Positions 1 through 64,000 of a DNA stretch of 64,000 nt are shown piece by piece. This DNA is from Hormiphora californensis (Eukaryota > Animalia > Ctenophora): positions 8,432,001-8,496,000 of the forward strand of contig CM035354.1 of the NCBI GenBank assembly GCA_020137815.1, read 5' to 3'. The notes under the pieces are model-generated. The model did no database searches. It worked only from the letters and a program-made list of their open reading frames with translations, and had not been told where the DNA came from. Each line of letters starts with the position of its first letter. Within the stretch, counting starts at the first letter, position 1. The position numbers and the translations under genes were made by a program.

Positions 1-578
1 ATATAAAGTTTCATGTTGAGAGCTGTTACTTTCTAGTGTAACACCAACAGACATGGTCGATTACCAAGAAATAAAAGGGGAATTTGCCACACAGATCAGA
101 GCCCCTTTTTCGAATATTGGACGACAAAAAATTCGATAGTCGAAAAGTTTTATGTATCTTGTCAAATGTCAGCCTTTTTTCCAGATTGACTCACAGATGT
201 AGAAACAAATATGGTTAGCAGACTGCAGATGGTGAAGATTACAGGTGGAGGAGGCGGTTGAATGAAGTCCACGCCGGGACACTTAGGATCAAAAGAAGGT
301 ATGGGGAATGATGGAATATAGGGCAACATAGCAAGACACAGTAATTGATGACCGAGCGGGCAAAAAATACTTGACACCCTTTATATCTTTCTAAAGGTAA
401 ATGGACTACACACCACACACCACACACAAATACAACTAACACCATGCCGCGAAAACTAAACCTGTATCTACGTCCCAGGGAAAAACGAAGAAAGAGAGGG
501 GTGGGACAAGGAGGATGACTTAGGAACGTGAAAGAAAACGTAAAAAAGTAAAGGAACGACAAGATATGATGGAACAAT

Positions 579-1863
579 TTGGGGATCATTCTCTATCATA
601 ATGATCAACTTTCAATTAACGAGAAGCAGATCCTGAAACAGATGGTGAAGCGTTTCTCCCGGCTAATTATGACAATTGTCACCTTTTGGGAGGTTAGGGA
701 GGTAGGTTGCTGCGGGCCTCCCTCTTATGAGTGTCAACAATTGTGTGAATGAATGAATGTTGATGAGAATGTGTGTGTGAAATCACAATGTAGCTTATAT
801 ATAGCCAAACGCGACGGGGCGGGGTGAGGAGCGGGAAAAGGGAGAAGGAGAGAAGCGAAACGAAGAAGATAGAAGGGCCTCGGACCCACTGTTGCACTAC
901 CCTAGATGAGAGGTGGACAGGAGCAGGAACGACCATATAGAAGTAAAGAACATAAGTTCGTTAGATGGAATGGAAGAAAGGGTGAGACACAAGAGAATCA
1001 TTGCCGATGCAGGGAGAATAGGGGCACAGTCAATAAAAGAAGGAAGGAGGGACTTTGGAAATGTGCGCCTTCCAGGCAGAGCGAGCAGAGTTTTTCCTAT
1101 TCCTTCTAGGAATATGTATGAGCTACACGCCTATGAGCTTTGCTCTTTGTCGTACGAGACTGAGCCAGTAGAAGGATCAAGCTAGATATAAAGAGAATTA
1201 CTAACGAGTCTTTCCTTAGTAGTTATATGATCCCAGAGATGAGCCCAGACTCACCAGTAAGCCAGATGGATTGTAGCAGTTATGAGAGAGTCTCAGTTGT
1301 TAGAGATAGAGAGCAGAGGGATCCGTGACGAAGGATGGAGAGGGGGGAGCTAACCACCTTTTAGTTATTCCTGTCAATCGTAGGACTATAGTCAGTGAGC
1401 GCAAGTATTGTTTGCTAGGAGCAGTCCCGATTCTGCTTCGGTTTTCTCCATTTCGACCCGCTGCTTTAGCCTTTAGATATAAAAGTCAAGAGAACCTCTT
1501 CAGAATCTTTCTGTCCATTAGCCTGTCCAGAAGAGCCACTTGTTCTCCCATGCCGAACTTTGAAAAGTCTATAACGGGAATGAGTTCTAATGGAGCTTTT
1601 GGTGATGCTTGGGGCAGTAGGGGAGAATAGTAAAAAGAGAGAGAGAGGGAGAGAGACAGAGCGAGAGAGAGAGAGAGAGAGAGAGAGATGAGAGAGAGCT
1701 ATGGAAAGAGAGGGAGAGAGAGTCAGGAGAGGCAGAAGAGAGAGAGTATAGAGATCGAGAGTAGCTGTAGAGAGGCTCGATGTTGTCTAGCTAGATCTCT
1801 ATACTCTCGATTCTCTCTCGAGATCGCCGCGCTCGCTCTCTCTATCTCCTCTCGCTCTCTGAT

Positions 1864-1895
<32 letters not shown>

Positions 1896-2245
1896 TTCCA
1901 TCTCTTTCAGGTTGCCTTCTCGTACGATGATGCCCATATAAGGCAGCAGTTTGGTGAGGTAGAGGAGTGTATTGTGGCTGTTGTAAAACCTCACTTGACA
2001 GCTAAATCGGAGAGAAAAGTCAGGTATTGCAACTGTAATTAGATTAGCATGTGTGGGTGTGTACTGAATATAATGCACAAAAAGAGGCAGCCAATCTTTA
2101 CACTACTGTCTGCAGGTTCGTGTTTAGTACTCTGACGGATTCCAAAGTTCTGGGGGCACTTTTCCAGCCATCAGACAGCCAGACCCGACATCTGGATAAA
2201 CTGGCCCCTATGCTCCGGGACTACATGTTTAACGAGAAGCAATGA
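579..2245 (+). CDS. TNFAIP8: TNFAIP8/TIPE family protein, last three coding exons (~579-692, 1911-2023, 2116-2245); 5' part not resolved
   Basis: Spliced translation ILYHNDQLSINEKQILKQMVKRFSRLIMTIVTFWE|VAFSYDDAHIRQQFGEVEECIVAVVKPHLTAKSERKVR|FVFSTLTDSKVLGALFQP...RHLDKL matches the TNFAIP8 C-terminus (ILYRNNQF...MTVVSFHQVDYTFD...HLTAKSHGRV..VF...L.ALY.P...HLQKL). GT-AG introns with consistent phases. Confidence 0.85.
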
Positions 2246-2285
2246 GAAGCTGCAGATACGAGACTGTTCAGAAAATGTGTGTTGA

Positions 2286-2892
2286 CAGTGGTGGCCCCAG
2301 CCTGGGGTGGTGGGGGGTGGCCACCCCCCAAAAAATTTTCAAACAGGGTTGTCGGGGGTGAAAATAGCTTTAAACAGTGTTCAAATTGTTTTAAATTGAT
2401 CAAAATCTAACATTTTCGTGGCTTCGCCCGCTACCCACACCAAAGGGCTGAAAATTGTAAAATATTGCATCTAAATTGCTTAAAATTGATTAAAAAACTA
2501 ACATTTCCGGGGGCTTCGCCCTTACCACACAGGGGCTGAACATCATTAAAAAATTGCCCCCACCAAGGGCTGAAAAAAAATTGATAAAAATATTGTTCTA
2601 AATTGCTTTAATTCATAAAAATTTCTAGGGGGCTTGAACCTTGTGGACTGAAACTCGTTGAAAAAGTTTTCTAAAAGGGCTGACAAATTGTTAAAAAAGT
2701 GGTTCCAAAATGCTAAAATCATCCAAAAAACTAAAATTTACGGGGGCTTCGCCCCTAAGACCCCACCAAGGCTCTGCCCATGGACCCCGTTAGGGGCTAA
2801 GCCCCCAAACCCCTCGGTCGCTTTAGGTTGCACTTAAGTGTAGCCTTCAGCCACACCACCCCCCCAAAAAATCCGTGCTGGGGCCACCCCTG
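2286..2892. mobile_element. Non-autonomous hAT-type MITE downstream of the TNFAIP8 stop
   Basis: TIRs CAGTGGTGGCCCCAGC / GCTGGGGCCACCCCTG (1 mismatch); exact 8-bp TSD TGTGTTGA at 2278-2285 and 2893-2900. Confidence 0.9.
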
Positions 2893-4223
2893 TGTGTTGA
2901 CTATAATAATACATGCAGCGTTTAGAGGACTTATATTTTGAAAATGGTTATTTAACTTCACAATCAGCAAGAGAAAGACTAGATGCATTCGAGAGAGGGA
3001 GAGACAGAAAAAAGGATATAGGTATGTCACCACCTATTCGACATCGTTTAGAAAAACATGTGTATTTAGAAATTAATAGAAGCTGAAAGAGAGAGACGGA
3101 AGACATTAAAAAACCACGGTAACTTCAGTTCCCGGATACTGACTTATTTATGTTTTAACATGTTCCCCTGTGCGGACAGCTGAGAATCAGTCTCCCCCCC
3201 CCTGTTTTTTTGTAAGTGGTTGCCGCTGGTAGCATCATCCTATTACAATAGGGGTGGTTTTTTTCCCCTACGTTTTCTTTTTTTTTTTTTGTTTTTTTTT
3301 TTGATTCGTGTTATACAATGTACACGTTAATTTGCGAGATACACTGGGAAACTGCCAACAGGGGAACACAGCATTGTGGACACACATAGTGCAAATAGTA
3401 TAGTTGACAAAAAGCTTTTTTATTTTTTGACCAATAGGATGAATAATGTCCAAAATGATTCTTAATTAAATGACGGAAAGATGTTCAAAGCTCCAAAGAC
3501 CAATCATGTCAAATGTATATGTACATCATTTTATTTTCATGTTTAATCCACTTGATGTAAAACTATTTGTTTATTGTGTCTTACGTGTCGGTAACAAGGT
3601 GTAACATGTAACCTCGAAAAATTGAGTTACAAAATCTCAGTTCCAGCTCCACCGTTTTGTTATCGGTACTGGCATGGTTGGAGCGCGCGAAGACAGCGGT
3701 GTGGAGACGTGCGCGCGAAACGGGCACAGCAGGGCTTCACGCGCCAAGTCAGTTATGTCTCGTGGGATCCCGGAATGTCTGTCAACCCACGCACCTTGAC
3801 AGACTGTCCCTCACACTGTGAGTCACAGATTTTACGCAAGGGAAAGTGTAGCACGTCAATCTACATCGCATGTCAAATAAACTTGATGCGCCATTATGTA
3901 CTGTGTCACCGAACTAATAATCATACACGGTAGTTAAAAATAACTTCGAGTCTAAACAGATATACAATCGTGTATAAATTCAAATAGGCTTTCCGGCATA
4001 CAGTTTCACTTTCAGTTTCAGCTATTCATCAGATTATAGGCAAACCTGATAAAAAATAACAAAGTGGCAGGAATGGGTTCATAAATAGACGTGATACCAA
4101 CGTATTATTGCTTATTTGCACGAGATCCACGCTAAAACTAATCAACCCGTCTACGCTCCACCAACAGAAGCCTACTGAAAATACCTACATCCTTGATGGC
4201 TAGTTTGAAACACACAGTCCTGA

Positions 4224-7200
4224 TCAGGGTATAATTTCAGTGACATTGTCTCTCTTCTGAATACTGGTATTAGATTTGGATAATCCATTTGCCTTATGTG
4301 ACATAGTATCAGACAGTTCTATGTTATCTGTTCTCAACAAGTTAGGTCGAATGATCCCAGGAGTTGTGGGCAGGGAACCCCGTCTAGTTGGTACAGGCCC
4401 CTTTGGTTCAGGGGTTTTAATTAACAGCCCAGAATCACTGTGTTGACGCGGTGTTCCGGTCCGGGAGGCACTCAAGCTGAAATAGAGAGTGTGTTACACT
4501 GGTATTAGCAATACGAGGCACTGAGGCAGGTTTAACAAGTCAGCGAAATCCAATAAAATCTAAGCTAAAACAGCATGATGCAAACTCGATATAGCAGGAG
4601 AGGGGCTTCACACGGAGAGTGCCAGCCCTCACCATTTGTGTCTGCTGCTAGTCTGTGTAGCACTTGATCTCTTTAGAGTAGTGGATGATTTAAACCTTGT
4701 TAGGGAGTGGATCTTCCACCAGTGCGTACTGATATCGTATCTTAACAGTTGCATTCGCCTTCCCAGTGCTCCTCTGAACCTCCCCAATATCTAGAGGGTG
4801 GGAGGGGGATGGAGTTAGTAGGTGGTTACTATGAACCTCCCCAATATCTAGAGGGTGGGAGGGGGATGGAGTTAGTAGGTGGTTACTATGAACCTCCCCA
4901 ATATCTAGAGGGTGGGAGGGGGATGGAGTTAGTAGGTGGTTACTATGAACCTGCCCAATATCTAGAGGGTGGGAGGGGATGGAGTTAGTAGGTGGTTACT
5001 ATGAACCTGCCTAGTTGTTACTTGTTGGGGTGGAGAAATATCTAGCGAGATGAAAGGTGGACAACAGTGTAACAGTGTACTGACCCCTTTTTGTTCTATT
5101 TCCACAGTCCTAAGAATAGTACACTCCTCGTCTAGTAAGGGTGTATCCGTGCCCCAAACATACAGAATAGAAGCGTATGATATTTCCAAAACCTGCAGGG
5201 GAATCAAATTATAACCACACTAACGGCTTGGTACCATTGCTACCTGTCTGCTTCACATACATGTGCGAGTTCGATCTCGCTCGCACTAGGTGTCAATGTT
5301 ACCAAACTAACGGCCTCCCTATTATAATCCCCCGGCTGACTCCGAGAGACGTCCCCGGAAGATCTCCCGAAGTTACAATGTTACACAACATTATTCTCTG
5401 TCCCACTTACCACAATAATGAGACCCATGAAACACATAACAGCGAGGGTCATGAACAGTCCTGATAGATAACTCATGTCTAGAGTGGAGCTCCTAGTCTC
5501 TACCGATCCAGTCATTGACTCAAAATCAGTGTGCTGAAGACACAGTGTACATATTAGAAATGGGGCATCTTGCAAATCTACACTGCACCAATTTCGGCAA
5601 ATTTGAGTATCTTTATTATGTGGATGGAAAGGTGAGCTAGACAAAGAGTTTCTTTCTGTATACCTCATTGTCGGAACAGTCCACTCCCTCAGTTAGCCAC
5701 TTCTGCCACAAGGCCTCCAACCACCCGGTCTCTTTGTAGCTAAGTATCTTGTGGTTCAGTACATCTGCAAAGGGGGCATTCTGCTGCACCCCAAACGCTA
5801 ACCTAGGGAGGAGGGATTAGTATCCATGGTGATCCAGTGGGATCACCAGGGGTAGGAGTGGCACGTGATGCCCATATATGGTAGGAGGTGGTTCACCTAC
5901 CCAAATTCGTGGAACTGTTCTCCTACACTAATGAGATCTGTAATGTTATCACAAGATATCTGTTGCTTGTACTCCAGATAGGGACTCTCGTAGATGAAGG
6001 CAAACTTCTCACTCGCTGCCTGAGAGTGGTAAGATAGCTTGGGTCAAGGGAGTCAAGTTAGGGGTGGGCCCTCCTTCACGGTTCATCCATTATTCAACAG
6101 CAGGGAGTGAGGTCTAGGTAGAGGGCCCAACATTACACAATGAGGAAAGTTTGACTGGGAGCATTATATAATTCCAGAATTTAGACATTTGTCATGCTAG
6201 GTTGATCTAACACCCTACCTTCATGTAACCTTGGTCTGCATTAGTGACATTGATGGCGTTCTCTATGAGTTGTCTGTAGGAGCTTTTAACTGAGTTTCTC
6301 ATCAACAGTTCTGGGTTGTAGAGGAATAAGTCCCCCATATAATTCGTTCCTGTTCTAGTAGTCCTCTACACTCTCCAAATCACAGTATGCAATCGATAAT
6401 GGGGGATAGTGTACCATTGTCAATACTCTAGTTTGTAGTACAAGAACATACAATGAAAACGAGTCTTGAGTAACTATCATTGCACCTACCAGTTAGAAAG
6501 GCAGCTAAGTTAGCAGTGTACATTGCAGTAACTATCATCATGAAGAAAACCACCAGGCCAATAGTATGAACCTGCCACTAGCACAGTAGGGTCCCTCCAG
6601 GGGGGACTGGTTTAGCAGTGAGGCTATCACCATCCAGGAACTATTGAACATCGACAGCTGCTCTAAAGGGGGATTAATGTGGTGAGTTGGAAAATAGCAC
6701 TAACCTGGCTGTTTAAAAACAGGGATTACTAATTGTAGTGCTGGATCAGTAACATATCCCTATATTACTAACCTAGCTGGTCACGGGATGATGCCTCCAG
6801 CTCATCAAGGCGGCAGGAGAACTCATCTGGTTTAGCTAAACTCTTCGCTCCTAATGAGGAGTTTAGGAGGTTTGTAAAACTGTATCCAGAGAAACTAGAA
6901 ACTGATAGAAATAGGGTGGTTCGTGTATTGTCCTACTTACCCTGAATAGTCAGCTCCCTCTGTCGAATGCACTCTCACAGGGACAAGTCATTAGTGCATG
7001 CATCTTGGCACCGTACTTCCCGTACGGGCTGACCTTACTAACTAGGCAAACCACCACAGTCACAAGAGCACACACCACCAAGATACAATACCTGGAGGAA
7101 AGATATTTTGTGGGTGTAATTGCTGTTAATTTAGTTGGGTTGTCGGGCCACGCCCTTAGTTTTTACATGTTTTAGCATGTATCGTAAAACTAAATCTGAA

Positions 7201-10200
7201 CTTTGCTTTGTCAAGGTTGAGTAAAGAGAAGGAGAGGGACTCCCTCAAGAAGAAAAAGAGAGGGACTCCCTCATTTATCGGCAGTGTGACTGAGAGATAT
7301 TGAAAGTGAAAGTTTAAGAAGTGCAGTGAGGGATAGAGCAAAAGTGAAATTGAGCGAGAAGGGAGGAACATGCTATGAAGTTGTTTCTTACCAAACTTCA
7401 CCACTGAAAGGTGACAGAAAGAAGAACTTGTTTGCGTTGCTATGTGTTTCTCCCTTGACAACAAACAACAAGCCAGCCTCCATGAAGGGAACTGAAAAGT
7501 CGATAAACTTCTCTCTCAGCGAGTTGATGGAGAGATGAACCGCTGCTATATCTATCTCCTAAAGAGTGGGGTGGTAGGTGGTTACAAGTAATCAGCTGAC
7601 AGATTAACACAGTGTCTAAAAAAACTTGTCTAAAACTTGACTTGTCTGTGTTACAGCCCGATTAGTAACTGAGAAGTGAGAGGGGGTAATGGAAGGGGGT
7701 AATGGAAGGGGGTAATGGGGGTAGTATTACTTGTCAATCAGGGGGTAATGGAAGGGGGTAATGGGGGGGGGGGGGCGTTATGGGGGTAGTATTTACCTTG
7801 TCGATCAGGGGGTAATGGAAGGGGGTAATGGGGGGCGTTATGGGGGTAGTATTTACCTTGTCAATCAGCATCCTCACAAGACCATCCCATTGCCCAGTAT
7901 TATTGTCATAACCTCCCCATCTCCCATCTTTACTCTCGTGTAGTTCGAAGGTAAAATCCAGATCTTCAGATAAAACCTCTTTATCAGGTCGATACAGTAG
8001 CCCTTGTAGCACCCATTACCATTCACACATCCCTTCTCTTGGATTATAAAGGGAGCCTCCTGGAAGAGATGTGGAGAGATGAGGTTTGTGTGATGACTGA
8101 AGAATTGTACTGGAGTGTGAAGTGTACTACAGCTCTGTGTATATTGTTCTCACCATCATGATGCCAAGGATAAGGTGGGACCCATTCAGACTCTGAGCAA
8201 CATCAGATGGCTTGACTAGTGAGCCTCCCGGTACACTATCTATAGAGAGAGAGGGGGTGAGGACTGAGGGGGAGATGGGCCGTGTTAGCACATAACAGGA
8301 GTATTCACTGGGGTTTATTCTGGGGAGGGGAACAACATTCTGTAGCCCCCACAGCTGTACCTGTCGTGTCATGTGTATACCATCAATACCTGACCACGCA
8401 CCCACTTCCTCGAAGGAACGTGATCTGAAGTTCACTATATCGTATGATTTATCGTAGGGAGAGGCATCTTCACCAAACTCTATGTTTCCAGTTATACCCT
8501 CAAATCTCACCTGGATTAGATCTGCTGGGTGAATCACAATCTCATGTAATAAAGTGATCATGTAATTACCTAATTATGATGTAATTAATCAGTAATTACC
8601 TTGAGCATCTCATTAAACAGCTGAGTTCCGTTTTTCCAGTAGTTGGGCTGCCCGAATGCCAGCTCACTCCGGCTCACAGGAGGGTCAATACAATCGATCC
8701 TCTGCTCATACAGCTCTATACCTCTTGAGAAGTAGTTGTGGAGGGCATGGCCCATTATCCAAACAGAGTCGTATAGCAGCCTAGTAAAGATCTGCAGGGT
8801 GGGACACTGGGTTAGTACAACTACAAAGTGACTGGGTTAGTTAGCAGGAAGCGACCGGAATATACGGTTCGGTTCGGTTCGGTTCGGAAATTCGGTGTTT
8901 TTTGGCGGTTCGGTTCGGTTCGGTTCGGTAGGAAATTTTTTTTTGGCCGAACCACCGAATTTTTGTCAAAAAATGCCAGGAAATCGGGTTTTTTTCATGC
9001 AAAATTTTTCAATTATTCACGAAAATTGTATGGATTTTCAATGTCCAATTTCGCCCGTATTAACCCTATTTTCGAATTGGATGGTGTATGTGAAATGATT
9101 TCCGCTAGTTCGCGGGTTCGATAGGATTGATTTGATACCGGACTTCCAGTCGGAATCGGTCCTCATGAGGGGTCAACAAATCAGAAGAAACCTTTTTTTT
9201 CAAAAAATTCATGGAGGCACCGATCAAGGTGTTAAGAATCATTATCTGAAATTTGGTAAAAAAAAGTTTGGAAAAGATTTCAAAGTCAATTTTATGGAAA
9301 TTTTCTATGTCAATTTTTGCGTACGAATCGGTTTCGAATCGGATTGCTAAGCAGGAGTGATGTGCTAATTATTGGGTCCGAGATGGATTATGCTGTGATA
9401 CGTGATCCCCCATCAAATCTAATTAGGAAGTAGGGCAAACGATTCATGTTTCAATAAATCGCTAATTAGCGAGAGCCACTGCCGCATAGCATATCCCCGA
9501 TTCGCAACACGATTCATACGGCAAAATTGACATAGAATTTTTTTTCCGAATTGAATTTGAAATTTTTTACAAGTTTTTTCACAAAAGTAAAATGTTTCTC
9601 TAAATTCATGAAGAGCATCGATCAAGGTATTGAGAATCATTACCTGAAATTTTGTGAATTTTTTTTTGTACAAAAATATTTTAAGTTAAATTATGTATAC
9701 GGAATCGGTTCTAATCGACAATGCTAACGGGAGTGAGTATGTTGGTAATTAGTGGGTTCCGAGATGGATTGTGTGATGACGTGATCCCCATCAAATCTAA
9801 TTAGGAAATTAGAGAGACACGATCATGGTTCGTTTAATCCTGCTAATTAGCATACATTCCAGTTATAGCATGCCGATTCGAAAACACGATTCGTACGCAA
9901 AAATTGACATAGAAAATACGATAAAATGACTTTGAAAATTTTCACAAAAATTGACTTTGAAAAATTTTTTCAAAACATTTTTAACAAAATTCAGGAGAAT
10001 GATTCTCAATACCTTTGATCGGTGCTCTTCATGACTTTTAGAGACAAAATGTATACAGAAAAAGGTTTTGGTAGGGTTCGTTCGGTTCGGTACGAAATTC
10101 GTTCGGTTCGGTTCGGTTCGGTTCGGGAAAAAAGTTTTTCAAATTCGGTCGGAGGTGCGGGTTCGTGGAAAAAAAACCGTTCGGGGTTCGTAGTTTCCTG

Positions 10201-11892
10201 GTTAGTAGTGTCAGCTACTCACAGTTAGATCGTAAGGAGATGTTGGTAGTTTCCCATCATACGTCATGTAACTATTTATGTAGTTAGCTGCAAAGTTCTG
10301 AAATGCCACTCCCTCCACAGAGTGAGGCCTGGTTCCAATGAGCCCCGTGAGATAGGAGGGGAAGTAGGCCTCACCACCTCTCCCACCCTGTCCTAGTAGG
10401 ATGTGGGAGCCAGTAACTCCATCAGTCACTATCCATTGATACCCTTCCTTCATTAGTCCCGCACTGGCCGCCTGGAAACACGTCGTGTCTGTGTTAACAA
10501 TTAAACAAACCATGTAAACAAGTGTGAAGGAGGGTATACTGACCTGTTCCAGGACCTCTGCTGCCACTCTACCATTACTATTGAGGACTATGATTCTCAC
10601 TAGACTCTGCCTGATAATGTTCAGTTCAGATGTGATGTTCAGAATGGAGCCCGGTTCAGCAACCTTGATATGCTGCACATTAGCTATCTTGTAACCGTAT
10701 TGTGTGGCTAGGAACTGCAACTCCAACACACCGTTAATACCTGTACAAGGTGGAAACTTTAGTGATGACATCCCAGGCTTCGTTTAGCCGCGCTTCGCGC
10801 GGCTAGTGTAGGGGTGACTGCGTCACCAAGTGGAAACTATAAAATCTAGGATAGAAATTAGGATCACACTCAATTATCAGTATGATCAGTAGCTTGTACA
10901 AACAACATACCGTACGGTGTGAAGGATGCCAGGATAGCGAACTGTTTCCAGTTCTGTTTTCTCAAAATGTTGAATATTGCCCTTCCTTGATGAATGTCTG
11001 AGGGAAGCTGACGCAGCATCGTGTGCCTCTTATCTCCCTCTAGAAAGGGGCCTGATGAAAAAGAGGGGGTTCCGGGTTACATGAGGTTACCATGGTTACA
11101 TGGGGTTATCATGGTTACATGTGGTTGCCATGGTTTCAGAAGGAACTAAGACCAAGCAAATAAGAGTGTGATATGTGAGCAGTTAGAGGTAACAAGCCAG
11201 TGCAGTTCTACTTACTAGTTGCAGTAGGAGCAATTACTGGGATATTGTACTGGCAAGCAGTATCAGCCACCTGTTGTACGTTATGTGAGGAAGCAGATAC
11301 TATTATACCAGACACCCCCTTTCTCAGTACCTGACAAACTGAAACACGGCCGCTAATATATCGTCAAATAAACAAAGCTTGGATTTGACGGGATGGGAAT
11401 GGTTAGGGTGGCCATTGGCGGGCCAAGATATTGAGAACAACACTGATCACGTACTTGGTGACATCTAGACACCTGGCGCGACCCCCGCACACAGGTGTCA
11501 GACACCTGGTGTCTATGTCACCAAATCACGTACCTGATTGTACGATGGCGTTGGGAGTTTCTCTGAACCTCTTTACAATGATGTTCACCTTACTAAAAGG
11601 AAGGACTTCAGGAGAGAGGTTCAACATATCTGCTGCCATCTGAGCCATCTCGGCATAGGGACTCTTGGTGTGGTCACTTAAACATTAACGCTGAAACAAA
11701 ACATGGTATTAGAAAGGGTGATGAAAAACAGAAATGAAAATTCAGCCCAAGTTAATAAATGAAAGATGATATTAATAACAAACCAATATTGATTTGAGGT
11801 AGGGGTTGGGGTTGTTCAGCGATTGTTGGTCGATATGATAGAAGAGGAACCAGGATGGTGGCTAGAAAGAGATACCATCTTCCAAGTACCAT
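4224..11892 (-). CDS. Ionotropic glutamate receptor subunit (likely Epsilon subfamily), ~20 exons, several 1-2 nt indels
   Basis: Signal peptide MVLGRWYLFLATILVPLLSY at 11892. ATD exons (GYQWIVTDG, LLYDSVW, FEGITGNIEF); S1 (EAPF..C..C YKGYCIDL, WDGLVRMLIDK, EIDIAAVHLSINSLREKFIDFSVPF); M1 FLSPFSGEVW; M2 NSSWMVIASLLNQS; M3 MYTANLAAFLT; S2 FAFIYESPYLEY, LAFGVQQNAPF, LWQKW..C; M4 LSGLFMTL; tail ends at 4224. Confidence 0.95.
4776..5010. repeat. 57-bp minisatellite (~4 copies) overlapping an iGluR splice acceptor
   Basis: Unit GAACCTCCCCAATATCTAGAGGGTGGGAGGGGGATGGAGTTAGTAGGTGGTTACTAT. Confidence 0.9.
8845..10200. mobile_element. Degenerate TIR element (hAT-like) with (CGGTT)n subterminal arrays, in an iGluR intron
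   Basis: Begins CAGGAA, ends TTCCTG; flanks GTTAGTTAG/GTTAGTAG resemble a TSD; internal inverted and direct repeats (GATCCCCATCAAATCTAATTAGGAA). Confidence 0.65.
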
Positions 11893-12173
11893 AATAACAC
11901 CACTGAAACAGTCAAGAGGGGCAACTGGTTAGTGTATAGCACACGGGAAATGCAGGGGGTTGTTCATTTATGAGTTTCAAACTAATGTTATTAGTAATAA
12001 TCTGGTTGAGAGAAACATGGAGGTGGAAGTAGCGCTTACAGGTGCAAAATATACTGAGAATGGAAGAGAGAGGGGGAGAGAGAGCATGTGTGAGTGATAG
12101 TTAGGGAGAGGGAGAGAGATGAGAGAGAGAGGAGGGAGAGGATAGAAGAGAGAGAGAGAGAGGAGAGAGAAGG

Positions 12174-12222
<49 letters not shown>

Positions 12223-12911
12223 TAGAGGGAGAGATAGAGAGGGTAAGACTAAGAGAGGGGAGAACAAATTAGATCTTGCACGTCCAACCATGGCCTATCT
12301 TGCTAATAGTGATGAAGCTGCTGCACAGGAAACAGCCGACTCCACAGTCCACACTAACAAAGGATCTTCCTATTTCTAGTATGTAAGGCAACACGGATAT
12401 TATATGGGAATACCGCGGTTGTAACTAATAGGGTGTAACTACATAGTTATATGCGGCAACAATTCCTAGATTCTCTAAATCATGTGCGTTTAACAAGATG
12501 ATCAGCGAAGGAATATCCTTTCTCTCTCTCTCTCTCTCTCTCCCTTTTCTAAAACAAGATTGTAACATCAGTTTACCAGGTATTTACAACATAATAGTAA
12601 CTGTACAATAACAAGAATATTACAAAACCCAATCCTGTTCTCTTTTCGTTCTAGCCTTTTAAAATATTATACATGCTACTAGAAACCGGCCAGAGCATAA
12701 CTTTAATTTCACGTAAAATCACACAACCTAAACTTCACACATCAGTAAAGCTGCTGCAATAACTATAATATTGCTGACCAACCGAGTATTAAAACTACTG
12801 GGGTCATCGTGGGAACAATTGTTAGTCAGACATTAGACAAACAAGATGCGACGCTCTACAGAACAATCTACGAACAAAACCTCACTTTGAATAATCTCTC
12901 TCTCTCTCTCT

Positions 12912-12965
<54 letters not shown>

Positions 12966-13031
12966 ACATTCCGCTACGTCATCATCTCATGATTTCCGGG
13001 ATAATTCGTCAAACTGCAATCACCCAGCAAA

Positions 13032-15704
13032 TCACAGCATGTCAAGTGTTGACGCAATACTATTACCTATCTTAGAGCCTAGTTCCTGGGGACGTAACTT
13101 CAGGGGTATAAAGTTCTCATTACACATGTTGTCAGTTCCCACCAGGGGCTTAGCAAGGGGCAGATCGTCCATAGCTAGACGCTGACAGGCAGCACTTAGC
13201 TCTCCTTTTAAAGAGTCTGTGTGAGATTTAAAGCTCTTCACATCTCGTTCTAAGCCGGAAATACGTCTCTGAACAAGCCTTAAAATGTCTTCATAAAGTG
13301 CACATATTTTCTGAACCTCCTCAACCTCTGAGGTGGTGTTTTCCCCGACAGAGAGGAATCCTGTCACTGTCACCATGTTACCCGATGTTACCCTTATTTT
13401 CCGTTCCTGAAGGGACACAGACAGCTTGCTGAGGTAACCATGGAGACAGTCTCTATCACGGGACCTGGAATCTACACATTTCTGTACTGTTGTCAACTGC
13501 TCCAATATACTCTTCCTCTCTCCTTCTAGAGTTGCAACCTTCCGAGTCTGTACTCTCTCACTTTGTTCAACCTGTCTCAGGTGCACCTGGAGAGAAGGGA
13601 AGATGTTAATGTCAACACGATTTTGAAGGTGGCGTCTCATAGTCTATACCAAATCTTAAGTGGGGGACGGGGTGGGTGACATACCTTCTGGCTAGATAGA
13701 TCCTTGATTGCCTCATCTAGTGTCTCAGATCTTTCCCTCAGTTCATGTGAGGCACTCTCATAGTCTTCCCCCAATCTCTTTAGCTGTTGACGTAAACTGT
13801 GTGCTTCCTCTCTGGCAAAAAACAAGTTCATCAGTCAGTTAGTAGGGGGGAGAGTTTTGAGAGTAGGGGGCAGAATATTAACCTGAGAGATTCCTCTCTA
13901 CCCATTAACACCAGCTAGTTCTCTCATCACAGATTCGTGTTTCTCAATAGGGACAGTGTTGAATGCCTGAAACAATTGGAACTACTTTACCCGTTACCGG
14001 CCAACAACAGGTCCTGATGTTTTACCCAGTTTGGGTTTGTAACGGCAGTGCGCGCACGGCATGGTTCAGTTTGGCGCGACCAGAGACACAGTGCTGACAT
14101 TATGGCACACAGCGCGGCGTCAACTCGCGCCCTCCACTTACCACTCCCTCTAATTCCTTTACTCTGCGACCGAGGATTTCTGTTTGCTCCACTGCTCCCC
14201 TCAGCTCCCCCGCCTCTTTCTGCCAATGCTGCACTTTGGAGAGCAGGGACCTGCGATCCACTTCGACAGAGTGTAAGCGTTGAGTGAGGTTGAGGGTAAA
14301 TGATCGAACAAGAGCTACATCCTGAAATTGGAATGTGTCGGCAATTTGATAATCAGTGATGAGAGAGGTGGTTATCGGCTCTAAACTAAAACAACGGTAC
14401 ATTGGGTTTAAGAGTTTAGAGTTTATTAGAGTCTAGAGTGTAAGATTGCCTGAGGGCTTTGTGTCCAGCTGCTAGTTGATGGAGTAAACTGTCTCCATAC
14501 ATCTCAACATCCAAACATAAGGGACGGGAGGGAAGAGAAAGTGGAATGGTTTGCCCTCGGTAGGGATGTTTGGATGGTTTTTTAAATCTGAAAGGAAAAA
14601 GATAGAAGAGCCAAGCAACCAGAACTGATATCTTCATACTTGTGAGTGTTGTTATAGATTGAGGCTACTAGTTTATCAGTAGTTGCAGCTAGTGGCCGGG
14701 TTCTCCAGTTTTTAACTGCTCCTCCAACCAACCTCTCTAGTTCGGTACTTTCCAGCCATCTGGGGTTACATAATGTTAACATGCTAACATGGGGCCTGGG
14801 GGGGGTAACATAATGGTAACACTCGGTACAGCCCTGTTAACTTACTGTATGGGGTTGCATTGGTCTGGAACACCTAGAATATATCGCTGTCGGTGAGAGT
14901 TACCAAGTGAACGTAGTCTTAGAGCCGCCAAAACCACTATTACACCGCGCCTGTTGTAGGGAGTGGCGGCTAGAAGGAGAAGAGAGAGAGATGAGAGAGA
15001 GAGCGGTCCTTGAGAGAGAAGTTAGCAGAGAGGTACTGATGATAACCGATCTGCTTTAGTGTGTGAACCCGACTAAGGACCCCGAGGAGGATGCGCGGAG
15101 TGCACGAGATCTTTCGCAGAGAGCACTGATGAGTGAGAAGGCGATCAACCTTCGTCGTACGTTAGATGGTTTGTCGGTTGCGTAGCGTATGATTTCTTGA
15201 GACTGACCCCTGCTTGCGAAGGGCAGCGTGGAGGGAGGTATCCGATTCTTTCTTGGATCCCGCAGGCACTTCGACGTAATGAATGCAGACAGCTGCCTGG
15301 AAGAGAGACCTGGTAGAGAGGAATTGACGGAAGACGATGAGCTGTAGGTGTGAGTAGAGCGGTTTGTAGATTGTATTCCGTCCGGATAGATCGAGAGAGC
15401 ATGGCCAGAGCCGGCGAGCTACCCGGAGTCTGAAGATACATGAGAGATGTCTCTCGCATCTTCGTTGAGGTTGTGAGAGTATGCCCGACTGGAGACCTCA
15501 ATGGAAGACTAGATGAGCAGCGAGAGAGGCGCGGAAAGCTACGACTGAATGAGCCGCGAGAGACTTCGACCGACTGTGAGAAGAGAGTTGTAAGGGAGGA
15601 GAGAGGATGGGAGGGAGAGAGATGAGAGAGGAGAGAACCATGAGCCAGGAGAGGACGATGACTGAGGAGACGGAGAGAGAGGAGAGAGCGGAGCGAGAGA
15701 GGAC

Positions 15705-15739
<35 letters not shown>

Positions 15740-15834
15740 GAGAGGGATGAGCGGGGTGGGTGATGGAATGAGAGGGATCCGAGCTTGGAGGGAGAGAGAT
15801 GGAGGAGGGGAGGAGGCAGAGAGGGGAAGTGACA

Positions 15835-15927
<93 letters not shown>

Positions 15928-18900
15928 AGCCATGTCGGTGTTAGGAAAATGTGTGTTTCACTAATAACCTGAAGGTAAATATTGCATTTCTGGTTGGAGC
16001 TGCAGTTTCAGTGAGCGCCACGGAAAGGGAGTGTAGATCACGAAGTTTCTCCTCTCCTCTTGAGACCTGTTAGAGAGGGGGTTGGGTATACCGGAAATAT
16101 AAGGGGACGATTAGTACAGACAGTAGTTGCAGTAGAACCTCTGTCCCTATCTGACTCTCCCTCTCTATCGTTCCCTATCGATGTATCTCTTTCTAGATAT
16201 ATCTCTGACATGTAACTGACCTGTTCCCTGTAAAATGCCAGTACGTAGAGGGCCCTGTTGTAACTGTTCATGTGATGAAGTACAGTACTGGCCAACATCC
16301 CTACCGCTGCCTGGAAACTAACCCTTCCTGAGAGAAATAGGGAGATCACAGAGTGAGAAATAGGAATATAGAAGAGAGAGAAATAAGATCACAGAGAGAA
16401 GAAGAAGATCACAGAGAATGAAATACGAAGATCAGTCTACTGTGACACTAATCACTATACCTTGTACAGCTAACTCCAAATCTTCTTCTAGAACGGACGT
16501 TGCTCGTGTTAGTTCCCTGATTTCCTCTTTAGCTCCTCTCAACTCCTCCTGACAGGAATGAAGGGACCCATGGGACACCTGTAACAATACATGTGTTAAA
16601 CAAAAAGTGTTAAATAGCAGAGTGTAGTATTAAGTAGTGTTTATACCTTTAGTTTACTATTTAAAGTCTCCACTAGCTGCATGAAGTTTGATTCCAGTGT
16701 CTTGGAATGCTCAGAGTGCCGACCCTCATTTTCAGCTAATTTCCTGGCACACTCTACCCTGGCACCGTCCACGTTCTTACTAAGGGTCTCCATGGCGACA
16801 TTGCATGCCCGTATCTCCTCCTGGGCTTCTTTCAACTAAGAAAATGTTCATAGTGTAGTAGGGACGATATATTGTCAGTGAAGTGTGAGGGATGTTTTTT
16901 AACAAGGAAAGTAGGAAGGGGCATCACATGGGCATAACAGGAATGTATTGTGTTACCTGTATGTTCATATCCTGTTTCTGGGTGACAGTATTTCGTGCAG
17001 CCTGTAACACAGCAGCACACACCTCACTCCACTCACTCTCCCCTCCAACATACCCCAGCACCTCCCCTATCTGGCACACCGCCTCACACTGACCCTGTAT
17101 AGAGGGAGAGCATTGTGGAAGGAGAAGACACTGTCAGATTGGAGCATTGTGACTGGAGAAGATCTGTCAGATCTGGCAGCATGTGAAATGAACTGCTTGT
17201 TTGAACTGTGGTGGCACAACAACAACACAATAAATAACAATACATAGAAGAATGGAAGATTACACAGAGCACTGCTGTGGTGACACTGCAAAAACACTTG
17301 ACAGCACACCACGTGTACCTTTAGGGAGACATGTTTCTGTTTGATAATTTCCTTCTTGTCCTTCAGAAGAGTGAGAGCTTTCTCTTGTTCAGTAGCAAGG
17401 AGGGATGACATGTCCTGTAACTGCTGCTGAAGTGTCCTGTTTGTATACAGCAGGGATGCTCTCTCATTCTCAGTGGCAGTCTGGGCAGCTCGCACTTCTG
17501 ATAACCTGGAGAGGGACGGATAAATTACACAGGCTTCAAACCACTTTAGTCTTTGCCTACTGGATATTTGATAAATGTTTAACTGAACAATAAGTAAGGC
17601 TGATTACTAACTGAGATTGAAGGGAGGTGATGGTAGACGATTTGGTGTCAAGAGACGCCTTCTGGACATCTATTACAGAACTGTGCTGATGAATTGTCCT
17701 CTGCAATACAGTCAGTTCCTCGTTTTGCTTTAAATTCTACATTAGGATGAAAATGTTAGGTATGTGAAGCTTCAACTCGGCTTCTGAGTGAACTGTACCT
17801 GGTTATGAAGATCTTGAAGCTTGGTGGCCAAATCTTCGGTCATTTTACGCGGGGTACATTTAGTCCCTGGTGGTCCAGGAAACTGCTGACGATGCAAACT
17901 CTCCAGACCTCTCACTCCCTCCCCATACTGGCTTTCAATCTGTAATGGAAGTAGAATAACACATGGTATCCGGTTACTGATAACATACACCACTTCATTA
18001 CAGGGTCGGGTATCCCTCTCTTTCTCATGCCACTTCCCTATAACAATTCTGCAGTATCTGTCTTATGGTAACATGCATTAGCTTTTAGCTTTGAAAACTT
18101 GCCTCCAATGGGATTTCAAAAGATTCCTTGTACTTCCTAAAACGAGCCAGTTCTGTTTACTTTAGCTGTGTTATGTCTTTGGATGAGTTCGAATGTGGAA
18201 TCTGCCTAGATTTGTGTCAAGAGGCAGTTGCCACTGAATGCTGCCACCATCTGTTTTGCAAGGGATGTTTGGAACGGTGCAGAGAGTGTCCAGCATGTAG
18301 GAATCACCCCCTTTCCTCCTACCCTAACATACCGGTCAGGAGGATTATCGAGAGAACGTTATCAGCACCGCCTGCCACCCCATCTGCACCTCCCCTTTCT
18401 GAGGTTCCAGATGAGGCTACCAAATCTCCAGCCTCATCTCTCTTCTCTTCTTCTCGACGCTCTCAGCGGGGTGAGCTGTGTGAGTTTTGTAACGAGATGA
18501 TACCCAAGAAAGGGATGAAGAAACACAAGACCAAGACCTGCCGAAACAGGCACGTGGAATGTAACAAGTGCAAGGCATGGGTTTCAGAGAGGGAACTTCA
18601 GGGACATGATAACAACTCCTGTCCCATGAGGCTTGTTCGCTGTATTTTCTGTGGCTTCTCACCTGCTGCAGCTAACATGGATAGACACTATAGGACAGCG
18701 TGTCGAGCAAACCCAACCCCCTGTAGACACTGCTCTGTTTTGTACAGTAAACCCCAACTACATCTTCACGAGACGAAAATGTGCACGCTCAGAGAGGTTG
18801 AGTGCCCCCAATGTACCACTGTTCTCTGCTTCGAAGATCTTGGTAGTCACATGGAGACGACATGCCCCTTTCGACAGGTCGAGTGTCCGGATTGTCACGA

Positions 18901-21092
18901 GAGTGTACTGGTAGAGGAACTAAACTTGCACAAAGTATCTGCCTGTACAGCACGTCCAATAGCCTGCTTCTTATGCAGCGCTGTGGTGATAGCAAATAAC
19001 GTAGATGAACATTTGAACGATCTGTGTCCAAAACGGAAGATTGAGTGTAAGATATGCAAAGGTTTAATAACGAGTGATAACTTCTGTTGGTCAAAGTGCC
19101 CTAACATGTTTGAAGTACATTGCATGTTGTGTAGAAGGGTTGTTAAGAAAAGGAATATAGTGTCTCACAGTCAGAGTTGTACTGAATGTGTCGCATGTAA
19201 AGAAAGAGTGAATGTTTCCGATTTGAGCTATCACGCAATTGAGCCCAAAATATTGGTAATCAAACACAGAGAATGCAGGATTGAATCTAGTGAAGACAAA
19301 CTTGATGAGAAAAGTACATGTATCATCTCTTAATTTGTTACTTTTTATAAACACGTGTATTACCTGATCCATACCGTCCTGTAATTGAGATAACTCCTGT
19401 CCCAGCTCAGTACAAATGGTCTGATGGTGAGCTAGGTCAGCAACCAATACTTCAATCTCTTTATCCTTCTCTCTTCTCAACTTCTTTAGCTCATCTGTCC
19501 GCCTCTCCAGCTCCTTTGAACCCCTGCAGGTTAGAAGGTTAATATTTGATAATACGAGTCCAGTCAGTGATGTATAATACCTTGCAATGGTATGGTCTTG
19601 TGTTGTCCTCTCTTTTTCCAAGTCCTCAACAAGTGCTCGCAATGTCTTCACCTCAACCTCCAGACGCTCCTTCTCCGCTCTCTCCTGGGCAAGGGTTCCC
19701 TTGAACTCATCCTTACTTTTTTCAATGAGAACCATCTCCTCTTCAATACCCTGGAAATGTGGATGGAAACAGTGAGCAGGAATAATAGCGAGTAAAATGT
19801 GTAACAAGGTTGATTGGTTGGCAAAATAATATTACCGCTAGTTGTTGAGCATTTTGTATATTGAGCCCCCTTTCTCGTTGTAAGTTTTCCTCCACTCTTT
19901 TCCTATCCTCGGAACATTGGGCAAGTTCCTCTTTCATCTTCTCTTCCCGTTGCTCTAGTACCGCAACTTTAACAAGAGTCTGTCGTAATATCTCCTTGTC
20001 GCTGGTCCATGACATTTCACAAGTCTTTAGTTGATTGATAACATTCCCAACCTCACTGAAGGGGAAAGTAATTATATCAACACTGACATCTAGAGTTGAT
20101 ACTATACCAGATACTATTTAAAATTACCTTTTTTGCTCATCCAAAGCTTTAGAAAGATCTTCTATGCACTTTCTTTTTTCGTCTGATTCAAAGTTTAGAA
20201 ACTCGATAATCTGATCCTTTTCTGCAGCGGCTGCCTTCAGTTTCTCGCTACTCCTGGCCATGTTTTGCTGTTCCATCTCTGAGGCTTTGTGGGCCAACCC
20301 AACTGCCTTCTCCCACTCCTTCGCCCTGTTCTGTGCTTCTTTTACCAAATCTAAACAAAATAATGTGACACTATGACGCATCAACTCGCTGCTGTTTCTC
20401 CCAAACTGCAAAATTAACAAGGCCCCCTAGTGGGATGCAGTGTGGGATATTCTGCAGACGGATGGACGCTATGTTACCTTTATAACGGCTAACTTCGCTA
20501 CACTGTCTTTCCTCAGCTGCCTCTAGTTCCTCCCGAAGTTCTCGTCCTTGTTTTTGTTCCACAAGAAGATCATATTCCGTTTTGTGCCGAGAAGCCTCAC
20601 TCTTTTCCAGAAGGGTTCTCAGCCGTGACATGACGGCCTCCTCTCCACTGCTCTTATCATTGAGCTTACTAACAGTCTCCATTAGGTCAGTCTCTAGTTT
20701 GATTATCCGTTTCCTTAGCGACATTGCCACATCACCTGACAGAATTTAGAGTTCTTAAAATTGTTTTAAATTGTTTAGCATTGAAATCTAAGTACCTGAG
20801 AAAAAGGATCGATTAACCTTGATTACATATGGAAATATCGAGCAAAATGTAAACGAGTAGAATAACTTACTGTCGCTTGAGTGTTGATTGTCCAGTTCGA
20901 CGCATTTTCTTGTGAGACTCTCGTTTAGAGATCGTTCAACCTCCAGCTCTTGTTGCAGCATAGTCACTCCATTCAGTACCTAAATCTCAAAATTCAGTTG
21001 AACTTCATAAAAAAGGACTGATAAACAACAAATCACAGACACTTCATGCAATCCCACACTCATGTTACCTCCTCTTCGTCTATCTCGTTCAT
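13032..21092 (-). CDS. CCDC171: Coiled-coil domain-containing protein 171-like, multi-exon; exons around 15000-15700 are garbled
   Basis: Start MNEIDEEE (21069-21092). Exon LRTLLEKSEASRHKTEYDLLV matches CCDC171 [31 protein letters not shown] motif near 14920-14950; heptad-rich exons with GT-AG ends; last exon stops at 13032. Confidence 0.75.
18173..19333 (+). CDS. Intronless RING-finger plus multiple TRAF-type zinc-finger protein (putative E3 ligase), C-terminal CaaX (CIIS), nested antisense in CCDC171 intron 17940-19363
   Basis: C3HC4 RING CGICLDLC..C.HLFCKGC..C..CPAC, then repeated CxxC-x11-12-H-x3-4-C units (e.g. HMETTCPFRQVECPDC). ATG at 18173 lies 7 nt after TTTAG. No MATH domain. Confidence 0.9.
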   Translation: MSLDEFECGICLDLCQEAVATECCHHLFCKGCLERCRECPACRNHPLSSYPNIPVRRIIERTLSAPPATPSAPPLSEVPDEATKSPASSLFSSSRRSQRGELCEFCNEMIPKKGMKKHKTKTCRNRHVECNKCKAWVSERELQGHDNNSCPMRLVRCIFCGFSPAAANMDRHYRTACRANPTPCRHCSVLYSKPQLHLHETKMCTLREVECPQCTTVLCFEDLGSHMETTCPFRQVECPDCHESVLVEELNLHKVSACTARPIACFLCSAVVIANNVDEHLNDLCPKRKIECKICKGLITSDNFCWSKCPNMFEVHCMLCRRVVKKRNIVSHSQSCTECVACKERVNVSDLSYHAIEPKILVIKHRECRIESSEDKLDEKSTCIIS

Positions 21093-21896
21093 TGGTCTAA
21101 TCTAAACAATTATAGTTGTTGTTACTATTTATTATACAGTAGACACTAGACCTGCTGAGCTACTTGCCTAGCTAGACTCCCTTTCGCGTGCTCCCTAAAT
21201 TTATAAATAAAATATAATAAAATGGGTTTGATCAAAACAGCCAAATTTCAAGTCTCTATCTTATCAGGAACCGGAGATATGATCAAGTTTGTTATTTTGA
21301 GAAACGACACTGGCCAACGTTAAAATCTGGGTGTTTGGAGTGTCAGCAGTCGGCACTCATGGTTTTTTAGGGTTAGGGCTAAAGTGGGGTTAGGGTAAAA
21401 TGTAAATTGTGCACTTAATATCCCACTCAATAGTGAATATATACCCAGAAAAATGGTGCCAACGCACTCTCTAAAAGTTAGGGCTGGAGTTTGGGTTAAG
21501 GCTTGACATTTCCTATCAGATAAACTTTGGATTAGCTAAAACGGTTGAGTACCCTACAGGCTGCAGCGGCCTGCAGGGTATTTTTTGGCAAAAACGGCTC
21601 TAACCGCCAAACCACTCAACCGTTTTGGCTAATCCAAAGTTTATCTGATAGGAAATGTCAAGCCCTAACCCCAGCCCTAATTCTAACCCTACTTTAGCCC
21701 TAACCGCCAACCGGTAACGGGTAACCTTGGCCTATGCTACAGCTAGAAGCCGTGGAAAACGCGCGCACTTGGGGTCTGCAGCGCATGCCAACGGGTAACC
21801 CTGAAAACCGTGAGTGCTGACACTCCTTGGCGCCTAACTGAGCTTAAAAATAAAAGTCAACCGGGCCGCGCGGCGCGGCATTTGGATGCCTAATAA

Positions 21897-22664
21897 TAAA
21901 GTCGGATTTTTTGAAGTTGTCACCCCCCTTCTCGTGCGCGGAATTTTTTTGCGCGTCACATCACATGTTAACGTGTGGTGTGCGCGTCAAAATTGGTAAA
22001 TTTCACATGCGCGGTCATTTTGGGGTGACAACTTCAAAAAATCCGACTTTACTACACAACCCACTAAAGTGAAAGCGAAACAACAACGAACTGGCTGCGC
22101 GTCGCGCATTCGTTGCGCATAACGATCTCACCGGAGAGATTCACATGCGCAACGTTGCGGGACGCGCAGCCAGTTCGTTGTTGTTTCGCTTACACTTTAA
22201 AGGTCCCCCCAAACTACTATGTCCCTTGCTGCGCGCGACCGGATTTTAGACGGCTATAGCTCCACCCCCTGATAAGATAGAGACTTGAAATTTGTTTTGT
22301 AGGGAGATTATATCGAGTTCTTCGTACAAAACAAATTTCAAGTCTCTATCTCATCAGGGAGTGGAGTTATGACCGTGGGAAATTTCACAAAACCCGAGTG
22401 AGGGACATAGTAGTTTGGGGTGTACTTTAAAGTCGAATTTTTTATTTAAGCGACAGGCCGCCGCGCACTCAATTAGTTAATTGATCATATCTCCGGTTCC
22501 TGATAAGATAAAGACTTGATCCTGGTTGCGTTGGAAAGATAAAAATTTTATCTTTCCAATGGCACCAAGAAAAAGTCGCTAGCTTATCAGGAACCGGAAA
22601 TCGATTTCAAGCGCTGCATTTTGATGCGCGGCGGCCTGTCGCTTAAATAAAAAATTGGACTTTA
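21897..22664. mobile_element. Train of four different hairpin MITEs with (T)TAAAG...CTTTA(A) ends (Kolobok/piggyBac-like)
   Basis: Elements at 21897-22051, 22065-22200, 22197-22430 and 22427-22664, each with 30-55 bp TIRs; the last three share TTAA junctions. Confidence 0.75.
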
Positions 22665-22810
22665 GGGACATTTGGATGCCTTGTCACGTAACGCGCAAAA
22701 CCAGAATTTACGCCGCGTCCATACCAGTTTTTTTCTCGCTCAGATTAGTTCGACTTTTCGGAGCCGTTTTGGCCAGCGTTAAAATCTGGGTGTTTGGTGA
22801 GTGCTGACAA

Positions 22811-23294
22811 CAGGGGTGTAGGAATGATTTTCAAAGTGGAGGGGCGAAGTCACGTGACAAATAATAGCGCTGGCCAGCGCCCGGAAATTTTTTGGGGAGC
22901 ATGATTTAGTCACCTGTACCAGCACATTGGGCGGAGCGACAGCGGCGCCCAAGAAAAATTTTAGGTTTTTGAGCCAAAAAGTCAGTGTTTTCGTCATTTG
23001 GGAGTATTGATTATGGATTTCAAGCTAGCTGTCTTCAATTTTTTGTCCATTGAGTCGGTGTACAAAGTTAATGCATGCCTCAATATGTCTAATTGAGTGG
23101 GATTGTGTGAATGTAAGGGAGGGCCCAATACCCAAATAGAGAGCGAAGCGATTGGGATTGGGTTGCCCTATCTGTAATCTGGATTTACTTCATTATCACA
23201 TACAATGGGCAATTCTGAGAAAAAGTGAAGGGGCGAACCTGGCCAAAAGTGGGGGGGCCCCCCCCCTCCCCCCCCCCCTATTCCTACACCCCTG
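22811..23294. mobile_element. hAT-type MITE nested in another TIR element (~22778-23518)
   Basis: TIRs CAGGGGTGTAGGAAT / ATTCCTACACCCCTG; TSD GCTGACAA/GCTAACAA. Host TIRs GTTAAAATCTGGGTGTTTGGTG / CACCAAACACCCAGATCGTAAC. Confidence 0.85.
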
Positions 23295-24185
23295 GCTAAC
23301 AAACGGCATGTTTTAGGGTTAGGGCCAAAGTAGGATTAGGGTTTGTGTTGGGGTTTGTGTTGGGGTTAGGCCTTGACATTTCCTACCAGATAAACTTTGA
23401 ATTAGCCAAAGCGGTCGAGTGGTTTGGCGGTTAGAGCCATTTAAGTGAATCAACTTTTTTGGAAGCGTGCACCTGTAAACATGCCTGTAAACAGGCCACC
23501 AAACACCCAGATCGTAACTGCTGCTGTTAATTATGGAAAACTATCAAGGATTGACCCGACTGACTGGAATATGCTATGAAGAGAACTGCACCAATATAAT
23601 TCTAATCACGCACCTCAAACAGCTGAAAGGCCTAACATTGAATGGGGACAAGTTAACTGAAATTTGCTACTACTGGTTGCCTTTGTGTGCCTCCCTACAG
23701 AGCGTCTCATTGATTCATTCCGCGATAACTGATAGGGAGGTCACAGAAGCCATTCTCACTCTCAAGAAAAATATGTCTCAGAAATTGTTCTAACATTAAG
23801 GGAACAACAAAATGAGAGTAATGTGATGCTTACCATTAGTTGCCCTGATCATTTGTGGTTGCCACAGTGTGCTTACCAGGTGGGGCTGTTGGTGATTGAC
23901 GAGTGCTGGGCACCGCCATCTTTATAAGACCCTAGATAGGTCCCTAACAGGGATAGGGGCTAACAGCGGTACTGGCAGGTGATTGGAAGCAGGTACTCCC
24001 AGTAATCTGGAGAGGTAGTCGGGGACAGATCGTTAGTGCCTGCTTGAAACGGTCAGTTCTTTGGGCTGCTACCAAACCAAACCAAACCAAACCATTCCTT
24101 TGAACCTGGCCATAATTTATTCATCTTGTTGAAATGTAGGTCCCAGAAAGTTTCGGATATTAAAATGGATCCTGAATGGAGGAAT

Positions 24186-24426
24186 TTTTTAATCAAGGGA
24201 CATGGGCTGAACAATGTACATGCGTGGCGTTGTATTTGCGTGTGCTAAATCTAAGTCCAGTTCCTGATAACCTCAAAACTTGATCCTGAAAGCATAATTG
24301 AAAGACCTTTTTAATACAACAAAGATTAAGTCTTTATCTTATCAGGAACTAGAGATATAAGCAATAACGTTTGCCACACGCAAATTCAACGCTGCGAGTG
24401 CACGGCCCCTGTCCCTTGATTAAAAA
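24186..24426. mobile_element. Short TIR element upstream of ULK3
   Basis: TTTTTAATCAAGGGACA...TGTCCCTTGATTAAAAA; internal TCTTATCAGGAAC motif shared with 21250-22600. Confidence 0.65.
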
Positions 24427-24661
24427 TGGATTTCGATGATCATCCGTGGTCACTGCCATCTTTTTATATAACATGTGTGGTGATGAGTAGTATCCAAGTC
24501 GTGGGTGAGAAGTGATAAGTGTTTAGTTTAACAGGGGAAGACCTGTTGTGTACTGCACTAAAACTTTTCTTGTAAACTTGTATTTACAAGAGTTTTACAA
24601 GCACCAATTGTAATTAAACAATTAATTAACTAATATCTTGCAGCTAAAATGTAAAAATGAA

Positions 24662-27600
24662 ATGGCACCAAAGATAGATGGATATACATTTCAAGAGAAA
24701 CTAGGAACCGGCACCTACGCGGCAGTCTATAAAGCCAAGGTGAGCACTGTGTGTGTTTTGATGTAAGATCCTACTGTTAGAGGGTGTCACCATGCCTCAC
24801 ATTTTTACAGAATTCTTCATTTTTAGGACGTGTCCGGACAGCATGTGGCTATAAAATGTATCAAGAAAAGATCTCTTAGTAAACTGGGTGCAGATAATCT
24901 AATCACAGAGATTCAAGTATTAAAGAATCTAAAACACCGCCACATTGTTCAACTATACGATTTCTTGGTAAGTACATATATCTTCATCGAACCACGGAGT
25001 TTTTACGTCATCCGACCCGAAACCGGCTTAAATTTGGACATCCAAACATGTCAAAATATGTTTAACTTTTCATTTGGGCATGGGGTCATTTAGACCCTTT
25101 AATTACACTTGAATCACCCTACTTGTCATTAAATTTTAATGATATTTAATTACTTCCAATTACATTCCAGTTACCCTCCTCACTCACTAGGTTCAGGATT
25201 TCGTTACGAAGTCACCCCTAATATTGCATGGCAATAATAACAGAGGGGTAATTTCATTACCAAGTTCAGGATATCGAGAGATTTCGAACACATCCTAAAA
25301 ACCTTTCTGGTACTCCTAATTTAATTGCCGAGTTATGCATAACCCCTATTTTAAGTTGTTACTCAACAAATTTTGAGCGTTTTTCGCATCCTACCCCTTA
25401 TGGGTTTGGGTACGGCCATCGCCGCACCCCCTATATGTCGCGGGACCTCGAGATCTTTCCAACAAGCCCTAGAAAACCTCTACGAAGTACTTCAGGGGGC
25501 TTCAAAACTTTCATTGTAACTTTCACTCTGTAACTATTAGGGGGGGGGGGCGGCTGAAGTTTTTGAAGTTTGAAGTTTTCCACCCTACTTTTTGAGTTTT
25601 GGAAGTTTTTGAAGTTGACTTCAAAAACTTCAAAAACTCTAAACTACTTGTATATATGCTATCAGTGACTATTATTACACTTGTTTAAATTTAGGTTAGT
25701 TTCATGCTTAATACATATTGTGGCAAAGTTATCCGTCCTTGTCTGCTCTTTTTCTATCACAAATTAGGATATTTACAATGATTCCTAGCCATGATAATCC
25801 TTGGCACAATTTGGTGTAAAAACTGATTTTATTTTCATTCTATGTATAACTCAAAACATTGCCTAGAAAATACTAAGAAAGTGTTTAAAAATTATGAAGT
25901 AAATTTTCAAATTTTTTTGGGGCAACACCCTTTTTGCCAGTTTCACAAAATGCAAATTCTTTATGAAGGGAGTAGTGAAAAAAAATATGGACACCAAAAT
26001 CATCAGCGGTCTCGAGTTAGTGGGGGTACGTACCAAAATGAAGTCTCCACCTCATCTAATTCGAGGGATAATTTTCATAATTTTGTGTGTGTGCATGACT
26101 TTTTTTTGGGCTAGACCAGTTTTAATGGTTTATGAGTGACTATAGGCTTTTTAAATGGTGCATCTTGTTCGAAATATGCAAGTTTATATAAGAGTTATGA
26201 AGCAACATAGGGCCTATCTCCAACGGTTTAGGAGATATGAGTTTTTGAAGTTTTTGAAGTTTTCCACCCTAAGTTTCTCTTTGAAACTTCAGCCGCCGCC
26301 CCCCCAACTACTAGTTACATATGTTGCAGTATGACGATGAGAATATATACCTTATCTTGGAGTACTGCCGTTTAGGGGACCTGTCATCCTTTATCGCTGT
26401 TAAAGGGAGGGTGGAAGAGACTCTTGTCAAACAACTAACCCAGCAACTTGCACTGGCTCTCAGGTAGATCTTTAGTGTTTATATATAAGGGTTACTTGAT
26501 GTCCTGTTGTTTACCATCTCACTCTCTACTTTCAGGTATATGAATAAAAAACAAGTGGCCCATCTAGACCTCAAACCCCAAAACATTCTTCTTACCGGAA
26601 CACACAGAGAACCCCGGATTAAAGTGGCTGACTTTGGTTTTGCAAAGATCCTGAAATCCAATACACCATCAACGGACGCCTCGATACGAGGATCCCTCCT
26701 CTACATGGCTCCAGAGATAATTCTGACTCGGTCAAGTTATAACGAAACATTAGCCGATATGTGGAGTGTGGGTGTTATCATATTTGAGAGTCTTTGTGGT
26801 CGGGCCCCCTTCGCCTCTCGGACCTACGATGAACTACTCTTGAAAATATCGGACAAGAAACCAGTTCAAATTGAAGGAGTGGTCAGTGCCAGTAGACTAT
26901 GTATATCACTGATCAGCAAGTTGCTTGAACGGGACCCTGCCCATAGGCTTTCCTTTCAAAAGTTTTATAATCACCAATTTCTGGATATGGAGCATGCTCC
27001 AACCCCCTCCTCCCTTCCCGCTGCGGTACGTATTGCTCCAACCCCCTCCTCAATATCTATAGCAGTCATTTACAATACGGGGCGGCCACGAGAGTGCTCG
27101 ACCGGGGGTTAGAGGGAGCTGGATACAAATTGAAACACTTGTGTCAAACATATGTTTCATGATGTCAATGACACCAATCATCAGTGCTCAAATTAATTTG
27201 TTTAAAGTAGTGTTGAAAAGTTTGAAACTTTTCAACACTATTTTTCAACACTACTTTAAATAAATTAATTTGAGCACTGATGATTGGTGCCATTGACATC
27301 ATGAAACATATGTTTGCCACAAGCTAAAGTGTTTCAATTTGTATAGCAGTCATTTAAATATAATTGCAATATATAACTTGTGTAATTACCTTTAGAGAGA
27401 CCTGGTAGAGGAGGCAGTGTGTTGTGATACAGCAGGGGACTACGAGGAAGCCATCCGACTATACACCCGATCCCTCGATCACTTTCTCGCTGCAATTCAA
27501 TGTAAGGCAACACTTTATCACTGCAATTCAATGTAAGGCAACACTGCTACAACACAAGGGGACCCTTAATGCTGACTCAAACACACATTTTCAGATGAGC

Positions 27601-29087
27601 AAAGCGAGGAGAGAAAGGATGCGCTCCGAGCCAAGGTTGCTAAGTACATGTCCCGGGCTGAAGAGTTAAAGAGTCTGTTGAGGGATGGGAGGCCACGTAT
27701 AGCCACCAAGGAGGAGCTGATCCCTTGTCAACAACTGAGTAAGCCACTCGCCATCCATTTACCACATTGTGTATTGAGACCCAGCACTGAGAATGTGTCA
27801 TTGAGCCATCATCAGGTCACTTGACATAGTGTGTGAACACAGGCGGTCTATTTTGAGTTGCCAACTTGCTGTGACGCGCGGTCAAATATTTGTGTTGGTT
27901 CCCGCGCGCTCACTCTAGGGCCGCCCTAAAACTGTCTCCTCCCCGCCCTCTCATCGATAAAAGTCTTATTATAATCATGTTATTAACATTATTAATATTA
28001 AAATGCCCTTTTCAGTACAGTTATCGAAGGACAATGTACAGCTTAAAGCAGCGATGTCAAAACTGAAAGTAGCCCTTGACAAGGTGTGTACCCTGGTCTC
28101 TGTGTTAGCATTGTCTGGTGTTAATTGTACTTAGAAAGACTACTATGTTTTGTATAAAAACTAATATCCCGTTAGGACGAGAAAGGGGAGTATAGTTTGG
28201 CATTAGGACTGTATGAGAACGCTTTGGAAGCACTGCTTAGAGTGCACAAGAACTCACATGGTCGGATGAAGGAACTATTAAACAAAGAAGTGAGTCCCTT
28301 AGATCGCCAGTATTAAGTCGATCAGTAGGTTGTAATTGTGTCCTTTTTGTCTTATTTTGGCAATACAAGCATGATATTATCTAATTTTATAATTTTTAGC
28401 TCAGAAAACACATGAAGCGAGCTGAGGAAATCAAGAGCTTCCTCCTGGTACGTTACACCTGTTTAATATACTTCCCCACCCTAACAGCACATCACAGCAT
28501 CTAACTATATCTATTGCAAACTTGCCTACTTGGTTCGTCAGTGTGACGACGTGATTCGTAGCTATCACGTATATATCACAACTGCTTGCGAGCTTGATCA
28601 CATCACATCCATAGATAGGAGAAAGAGAAACGGAGGGATCACATCACATAGTATACAGCGAAAAAAAGATGCAAAAAAGAGAGACCCCTCCATTTGGGCT
28701 CCATTTGCGATCGGTACGATTGCCCTAGTTCCCCGCCCCTAACAGCACTTCACAGTACATGTTTTTGTTTAGACGGTACGAAAGGAAAATCAGGGCAACT
28801 ACAGTACACTCCCCTGCCAGTCCCGCTCCGCAGCTACCCAATCTACCCCAACAATAGAACAGCCACGACCTGCTGCAACTCTCCCTCGACCACCCAGAAC
28901 AGAGGGGGGCGCTGCTGGGGACTATGTAGGGGCTGCTGGGGATTATGTAGCTGTGGATAGGGACGAAGAGAAACCATGTAAGTTGTTACTATAATTACCA
29001 AGTGGAAGTGGATACTTTTACAGTCACATTAGAAAATTAACTGTTTACTGTCTAATGTTAATTTCAGATGAGTGTAGCCTAATGTGA
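24662..29087 (+). CDS. ULK3: Serine/threonine kinase ULK3 (kinase plus two MIT domains), ~11 exons, ends in CaaX (CSLM)
   Basis: EKLGTGTYAAVYKA, VAIKCIKKRSL..NLITEIQVLK.LKHRHIVQL, HLDLKPQNILL, KVADFGFA, RGSLLYMAPE, DMEHAPTPSSL. MIT exons DLVEEAVLCD..GDYEEAI.LY..SLDHF and RAKVAKYMSRAEELK; second MIT ...KHMKRAEEIK; terminal YECSLM*. Confidence 0.95.
25540..26305. mobile_element. Poly-G-ended TIR element (Mutator/foldback-like) in ULK3 intron 2
   Basis: (G)nCGGCTGAAGTTT ... AAACTTCAGCCGCCG(C)n; TSD AACTATTA/AACTACTA; GAAGTTTTT arrays. Confidence 0.75.
27140..27192 (-). ncRNA. Inverted second copy of the minimal hammerhead motif
   Basis: Reverse complement reads UUGAGCA CUGAUGA U UGGUGUC AUU GACAUCA U GAAA CAUAUG UU UGACACAA; stem II fully paired. 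Confidence 0.6.
27270..27322 (+). ncRNA. Minimal type I hammerhead ribozyme motif (Penelope-like/retrozyme class), sense to the ULK3 pre-mRNA
   Basis: CUGAUGA (27277-83), stem II UGGUGCC-AUU-GACAUCA, GAAA (27303-06), palindromic stem III CAUAUG, triplet GUU (cleavage after 27314), stem I UUGAGCA/UGCCACAA. Confidence 0.65.
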
Positions 29088-29358
29088 GAGGAAGTAACGA
29101 CTCTGTTCAGTCAACAAACAAACCAAACAATCCCGGGTTTTTCTAGTGAGAGGGAATTGTTAAAAATAATGAGCAATTTTACTTTGTTAGCGTTTGTATA
29201 ATAGAATTCAAGGATTTGTTTCCACCTTTATTTGAGCAAAGGGCTTTATATTTTCCATTTTCTCTCCGGCCACCTGGTAGTTTTGTGTCACAGCAGGGGA
29301 TGTTATCAGTCTGTTCTGAAAGGAAGGATAGACGGTGATGAGAGTGATGTTACAGATT

Positions 29359-29457
<99 letters not shown>

Positions 29458-30805
29458 GGGGGGGTACCAACCATTTTTGTGTACGGATGTACGGAAAAAG
29501 CAGGCAATATTTTTTTGTACGGTCCGTACAAAAAAATACAAAAAAATACAAAAAAATACAAAAAAGTTTACTGCTGTCGGGAACTTCTTTGGTGCCTTCT
29601 ACAGGTCTCTAGAGGCGCTCGAGGTCCTTCTATTGGCCTTTAAAGGCCTCTAGAGTGTTTATTTAGTTTATTTTACCATTCCCCGTCCCCACGACTCCTA
29701 ACTAGAACAAGTCTTACTAATGTGCAGAAATTCATAGCATTAGCGATGCCTAAATACACGACATGCAAGCAATGGAAATGCAAAAAGTGCCGATTTACGA
29801 ACAAGGGAACAAGCCTCACATGTGTGGGGATAGTGGGTAACATTACATAATACATTCTTCAGCATTACCAATTAACATCCAATTATGTCAATTAGCACCC
29901 TTAATTGGCATCAGAGGATTTCAAAAAGTAGCTCACGTAACTCAGCGTACCAAAATTAGTGGGGTTAATGCTCAAACTTGACTATTCAATGTCTTCTATG
30001 AAAATTGAAATTTCAATTTTTGACCAATTAGGTTCAATTATGGCCAATTATGGCACTTTCCTCACCTCTGAGCACTTTAAAAAGTAGCTCACGTGATTCA
30101 GCGTGCAAAAATATGTCGGGATAGTGCCCAAGCTTTATTTTCTGATGAAATTTCATTTTTCGGCCGAATATGCCTACTTATTCCCCCTCATGCCTGGAAA
30201 AAGGAGGCATAAGAAGGCCGAAAAACTGAAAAAGCCGAATCGGCCTCTCTCCCCCGGCCAATTGTGTGCGCGCTAGAATATATACTCTCAAATCGCAGTC
30301 ATATTAGCTCCTCCATGGTGTAGTGGTTATTACATCTGCTTGACACGCGGAAGGTCCCGGGTTCGAAACTCGCCCGGACCATTTTTTTTCAAAACTTTTA
30401 AAATACTATAAAAAAATTAGATTCAAAACCTCAACCGTTTTTAGACTATTTAATTAAAGTTCCACTATCTTGAACTATTATCAAACTAACTTAGACCACG
30501 GGAAAAAATCGGCCAAAATGGGGATAAATTTTGGCCATTCTCGGCCAAAAAATATGCTGGGACACCGGGATTATGAGTACTACGAAACTAGAGGGCTATA
30601 CAGGCCAGTATAAGGACCCCGCAAACCTCTAGAGACTTATAGGGGGCCCTAAAGAAGTTCCCTTCAGCAGTATATTTTTTTGTATTTTTTTGTATTTTTT
30701 TGTATTTTTTGTACGGAAAAAGCAGGGAATTTTGGTTATTTTTTTGTACGGACCGTACAAAAAAATACAAAAAAATACAAAAAAATAGGTTGGTACCCCC
30801 CCCCC
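29458..30805. mobile_element. Poly-G-ended TIR element inserted in a (CT)n microsatellite
   Basis: GGGGGGGTACCAACC ... GGTTGGTACCCCCCC; TSD CTCTCCCT; AAAAAATAC arrays; long subterminal inverted similarity (29480-29650 vs 30590-30780). Confidence 0.85.
30309..30381 (+). pseudogene. tRNA-Val-derived sequence (GAC anticodon, broken acceptor stem) inside a TIR element
   Basis: A box TGGTGTAGTGG, anticodon arm TCTGC-TTGACAC-GCGGA, B box GGTTCGAAAC, followed by T8; the 5' and 3' acceptor strands do not pair. Confidence 0.75.
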
Positions 30806-30889
<84 letters not shown>

Positions 30890-30904
30890 TTCTCTCTCCC
30901 TCTA

Positions 30905-30960
<56 letters not shown>

Positions 30961-31265
30961 TTTCTCTCTCCCTCTATCTCTCTCGATCTCGATCTTTCTC
31001 TTTCTTCATGAGCACTTTCGGTATGAGTTATGTTACGTATCCCATGGTATCATTAACAATAGTGCAATTACGTTTGGTAGGCCCGTGTGTGTGTGTGTGT
31101 GTGTGTGACTAGTCTATGTGACCTAATCCATGAGCAGTGTAACTGCCCTTAGTAACTACATGGGGCGCCCCTTTTTATTCTACCTCATCCCTAACTGCAC
31201 TCACTTCTCCATACGCCTTGTTTGTTCTTGTTTTCTGTCTCGTACATCCCCCACCACTACACACC

Positions 31266-32865
31266 ATGCCAGTGAACAACAAGTTTAAAAAACCTGAGCC
31301 TGCTAAAGAGCCGGCTAAGGCTGAACCAGCTGCTGAACCTGCCAAAGCGGCTGCTGCACCTTTGGGGGACGATAAAACTGCAGGTAACACCAGGACACAT
31401 TTTGTTACCCTGTTCTACCATCTCTTTTCATTGTTGTGACATACTTTCACTGTACTATCTCTTGTATTGAGAGCAATAATGGACCTAATAATGTTAATAT
31501 CATTGATATCCCTCCCTAGAACTAAAGGAAGTGTTTGCTGCCTTTGATTTGGTCGGTGACAACAATATTGAGGTCAGCCAGATGGGAGATGTGATGAGGG
31601 CCGGTGGAATCAACCCTACCAACGTAATACAACCTGTTCTCCTCTCACTCCCTAAACCTGTCCTCCTCTTACTCCCTGGACCTGTCTCCCTCTCACTCCC
31701 TGAACCTGTCCCTCTCTCACTCCCTGAACCTGTTCCCCTCTCACTCCCTAAACCTGTCCCCCTCTCACTCCCTGTCCCCTGAACCTGTCCCCCTCTCACT
31801 CCCTAAACCTGTCCCCTCTCACTCCCTGAACCTGTCTCCCTCTCACTCCCTGAACCTGTCTCCCTCTCACTCCCTGAACATGTCCCCCTCTCACTCCCTG
31901 AACCTGTCCCCCTCTCACTCCCTGAACCTGTCCCCCTCTCACTCCCTAAACCTGTCCCCTTTCACTCCCTGAACCTGTCCCCCTCTCACTCCCTAAACCT
32001 GTTCCCCTCTCACTCCGTGAACCTGTCCCCCTCTCACTCCCTGAACCTGTCCCCCTCTCACTTCCTAAACATGTTCCCCTCTCACTCCCTGTCCCCAGGA
32101 ACAACTGCAGAAGTCACAAGATGGGATTGATAAGGATCACAGTAAGCGGATTGGATTCAGACGGTAAGTCATGAGACAAGATTTACTACACTACCTCACT
32201 ACTAAACTACTACTAAACTACTACTACTACTAATCTACTAAGCTATAATGTTACAGTACTACCTGTTTCAGGTTTCTTCCTGCCTTTGAGACGGTAAAGA
32301 AAGAGTTAGATGCTAAGAACATTTCACAGGAGGACTATGTCTGTGGGTTAAGTGAGTTTGATAGAGATGTAACTGGGCTTCTTTACACTGCTGATCTCAG
32401 GGCTAACCTGATTAGACGAGGTAATTAGCACAATTCATATATTATTGATAAATTAGTACAGTCCCCATAGAACCAGTAGTGTAACTGTACCAGTAGTGTA
32501 ACTGTACACAACATGTTGTTTCAGGAGACACGCTGACAGACTCAGAGGTGACTGAGATGTTTAGAGGACTGGAGGATGATAAAGGAATGATCAGATACAA
32601 AGGTAATGCCGGATAGCTGTCTCAGGTTATTGCATATTTGGTTCAGGACGCCTATATTAGGAATACTAAGCGCTACTTTGTTTTGTTCAAACCCATTTTA
32701 TCTTATTCCAGCTTGGCAAGCGCCACTTTCATTTTTGTGTTTCAGGTTCAGGTTGGACCGCTTATAAGATCTAACTTTGTGTTTGTTTTTACATAACCCC
32801 CAATTGTTCCAGATTTGGTTAGTAAGTTGCACGAAAAGAGTAAATTGTTGGAAATGCAGCAGTAA
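31266..32865 (+). CDS. Myosin essential light chain paralog 1 (long Lys/Pro/Ala-rich N-terminus), 6 exons
   Basis: [33 protein letters not shown]|[34 protein letters not shown]|EQLQ..KRIGF|[28 protein letters not shown]|[24 protein letters not shown]|DLVSKL. ELC signatures GDVMRA.G.NPTN and EDY..G...FD. Confidence 0.9.
31632..32096. repeat. ~24-bp minisatellite filling MLC1 intron 2
   Basis: (CCTGTCCCCCTCTCACTCCCTGAA)n, ~19 copies, running into the acceptor CCTGTCCCCAG. Confidence 0.9.
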
Positions 32866-34056
32866 CAGGACGGTCTATAACAGAGGCTTCTAGGTGGGTG
32901 TTATCTGGCAGTGAAATCTGGCTATTATTTTCATACCTCACTGAAGAGCTCTTACTTCAACCCATGCGACAGTGAATAACGTACCAGCAGGCCCCTTTTG
33001 AACCACGGGTCCCATTCTTTAGTACTGAACGGAGAGAGATGTGTGTTGGGCGTGAGAGAGTGTGATATATGATGTGTGAATTTAGTAGACCGATTTGAAG
33101 TTCACAAAATTAAAGTTCATGTGTTCTTGATCGTGTAGGTTTATAGAAATTCAGAATAACACTATCACCATTTACAAATGAAGATATCCTTACGGCCCTG
33201 ATTCCTGAATGACGGTCTCAGAACCAATATTCCGGGGAATTTCTTTACTTTTTTCTCCCTCTCCTGTGGTCTGTATTTACCCGGAAGCTAACCCTGTAAT
33301 CGGTTTACCTTTATTCCCGTCACTGTATATCACTAAGTGTGGAGACGCTTCCTGGTAGCGACCCTCACTCAGTCACGTTACTGGTCACATGACAACACTG
33401 CGCTGCTATCACGTGCACTATTGGACCAATGTTGGGAATATAGTGAAGGGATTGCATTTTTATAAAGCTCTACTGACTACCTACAACAAACTTTCTCCCC
33501 CTGCTGCTTCTAATGTATTAACAGTATTAGAAAGGATAGGTAACCCTAGAAAGAGCAGAAAAAGTTAACTTCATTAGTGTGCCGCGGATCACGTGACCAA
33601 TGCTTGTTCTACACCTCCCTCTCCCTACACTTATTTCTCCTCGACCACTACTCCACTCCTCCTCTCCGCTTCCCCTTCCTTTGTTACCGACCCATAGTAC
33701 TGAACATTCTCTGACCACGTCATTTCAAGCGATACCATTTGATGCTTTCGAAGTGAAAAACACCAGAATGCTATTTAGATTTAGCCTTTATCAATTTCGA
33801 ATAGTTGGAAAACTCAAGGACCAGTTGGAAATCTAGATATCAACAGCTTTTATCATTGGAAAAGTGTGGGACTCCCTAACTAAAATCATATTTGACTAGA
33901 CTTCACTAAAACTTTCCAGTTCTTCTTTCTAGTTCTCTCTATCTCTGTAATAATTCTCTCTCCCTCTATTTATATTTCTCTCACTTTCCAACCTTCTGCA
34001 GTCTTAGTCACACACAGAGTAATACACACATGTACCTTTATACGCTTCTTTTTTCA

Positions 34057-34106
<50 letters not shown>

Positions 34107-34612
34107 TTCCCTCTCTATCCCTCATGTTCTTGCTCACAAGCTTGACGACAGGTGGAGGGGTCACGTGTAGTGCTAGTGCAAATCAGCCCTTCCCCTCCTA
34201 CCATTGGCCCAGTACTAAAGTCGCGTGACTGCATACCTGTCACTGCCTAGCTACCTTCCCTGGCTTCCCTTTCCTTTCCCCGCACAGCAAGTTACAGCGG
34301 CTATTAACTATTGACCACCGCCACCAGCGCTAACTTGAGGGGGTGCTTTATTTAGCTTGTGCCTCTTGCTGTAATGTGACAATTAAATAAGCGTCATGCA
34401 CCCCCTCTCCATTTAGTTGAACAGGCTGTATAGTCCCCTGCAATTCCGGGTACTTTTTGTTGGTTAGTTCTCGAACATGTCCTCACAGAATCTCTCTTGG
34501 CTATAACCATCAGTAGTAGTATGTCTTTTAGTTGTTGTATTGTTCCTGGCCAATACTAAACTAATCTATTAACTCATTATTTGTAGCTTGTTCTCACTTC
34601 GTCCCTTCTAAA

Positions 34613-37290
<2,678 letters not shown>

Positions 37291-37814
37291 ATGATTTCTG
37301 TTCCTCCCCAATCCTACCCAATCTGGCCGACCACCTGGGCCAGTTAGGGCACAGTGCAAGTAACGCAATTGGTTGTTGTGGCGCCACAACTCGACCGGGT
37401 TAACAACCCACATTCATTGGACTCTAGCTCTCGCGACTCTTTAGACATGTTTGCATTACGTATAAACTTGGGCTCAATTTTATACAGTTTGTAAATTATA
37501 TTTTGATATTAATGCATGCTTGTTTATAAAACGGTTGTGTTTCAATTTGAACTTATACGGTGGCATGGGCAATGGCATGACAATGACAAGGGAACCTCTG
37601 TGTTGTTGGTGTTTACAATGGGGGGGGGGGGGAGTAACATGTGCAGAAAACTTTTTGTGCACGTCACCTGTCACTTTGTGACTCACAAAGTGTTACACTT
37701 ACCCTCCAAGTGTTACACTTACCCTCCACTTACCTACCCTTACAAAACAGTGGTTAATGTGACAGTTGACATTCCTTCGGCCCGGTGTGATAGCTGACAG
37801 ACAAGGAACATGTC

Positions 37815-38012
37815 AACTGTATGGCGGCGCCATCCCCTATTTGATTCTCAAACAGTGCGCTCAGGTGGGGTCGGCGGCGCCAGACAGATCCGGGATTGGT
37901 TTAGAATTAGTGGTACTGGTAGACGGTATTGGACTATCTGGCGCCGCCGACCCCCCATCTGAGCGCAGTTTGAGAATCAAATTGGGGTCTGCAGCGCCGC
38001 CAGACAGGTATT
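37815..38012. mobile_element. Palindromic MITE-like element
   Basis: ACTGTATGGCGGCGC..TTTGATTCTCAAACAGTGCGCTCAG vs CTGAGCGCAGTTTGAGAATCAAA..GCGCCGCCAGACAGGT; related motif at ~58643. Confidence 0.6.
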
Positions 38013-38973
38013 GGATCACTGAATAACAGTGCTGCTTGTAGTACGGTGTCTGAATAATATGGTATCTGACCATTACGGTTTCTGAAATAATACATGTATC
38101 TCGACCAAAACGCGGAGTTTTTAATTTGGCAGGTGAGAAGAAGCCCGACCGGTTAAGGGACCCTTTAAGGGACCCTTTTAGGGACCCTTTAAGGGACCCT
38201 AGAAAGTTAAGGGACCCTTTAAGGGACCCTAGAAAGTTAAGGGACCCTTTGATGAGGTAGAACGAATCGTGAGCACTACCCTCGTATCAGTTCACATTGT
38301 AAGCGGCTCCACTGCTAATGAGGTACACCGAATCGTGGTCAGTACCTTCGTATCAGCTTACGTGATTCAGCTTATCAAAATTAGTCGGAAAAGTGCCTTC
38401 ACATAAGCGTCTATCGTTTCCAGGTGAAAAGTTGTAAGTGGGGTCAATTAGACCCTATTATGCTCAATTAGGACACTTTCCCGACCTCTGAGGGATTGGA
38501 AAAGTTGCTTACGTGATTCAGAGTATCAAAATTAGTCGGGTACAGCGGTTTTCGCTTTGATATAAGTAAGTTTCAGTTTGTTGGCCGGAATCTGCCACGT
38601 GGTTGGCAGATTCTGGCCAAGGTTTTTTAGAATCTTGGCCGAGATCTGCCACTCGCGTGGCAGATTCCGGCCAATAATTTTAAGGACATGTTTATTTTTA
38701 TTTTGAAATAAATTTTTTATAAAACTTCAAGCAAAAATATTTCACTTGACTAAAAAAACACTTGGCCGGAATCTGCCACCGTACCCTCGTGGCAGATGAT
38801 TCAGGCCAATAATTTTAATGAAATTTTTATTTTGAAATATGATTTTTATAAAACTTGGCTGGTATCTGCCACCGTACATTTTACTCACTCACACTGAGTA
38901 ACTCAGGAGAGGGTCACCTAACGCTTGAAGAGGGTAATTTTAAATCTCTGACACTATCGTCCCTACTATAATA

Positions 38974-39992
38974 GGGGGGGGGGGGTGACACGTAACACTT
39001 TGTAACACTTTGTAACATGTAACGTGCACAAAAAGTTTTCTGCACATGTTACAAAGTGTTACATAGTGTTACAAAGTGTTACAAAGTGTTACAAAGTGTT
39101 ACATAGTGTTACAAAGTGTTACATAGTGTTACAAAGTGTTACATAGTGTTACAAAGTGTTACAAAGTGTTACATAGTGTTACATAGTGTTACAAAGTGTC
39201 ACAAAGTGTTACATAGTGTCACAAAGTGTTACAAAGTGTTACAAATTGTTACAAAATATTTACAAAATATATAAGACGGTTGGTGAATAAGTAATATGAA
39301 CGACTTTGGTGTCTTTCTAGAACACATCTAAAAGTTTTAAATCATTTCTAGGGTTAAAACATACACTTTTTTACTAATTTGCAGATGTTTTGAGCCTCCG
39401 ATGTCATCGACTGTGGGAATCAGGGCTGAAATAGTCCATTTGGTAAAGAAAATATGAACTTTAGACAACGGTTAAGTTTTTAGAGTGATATTAAAAGTAT
39501 TGTGCCTCTCAGAGGCCCCCAATGTGCTGAGTCACCTGTGAGTTGTGACCCAATCGACTTTTTTTTCATTGGTAATCGATTACAACCACACAAACGTTTC
39601 TGTTGGAAAAAGAAATAAAATTTTTCCAAAATCAATTTTTTGGTCAAAGATTGAAAATTTGCTTCGCTACAAATCCTTGTGTGTTTGTAAATATTTTGTA
39701 ACAATTTGTAACACTTTGTAACAATTTGTAACACTTTGTGACACTATGTAACACTTTGTAACAATTTGTAACACTATGTAACACTTTGTAACACTATGTA
39801 ACACTTTGTAACACTTTGTAACACTATGTAACACTTTGTAACACTATGTAACACTTTGTAACACTTTGTAACACTATGTAACACTTTGTAACACTATGTA
39901 ACACTTTGTAACACTATGTAACACTTTGTAACACTTTGTAACATGTAACGTGCACGTTACAAAGTGTTACAAAGTGTTACGTGTCACCCCCC
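38974..39992. mobile_element. Foldback element with 10-bp (GTTACAAAGT) arrays in its arms
   Basis: (G)nTGACACGTAACACTTTG ... CAAAGTGTTACGTGTCA(C)n; TSD CTATAATA; related fragments at ~37620-37700 and ~60226-60295. Confidence 0.9.
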
Positions 39993-40241
39993 CTATAATA
40001 GCCCTCATCACCAAGCCCATTATTCCTTTCTTTCAAAATAAAACACGATATAGTTTATGGTGAGGACACCCTGGTGGACGTCAAATAAGTTGTGTGACAA
40101 ATGGGTACCATGACAAACCAACAACAAAGGGACCAACTTCGCATAACATATTTGTGGGCGAAAAATATAAAATATCAAGTAGATGAAGATCACCCTCACT
40201 CTGACACACTCTAATTACACATGCCCCCACCATTGTGACCC

Positions 40242-43200
40242 TCATCTAAAGGGAGGGAGGTGAGATACATACATATCTTCACTATCTATGTGCCCGCTCC
40301 ACAACGCTAATACATCACTTAATGTTCTACTACTACCCTCGAACAATGACACTGCTAAATTATCTTCAGTTATAGTTTCCACCAAGGCAGGTGTATAATA
40401 TAAAAAGTTCCGGAGAATTAGTGTAACAAGAATATGCAGACTGCTTGTCAAGGAACTTTCTCCATTCTCCGTCTCGGGTTTAACTTTGGAGAACGTGTTC
40501 TGTACGTCCAGTGTACATAGTGGTCGTTTTGGCAGTGAAGTCATTTTAGGAGCTTTAGCGTGAACATTCTGAAAAACAAAGAGATATTAGCAGAGTGTAG
40601 GAATGTATTACAAAATATTTTCCCGCTAAAACCGAAAATGCCTAATAACCCTAGAACGGGGTGGGCCCAAGATCTGGCCCCACTAGGTTTTGATCAGCTC
40701 ATCGAGCCCGATCGAACGCGACCAATGACGACCTCCCACGATGACCTAAACCCGTAATCCCACGTGGTGCCAGCCACCTGCCAGCCTACCGGAAAAACGG
40801 CTATAACCCCTCAACCATATCTCCGATCGACCTGAAATTTTGAATGCCCACTAATCTAGTGATACTCTATCAGATGGGGGGGGGGGGTGCGACATGTTAA
40901 TTTTGTTAACTTTGTTAACATTAACATCGAGAAAACAGGTGATTTATTAACAAAATTAACAAAAAGTTAACAAACGTTAACAAATGCCATTTATGCCATC
41001 TAAATCCCCTTTAGCACGTATTTTTGGTATTTAACACTTGTTCTGTGAGCAAAGTTGGTCCATCTGCACGATTTACATACCACCGCTACCTCTACACGGT
41101 GTTCATTTTGGATCTTTACAAGCGTTGGGCTTCACCCAGAAAACAGTTGACAAGATTAGGTCGTGAAACTTCATACTTGGACTATTCTATACCCTCATTC
41201 AAGGTTCCTGGGGATTTTGGAGCTCTAGTACCCCGGGAAGTGTGTTTTTGGCATCAAAACTACCAGAAGGAAATTTTTTCTGGTGCTGAGACTTTGCTAA
41301 AATGTTTTTTGGGTATTTTCTATGTCAATCCTAAAGTTTCATGGAGATTGGATGTGTTTTTCGGACTCAAAACTTCATAGAAAGTGGCTGGAAAGACTCC
41401 ATTTTTGCCGTTTTTGAGCCGTTTTCGAGCCTTTCCAGCCACTTTTTACGAAATTTTGAGTCCGAAAAACACATCCAATCTCCATGAAACTTTAGGATTG
41501 ACATAGAAAATACAGTCGGACCCCGATTTAACGGCCCCCGATTTAGCGGCACCCCGATTTAACGGCAGGATAAATTTCCCCCAACAATTTTTTCGAAAAT
41601 TTTTTGAAAATTTTTTGAAAATTTTCCAAAGGTGTTTAAACCACGTCCGAATCGTGTTTCGAATCGGTGCATCTTATTGCAGGTCTTACCCGTAATTAGA
41701 CGGTTCGAAACGAACAGATATGTGATCCCCATGAGGCCAATCGAGTCGCAATTTTGACGCTTGTTAAACTGGCCCCATGGGGATCACGTATCGGTTCGTT
41801 TCGAACCGTCTAATTAGCGACAGGACGTGCGATAAGATGCACTGATTCGAAACACGATTCGGACGTGGTTGATATATCTTTGAAAAAATTTCATAACTTT
41901 TTTTTGGAAAATATTACAGAATGATTGTCAATGCTTTGATCGGTGCTCCCCATGAATTTTCAGAGAAAAAGATATTTTGAAATTCGAATTCTTCCTCACC
42001 CCGCTTAAAGTGCCCCGATTCGGCATGGTATCACGTATCGGTTCGTTTCGAACCGTCTAATTAGCAGCAAGACATGCGATAGCCGATAAGATGCACTGAT
42101 TCGATATACGATTTGGACGTAGTTGATATACCAGTACCTTAGAAAATTTTTATAACTTTTTTTAAAATTTTCAAAATTATTTTATTTTTCTATCCAGAAA
42201 TGATCATGTAATCAATACATGGACATAGCATTTACTTAGAGGTGTTTTAGTATAGTATTTTGGACAAAAATAGGGTTTTATGGGCCAAATATGCTCTACC
42301 CCGATTTAACGGACACCCCGATTTAACGGACAAAACCCTTTCCCCCGAGGGTGCCGTTAAATCGGGGTCCGACTGTACCCAAAAAACATTTTAGCAAAGT
42401 CTCAGCACCAGCAAAAAATTCCTTCTGATAGTTTTGATGCCAAAAACACACTTCCCGGGGTACTAGAGCTCCAAAACCCCCAGGAACCTTGAATGAGGGT
42501 ATAGAATAGTCCAAGTAAGAAGTTTCACGACCTAATCTAGTCAACTGTTTTCTGGGTGAAGCCCAACGCTTGTAAAGATCCAAAATGAACACCCTGTATT
42601 ACGGCTTTTTTACAGCGATTTGTTCAATTGTGTAAATTTTAATAAAAACTAGCCAAACTAAACCGCAATTGAAGTCAAATGACCCTAATCCACATTTTCC
42701 AACCCTAAAAACTAAATAAGACTCATGAATTTACCTTAAAACGAAAAACATCCCAAAAATATATTTTTCTAAAAAAACACAAGGATTTGTAGCGAAGCAA
42801 ATTTTCAAAAAAAAGAGGTGATTTATTAAGCAAAGAGGTGATTTATTAAGCAATTTTTCAAAAAAAAGAGGTGATTTATTAACAATTAACATGTCGCCCC
42901 CCCCATCAGATGGTATCAAACCAGGCCGGGGAAAGGAACCTCTATGGTCCCATCCCTCAATCTCAACCATGGTGGAGACGGCCTCAAAGAAGAAGAAGAA
43001 GATGGTATCAAAATCTAAGTGACCAGGAACTAGTATTATTAGTGCTTATTGGCGAATACGTCATAAATCACATAATTACGGATAATTAGTGAACCGGGGG
43101 TGGTAGAGACCTGTGGGATGGTGCTTATAAGTTATAACTTTTTATAGAGTCCCTAAACATATCAGCTAGTAAAATTTAAAATTCCAGACCCAACTTCCCA

Positions 43201-46200
43201 TAGCCGACCCTACTAAGAATACATTTTTGGCAAATCTGAAATCAACAGAAGTTATCATTTAGCAATTATTTTTTCACCTTCAAGTGGAACTCTAGAGAAG
43301 ATTTTGTTCTGGTACCCGGGGTTTCATCGCAGTTCAGCCACTGACAAGATGTTCCACTATCACGGAAGTGTACTGTCATAAGGTGTTCAGCAAGACTCAC
43401 TGATCGCTCAAACCATCTGGAACATGGGAGATGTGAGAGTGGCCATGTGTGGCTTCACAGCTGCACTGGTCTGACACCCTAATCAAATCATAACACAATG
43501 GGTAGAAAAATGTATCCTGTCCACCCACACGTGTTTCAAAACTTACCCTGTACAGTTTTTCCAGAAACATGGAAAAGGGTGTTTGGTATTGGGCATGTTG
43601 ACAGCTCGGCGCTTCTGTACAGCTGGACGTTCTATTGTTTTCTGATTTGTTGCGTCTCCATCCGAAACGGGTACCTAGGAAATCAGAATTGTTACAACCC
43701 GAAATGGGGGGGGGGGGGGGGGGCGAGCGGAAGCTTACGAACATTTATTACAATTGTAGTTGCCAGGGAATACCTTAGTGAATCCGTTATTCATCTTAAC
43801 GGGAGAGATGAGTTTGATTGGTGCCAGCATGACAGGTTGTCCAGTACTGATCATTGGAGCGGTAGAGTAAACATTGGTGCATTCAGCAGAGGATCTTAGT
43901 GGTTGAGACAGAATATTTTGGTGACCCCTCTTTACTTGAGATAAGGTCTGGTTTGGGATGTATATAACTGTAGGAGAAGCAGCCATCGATTTTGTAGGAG
44001 ATAGAATGGTTAGAGGCTGAGAGTTAACAAAGACTGGTGACAGTACTTCTGGTGACTCCAAAATAACGGGTTGCTTCTGAGGTTGAGACACGAACAAGAT
44101 CGGTTGATTGTGTTTTGTTGGGGAGAGAATGTAGACTGGAGGTTGTTGCTGGTTCAGTAAAATCACTTCCTTTTGATTTGGTTGCTCGGAAAAGCTAACA
44201 ATTTTATAAGTCTGATTCGAAAGGACTACAGTGTTTTGCGCAGCCACAGCGTTTTTGTAGCCGTTTTCTGCCTCTTTGTTCCGTATTGTTGCCAGATTGG
44301 GATTATGGCATAGTTGAACTGAAGCTTGGTTGTTAAGCGGGGTTACTAGGTTGTTCTGCTTCACCTGTATTTCTGTTGCCATGGTTACCAGGTTGTTCTG
44401 CTTCACCTGTGTTTCTGTTGCCATGGTTACCAGGTTGTTCTGCTTCACCTGTGTTTCTGTTGCCATGGTTACCAGGTTGTTCTGCTTCGCCTGTGTTTCT
44501 GTTGCCATGGTTACCAGGTTGTTCTGCTTCACCTGTGTTTCTGTTGCCATGGTTACCAGGTTGTTCTGCTTCACCTGTGTTTCTGTTGCCATGTTGTTGT
44601 CCTGTGATTTCGTTTCCAGTTCAATACCGTTCATAACTGAAGGTTTGACAAGAACTGACGAATGATCCACAACCGGCCGTTTAGAAATAGGAATGAATTT
44701 GTTATTGTTTGTGAAAGTAGCAGGGGTCGGCCCACCAAATGTTGGAGATGTTGTATCTGGCTGCGAAATGTGAGGTTGATCGAAAGTCGGTGAGCCAATA
44801 TTCTCGTTGGAAGCAAGAACACCTGCCTGGTCAAATACTGGGGAGGTTTCACAGGCAATATATGAATGTGACTTAGATCTTATCTCTGCAACTTGGGGGA
44901 CAGGTAACGAAACAGATTCGCCAAAAACTGGAGAGCCTGGTGCGACATTTTCGATTTCTGGGTCTTCACTTTTCTGGAACGTTGGCGAACTAAATTTCTC
45001 TAAAACCTCTGCAGACTGACCAAAAACGGGAGAGCCTGGGTCTTCACTTTTCTGGAACGTTGGCGAACTAAATTTCTCTAAAACCTCTGCAGACTGACCA
45101 AAGACGGGAGAGCCTGGTTCTTCACTTTTCTGGAACGTTGGCGAACTAAATTTCTCTAAAACCTCTGCAGACTGACCAAAGACGGGAGAGCCTGGGTCTT
45201 CACTTTTCTGGAACGTTGGAGAACTAAATTTCTTTATAACCTTAGGGGTTCCGACCTTTCCAGGGATAGGAACATTCATTTTCTTTTTATGTTTATCCCC
45301 AATAACCGCATTCCCGTCAGTCCCTATTGTTATAATACCACCCTCATTGGTTGAAGCTTCTTCACCGAAATCAAGATCGAGAGTAAGAGTTTTCTTATAC
45401 TGCACAAACTGGGAGTGTCTAGCACTGTGAGTGAGAGTATCAAATGGGTTTATAACAAGATCATCTTCCTCATCCTCGTCCTCTGATGCAATGATTTTAG
45501 CTTTCATTATCTGAGCTGGATTTGGCGGTCTTTGCGGCGGTCTTTGCGGCAGTCTTTGTGGCGATCTTTGCGGCGGTCTTTGCAGCGGTCTTTGTGGCAG
45601 TCTTTGCGGAGTTTGTAAAGGACGGACAAGGGGTGTGCGCTTTGTGACAAACTTGTGTGGGGATTGTTTCGGTTGATAATTGTTTTCAGCCTGTAGTATC
45701 GACTCCTCTCCCAGTGTGCCATCCTCATTATAAGTCTCTACTATAATTGTGGGTTCCTCTACCGGATCAGATTCCACGAAATGGGACACTATCCGAGCCT
45801 TCCTAGACTCTCCAACTCCTTTTTTTCGTTTATAGACCTTCCTTTTTCGGGAGGTCTCTATTACAGAACCATCCAGGTCACTAGATTGGTAAGATTCCGA
45901 GGTGACTATCTCTTCCTCCGATATTATAGTGTTGGCCAGGTTGGCCACCTCTTCCAGATCGTCCCTGAAAAGAAAGAAAGAAGTTTAGAAGGGTAGATCC
46001 CACTGAACACGATACCATTCATGAATTTTTTACATTGATTCACAGAGTATGTATTACAATATAATACAATGGGGTCAATTTGAGGTTAAATAATTTAGAA
46101 ATATTTGAACAGATCTATCAAGGCTGACCTTGAACTTCACGGTATAATGGCATATTCCTTGTTTTAGTAACTTACTTAGACATTTCATTGACAATATGTC

Positions 46201-47821
46201 CCTGAAACAGCACATCTACTTCCGGTGGTTCAGGAACTTTAGTAAGCCTGACATTCTCCACGATATAAGATGTAGTTCCTTGGTTACTCTTCCATCTCTT
46301 TCTGACCGCCGTTGGGATGACTTGTTTCAAGGCTGCAAAGAATCCTCTCAGCGCCATGGGTTTATATCCATGGTTATGGAAGTTCTGGAAGTATGGGTGT
46401 AGGATGGCTGCCCTGAAGAAACATATTTGTTTAGAAGATCCTGTCACTTAAATACAGAAAATCAGGGACTTACTGTGAAGCAAACTCATTACTCCTACTA
46501 AACCCGGTGTATTTCCCAATTATTACCTAAGAACGTTGTTTCCTGGTTTGCTCTTCACATTTCTGGTAATCCAGATGTAGGTTTCCTTCTCCGCCTCAGA
46601 AACGTCATCTGGAAGGTGAATCCTGTTTCTTTCTTTGCGTGGCGGGCTCTTCGCTCTCTCTTCTTCAGGTATATCAACTACTGCAGCTGGTACAAGGGGA
46701 GCAGCGGTAGCTGTCTGCTCTGGCAACAGTTCAATACTTTTCTTATGATCCTCTCTCTGCTGTAACTCATACGTTTCTCGTAAACTCTGTTGCCTATCTT
46801 TCTCTTCTTCAAAATGGTTTCCATAGCGACACACTCTCATATTCGTATACTGTAGAGACTCAGCTTGTGTATCAAGAAGAGAGATGAGTGTCGATATTGT
46901 ATGCTTTGAGGCCATTACAAAACTCTTACACACCCTCTCACCTGAAACAGAAATCATAAACAATTAAACAAGGAATAGCCACATCACTCTCCATAATGTC
47001 AGATCACAACATACCTATACTTGTGAAAGTATACATCGTTTCCAGGGTTCTGTGAAGTGTAATAACATCAGGGACCAAGAGAAGTCGAACAAGTTGGGAG
47101 TAATCCTCATTGTTCAAGAACTGACATATCATACCGTGGTTTCCAAACAGCATACTCAGATTAGCAACAACTTCCAGACCTGTGGGGAAACCATATGTTA
47201 AATCGTAGGCGGACTCGACTAGTGCTAACGACCTCTTTATCTAAATTCGATATAGTCTGTATCGATATAGTCTATACAGTTGCAGTGCACCGGGTGCCGA
47301 CAGTGCTCTATCACAGGGTGAGAGCAAATCCAAATTGAAACAAGTTAGTTAGTCAACTTTTGACTAACTAACTTGTTTCAATTTGGATATACCTTACTCT
47401 CCAAAATTAAGATCCAGATAATGTAGCAAACTATAATTAAAATATCTTCTATTAAGCAATCCTAAATCAAAAACACTAAAATTCAAAACCTGAAATTAAG
47501 CAAACCAAAATTACGGTGAATTAAGCAACTCGAAAATAAGAGCAGCCAAATTTAAGAAACCTGTTATTAAGCAACATCACGTGATACATCACGTGATAAG
47601 ACTCAGAGAGAGTTTGTGTTGTAATCTAGAGATAAGGCTACCATGCGCGGCGTTCTGGCACGTGCGAGTCTCAGCGCTGGCAGGAAGGGGGTTTATAACG
47701 AGACTTTCTCAATTCTCACCATTTTATCCTGATCCCTCGGTCACATTGAATCCCCTCGCCCCACCCTCTCTCTCCCTTTCTCCAAAGGTTAGAATATAGA
47801 GAGAGGGGAGAGAGAGAGAGG

Positions 47822-47853
<32 letters not shown>

Positions 47854-49572
47854 AAAAGACTAAAGAAGAGATGGGATGAAGAGAGAGAGAAGAAGAGAGA
47901 GGAGAGTAGAGAGAAGAGAGAGAGGAGAGAGATAGGATGAGAGAGAGCGAGAGAGAGAGAGAGAGAGAGAGATTGGTTTGGTTGGTTGGAAAATTTCAAG
48001 TTGGGCATAAATACAGAATACACAATGTCGAACATACATGTAAAATATCTATGACCCAGTCCCGTGCGAAGAGATACGAGTAAACAGTGGAAAACATGTG
48101 GAAAACATGAGAGAGAGAGAGAGAGTCCAACAGGATCCGGGCTCGGGGGATTTAACCCTGTTCCCACATGGGACCTTACGGCCCCATGTGGGAGTGGTGC
48201 GTGTAGTGGACCGAGAGAGAGAGAGAGGGAGAGAGAGAGAGAGAGAGAGGGGGAGAGAGAGAGAGAGAGAGAGAGAGAAAATGGATGACACCACTTTCTG
48301 TCTACTGTCTATCTGTCTCTCAGTCTCTTTATCTGTCTCTTGTCTTAGGGGAAACTCTAACTGAATGGCATCCCATTAATGGGATGCCATTCAGTTAGAG
48401 TTTCCCCTAACTCATCAGTCATCTCTATCGGTCGTCCTGTCTGTTTAACTTCTTAATTCCTTATCCTTATTCTTTTATAATATCTCTTTCTTTCCTTGTA
48501 CTATAATAGTGAGACTGAGAAAGTTTGAAAGTGTGTATCATGAAGGAATTATGCGATAAGACAGAAAGAATGAAAGGTATTATAGTACATCATCATCAAT
48601 CGATGCTTGTTTCGTAATCACATTCTTGTGTGATAGCCTATCTCAGGGGTACTCAGTTCTCACTATCACTGATAGGGAGAACTCGAGTACCCCTCCCTAT
48701 TGACAGCTAGGGCCGGTTCGGGTTTAAGGGCCGAGAGAGGGAGGGAGAGAGAGAGAGGGAGGGTGAGTGAGGGGGGGGGGGGGTAGGGAGAGAGAGAGAG
48801 AGGACACAGCTCAGAGAGATAGACAGAGCATCGATCAATAAATAGGACCGTTCGGGTCAATTCGGAGTTAATTCGGGGTCATTGTGGAATGTGGGGTCAT
48901 TGTGGGGTCATTTCGATTTTGAGGTCAATTCGGAGCCTCGTTTTAGAGTGCTATATCTCTCCTCTTTCTCTTTTTCTTTCTCTTTCTCATTCTCATTCTC
49001 TTTCTCTTTCAAGAGAGAACATTTTAAAACCCCAATTAGCGCACTGCCGGGGGTACACTCCCCCCCGGGCCCGGGCGGGGTAGGACGGGGGCATCACCGG
49101 GGGGGCCGAGGGGGTGGGTTCAGGGGAAAAAAAACGAAGGGAACTAAACCCCATCAAGAGTTTTGGGTAAAGGAAAAAAAGGGGTTTGATAATGATGAAT
49201 ATTTTGGACCTTTCTTTTGTTTTCCCCCTAAAAAGTAAACTTTACTGTCTCACTTCATTTTGGTCTAAAATATCGGAATGTACCCAAAGGGGGGCAAAGG
49301 GGAGATAGACGAGCGTAGGTAGAGGGATGAGGAATGAAGGAATGGGCTTTTAAAAGAATGGGGGGAAATTCTTTCTTTTAACCCGGGCGTCTATCATTAT
49401 AATCCGTCCCTCCCTTTATCTCTATTGTCCACTATACCTCTTTAGTTTTCCCCTGGATCTGGAAAAGATAGAGAGGATGAAGGAGGGAAGGAAGAAGACA
49501 GAAGGGGAAAGGGGGATCATTTGAGGATTAACGTCGATTGTTTTAAAAGAGAAGGAGAGGAGAGGAAGAGAT

Positions 49573-49606
<34 letters not shown>

Positions 49607-49720
49607 AGAGAGAGGCGAGGAGAAGCAGGGGAGGAGAAAAGGAGAGAGAGAGAGAGCGAGATGAAGACCCCATCTTTCCTCTTTCTCCGCTCTCTTCTCC
49701 GTTCTTCCCTCTCTCTCTCC

Positions 49721-49779
<59 letters not shown>

Positions 49780-52700
49780 AAGATTTACCTCTGTTTTTCA
49801 ACACAAAGACAGATAGACCGATAGACCGATAGACTGATAGATAGACAGACATACTGTAGTCTGAAAATGAAGTTTCATGCATTTAATTTTTTCTCAATTC
49901 TCAATTTTTAGTCATGCCCGAGATTGCTTTATATTATCTCGATGCTTTGCAACACAACCATGACTCCCCCTTCTACATCTTACACTCGTGCGCTATTGGC
50001 TGGAAAGAGTCACGTGATGTACATCACGTGACTCTTCCCAAACACTCTCTCTGTAGGATTTCCCTAATAAAAGTTTGCTTAATAACAGGTTTCTTAATTC
50101 GTGATCTGCACCCTCCAGGATTGCTTAATTTTGCTTAATTTTAGAGTTAGTAATAAGAGGACCCTTAATTTTCCTATATTTTAATTTTGGGTTGCTTAAA
50201 AGCTTGTTCTTAATTTTGGAGAGTAAGGTAGTCTATATCTAAAAGCGGACTCTTTATCTACAGTTTAACTGAATCAATAAGTTGACCAATCGGCTGTTTT
50301 TGAGTCGCATAGTTCTGATACAATGAAATAGTGTTTATTTAAGACTGTATACGACTCGGAGATTTATTCCAGAAAATATAATACGGGACGGTTTCGACGT
50401 TTAACGTCAACATCAGCTCAAATTAATTTGTTTAAAGTAGTTAAGAGCAAGACAAGACATAGCTTGAGAATGTGCCCCAGACAGACCAATTTACGATAAA
50501 TATCAAATCAACCTCCACTGCGTCACACGCAACTTGAAAATCGCTGAGGTGAAATTTTACCTTCTTCAAAGACCAAGACCTTGTCAAAGGCAAAAAGTTA
50601 CCTACCTGACCAAGACCCTCCAGAAGCCCAAACAATGAGTCTCTCTCTCCCAGAAAGGAACTCAACGCTATAGTTACCACATACCCGGGTTGGTATGGGG
50701 GTTTGCCGAGCGTACCCCATGGTTTAGTATCAAAACACCGAGTAAAATATATAGTATCCCATTGTTTGATCTCCGTCAGTATAACGGTGACCTGCATGCG
50801 GGAGGTACTATAACACACTGGCTGTTCTGTCTGTGTATCATAATCATGATAATGTGACTCAGCGCAAAAAGTAGTGCGCGTTCCGTCCAAAGTAGAGTGC
50901 TGTCACTAGATACTTTTCACATAGCAACATCAAATAAACTTTGCCCGCGCAGGATGTTATGCAAATTTGAGCTGATGAGCACAATATTATAATAGCAAAA
51001 ACATGATAAACAATAAATAATAAAATGATTTAGAATCTGTTTCCTTACCATTGAGAAGCAAGAATCGGTCCTCACTATTCAGGTTTGTTCTTATAGTCTG
51101 GAAGAGTTGGGGGCAATGCTCTGGTATCTCACTTAGTAATATCTGTGTGGGCAGGATGGGTAAGGGCAGCTGGAATCATTTCTTACTATTTAAGAAAAAG
51201 TTTTTTTTTCCAAACATTTGTTTGTCCCTGACACAAAAAAGATAACAAATATACCCTCACCCAGCACCCCACATATTGTATTACCTCTTTTGTAACAAAA
51301 GACAGGATTTCCAAAGCGTTGTTTCGTAAAGGGGTACACCTTGATTTAATTCCCTGCGATAAACACTGTTGGCGTGTGTGTTTCAAAGGAAGTACTAGGC
51401 AAGGAAAATGGGATATAATACACTATGAATGAAAACCAAGGTAAAATATCTGACCTGGAAAATGAAGGGCAGGAAGTTTTCTCTGGCTAGGAGGAACTGG
51501 ATATTTGTTGATGTATGGCAAAGGTTGCTCATCACTGTTAATATCTGAAAAAAACACAGTTAAACAGGGCCGGGATTTGAACAATATCACTGTGGTGTAT
51601 CTTATTCTAATCCTCCTTTACGAAGCTCGTGAAAAGGGGGTCGAGCTAGGCAAGGTGTATCACTGTCGTGTCACAATGTCAGTATGGGAGTGGGACCTAA
51701 CTCGTCTAAGTAAGCCTTACCTGAACTGTCTGAGTTCTCCAAGAAATATCACCAGTGTTAAAAAAGCATTCATTATCAGATTTATCAGTTACACTTTCTC
51801 TCCAGAACTCTCCCTGTTCCTCATTTTCCCAATGGCTGTCGACTAGGAACCCGGTATTAGCCAGCAGCGCGGTGTACAGGTTGGGGTACTTAGGGAGGGG
51901 TAGTGACCACCCTTTAGTTAGCCACAGGAGCACGTTAACACCAAACTGAACCTCGTTAGGAAGTCCACTTTGAAGCTGTCTGATTACAGGCTGAATGTTG
52001 TATTGTTCTGCGGGGGGTTTTGTAGATTAAATAGTTGTAGTTAATCACCGCAAACAGGGGAGAAAAATAAATAAAATTATTTTGTTCAGTTGACCATGTT
52101 ACCTGGGGCACCAGTTACTTTGGCCAATTTCAAATCGTCTCTGGTAGAATGATTGGTACTCCTCTCTAGGAAACTTGCTCTTTTCGGGTTCAACCGGCAA
52201 AACTATTTTCTTTTTAGCACCTTCATTTAATGGCGGAGAGCGGTTATTCTGCATTACTTTTCAAAGCATTATTTGGAGAAACGTTGCTGTTATTCTCCAC
52301 TCCCTCAACCACGTATTTCCAGTACACCCGAAAAAGGATAAGGGCGCTGGCCTCATCAGGGCACCCCATCTCCGTGGATATCTTGCCCCAACTGCCCTAA
52401 AATAGAATTAGAGTTTAGGTCCAACACATTCGGGAGGGGGGGGGGGGGGTGTCCAATGTCCATAAACCAAAATCAGGATATTACTTTTACAAATGGACTA
52501 CCTGGACAGTGGAGCCTCCTCCACGTCTACTTACCACACATGGTTCGTAGCTGAAGTCTCCTTTAGCTTCTCTTATTCCATATGTCAGTAGGTAAAGTTT
52601 ATAGAGATCGACTTTCTTGTTATTCACTTTTATCGGACATGTAAGTCTGTGAGAAAATTTGGGTTAGTTTACGAAAGGGGAATGGAGCCACAATTTATTT

Positions 52701-52817
52701 TTCCCTGAGAATTTCACAAAATAAGCCATGAACTTACCCCTGTTTTTGTGTGAATGATTGTAGTTTTCTATTGAAGGTGTTCCTCTCGAGTGGACTATAA
52801 CACTCCATGATAACCAT
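40242..52817 (-). CDS. ARID2: ARID2 / BAF200 (PBAF subunit): ARID, ARM-like region, RFX winged helix, long low-complexity exon, two C2H2 fingers
   Basis: ARID exons (FNRKLQSF..G; KVDLYKLY; SW.KISTEMG.P..LFRVYWKY); LQSGLPNEVQFGVNVL..LLANTG (human LLSGLPNEVDFAINVC..LLANAG); RFX-like exons 46170-46600; FPCFWKNC.GWF..LAEHLMTVH..CQWLNC..FHLK|NVH; last exon LVTLILRN..EDNLAV stops at 40242. Confidence 0.93.
40876..42904. mobile_element. Poly-G-ended TIR element in the last ARID2 intron, with a long internal inverted repeat
   Basis: (G)nTGCGACATGTTAATT ... AATTAACATGTCG(C)n; TSD ATCAGAT(GG); arms 41100-41370 vs 41455-41512 plus 42376-42590. Confidence 0.85.
41513..42375. mobile_element. Tc1/mariner-type MITE, same family as 35508-36358, nested at a TA in the previous element
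   Basis: TA|CAGTCGGACCCCGATTTAAC ... GTTAAATCGGGGTCCGACTG|TA; removing it restores the host arm GAAAATACCC. Confidence 0.9.
44340..45612 (-). repeat. Coding tandem repeats in the large ARID2 exon: 42-bp x6, 78-bp x~3.5, 12-bp x~7
   Basis: MATETQVKQNNLVT; KFSSPTFQKSEDPGSPVFGQSAEVLE; QRPP/QRLP. Confidence 0.9.
47392..50228. mobile_element. ~2.8-kb TA-flanked non-autonomous TIR element in an ARID2 intron; interior microsatellite-rich and noisy
   Basis: TA|CCTTACTCTCCAAAATTAAGA ... TCTTAATTTTGGAGAGTAAGG|TA; subterminal AAGAAACCTGTTATTAAGCAA inverted at ~50075-50097. Confidence 0.8.
48345..48410. repeat. Perfect 66-bp palindrome (Harbinger/Tourist-like mini-element)
   Basis: TTAGGGGAAACTCTAACTGAATGGCATCCCAT-TA-ATGGGATGCCATTCAGTTAGAGTTTCCCCTAA. 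Confidence 0.9.
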
Positions 52818-52865
52818 TTCATCTAACCTTCTAGAGATAATCAGAGGGTTGGGCAACGATGTCTT

Positions 52866-55401
52866 GGGGGGGGTTCAACCTAAAAATTTCCATTTCCATT
52901 TGCCAAAATCCGGGTATCGATGGAAATTTTTAGAAATTTTTAGAAATTTTTAGAAGTTTTTAGAAATTTTTAGAAGTTTTTAGTACTAAAAATTTCCAAA
53001 AATTTCTAAAAATTTCCAAAAATTTCCATTAATTTCCAAAAATTTCTAAAAATTTCTAAAAATTTCCAAAAATTTCCATTGACCAAGAAAAGAAAAATTA
53101 ACAAAAACTTGAAAATATATAAACACAGTTGTCGAAGAACTGGTTCCTTTTCCTTACCTCTTGTGACAACTGAGCATCAATAAGTTATTGAATGATAGAT
53201 AAGACATCGATATCATATATTTTTGGGCAATCCGTACAATTTCTTCAGAAATCATAGCTTCATTGGACAACTAAGGACGCGGACGTCTCGAAAACTGATT
53301 TAAAAGTAAGTTACCAAATAGCACAAGATTTAGGGGCCGGCAGGCACCTCCGACCCGAAGAAAACAGCAAAAAACGAAAAAAAGAAAAAAAATTTTTTGC
53401 CCCTGCACAAAAACCCAAAAATGCCGGCCCTATTAAGAACAAAGAAAGGTCTTTTTTTTTGGGGGGGGGGGGGGCAAAAAACATGTCAACGATTGTGGCC
53501 ACACCGTTTGAGATATCGACTTGAAATTTTGTAGGCATGTTCTTGTAGTATTCCTTTGTGTCATGACGTTGGCGGATTTTTGAATTTTTAATTAATTAAT
53601 TAATTATAGGTAATTAAAAACGGTGCAAGGGCACCGTGCCCCTGCACATTGCGTGTTCTGTCCCTTGCACCGCGCCCTTGCACCAAATTCTATTTTCCGT
53701 TCTGCTTAAAATATCGACTTGAAACTTTGTAGGAATGTTCTTCAATCATAAAAGATGATGTTCGAAAAGTGGGAATAGTCAAAATTAATTAATTAGTTAG
53801 TTAGAGCCGTGCAAAAAATGGAATTTGGTGCAAGGGCAGGCAATGTGCAAGGGCAAATGGTGCAAGGGCAGCCCTTGCACCAATTTTATGATCGAACTGT
53901 GTCCACACCGTTTAATATTTTGACACGAAACTTTCTATGCATGTTCTAGTAGCATAACTACGAGTACTAGAAGAGCCGTATGATTAATATATCAATTAGG
54001 TAATTAATTATAGGCAAATTAATTAAAATTTGCCCCTGCACAATTTGTGCAAATTTCCCCTGAACATGTGCCCTTGCACCATTTTGTTTGCCCCTGCACA
54101 TTTTTTGCAACTTTGATATTCAAACTGTGGCCACACCGTTTGAAATTTCGAAATGAAACTTTGCATGTATGTTCTAGTAGTATAACTACGAGTCATAACG
54201 GAGCCGGATTTTTGATTTTCTAATTAATTAATTAATTATAATCAATTAAAACTTTTGCCCCTGCACCAATTTGCCCCTGCACAGTTTTGGCAAATTTGAT
54301 ATTCAAACTTTGAGCCTTTGTGAAAGTAATGAAAATTATTTATTTCAGGTTATGATGAACAATAAGCTATAAAAACGCCCCTTTTTGTTACACAAGCCTG
54401 TGCTTGGTATCGAAGACACCTCACACTCTGTCGCCGGGCGACCTTCGCGTGCACACGCTGGCAAGGGGTAACTTCGTAACCAAAGCCTGTGCATTGTGCA
54501 TAATGAAATGGATAAATTTTCATCCAGTTGCTGGCGATAGAACTCGATAGAGTTCGATTGATTTACCATGACAACGGAGTTGGTTACCATACTAACAAGA
54601 GAATTCGTTGTAAAATAGTCCTTTCTTGCTATAAACTCGGCCTTTAGATAGAAAATTGATTTTATTCTACTCGCACTAATGCAAGGGCATTTCACAGTTT
54701 GGTGCCGTTATTTTTGTCTCTATTTTTAATAGGATTTTGGGATTAGACTGAAAGTATGGGATCATTTGAGAAGTAGTGAAGATTTGAAACATGTTAGCAA
54801 CTTGCCGGTTCGACAAACTAAACCCATATGATTCCAACTTCGGGTCGGACGAGGGGAAGCTTGCCTTTTGCGAACATACCTTATGTACTTATATAAGGTG
54901 CTATTTGGTAACTTACTTTTAAATATTCCTTCGGACGGGTCCTTTTACCATGACTAATGCTTAATACCGTAGTAGATCAGGTTTCTTAGCATACAATATA
55001 GAAACTTAAACTCTTTTTTAAACTCGATAAGGGATATAGCGAGAATAAGTACTAACTTACTGTCGAAAACATGCATAGATTACCTGTCATTACCTTGGAA
55101 TTGGGTTACCGACGAACTTATATAAACTTCTAAAAGTTTCTAAAAACTTCTAAAAATTTCTAAAAATTTCTAAAAACTTCTAAAAATTTCTAAAAATTTC
55201 CATTTACTAAAAACTTCCAAAAATTTCCATTGTCCATAAATTTCTAAAAATTTCTAAAAATTTCTAAAAATTTCCAAAAAATTCTAAAAATTTCCAAAAA
55301 TTTCCAAAAATTTCTAAAAATTTCTAAAAATTTCCAAAATAAAATTTCCATTTGCCAAAAAAGTGGGTATCAATGGAAATTTTTAGGGTTGAACCCCCCC
55401 C
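52866..55401. mobile_element. Foldback element with (AAAAATTTCT)n arrays, containing a nested TTAA-flanked TIR element (~53300-54922)
   Basis: G8TTCAACCTAAAAATTTCCATT ... AATGGAAATTTTTAGGGTTGAAC8; TSD ATGTCTT. Inner TIRs TTAAAAGTAAGTTACCAAATAGCAC / GTGCTATTTGGTAACTTACTTTTAA. Confidence 0.85.
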
Positions 55402-55519
55402 ATGTCTTTCTGACAGAGAGATAGTTTAAACAAGGGTCTTTCTAATCAATAAACCAGAATTCGCTTTCATTTATAGTTTTTCTTCATTAATAGTTTTTCA
55501 ATATTTCAACATGTTGTGT

Positions 55520-55589
55520 CCCTTGTATTACATCAGCAATTAATCACCGTATTGGTTTTCAATTAACCACGTCATTTTTATACTATGGG
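55520..55589 (-). promoter_or_regulatory. Type II SECIS element
   Basis: AUGA (55575-72) + C + 10-bp helix GUGGUUAAUU/GAUUAAUUGC; unpaired GAAA; ministem ACC-AAUAC-GGU; UGAU (55535-32); lower helix CCCAUAGUAU/AUACAAGGG. Confidence 0.9.
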
Positions 55590-55593
55590 CATT

Positions 55594-55971
55594 TTAGATC
55601 AGGGCACACGAAGAAGATTGTGCACCAATTTCACCAGCACTTTCTCCTTTGCTAACGGCCCCGCACGCAACTGCCAGGTCCTCGTAGACAGGAAAACTTC
55701 CTGTTTGCAGTTTGCTGTAGACCACTTTACCGTCTACCACAACCTAAAACATAACATGGGCATTGGGCTTGAGCTAAGTGTGTTTTTTAGTAAGTTTATA
55801 AATATGGACAGTAAGATTGTATCCCTCCCCTCAGTTTACCTCGAAGCTGCTAGAACGGCCGACTTTACCGCTCACTTTAGCATCGGGGAAGTGACTGCTG
55901 AGAACACTGGCGAATTGCCTATAGCGAGGACCGTACCCTCAGGCACCACAATATTCCACTTCCACGATCAT
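55594..55971 (-). CDS. Selenoprotein of the Rdx family (SelW2/MIEN1-like), 93 aa, two exons (55971-55840, 55743-55594), Sec UGA at 55941-55939, C-terminal CaaX
   Basis: MIVEVEYCGA[U]GYGPRYRQFASVLSSHFPDAKVSGKVGRSSSFE|VVVDGKVVYSKLQTGSFPVYEDLAVACGAVSKGESAGEIGAQSSSCALI*. CxxU motif, GRxxSFEV, SKL..G.FP; phase-0 GT-AG intron; SECIS in the 3' UTR. Confidence 0.95.
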
Positions 55972-56185
55972 CCCGTGCTTATGTATTTCTATAGAACTTT
56001 CTAGAACATGGAGGGATAGAATAATGATTAGTTGGGCAAGAAAGGGTAGGATAAACTGGGGAAATTGGCAGATAAACTGGGGACAGGGTTTACTTCAGAC
56101 TTCAGAGGGAAGGTTGGTAGTAAAACTCGTAAATAAATTGCAATCAAAATGTTAATTCATCATCAAACTTAAAACATCAATAGTT

Positions 56186-58115
56186 TCACCACTTTCCCTT
56201 TCCTTTTTTCTTGGGCTTCCCCTTGGGCTTGTTAGCAGGTTGTTTCCCGGATTGTGGCGGGATTACAGGTTCTTCGATGACGGGCTCAGTTTTCTTACCA
56301 ACTTTTTTAGACATATCTAGAGCGGCCTCGGCTGATTTATTAGCAGAAGAGAGGCCTTGAGATCCCTTTCCAATCGCTTCATTCCTGTTCCTCTTCTTAC
56401 GTCTATAGTAACTTCTTTCTTGCCTGGGAATCCATCGCTCAGGATCAGCTCCACCTTCCACCAACACCTTAGGTAACCTGATCTTCTTTTTCTTCCTCTT
56501 TTTCTCCTTTGTCTCAAACCTTCTGTTTGCTTCACTCAGTTTCGCATCTTCAGGATTTATTACTTTCCGCAGTCCACGTGCAGCTGTAACTCCAGTTCCT
56601 ATCTCCAACTCCTCAAGGTCAATGTCCGAAGGTATTTCGATCTCTGGAAGGCGTTTCGCAACTTCATAAGCACGCGAAACATCAAATTGGGACACAGATC
56701 GAATTAGAAGAGCGAGAGCCTTAACATTTCCAGGATACCTAGACAGCAGGATTTCCAATGAAGAAGCTGCATCTTTCGGCATGTCATAGGCGAGACGAAA
56801 CCTAGCACAAATCAGGGTCCACTTTATTAGGTTAGCAGGATCACAAGTTTCCGCGAGATCTTTCAAACTTTTATCCATGTACTCAGCGGCCTTTTCCGGT
56901 CCTGACCCAAGGAAGTAAAGAGCACTGATAAGAGATGCCATTCCTGGCTTGTTTGCCATTGACTTGATTTTGATAAGGGCGGAAGCAGCATCAGCAAATG
57001 AACCTAATTTAAGGAGAAGTTGAGAGGCAGCCAACAAAGTTTTTTCAGTCCGAAGTGTTTTCTACTGCCAGGACCTTGAGAGCATCGTTAAGTTTCTTAT
57101 CTCGGATGTAGGAGGATGCCAAGAGAAGGTGGGCCATAGGTACTCCTTCTGCAGCCATATCAGCACTCTTCTTTCTAAACTGATCCATGTGGTTGGTATG
57201 ATAAGACAGAAGGCAGGAGTTAAACTCAATCGAAAGCAGTTGAGCCTTTGTGAGTTTCTTTGGTGCACTAGTAGCAATTTTAACTTTTTTCTTGCTATCG
57301 AACATGTTTTGCTCTTTGTTAATGGAAATTATGTTGTTAGCAGCAACAGCAAGGGTTTGAGAATCACCATATTTCTCTCTTAGAACAGTGCCATATATCT
57401 CCATCGCATCCTTATCATTCCCCTCTTTTTGCAGACACAATCCTCTCATAACTTCAATGGGTGCTAATTCACATTTCGCATCCGTTTCATCATCTTCAAA
57501 TTCTTTAGAACATAACTCCCGAGCTCGGTTCAATTTATTATTTGCTTCCACCAGGTCCCCCTTTGCAAGGCAGTAACAGGCAGAATTGTAGGACAGTTCA
57601 TATGTGCTTTCTCGAAGACCTGGCCACTTGTTTGGAGTGTTGCTAAAGGAAGCAGAAGATGCAAGAGCGGCGGCCAGATTAGTCTCACGCTCATTGGTGT
57701 TCGCGTCAACTAAGCTCTTTACAAGAGTTTTGTAAATTGATACAGCACTATCATAATTCTCCAGTTTGTAGTAAATTTGGGCCAGCAGTTCGTCCACCTT
57801 TGAAGATGGTTCAGCTTTATTCAATTCTGTCAGGGCATCTTCAAGTTTTCCTTGACGGTACAGACAGTACGCTCTATCGAACCACATCGGAATGTCTTTA
57901 AGCAATTTGTCAGTGCTCATCACATGATATGCCTCCTTGCATTTGTCGGTCTTCATCAAGCAGATAACTTTGCATCTCAATGCATCCTCGTCTTTGGGAT
58001 TTCGTTTTAAAATTTCAATGCACAGCGGAAGAGCTTTGGCGAAATTTCCATCATTTCCAAACTTCTGAATCTGAGTAAATAGCTGCTCAACTGTTTTTTC
58101 AGTGACAGACGTCAT
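56186..58115 (-). CDS. SRP72: Signal recognition particle subunit SRP72, intronless, one apparent frameshift at ~57040-57046
   Basis: TPR region (DALRCKVICL, FDRAYCLYR, ELLAQIYYKLENY..Y, ERETNLAA, TYELSYNSAC) and the RNA-binding motif KKKIRLPK..ADPERWIPRQERSYYR..GKGSQG. The two ORFs abut across 7 nt. Confidence 0.95.
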
Positions 58116-58717
58116 TCTTCGAAATCAAACAAGATCACACGTTGAGTACAGAGTTGTCCCCTCAGTTCGACGCAGCAACGAAACAATCAAAACTTTTGTA
58201 AAATATGCGAAAATTAATAAAATAAATGAGCAGCTGCAGCTCAGCCGGCGCGGCAGTTTTTGCTGCGCGCGACATACGTTTATGTCACGCGCATTACCAA
58301 AGCCGCGCGATCAGTTTCGCCAAAACAAGGACCTTGTTGTTTGTTTTTAGTTTCATTCCCGTTTCATTTCTTGATTTAGTAGAACTTCAACTTTTCCATA
58401 CACTTCTTCATTAAGAAGTACAAGTAGCTGTAGAATAAGAATAAAATAAAATTTTGGATTAATTATTCAGAATAATCAATTAATCTCTCCTTAACAGAAT
58501 ATGTGTGAGATTTCCCAATTGTTATGTTCTGTTGTACGTGAGTGTGTATCACTGATACTATCAGCACCAGAAGGAAAAGATCAGGATCAAAATTACTTCG
58601 TAAAATTAGATTTAGATAAAGAGTCCAAAAAAGTATAGGCGGACCTGTCTGGCGGCGCCTGACAGGATCGGAGCGGACTCTTTATCTACAAAGTCTAAAC
58701 AAGGCGGACTCTATCAT

Positions 58718-59448
58718 GGGCGAGCACAGACTGATCAAACTTGATCATGATCAAACTTGATCAAGATCATGATCAAGTCGCACAGACTGATCAGACCTGG
58801 TCATTTGAATTTTGATATATGTATCATATAATGTATAATTTATACCAAGGTGAAAACCATTGTACCCGACTAATTTTGATATACTGAATCAAGTGAGCAA
58901 CTTTGGCAAGCGATAAGAGTCGAAGAAAGTGCCCTAATTGAGCATAATTGGGTCTAATTAACCCACTTACAACTGTTCGCCTGGAAACTATGGACGCTCA
59001 TCCAGGGGCACTTTTCCGACTAATTTTAATACGCTGAATCACGTTCGCAATTTTTCTAAGTCCTCAGAGATGGGAAAAGTGGCCTAATTGGGTGTAATTG
59101 GCCTAAATTGCTCAATTAGGGCACTTTTCCCAACTCTGAGGGCTTGGGAAAATTGTTTACATGATTTAGCATATATGTAGTATCCAGGAGAAAAGTTGTA
59201 AGTACGGTCAATTAGATCCAATTATGCTCAATTACAGCACTTTCTTCAGCTTTAGTAATCACTTGTCAAAGTTTCTCATTTGATTCAGCGTATCAAAGTT
59301 AGTCGGGTACAATGGTTTTTGTTTTGATAAATATATAATTGACCTTTAGTTTCGGTTTTTATGATTAAATGACTGATCAGTCTGTGCAACTTGATCAATA
59401 TCTTGATCAAGTTTGATCATTATAAAGTTTGATCAGTCTGTGCGCCCC
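58718..59448. mobile_element. PIF/Harbinger-like MITE
   Basis: GGGCGAGCACAGACTGATCAAACTT ... AAGTTTGATCAGTCTGTGCGCCCC|TAA. Confidence 0.7.
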
Positions 59449-59861
59449 TAACGGTAGTTTCAAAATAACGGGAAACAGAATGTTTTCACAGAAATCTTTA
59501 CTGATAATTCTACACTCTCTGATAACTCTGACGATGAACTCAAATATCTTTATCTCTCTCTAGGTCTCTCCCACACACTATCTCAGCTTCGCTCTCTCAC
59601 TCTAACTACTGTTAATCTCTGTTTAAATTTTAAGTCAAACGGATGAAAGAGAGATACGTTATAGCCTTCTGAAAACTGGTTGTTAGCCAAATGGCAAGCA
59701 CCCATTAAACATATTAATTACTACGTTTCTGGCGGCATATTGGGGGGGGGGGGGGGCGCAGTGATATATTAATTTTCGGTATTTCTACAATAAGCAAGAC
59801 TAGAAAGTTAAGTCTGTCTGATAATGCCACATGCTAATGCTATTTGTCTCAGTGGGTCCCC

Positions 59862-62800
59862 CTAAAGAGGTATCTCTGCCATCGTATCACTGTTAGTTGG
59901 GCTCTTTTCCGTTGCAATGTTTGTTACTACATCAGACTTCAGTTCATCACTATACGCAGCATTTTGGAAAGCCGCCTCCCGACGCACCCACAGTCTCCAT
60001 CCTATGAAGTATAGAGCAGTTCCTATTATCTTGGCAGTCATTGCCATCACTACAGCTGCTCTCATTAGTGCTACATTATCGTACTCCTGGCAGGCCCCCG
60101 TGTCTCCACACTCATTCTTCTGTAAGTGGAGAATGGTAGATTTAGGGAGTATTAGGGCTTTGTTTCAATTAGAAAATCGCAGTTGTTGACATAAACTATG
60201 CGGTAGTAGGGGTGACGCATATTTAGGGGGGGGGGGGGGGGGGGTAACACGTAACACTTTGTAACATGTATAGAAAACTTTTTGTGTACGTTACGTGATA
60301 CGTGTAAAAAACCTCCAGGAACGTCTCCCAGACACGTCCTAGCATAACATTAATAATGTACATACGTTCCAGAGAATGCAAGCTTTGTCGATAAAAACTC
60401 CAAGAATGATGGGTCCAGGAAAGGAGCCAAATACTCTGAAGGCCACGCTTTGTAGAGATATAGCCATTACTCGCTCACTGTCCTTGACACATCTGCAAGG
60501 AAGGAGGTCCAACTATAAATTGTAATAAACAATACATAATAAAGTTAGTATTACCCCTCTTTTTCTGTTTGCCCTCGCCCATGTCGGGGTGCCTGTAAAT
60601 CTAGTTTTAGGGTTAATGTATTACCTTAGATTGACAGTAAGGAATATGATGTTATTAAGGAAGGTAAAGAACATGATGAATAAGAGAGCGACGATAAAAG
60701 GAATGAGGAGAGAACATCCAGTATCACAGGATCCTGCAGTAGCCGTTCCTTGTACAGCGAGACCGCAGCAGTCATTGTAACTCAAATCCTGAAATAGCGG
60801 TGGTGAGAACTTCCTCCGATAAAAGTGATCTCCAATCCATTAGAGCTAGTGGAGATACATCGAATCCCAGATACATTGGGGATACTCAATACTCATACAT
60901 GACTTATTTTCACGCCAAAAAGGGCAAATAAAAACAGTGTAAAATGCAAGTTGAAAAATCTAAAAGATTTCATCTCAACCCAAGTGAGGCCTATTATTAT
61001 TGGTATGGAGGTTCCTTAGATATTTTTACAATTTACAAATCAAAATTCAAAGTAGGGTAAGCTGGGGCGAAAGTGGCCAATTTTTAACGTTTTAGGTTCT
61101 AAAATACGCAATATATACAGCAGGAAGAAAAAAATTATATAGGCTATCCAATGAGACGTTTTCCTTTCAGCCGAGCTAAATTTTAAAATCTGCAAATTTT
61201 ATTTAATGTTAATGGGTTAATTAATCAATTCAAATAATTTGGTGAGGCTTTTTTTTGGAAAATTTGCACTGGGGCAAAGTGGCCCAAGCCAATAGCATTG
61301 CTCAATTTTATCACGTGACTGATGTTGTTAGAACACCGATAGTTGGGGCAAAGTGGTCCATGTTGTCTCCAGCAGGTTCTGATCTGGACCACTTTGCCCC
61401 AGTACACTGTGCAGTGTCACGTGGTATTGCAAGCTACATTTCATTGGTCCAAGCGGATAAAGATGACCAATCAGGATTGGGGATTAAGAAATGCAACTGT
61501 GTGTGTAACCATGGTAACACTTGTCATACACTGACTGTACATCGCGCAACCTCGCTACGCGGCCTCACGTAGCCGCACCGGGCCTTCGGCCCGGTGCGAA
61601 GAGGAGGGTCTCATATGAGACAAGGTAACACACACATACAGCTCCTGTTCTGGACCACTTTGCCCCAGTGCATTCCAATGTCACGTGGTATCACGTGGTA
61701 TTGTAGGCTCCATTTCATTGGTCCTAGAGGTGGACCACTTTGCCCCAGAGAGTGGACCATATTTGCCCCAATTTGAGTAATTTGACAATTTAATCAACTT
61801 AATATTGAGTTTTTTGAAAAATTTTTATATCAAGTTTTAGAAGGATAAAAAACCTAACTGGCAGTTTTTGCAAAATTAAAATCGGCCAACTCAAACAGAA
61901 ATTACAGCAGTTTTAAAGCAAAAGTCCGGAACAGAACGAGCAGGTCTCCGCTGGAGAAAAAGTCACGTGACCACATGTAATAACTAGGGCCACTTTACCC
62001 GGTGGGCCAAACTGCCCCAGCTTACCATACTAAAAAAACTTACACAGTCTCCTTTCAGTTTCCTTTGGCTGGCGGGCAACGACCGGCTACGCGCGCAAAC
62101 ATCTAAACCTCAGAGGCTCGCGCGTTACTGTTTCACCGAGAGGGGGAATGGGACAGTCGTTAAATTGTTATAACAGCCGATAATAGATGGGATGTTGGCA
62201 AATTCAATCAAACTCTGTTGAATTAATTCTATTGCTTTTGAGTGTGTACGTTGTTTATAAACACTGTGCTTTCTATAAAAAGTTTTATATCAACAGCTAA
62301 AATTTGTTAGGCTGAATAACTCGATCTATTATGTCCCTCTCGTGTAAACAAAGAACTGTGAGATGTTTGAAGCAGATGGTAAGGGATTAAATTGCAGATA
62401 ACCTGTGAATCGTACTGTGAGCAGCCGGCGGCACAGGCGGTCCTGTAGGTTATTCCATCGAGACATACTGGGTCATACACATCTTCTCCAGGACATTGAT
62501 CCTTACAGAGGGTTTCCACTCTTTGGGCACATCTGCGGAAATAACTTGGTCAATGATGTCCACTTAAAACGTATCTCCGACATTATCAATACAAAGCTTG
62601 TATACATACAACAATCTTATCCAATTCTGTTTCCGTCCACCCTCATTTTAAAACAGGAATTAAACATGTAACACATATCAGTATTATCTTTAGAAAAACC
62701 TCCATTCCGATTATCATTATATACTCACGTAGTGTTAGTTGAACTACCGATTCCGTCAAGGGAGAGGGTGGGACAGTGTATGAGTAATCCTAGCTGGGCA

Positions 62801-62865
62801 ATAACACACGCAACTCCAATCCATGCCTGATACTTGGCACACTGGATACCATTTAACTTCCTCCA
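59862..62865 (-). CDS. SLCO/OATP organic anion transporter, last five exons; 5' part lies beyond the window
   Basis: LLIHCP; Kazal-like C..YDPVCLDGITYRTACAAGC; ATAGSCDTGCSLLIPFIVALLFIMFFTFLNNIIFLTVNLR|CVKDSERVMAISLQSVAFRVFGSFPGPIILGVFIDKACILW; CGDTGACQEYDN..R. Confidence 0.9.
61051..62031. mobile_element. TIR element in an SLCO intron
   Basis: AGTAGGGTAAGCTGGGGC ... GCCCCAGCTTACCATACT; internal TGGGGCAAAGTGG / CCACTTTGCCCCA repeats. Confidence 0.75.
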
Positions 62866-63236
62866 CTGCAAAAAGGGTGAGAGGAAGGAATGTAGAGGGT
62901 GTGATTTGTCCGGGAAGTTTATTTAGAAACAATCAGTACATATTAGTTTGCTCTAGCCAAGTTCAGATATTGATTCTTGACTACTGATGGATCAAACCAA
63001 GGTATTTGTATTATGTTTTAGTTTGTTAGATTTCTCCCTGCTTTACGCCTTTCAATGTGGTACTACGTGTGTTTGTAGGCATAATACCCAATAGCTACCT
63101 CTCAAATTAATTAACTATAGTAGGAAATAATTGAAATGTAGTGTAACAAGTATGTGGAAAATAGAGAAAGGATCTCGAATATGTGCTAAAAAGCAAAGGT
63201 GCAGGGGAGACCAGGGGGCGGGGGAGAGAGAAGAGA

Positions 63237-63280
<44 letters not shown>

Positions 63281-64000
63281 GCGAGAGAGAGAGCGAGAGA
63301 GAGAGAGAGAGAGAAAGGATGTAAAGATGCTGTGTAGTGTACGATTGTACGCGACACACTACATAAACAAAATCAAATCATGACGCTACGGTTTAAGGGT
63401 TACCAAACAAAAACAAGCTACACAAGCCATTAGAGATATCAGGGGTGAAGCAGTGTAGAGCAGCCACTCAACGTCACATCATACAATACAGTCTAGGGGT
63501 GATAGATCGTGACTCCTTATTCCTTTAACTTCTCACATATCATCGAGTTACCTGGCCTATCCGAGTTATCTAGCTTTGAGTATCCGAGTCATCCTAGTTA
63601 TCCTGACTTACTATTTTGGTTATCTAGGCTTGCTTATCCTAGCTTGACTATCCGGCTATCTCGAAAACATCAACTATCATATCCGGGCTATCCGCGATCG
63701 GGGTTATCCGGGATTTTACATACCCCCAACTGTATATTTTACCTTGACAATAATTCCACTGAAAATTATTCCTCCAGCAGCTCCCGGAACAGTTATGCCT
63801 CCAGTTATGTAGGCTGCCACAGAGCTGCTCAACCTACAAATTATGTGCACAATAATATTATGTTCATCTATATGGTCCAGAGAAATAATAATACATATAT
63901 GTATAAAGAAAATTTTGGGAACTAATTTTCAGGTTTAATTTTCCACTTCTATAGGACTAGCGCACCCATTGGGTGCGCCTCAAGTAAGGGCTTTTTGATA

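What the first reader, a model, noticed from the sequence alone, without database searches (positions are those of the whole stretch)
55520..55990. Hidden selenoprotein: CxxU SelW2/MIEN1-type gene with SECIS and a prenylation motif
Seen: the ORF track offers only an antisense artefact here (55585-56004 +). The minus strand encodes a complete 93-aa Rdx-fold protein with an in-frame TGA in YCGA-U-GY, a type II SECIS starting ~5 nt after the stop, and a CALI end. Known: Rdx-family members use CxxU or CxxC, and mammalian MIEN1 is the Cys form with a prenylated CaaX. Inference: this is a membrane-anchored Sec oxidoreductase combining both features in an early-branching animal, which ab initio annotation would probably truncate or miss.
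Basis: partly seen in the sequence, partly recalled or inferred. Interest (0 to 1): 0.85.

Follow-up and report, generated by a model that had tools for sequence, protein, structure and literature searches.

The report
Comb-jelly selenoprotein W2 gene, lipid-tailed
This is a real, spliced and transcribed gene, likely from a comb jelly, for a small redox protein whose internal UGA 'stop' is predicted to be read as selenocysteine and whose tail is predicted to carry a lipid anchor; it is an ordinary member of a known family in which that pairing appears common.

Summary
The minus strand carries a two-exon, 93-codon Rdx-family gene (55971-55594) with TGA at codon 11 (CxxU), a SECIS-like hairpin just after the stop, and a CALI end.

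RNA contigs from 7 of 7 runs laid (7 studies) list no change at the TGA, and 6 of 7 skip the 96-nt GT-AG intron. All 10 coding variants are synonymous; the antisense ORF takes 9 of 10 as changes, one a stop. The mRNA carries a 5' leader matching the published ctenophore spliced leader, 184 nt after the stop of a same-strand SRP72 gene.

The claimed novelty fails. 107 of the top 120 homologues end in Cxxx, including 84 of 96 with W (inferred UGA) at the Sec site, and 13 of 14 fish proteins named SelW2 end in Cxxx. SELENOW2 is already reported from invertebrates, including Trichoplax.

Sec insertion and prenylation are inferred, not shown. The SECIS scores below Rfam's cut-off. This scan noted similar genes twice on other genomes. 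Verdict: new member of a known kind.

The parts
56001..56002 (-). Trans-splice acceptor AG; the spliced leader joins here, leaving a 29-nt genomic 5' UTR (56000-55972)
   Evidence: Contigs of X3, X6, X8 and X14 (4 of 7 runs) continue past 56002 with 23-25 non-genomic letters that are the reverse complement of the 3' part of the ctenophore leader printed in PMC8527503. No copy of the two leader motifs searched lies upstream on this strand in the window.
55840..55971 (-). Coding exon 1, 44 codons, with the CxxU motif
   Evidence: Pfam Rdx model 2-45, E 1.5e-9; covered by RNA contigs in 7 of 7 runs, only partly in X14.
55939..55941 (-). In-frame TGA, codon 11, predicted selenocysteine
   Evidence: no change listed in X3, X8, X14, X17 (complete table) or in X1, X2, X6 (truncated table).
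55744..55839 (-). 96-nt GT-AG intron, phase 0, with three in-frame stops if retained
   Evidence: skipped by contigs of X1, X2, X3, X6, X8, X17.
55594..55743 (-). Coding exon 2, 49 codons plus TAA
   Evidence: Pfam Rdx model 46-68; best PDB hit human MIEN1, E 4.9e-4.
55597..55608 (-). C-terminal CALI, predicted CaaX prenylation signal
   Evidence: Sequence; no variant listed in these codons; Cys at -4 in 107 of 120 homologues.
55523..55585 (-). SECIS-like element with an apical mini-stem (type II; type definition recalled): helix I, AUGA/GA core, 10-pair helix II, unpaired AAA
   Evidence: Rfam SECIS_1 23.3 bits; pair register; variants at 55569 and 55539 turn G-U pairs into G-C.
55439..55460 (-). 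Approximate poly(A) site region
   Evidence: T-run loose ends before 55439 (X6) and 55460 (X1).
56186..58115 (-). Upstream SRP72 gene, same strand, stop 184 nt before the trans-splice acceptor; possible operon partner
   Evidence: Pfam SRP72 and SRP_TPR_like; poly(A) loose end at 56134 in X6.
55585..56004 (+). Antisense 139-codon ORF, not a gene
   Evidence: No Pfam match; 9 of 10 variants non-synonymous, one a stop; it runs through the spliced-out intron.

Best explanation
This is a transcribed, spliced two-exon gene, likely of a ctenophore, for a 93-residue SELENOW2/MIEN1-type Rdx protein; its UGA at codon 11 is predicted to be read as selenocysteine through the 3' UTR SECIS, and its CALI tail is predicted to be prenylated, so that it would work as a membrane-tethered thiol/selenol oxidoreductase. 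Shown: the mRNA gains a spliced leader at 56001, loses a 96-nt intron, keeps the UGA and is polyadenylated about 135-155 nt after the stop. Inferred from established Sec biology: SBP2 and eEFSec bind the SECIS 268 nt downstream and recode the UGA, giving a Cys8-x-x-Sec11 centre that cycles between selenenylsulfide and reduced forms. Inferred from human MIEN1: Cys90 is prenylated (probably geranylgeranylated; the rule for a terminal Ile is recalled), the last three residues are clipped and the end is methylated, placing the redox site at the cytosolic face of membranes. With one Lys and two Glu in the last 24 residues there is no polybasic second signal, so attachment is likely loose or to endomembranes. 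Substrates are unknown; membrane-proximal signalling or cytoskeletal proteins are the likeliest guess.
For: Contiguous Rdx match over both exons. Intron skipped in 6 of 7 RNA runs and no change listed at the TGA in 7 of 7. 10 of 10 coding variants synonymous against 23% expected (binomial 4e-7, an overstatement because haplotypes are related). SECIS_1 is the lowest-E Rfam hit. The five substitutions and one 2-nt insertion seen inside it spare the core and the AAA, and two convert helix II G-U pairs to G-C. The UGA-to-SECIS distance of 268 nt exceeds the 51-111 minimum cited in PMC3316567. The protein groups at 96/88 support with five W+Cxxx homologues, one of which shares a 90% cluster with a Mnemiopsis protein. 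Human MIEN1 is geranylgeranylated at CVIL and has a -225 mV CxxC (PMC6738349, PMC3527542).
Against: The SECIS scores 23.3 bits, under Rfam's gathering score of 35, and folds no better than shuffles (z -1.13; 26 of 200 as good). There are no two-sided compensatory changes. No genome was held, so tRNA-Sec, SBP2, eEFSec and prenyltransferases were not checked. The RNA evidence is from assembled contigs, which drop rare variants and show neither strand nor level. There is no polybasic patch beside the CaaX. 13 of 120 listed homologues lack the terminal Cys (some may be truncated models), and so does a second Mnemiopsis-cluster paralogue fragment.
Confidence: 0.8

Rival explanations
1. It is a true selenoprotein but the CALI end is not prenylated in vivo, so it acts as a soluble cytosolic SelW-like reductase.
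For: No polybasic or second lipid signal; several relatives, including the Capsaspora protein P0007, lack the tail; the exact tetrapeptide CALI occurs in none of the 107 Cxxx homologues.
Against: Cys at -4 followed mostly by aliphatic residues is kept in 107 of 120 homologues while the linker diverges; the human homologue is prenylated.
Confidence: 0.13
2. The TGA is a real stop and the locus is an expressed, decaying pseudogene that makes a 10-residue peptide.
For: Sub-threshold SECIS score and unremarkable folding energy.
Against: All 8 listed variants downstream of the TGA are synonymous; the SECIS core is invariant; the homologous position is W or C in 120 of 120 relatives.
Confidence: 0.03
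3. UGA is read as Trp or Cys by a variant nuclear code or by leaky read-through, without selenium.
For: Unnamed homologues are stored with W at this position.
Against: The SRP72 ORF next door ends in TGA (sequence); a SECIS-like element follows the gene; fish SelW2 is described as CxxU (PMC3316567); named fish models mostly skip this site instead of reading W.
Confidence: 0.03
4. The functional gene is the antisense 139-codon ORF.
For: It is the longest uninterrupted ORF here.
Against: No family match; 9 of 10 variants non-synonymous with one stop; leader, GT-AG intron and poly(A) all read on the minus strand.
Confidence: 0.01

Closest known systems
SELENOW2 (SelW2) of fishes, amphibians and invertebrates
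   Same: Rdx domain, CxxU, length near 95 residues, C-terminal Cxxx (13 of 14 named fish SelW2). PMC13134290 places all its invertebrate members in this branch; PMC3828610 reports SelW2 in flatworms, Lottia and Trichoplax.
   Different: Ctenophore lineage, for which I found no selenoproteome report (listings); SL trans-spliced; about 42-44% identical to the fish-type proteins P0186 and P0093.
MIEN1 (Rdx12, C17orf37)
   Same: Best PDB hit for both exons; similar SKL..G.FP segment and CaaX tail.
   Different: Amniote MIEN1 is CxxC and has an N-terminal extension of about 24 residues that is absent here. MIEN1 proper is proposed to arise in jawed vertebrates, and fish MIEN1 copies already carry Sec.
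SELENOW (SelW1)
   Same: Rdx domain and CxxU; exon 1 scores almost equally against it (23.0 vs 24.3 bits).
   Different: Exon 2 does not hit it at E<=10; the homologue profile scores 46 bits against it versus 85 for MIEN1.

Membership tests
Rdx family (PF10262) | Profile match above the curated cut-off | tested here: met
   Exon 1 alone scores 38.3 bits against 22.6; exon 2 continues the model.
Rdx family (PF10262) | N-terminal CxxU/CxxC motif | tested here: met
   C8-G-A-TGA11 aligns to the MIEN1 CxxC and the SelW motif.
Rdx family (PF10262) | Thioredoxin-like fold | not tested
   No structure predicted; inferred from sequence matches to 2ljk and 2npb.
Rdx family (PF10262) | Redox activity | not testable with these tools
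   Needs an assay.
Eukaryotic selenoprotein | In-frame UGA kept in the mature mRNA | tested here: met
   No change listed in 7 of 7 runs; the table was truncated for 3 of them.
Eukaryotic selenoprotein | 3' UTR SECIS with GA/GA core and unpaired apical AA | tested here: met
   Core and AAA present and invariant; criteria from PMC3316567.
Eukaryotic selenoprotein | SECIS reaches the Rfam SECIS_1 gathering score | tested here: inconclusive
   23.3 bits against 35, E 0.069, full-length model match.
Eukaryotic selenoprotein | UGA-to-SECIS distance above 51-111 nt | tested here: met
   268 nt.
Eukaryotic selenoprotein | Sec machinery in the genome and actual Sec insertion | not testable with these tools
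   No genome held; no tRNA gene in the window.
SELENOW2/MIEN1 group | Closer to MIEN1/SELENOW2 than to SELENOW1 | tested here: met
   exon 1 alone is equivocal.
SELENOW2 (versus MIEN1 and SELENOW1) | Placement in the SELENOW2 branch of a tree with all three clades | tested here: inconclusive
   The tree (55 hand-picked rows, 96 columns) had no SELENOW1 or tetrapod MIEN1 rows and its deep forks are open; the assignment leans on PMC13134290.
MIEN1 in the strict sense | Jawed-vertebrate paralogue | tested here: not met
   Ctenophore-type leader; falls outside the fish clade.
CaaX-prenylated proteins | Cys four residues from the C-terminus followed by two aliphatic residues | tested here: met
   CALI-stop, with splice and stop supported by RNA contigs.
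CaaX-prenylated proteins | Prenylation and membrane association | not testable with these tools
   Needs labelling or fractionation.

The most novel reading that the evidence does not exclude
CxxU plus a prenylated CaaX tail is the ancestral animal state of the SELENOW2/MIEN1 group, kept from ctenophores to fishes. That would make these proteins an unremarked class of lipid-anchored selenoenzymes and human oncogenic MIEN1 its Cys-substituted remnant. In this ctenophore the gene would also be the downstream member of an SRP72 operon resolved by trans-splicing.
Probability: 0.5. Interest if true: 0.4.

Novelty: new member of a known kind. Interest (0 to 1): 0.22.

Why it matters
As a single gene it matters little. 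It extends a known selenoprotein family to a likely ctenophore and shows how gene callers miss such genes. The wider point is modest but real. Most relatives pair the Sec site with a CaaX tail, and my phrase searches of the held library found no paper naming a prenylated selenoprotein, though subscription papers were not searched. A small intact CxxU+CaaX protein is a simple test case for whether MIEN1's ancestral job is membrane-proximal redox control.

Tried and rejected
Exon 1 search among longer proteins found nothing at E<=0.001 from 1 candidate; this was a sensitivity limit of the 44-residue query, and one search found 29 hits. Three of those 29 (P0012, P0013, P0020) are repetitive proteins unrelated by inspection and were dropped.

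The metagenome scan gave 6 loci from 46 pattern matches, all with TGT/TGC at the Sec site and no Rfam hit in the 4 scanned, so it could not show that W equals TGA.

A SECIS pattern of my own matched once in 64 kb, at this element, but it was written after seeing the element and is not an unbiased control. Folding energy was uninformative.

No whole genome was held. The protein atlas did not answer. Derelle 2010 was not held. The supplement of PMC13134290 was cut before the SELENOW tree, so I could not see which invertebrates it includes; the alignments in PMC3316567's supplements are images and were not read.

Four alternative acceptors inside the intron and three downstream give frameshifted products or insertions of 4 or 11 residues; none appears in RNA contigs. 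No second Rdx gene lies in the window. No structure or complex prediction was run because neither would change the verdict.

Full report
1. Observation. The minus strand holds an ATG at 55971, a TGA at codon 11 (55941-55939) in YCGA*GY, a 96-nt GT-AG intron at 55839-55744, and TAA at 55596-55594. Spliced, this gives 93 residues ending CALI. Pfam Rdx matches exon 1 at model positions 2-45 (38.3 bits, cut-off 22.6) and exon 2 at 46-68 (15.4 bits, below the cut-off alone). The two matches abut at the proposed junction. The antisense ORF 55585-56004 matches nothing.

2. RNA evidence. Of 21 runs listed I laid 7, from 7 studies; all are assembled contigs and X1 is only guessed to be RNA. Six (X1, X2, X3, X6, X8, X17) have a contig skipping exactly 96 nt with GT-AG ends; X14 has no contig across the junction. 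None lists a change at the TGA. The table is complete for X3, X8, X14 and X17. For X1, X2 and X6 it was cut to the best-supported rows, but rows of lower depth than those contigs were shown. The 10 distinct coding variants at 9 sites are all synonymous in the minus-strand frame (23% expected), while 9 of 10 change the antisense ORF, one to a stop. The variants come from related haplotypes, so the binomial value of 4e-7 overstates independence.

3. SECIS. Rfam SECIS_1 is the lowest-E of 12 hits in 901 nt and matches the full model at 55585-55523, but at 23.3 bits it is below the gathering score of 35. Folding energy is unremarkable (z -1.13). The anatomy is canonical by the criteria in PMC3316567 (section read): AUGA/GA core, 10-pair helix II, unpaired AAA and a 3-pair apical mini-stem. 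The core lies 268 nt after the UGA. Inside the element the runs show five substitutions and one 2-nt insertion. Three substitutions fall in the internal loop, two (55569, 55539) convert helix II G-U pairs to G-C, and the insertion is at the outer end of helix I. None touches the core or the AAA.

4. Organism and context. Four of 7 runs extend past an AG at 56002-56001 with 23-25 non-genomic letters. These match the 3' part of the ctenophore spliced leader printed in PMC8527503 (passages and one section read). The window carries three leader-like copies, none upstream on this strand, so the leader is trans-spliced and the host is likely a ctenophore. In a tree of 55 hand-picked rows with the Sec column masked, the protein groups at 96/88 with P0084, P0050, P0068, P0071 and P0003. 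P0050's cluster contains a Mnemiopsis leidyi protein. The best BLAST identities are 61% and 56%. Upstream on the same strand lies SRP72, with a poly(A) end at 56134, about 130 nt before the acceptor. That layout suggests an operon but is not shown.

5. Is Sec plus CaaX unusual? No. A profile search found 247 proteins and listed 120. Of these 120, 96 have W and 24 have C at the Sec position; 84 of the 96 and 23 of the 24 have Cys fourth from the end. The seed alignment was itself rich in such proteins (11 of 13), which biases the count upward. That W stands for UGA is my inference, from three observations. All 96 W forms lack a source name. Among 78 named fish entries, none reads CxxW, one reads CxxC and 73 lack the EYC motif altogether, while 20 of 40 unnamed entries read CxxW. 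The Mnemiopsis and Mytilus NCBI models omit that segment. Of 14 fish proteins named SelW2, 13 end in Cxxx. PMC3316567 describes SelW2 as CxxU (passages). PMC13134290 reports Sec-containing fish MIEN1 and places invertebrate members in the SELENOW2 branch; 'prenyl' and 'CaaX' do not occur in its main text (passages and section). PMC3828610 reports SelW2 in flatworms, Lottia and Trichoplax (section). PMC3473315 lists SelW in sponge, placozoan and cnidarian and does not mention ctenophores (passages).

6. Mechanism. Shown: trans-splicing, cis-splicing, retention of the UGA, polyadenylation, and only synonymous variation through the frame. Inferred from established Sec biology (recalled): SECIS-SBP2-eEFSec recoding gives a Cys8-x-x-Sec11 redox centre. 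Inferred from human MIEN1 (passages of PMC6738349 and PMC3527542): prenylation of Cys90, proteolysis and methylation tether the redox domain to the cytosolic face of membranes. The tail has no polybasic patch, so attachment may be weak or to endomembranes. Substrates are unknown.

7. Classification. It is a member of the Rdx family and, by every sequence test available, a eukaryotic selenoprotein. Within the family it is nearer MIEN1/SELENOW2 than SELENOW1 (exon 1 equivocal). My tree lacked SELENOW1 and tetrapod MIEN1 rows, so the name SELENOW2 rests partly on the literature.

8. Novelty. New member of a known kind. Five phrase searches for a prenylated selenoprotein returned 0 papers, and the listings showed no ctenophore selenoproteome or explicit Sec+CaaX paper. 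Subscription journals and unread supplements could hold either. The scan's own notes record two similar genes on other genomes and no look-alike of this stretch; these are unchecked notes and not evidence. Interest 0.22.

Noticed in passing
window 57045-57048: SRP72 is split into two ORFs (58115-57045 and 57037-56186). RNA contigs of X1 and X6 lack one base at 57048, and X2 diverges at 57046, so the split is probably an assembly error or a private allele.
   Followed up: partly
window 56001-56186: Only about 130 nt separate the SRP72 poly(A) site (56134) from the trans-splice acceptor of the selenoprotein gene on the same strand, an operon-like layout. No contig bridges the gap.
   Followed up: partly
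window about 27199-27275 and 50417-50441: Three genomic copies of the ctenophore spliced-leader sequence, two as an adjacent inverted pair. None is followed by a GT donor, so they look like dispersed leader-derived repeats, not SL RNA genes.
   Followed up: partly
protein P0150 (KAL5260140.1, Mnemiopsis leidyi): The NCBI model appears to join two Rdx paralogues and omits both N-terminal CxxU segments; its first 70 residues equal P0151, which ends without a CaaX.
   Followed up: partly
window about 55120-55345: Tandem array of a roughly 10-nt AT-rich unit just downstream of the poly(A) site (sequence).
   Followed up: no
window 18095-19330 (+), 26489-27109 (+), 45984-43738 (-): Long open frames: a RING-finger-like protein, a protein-kinase-like exon and a 749-codon frame; labels are by eye.
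   Followed up: no
proteins P0026, P0066, P0091, P0095, P0110, P0127, P0144, P0022: The Cys-form homologues in the tree, seven of them named insect proteins, form one clade (98/98) and all keep the CaaX, suggesting a Sec-to-Cys change separate from the amniote one.
   Followed up: partly
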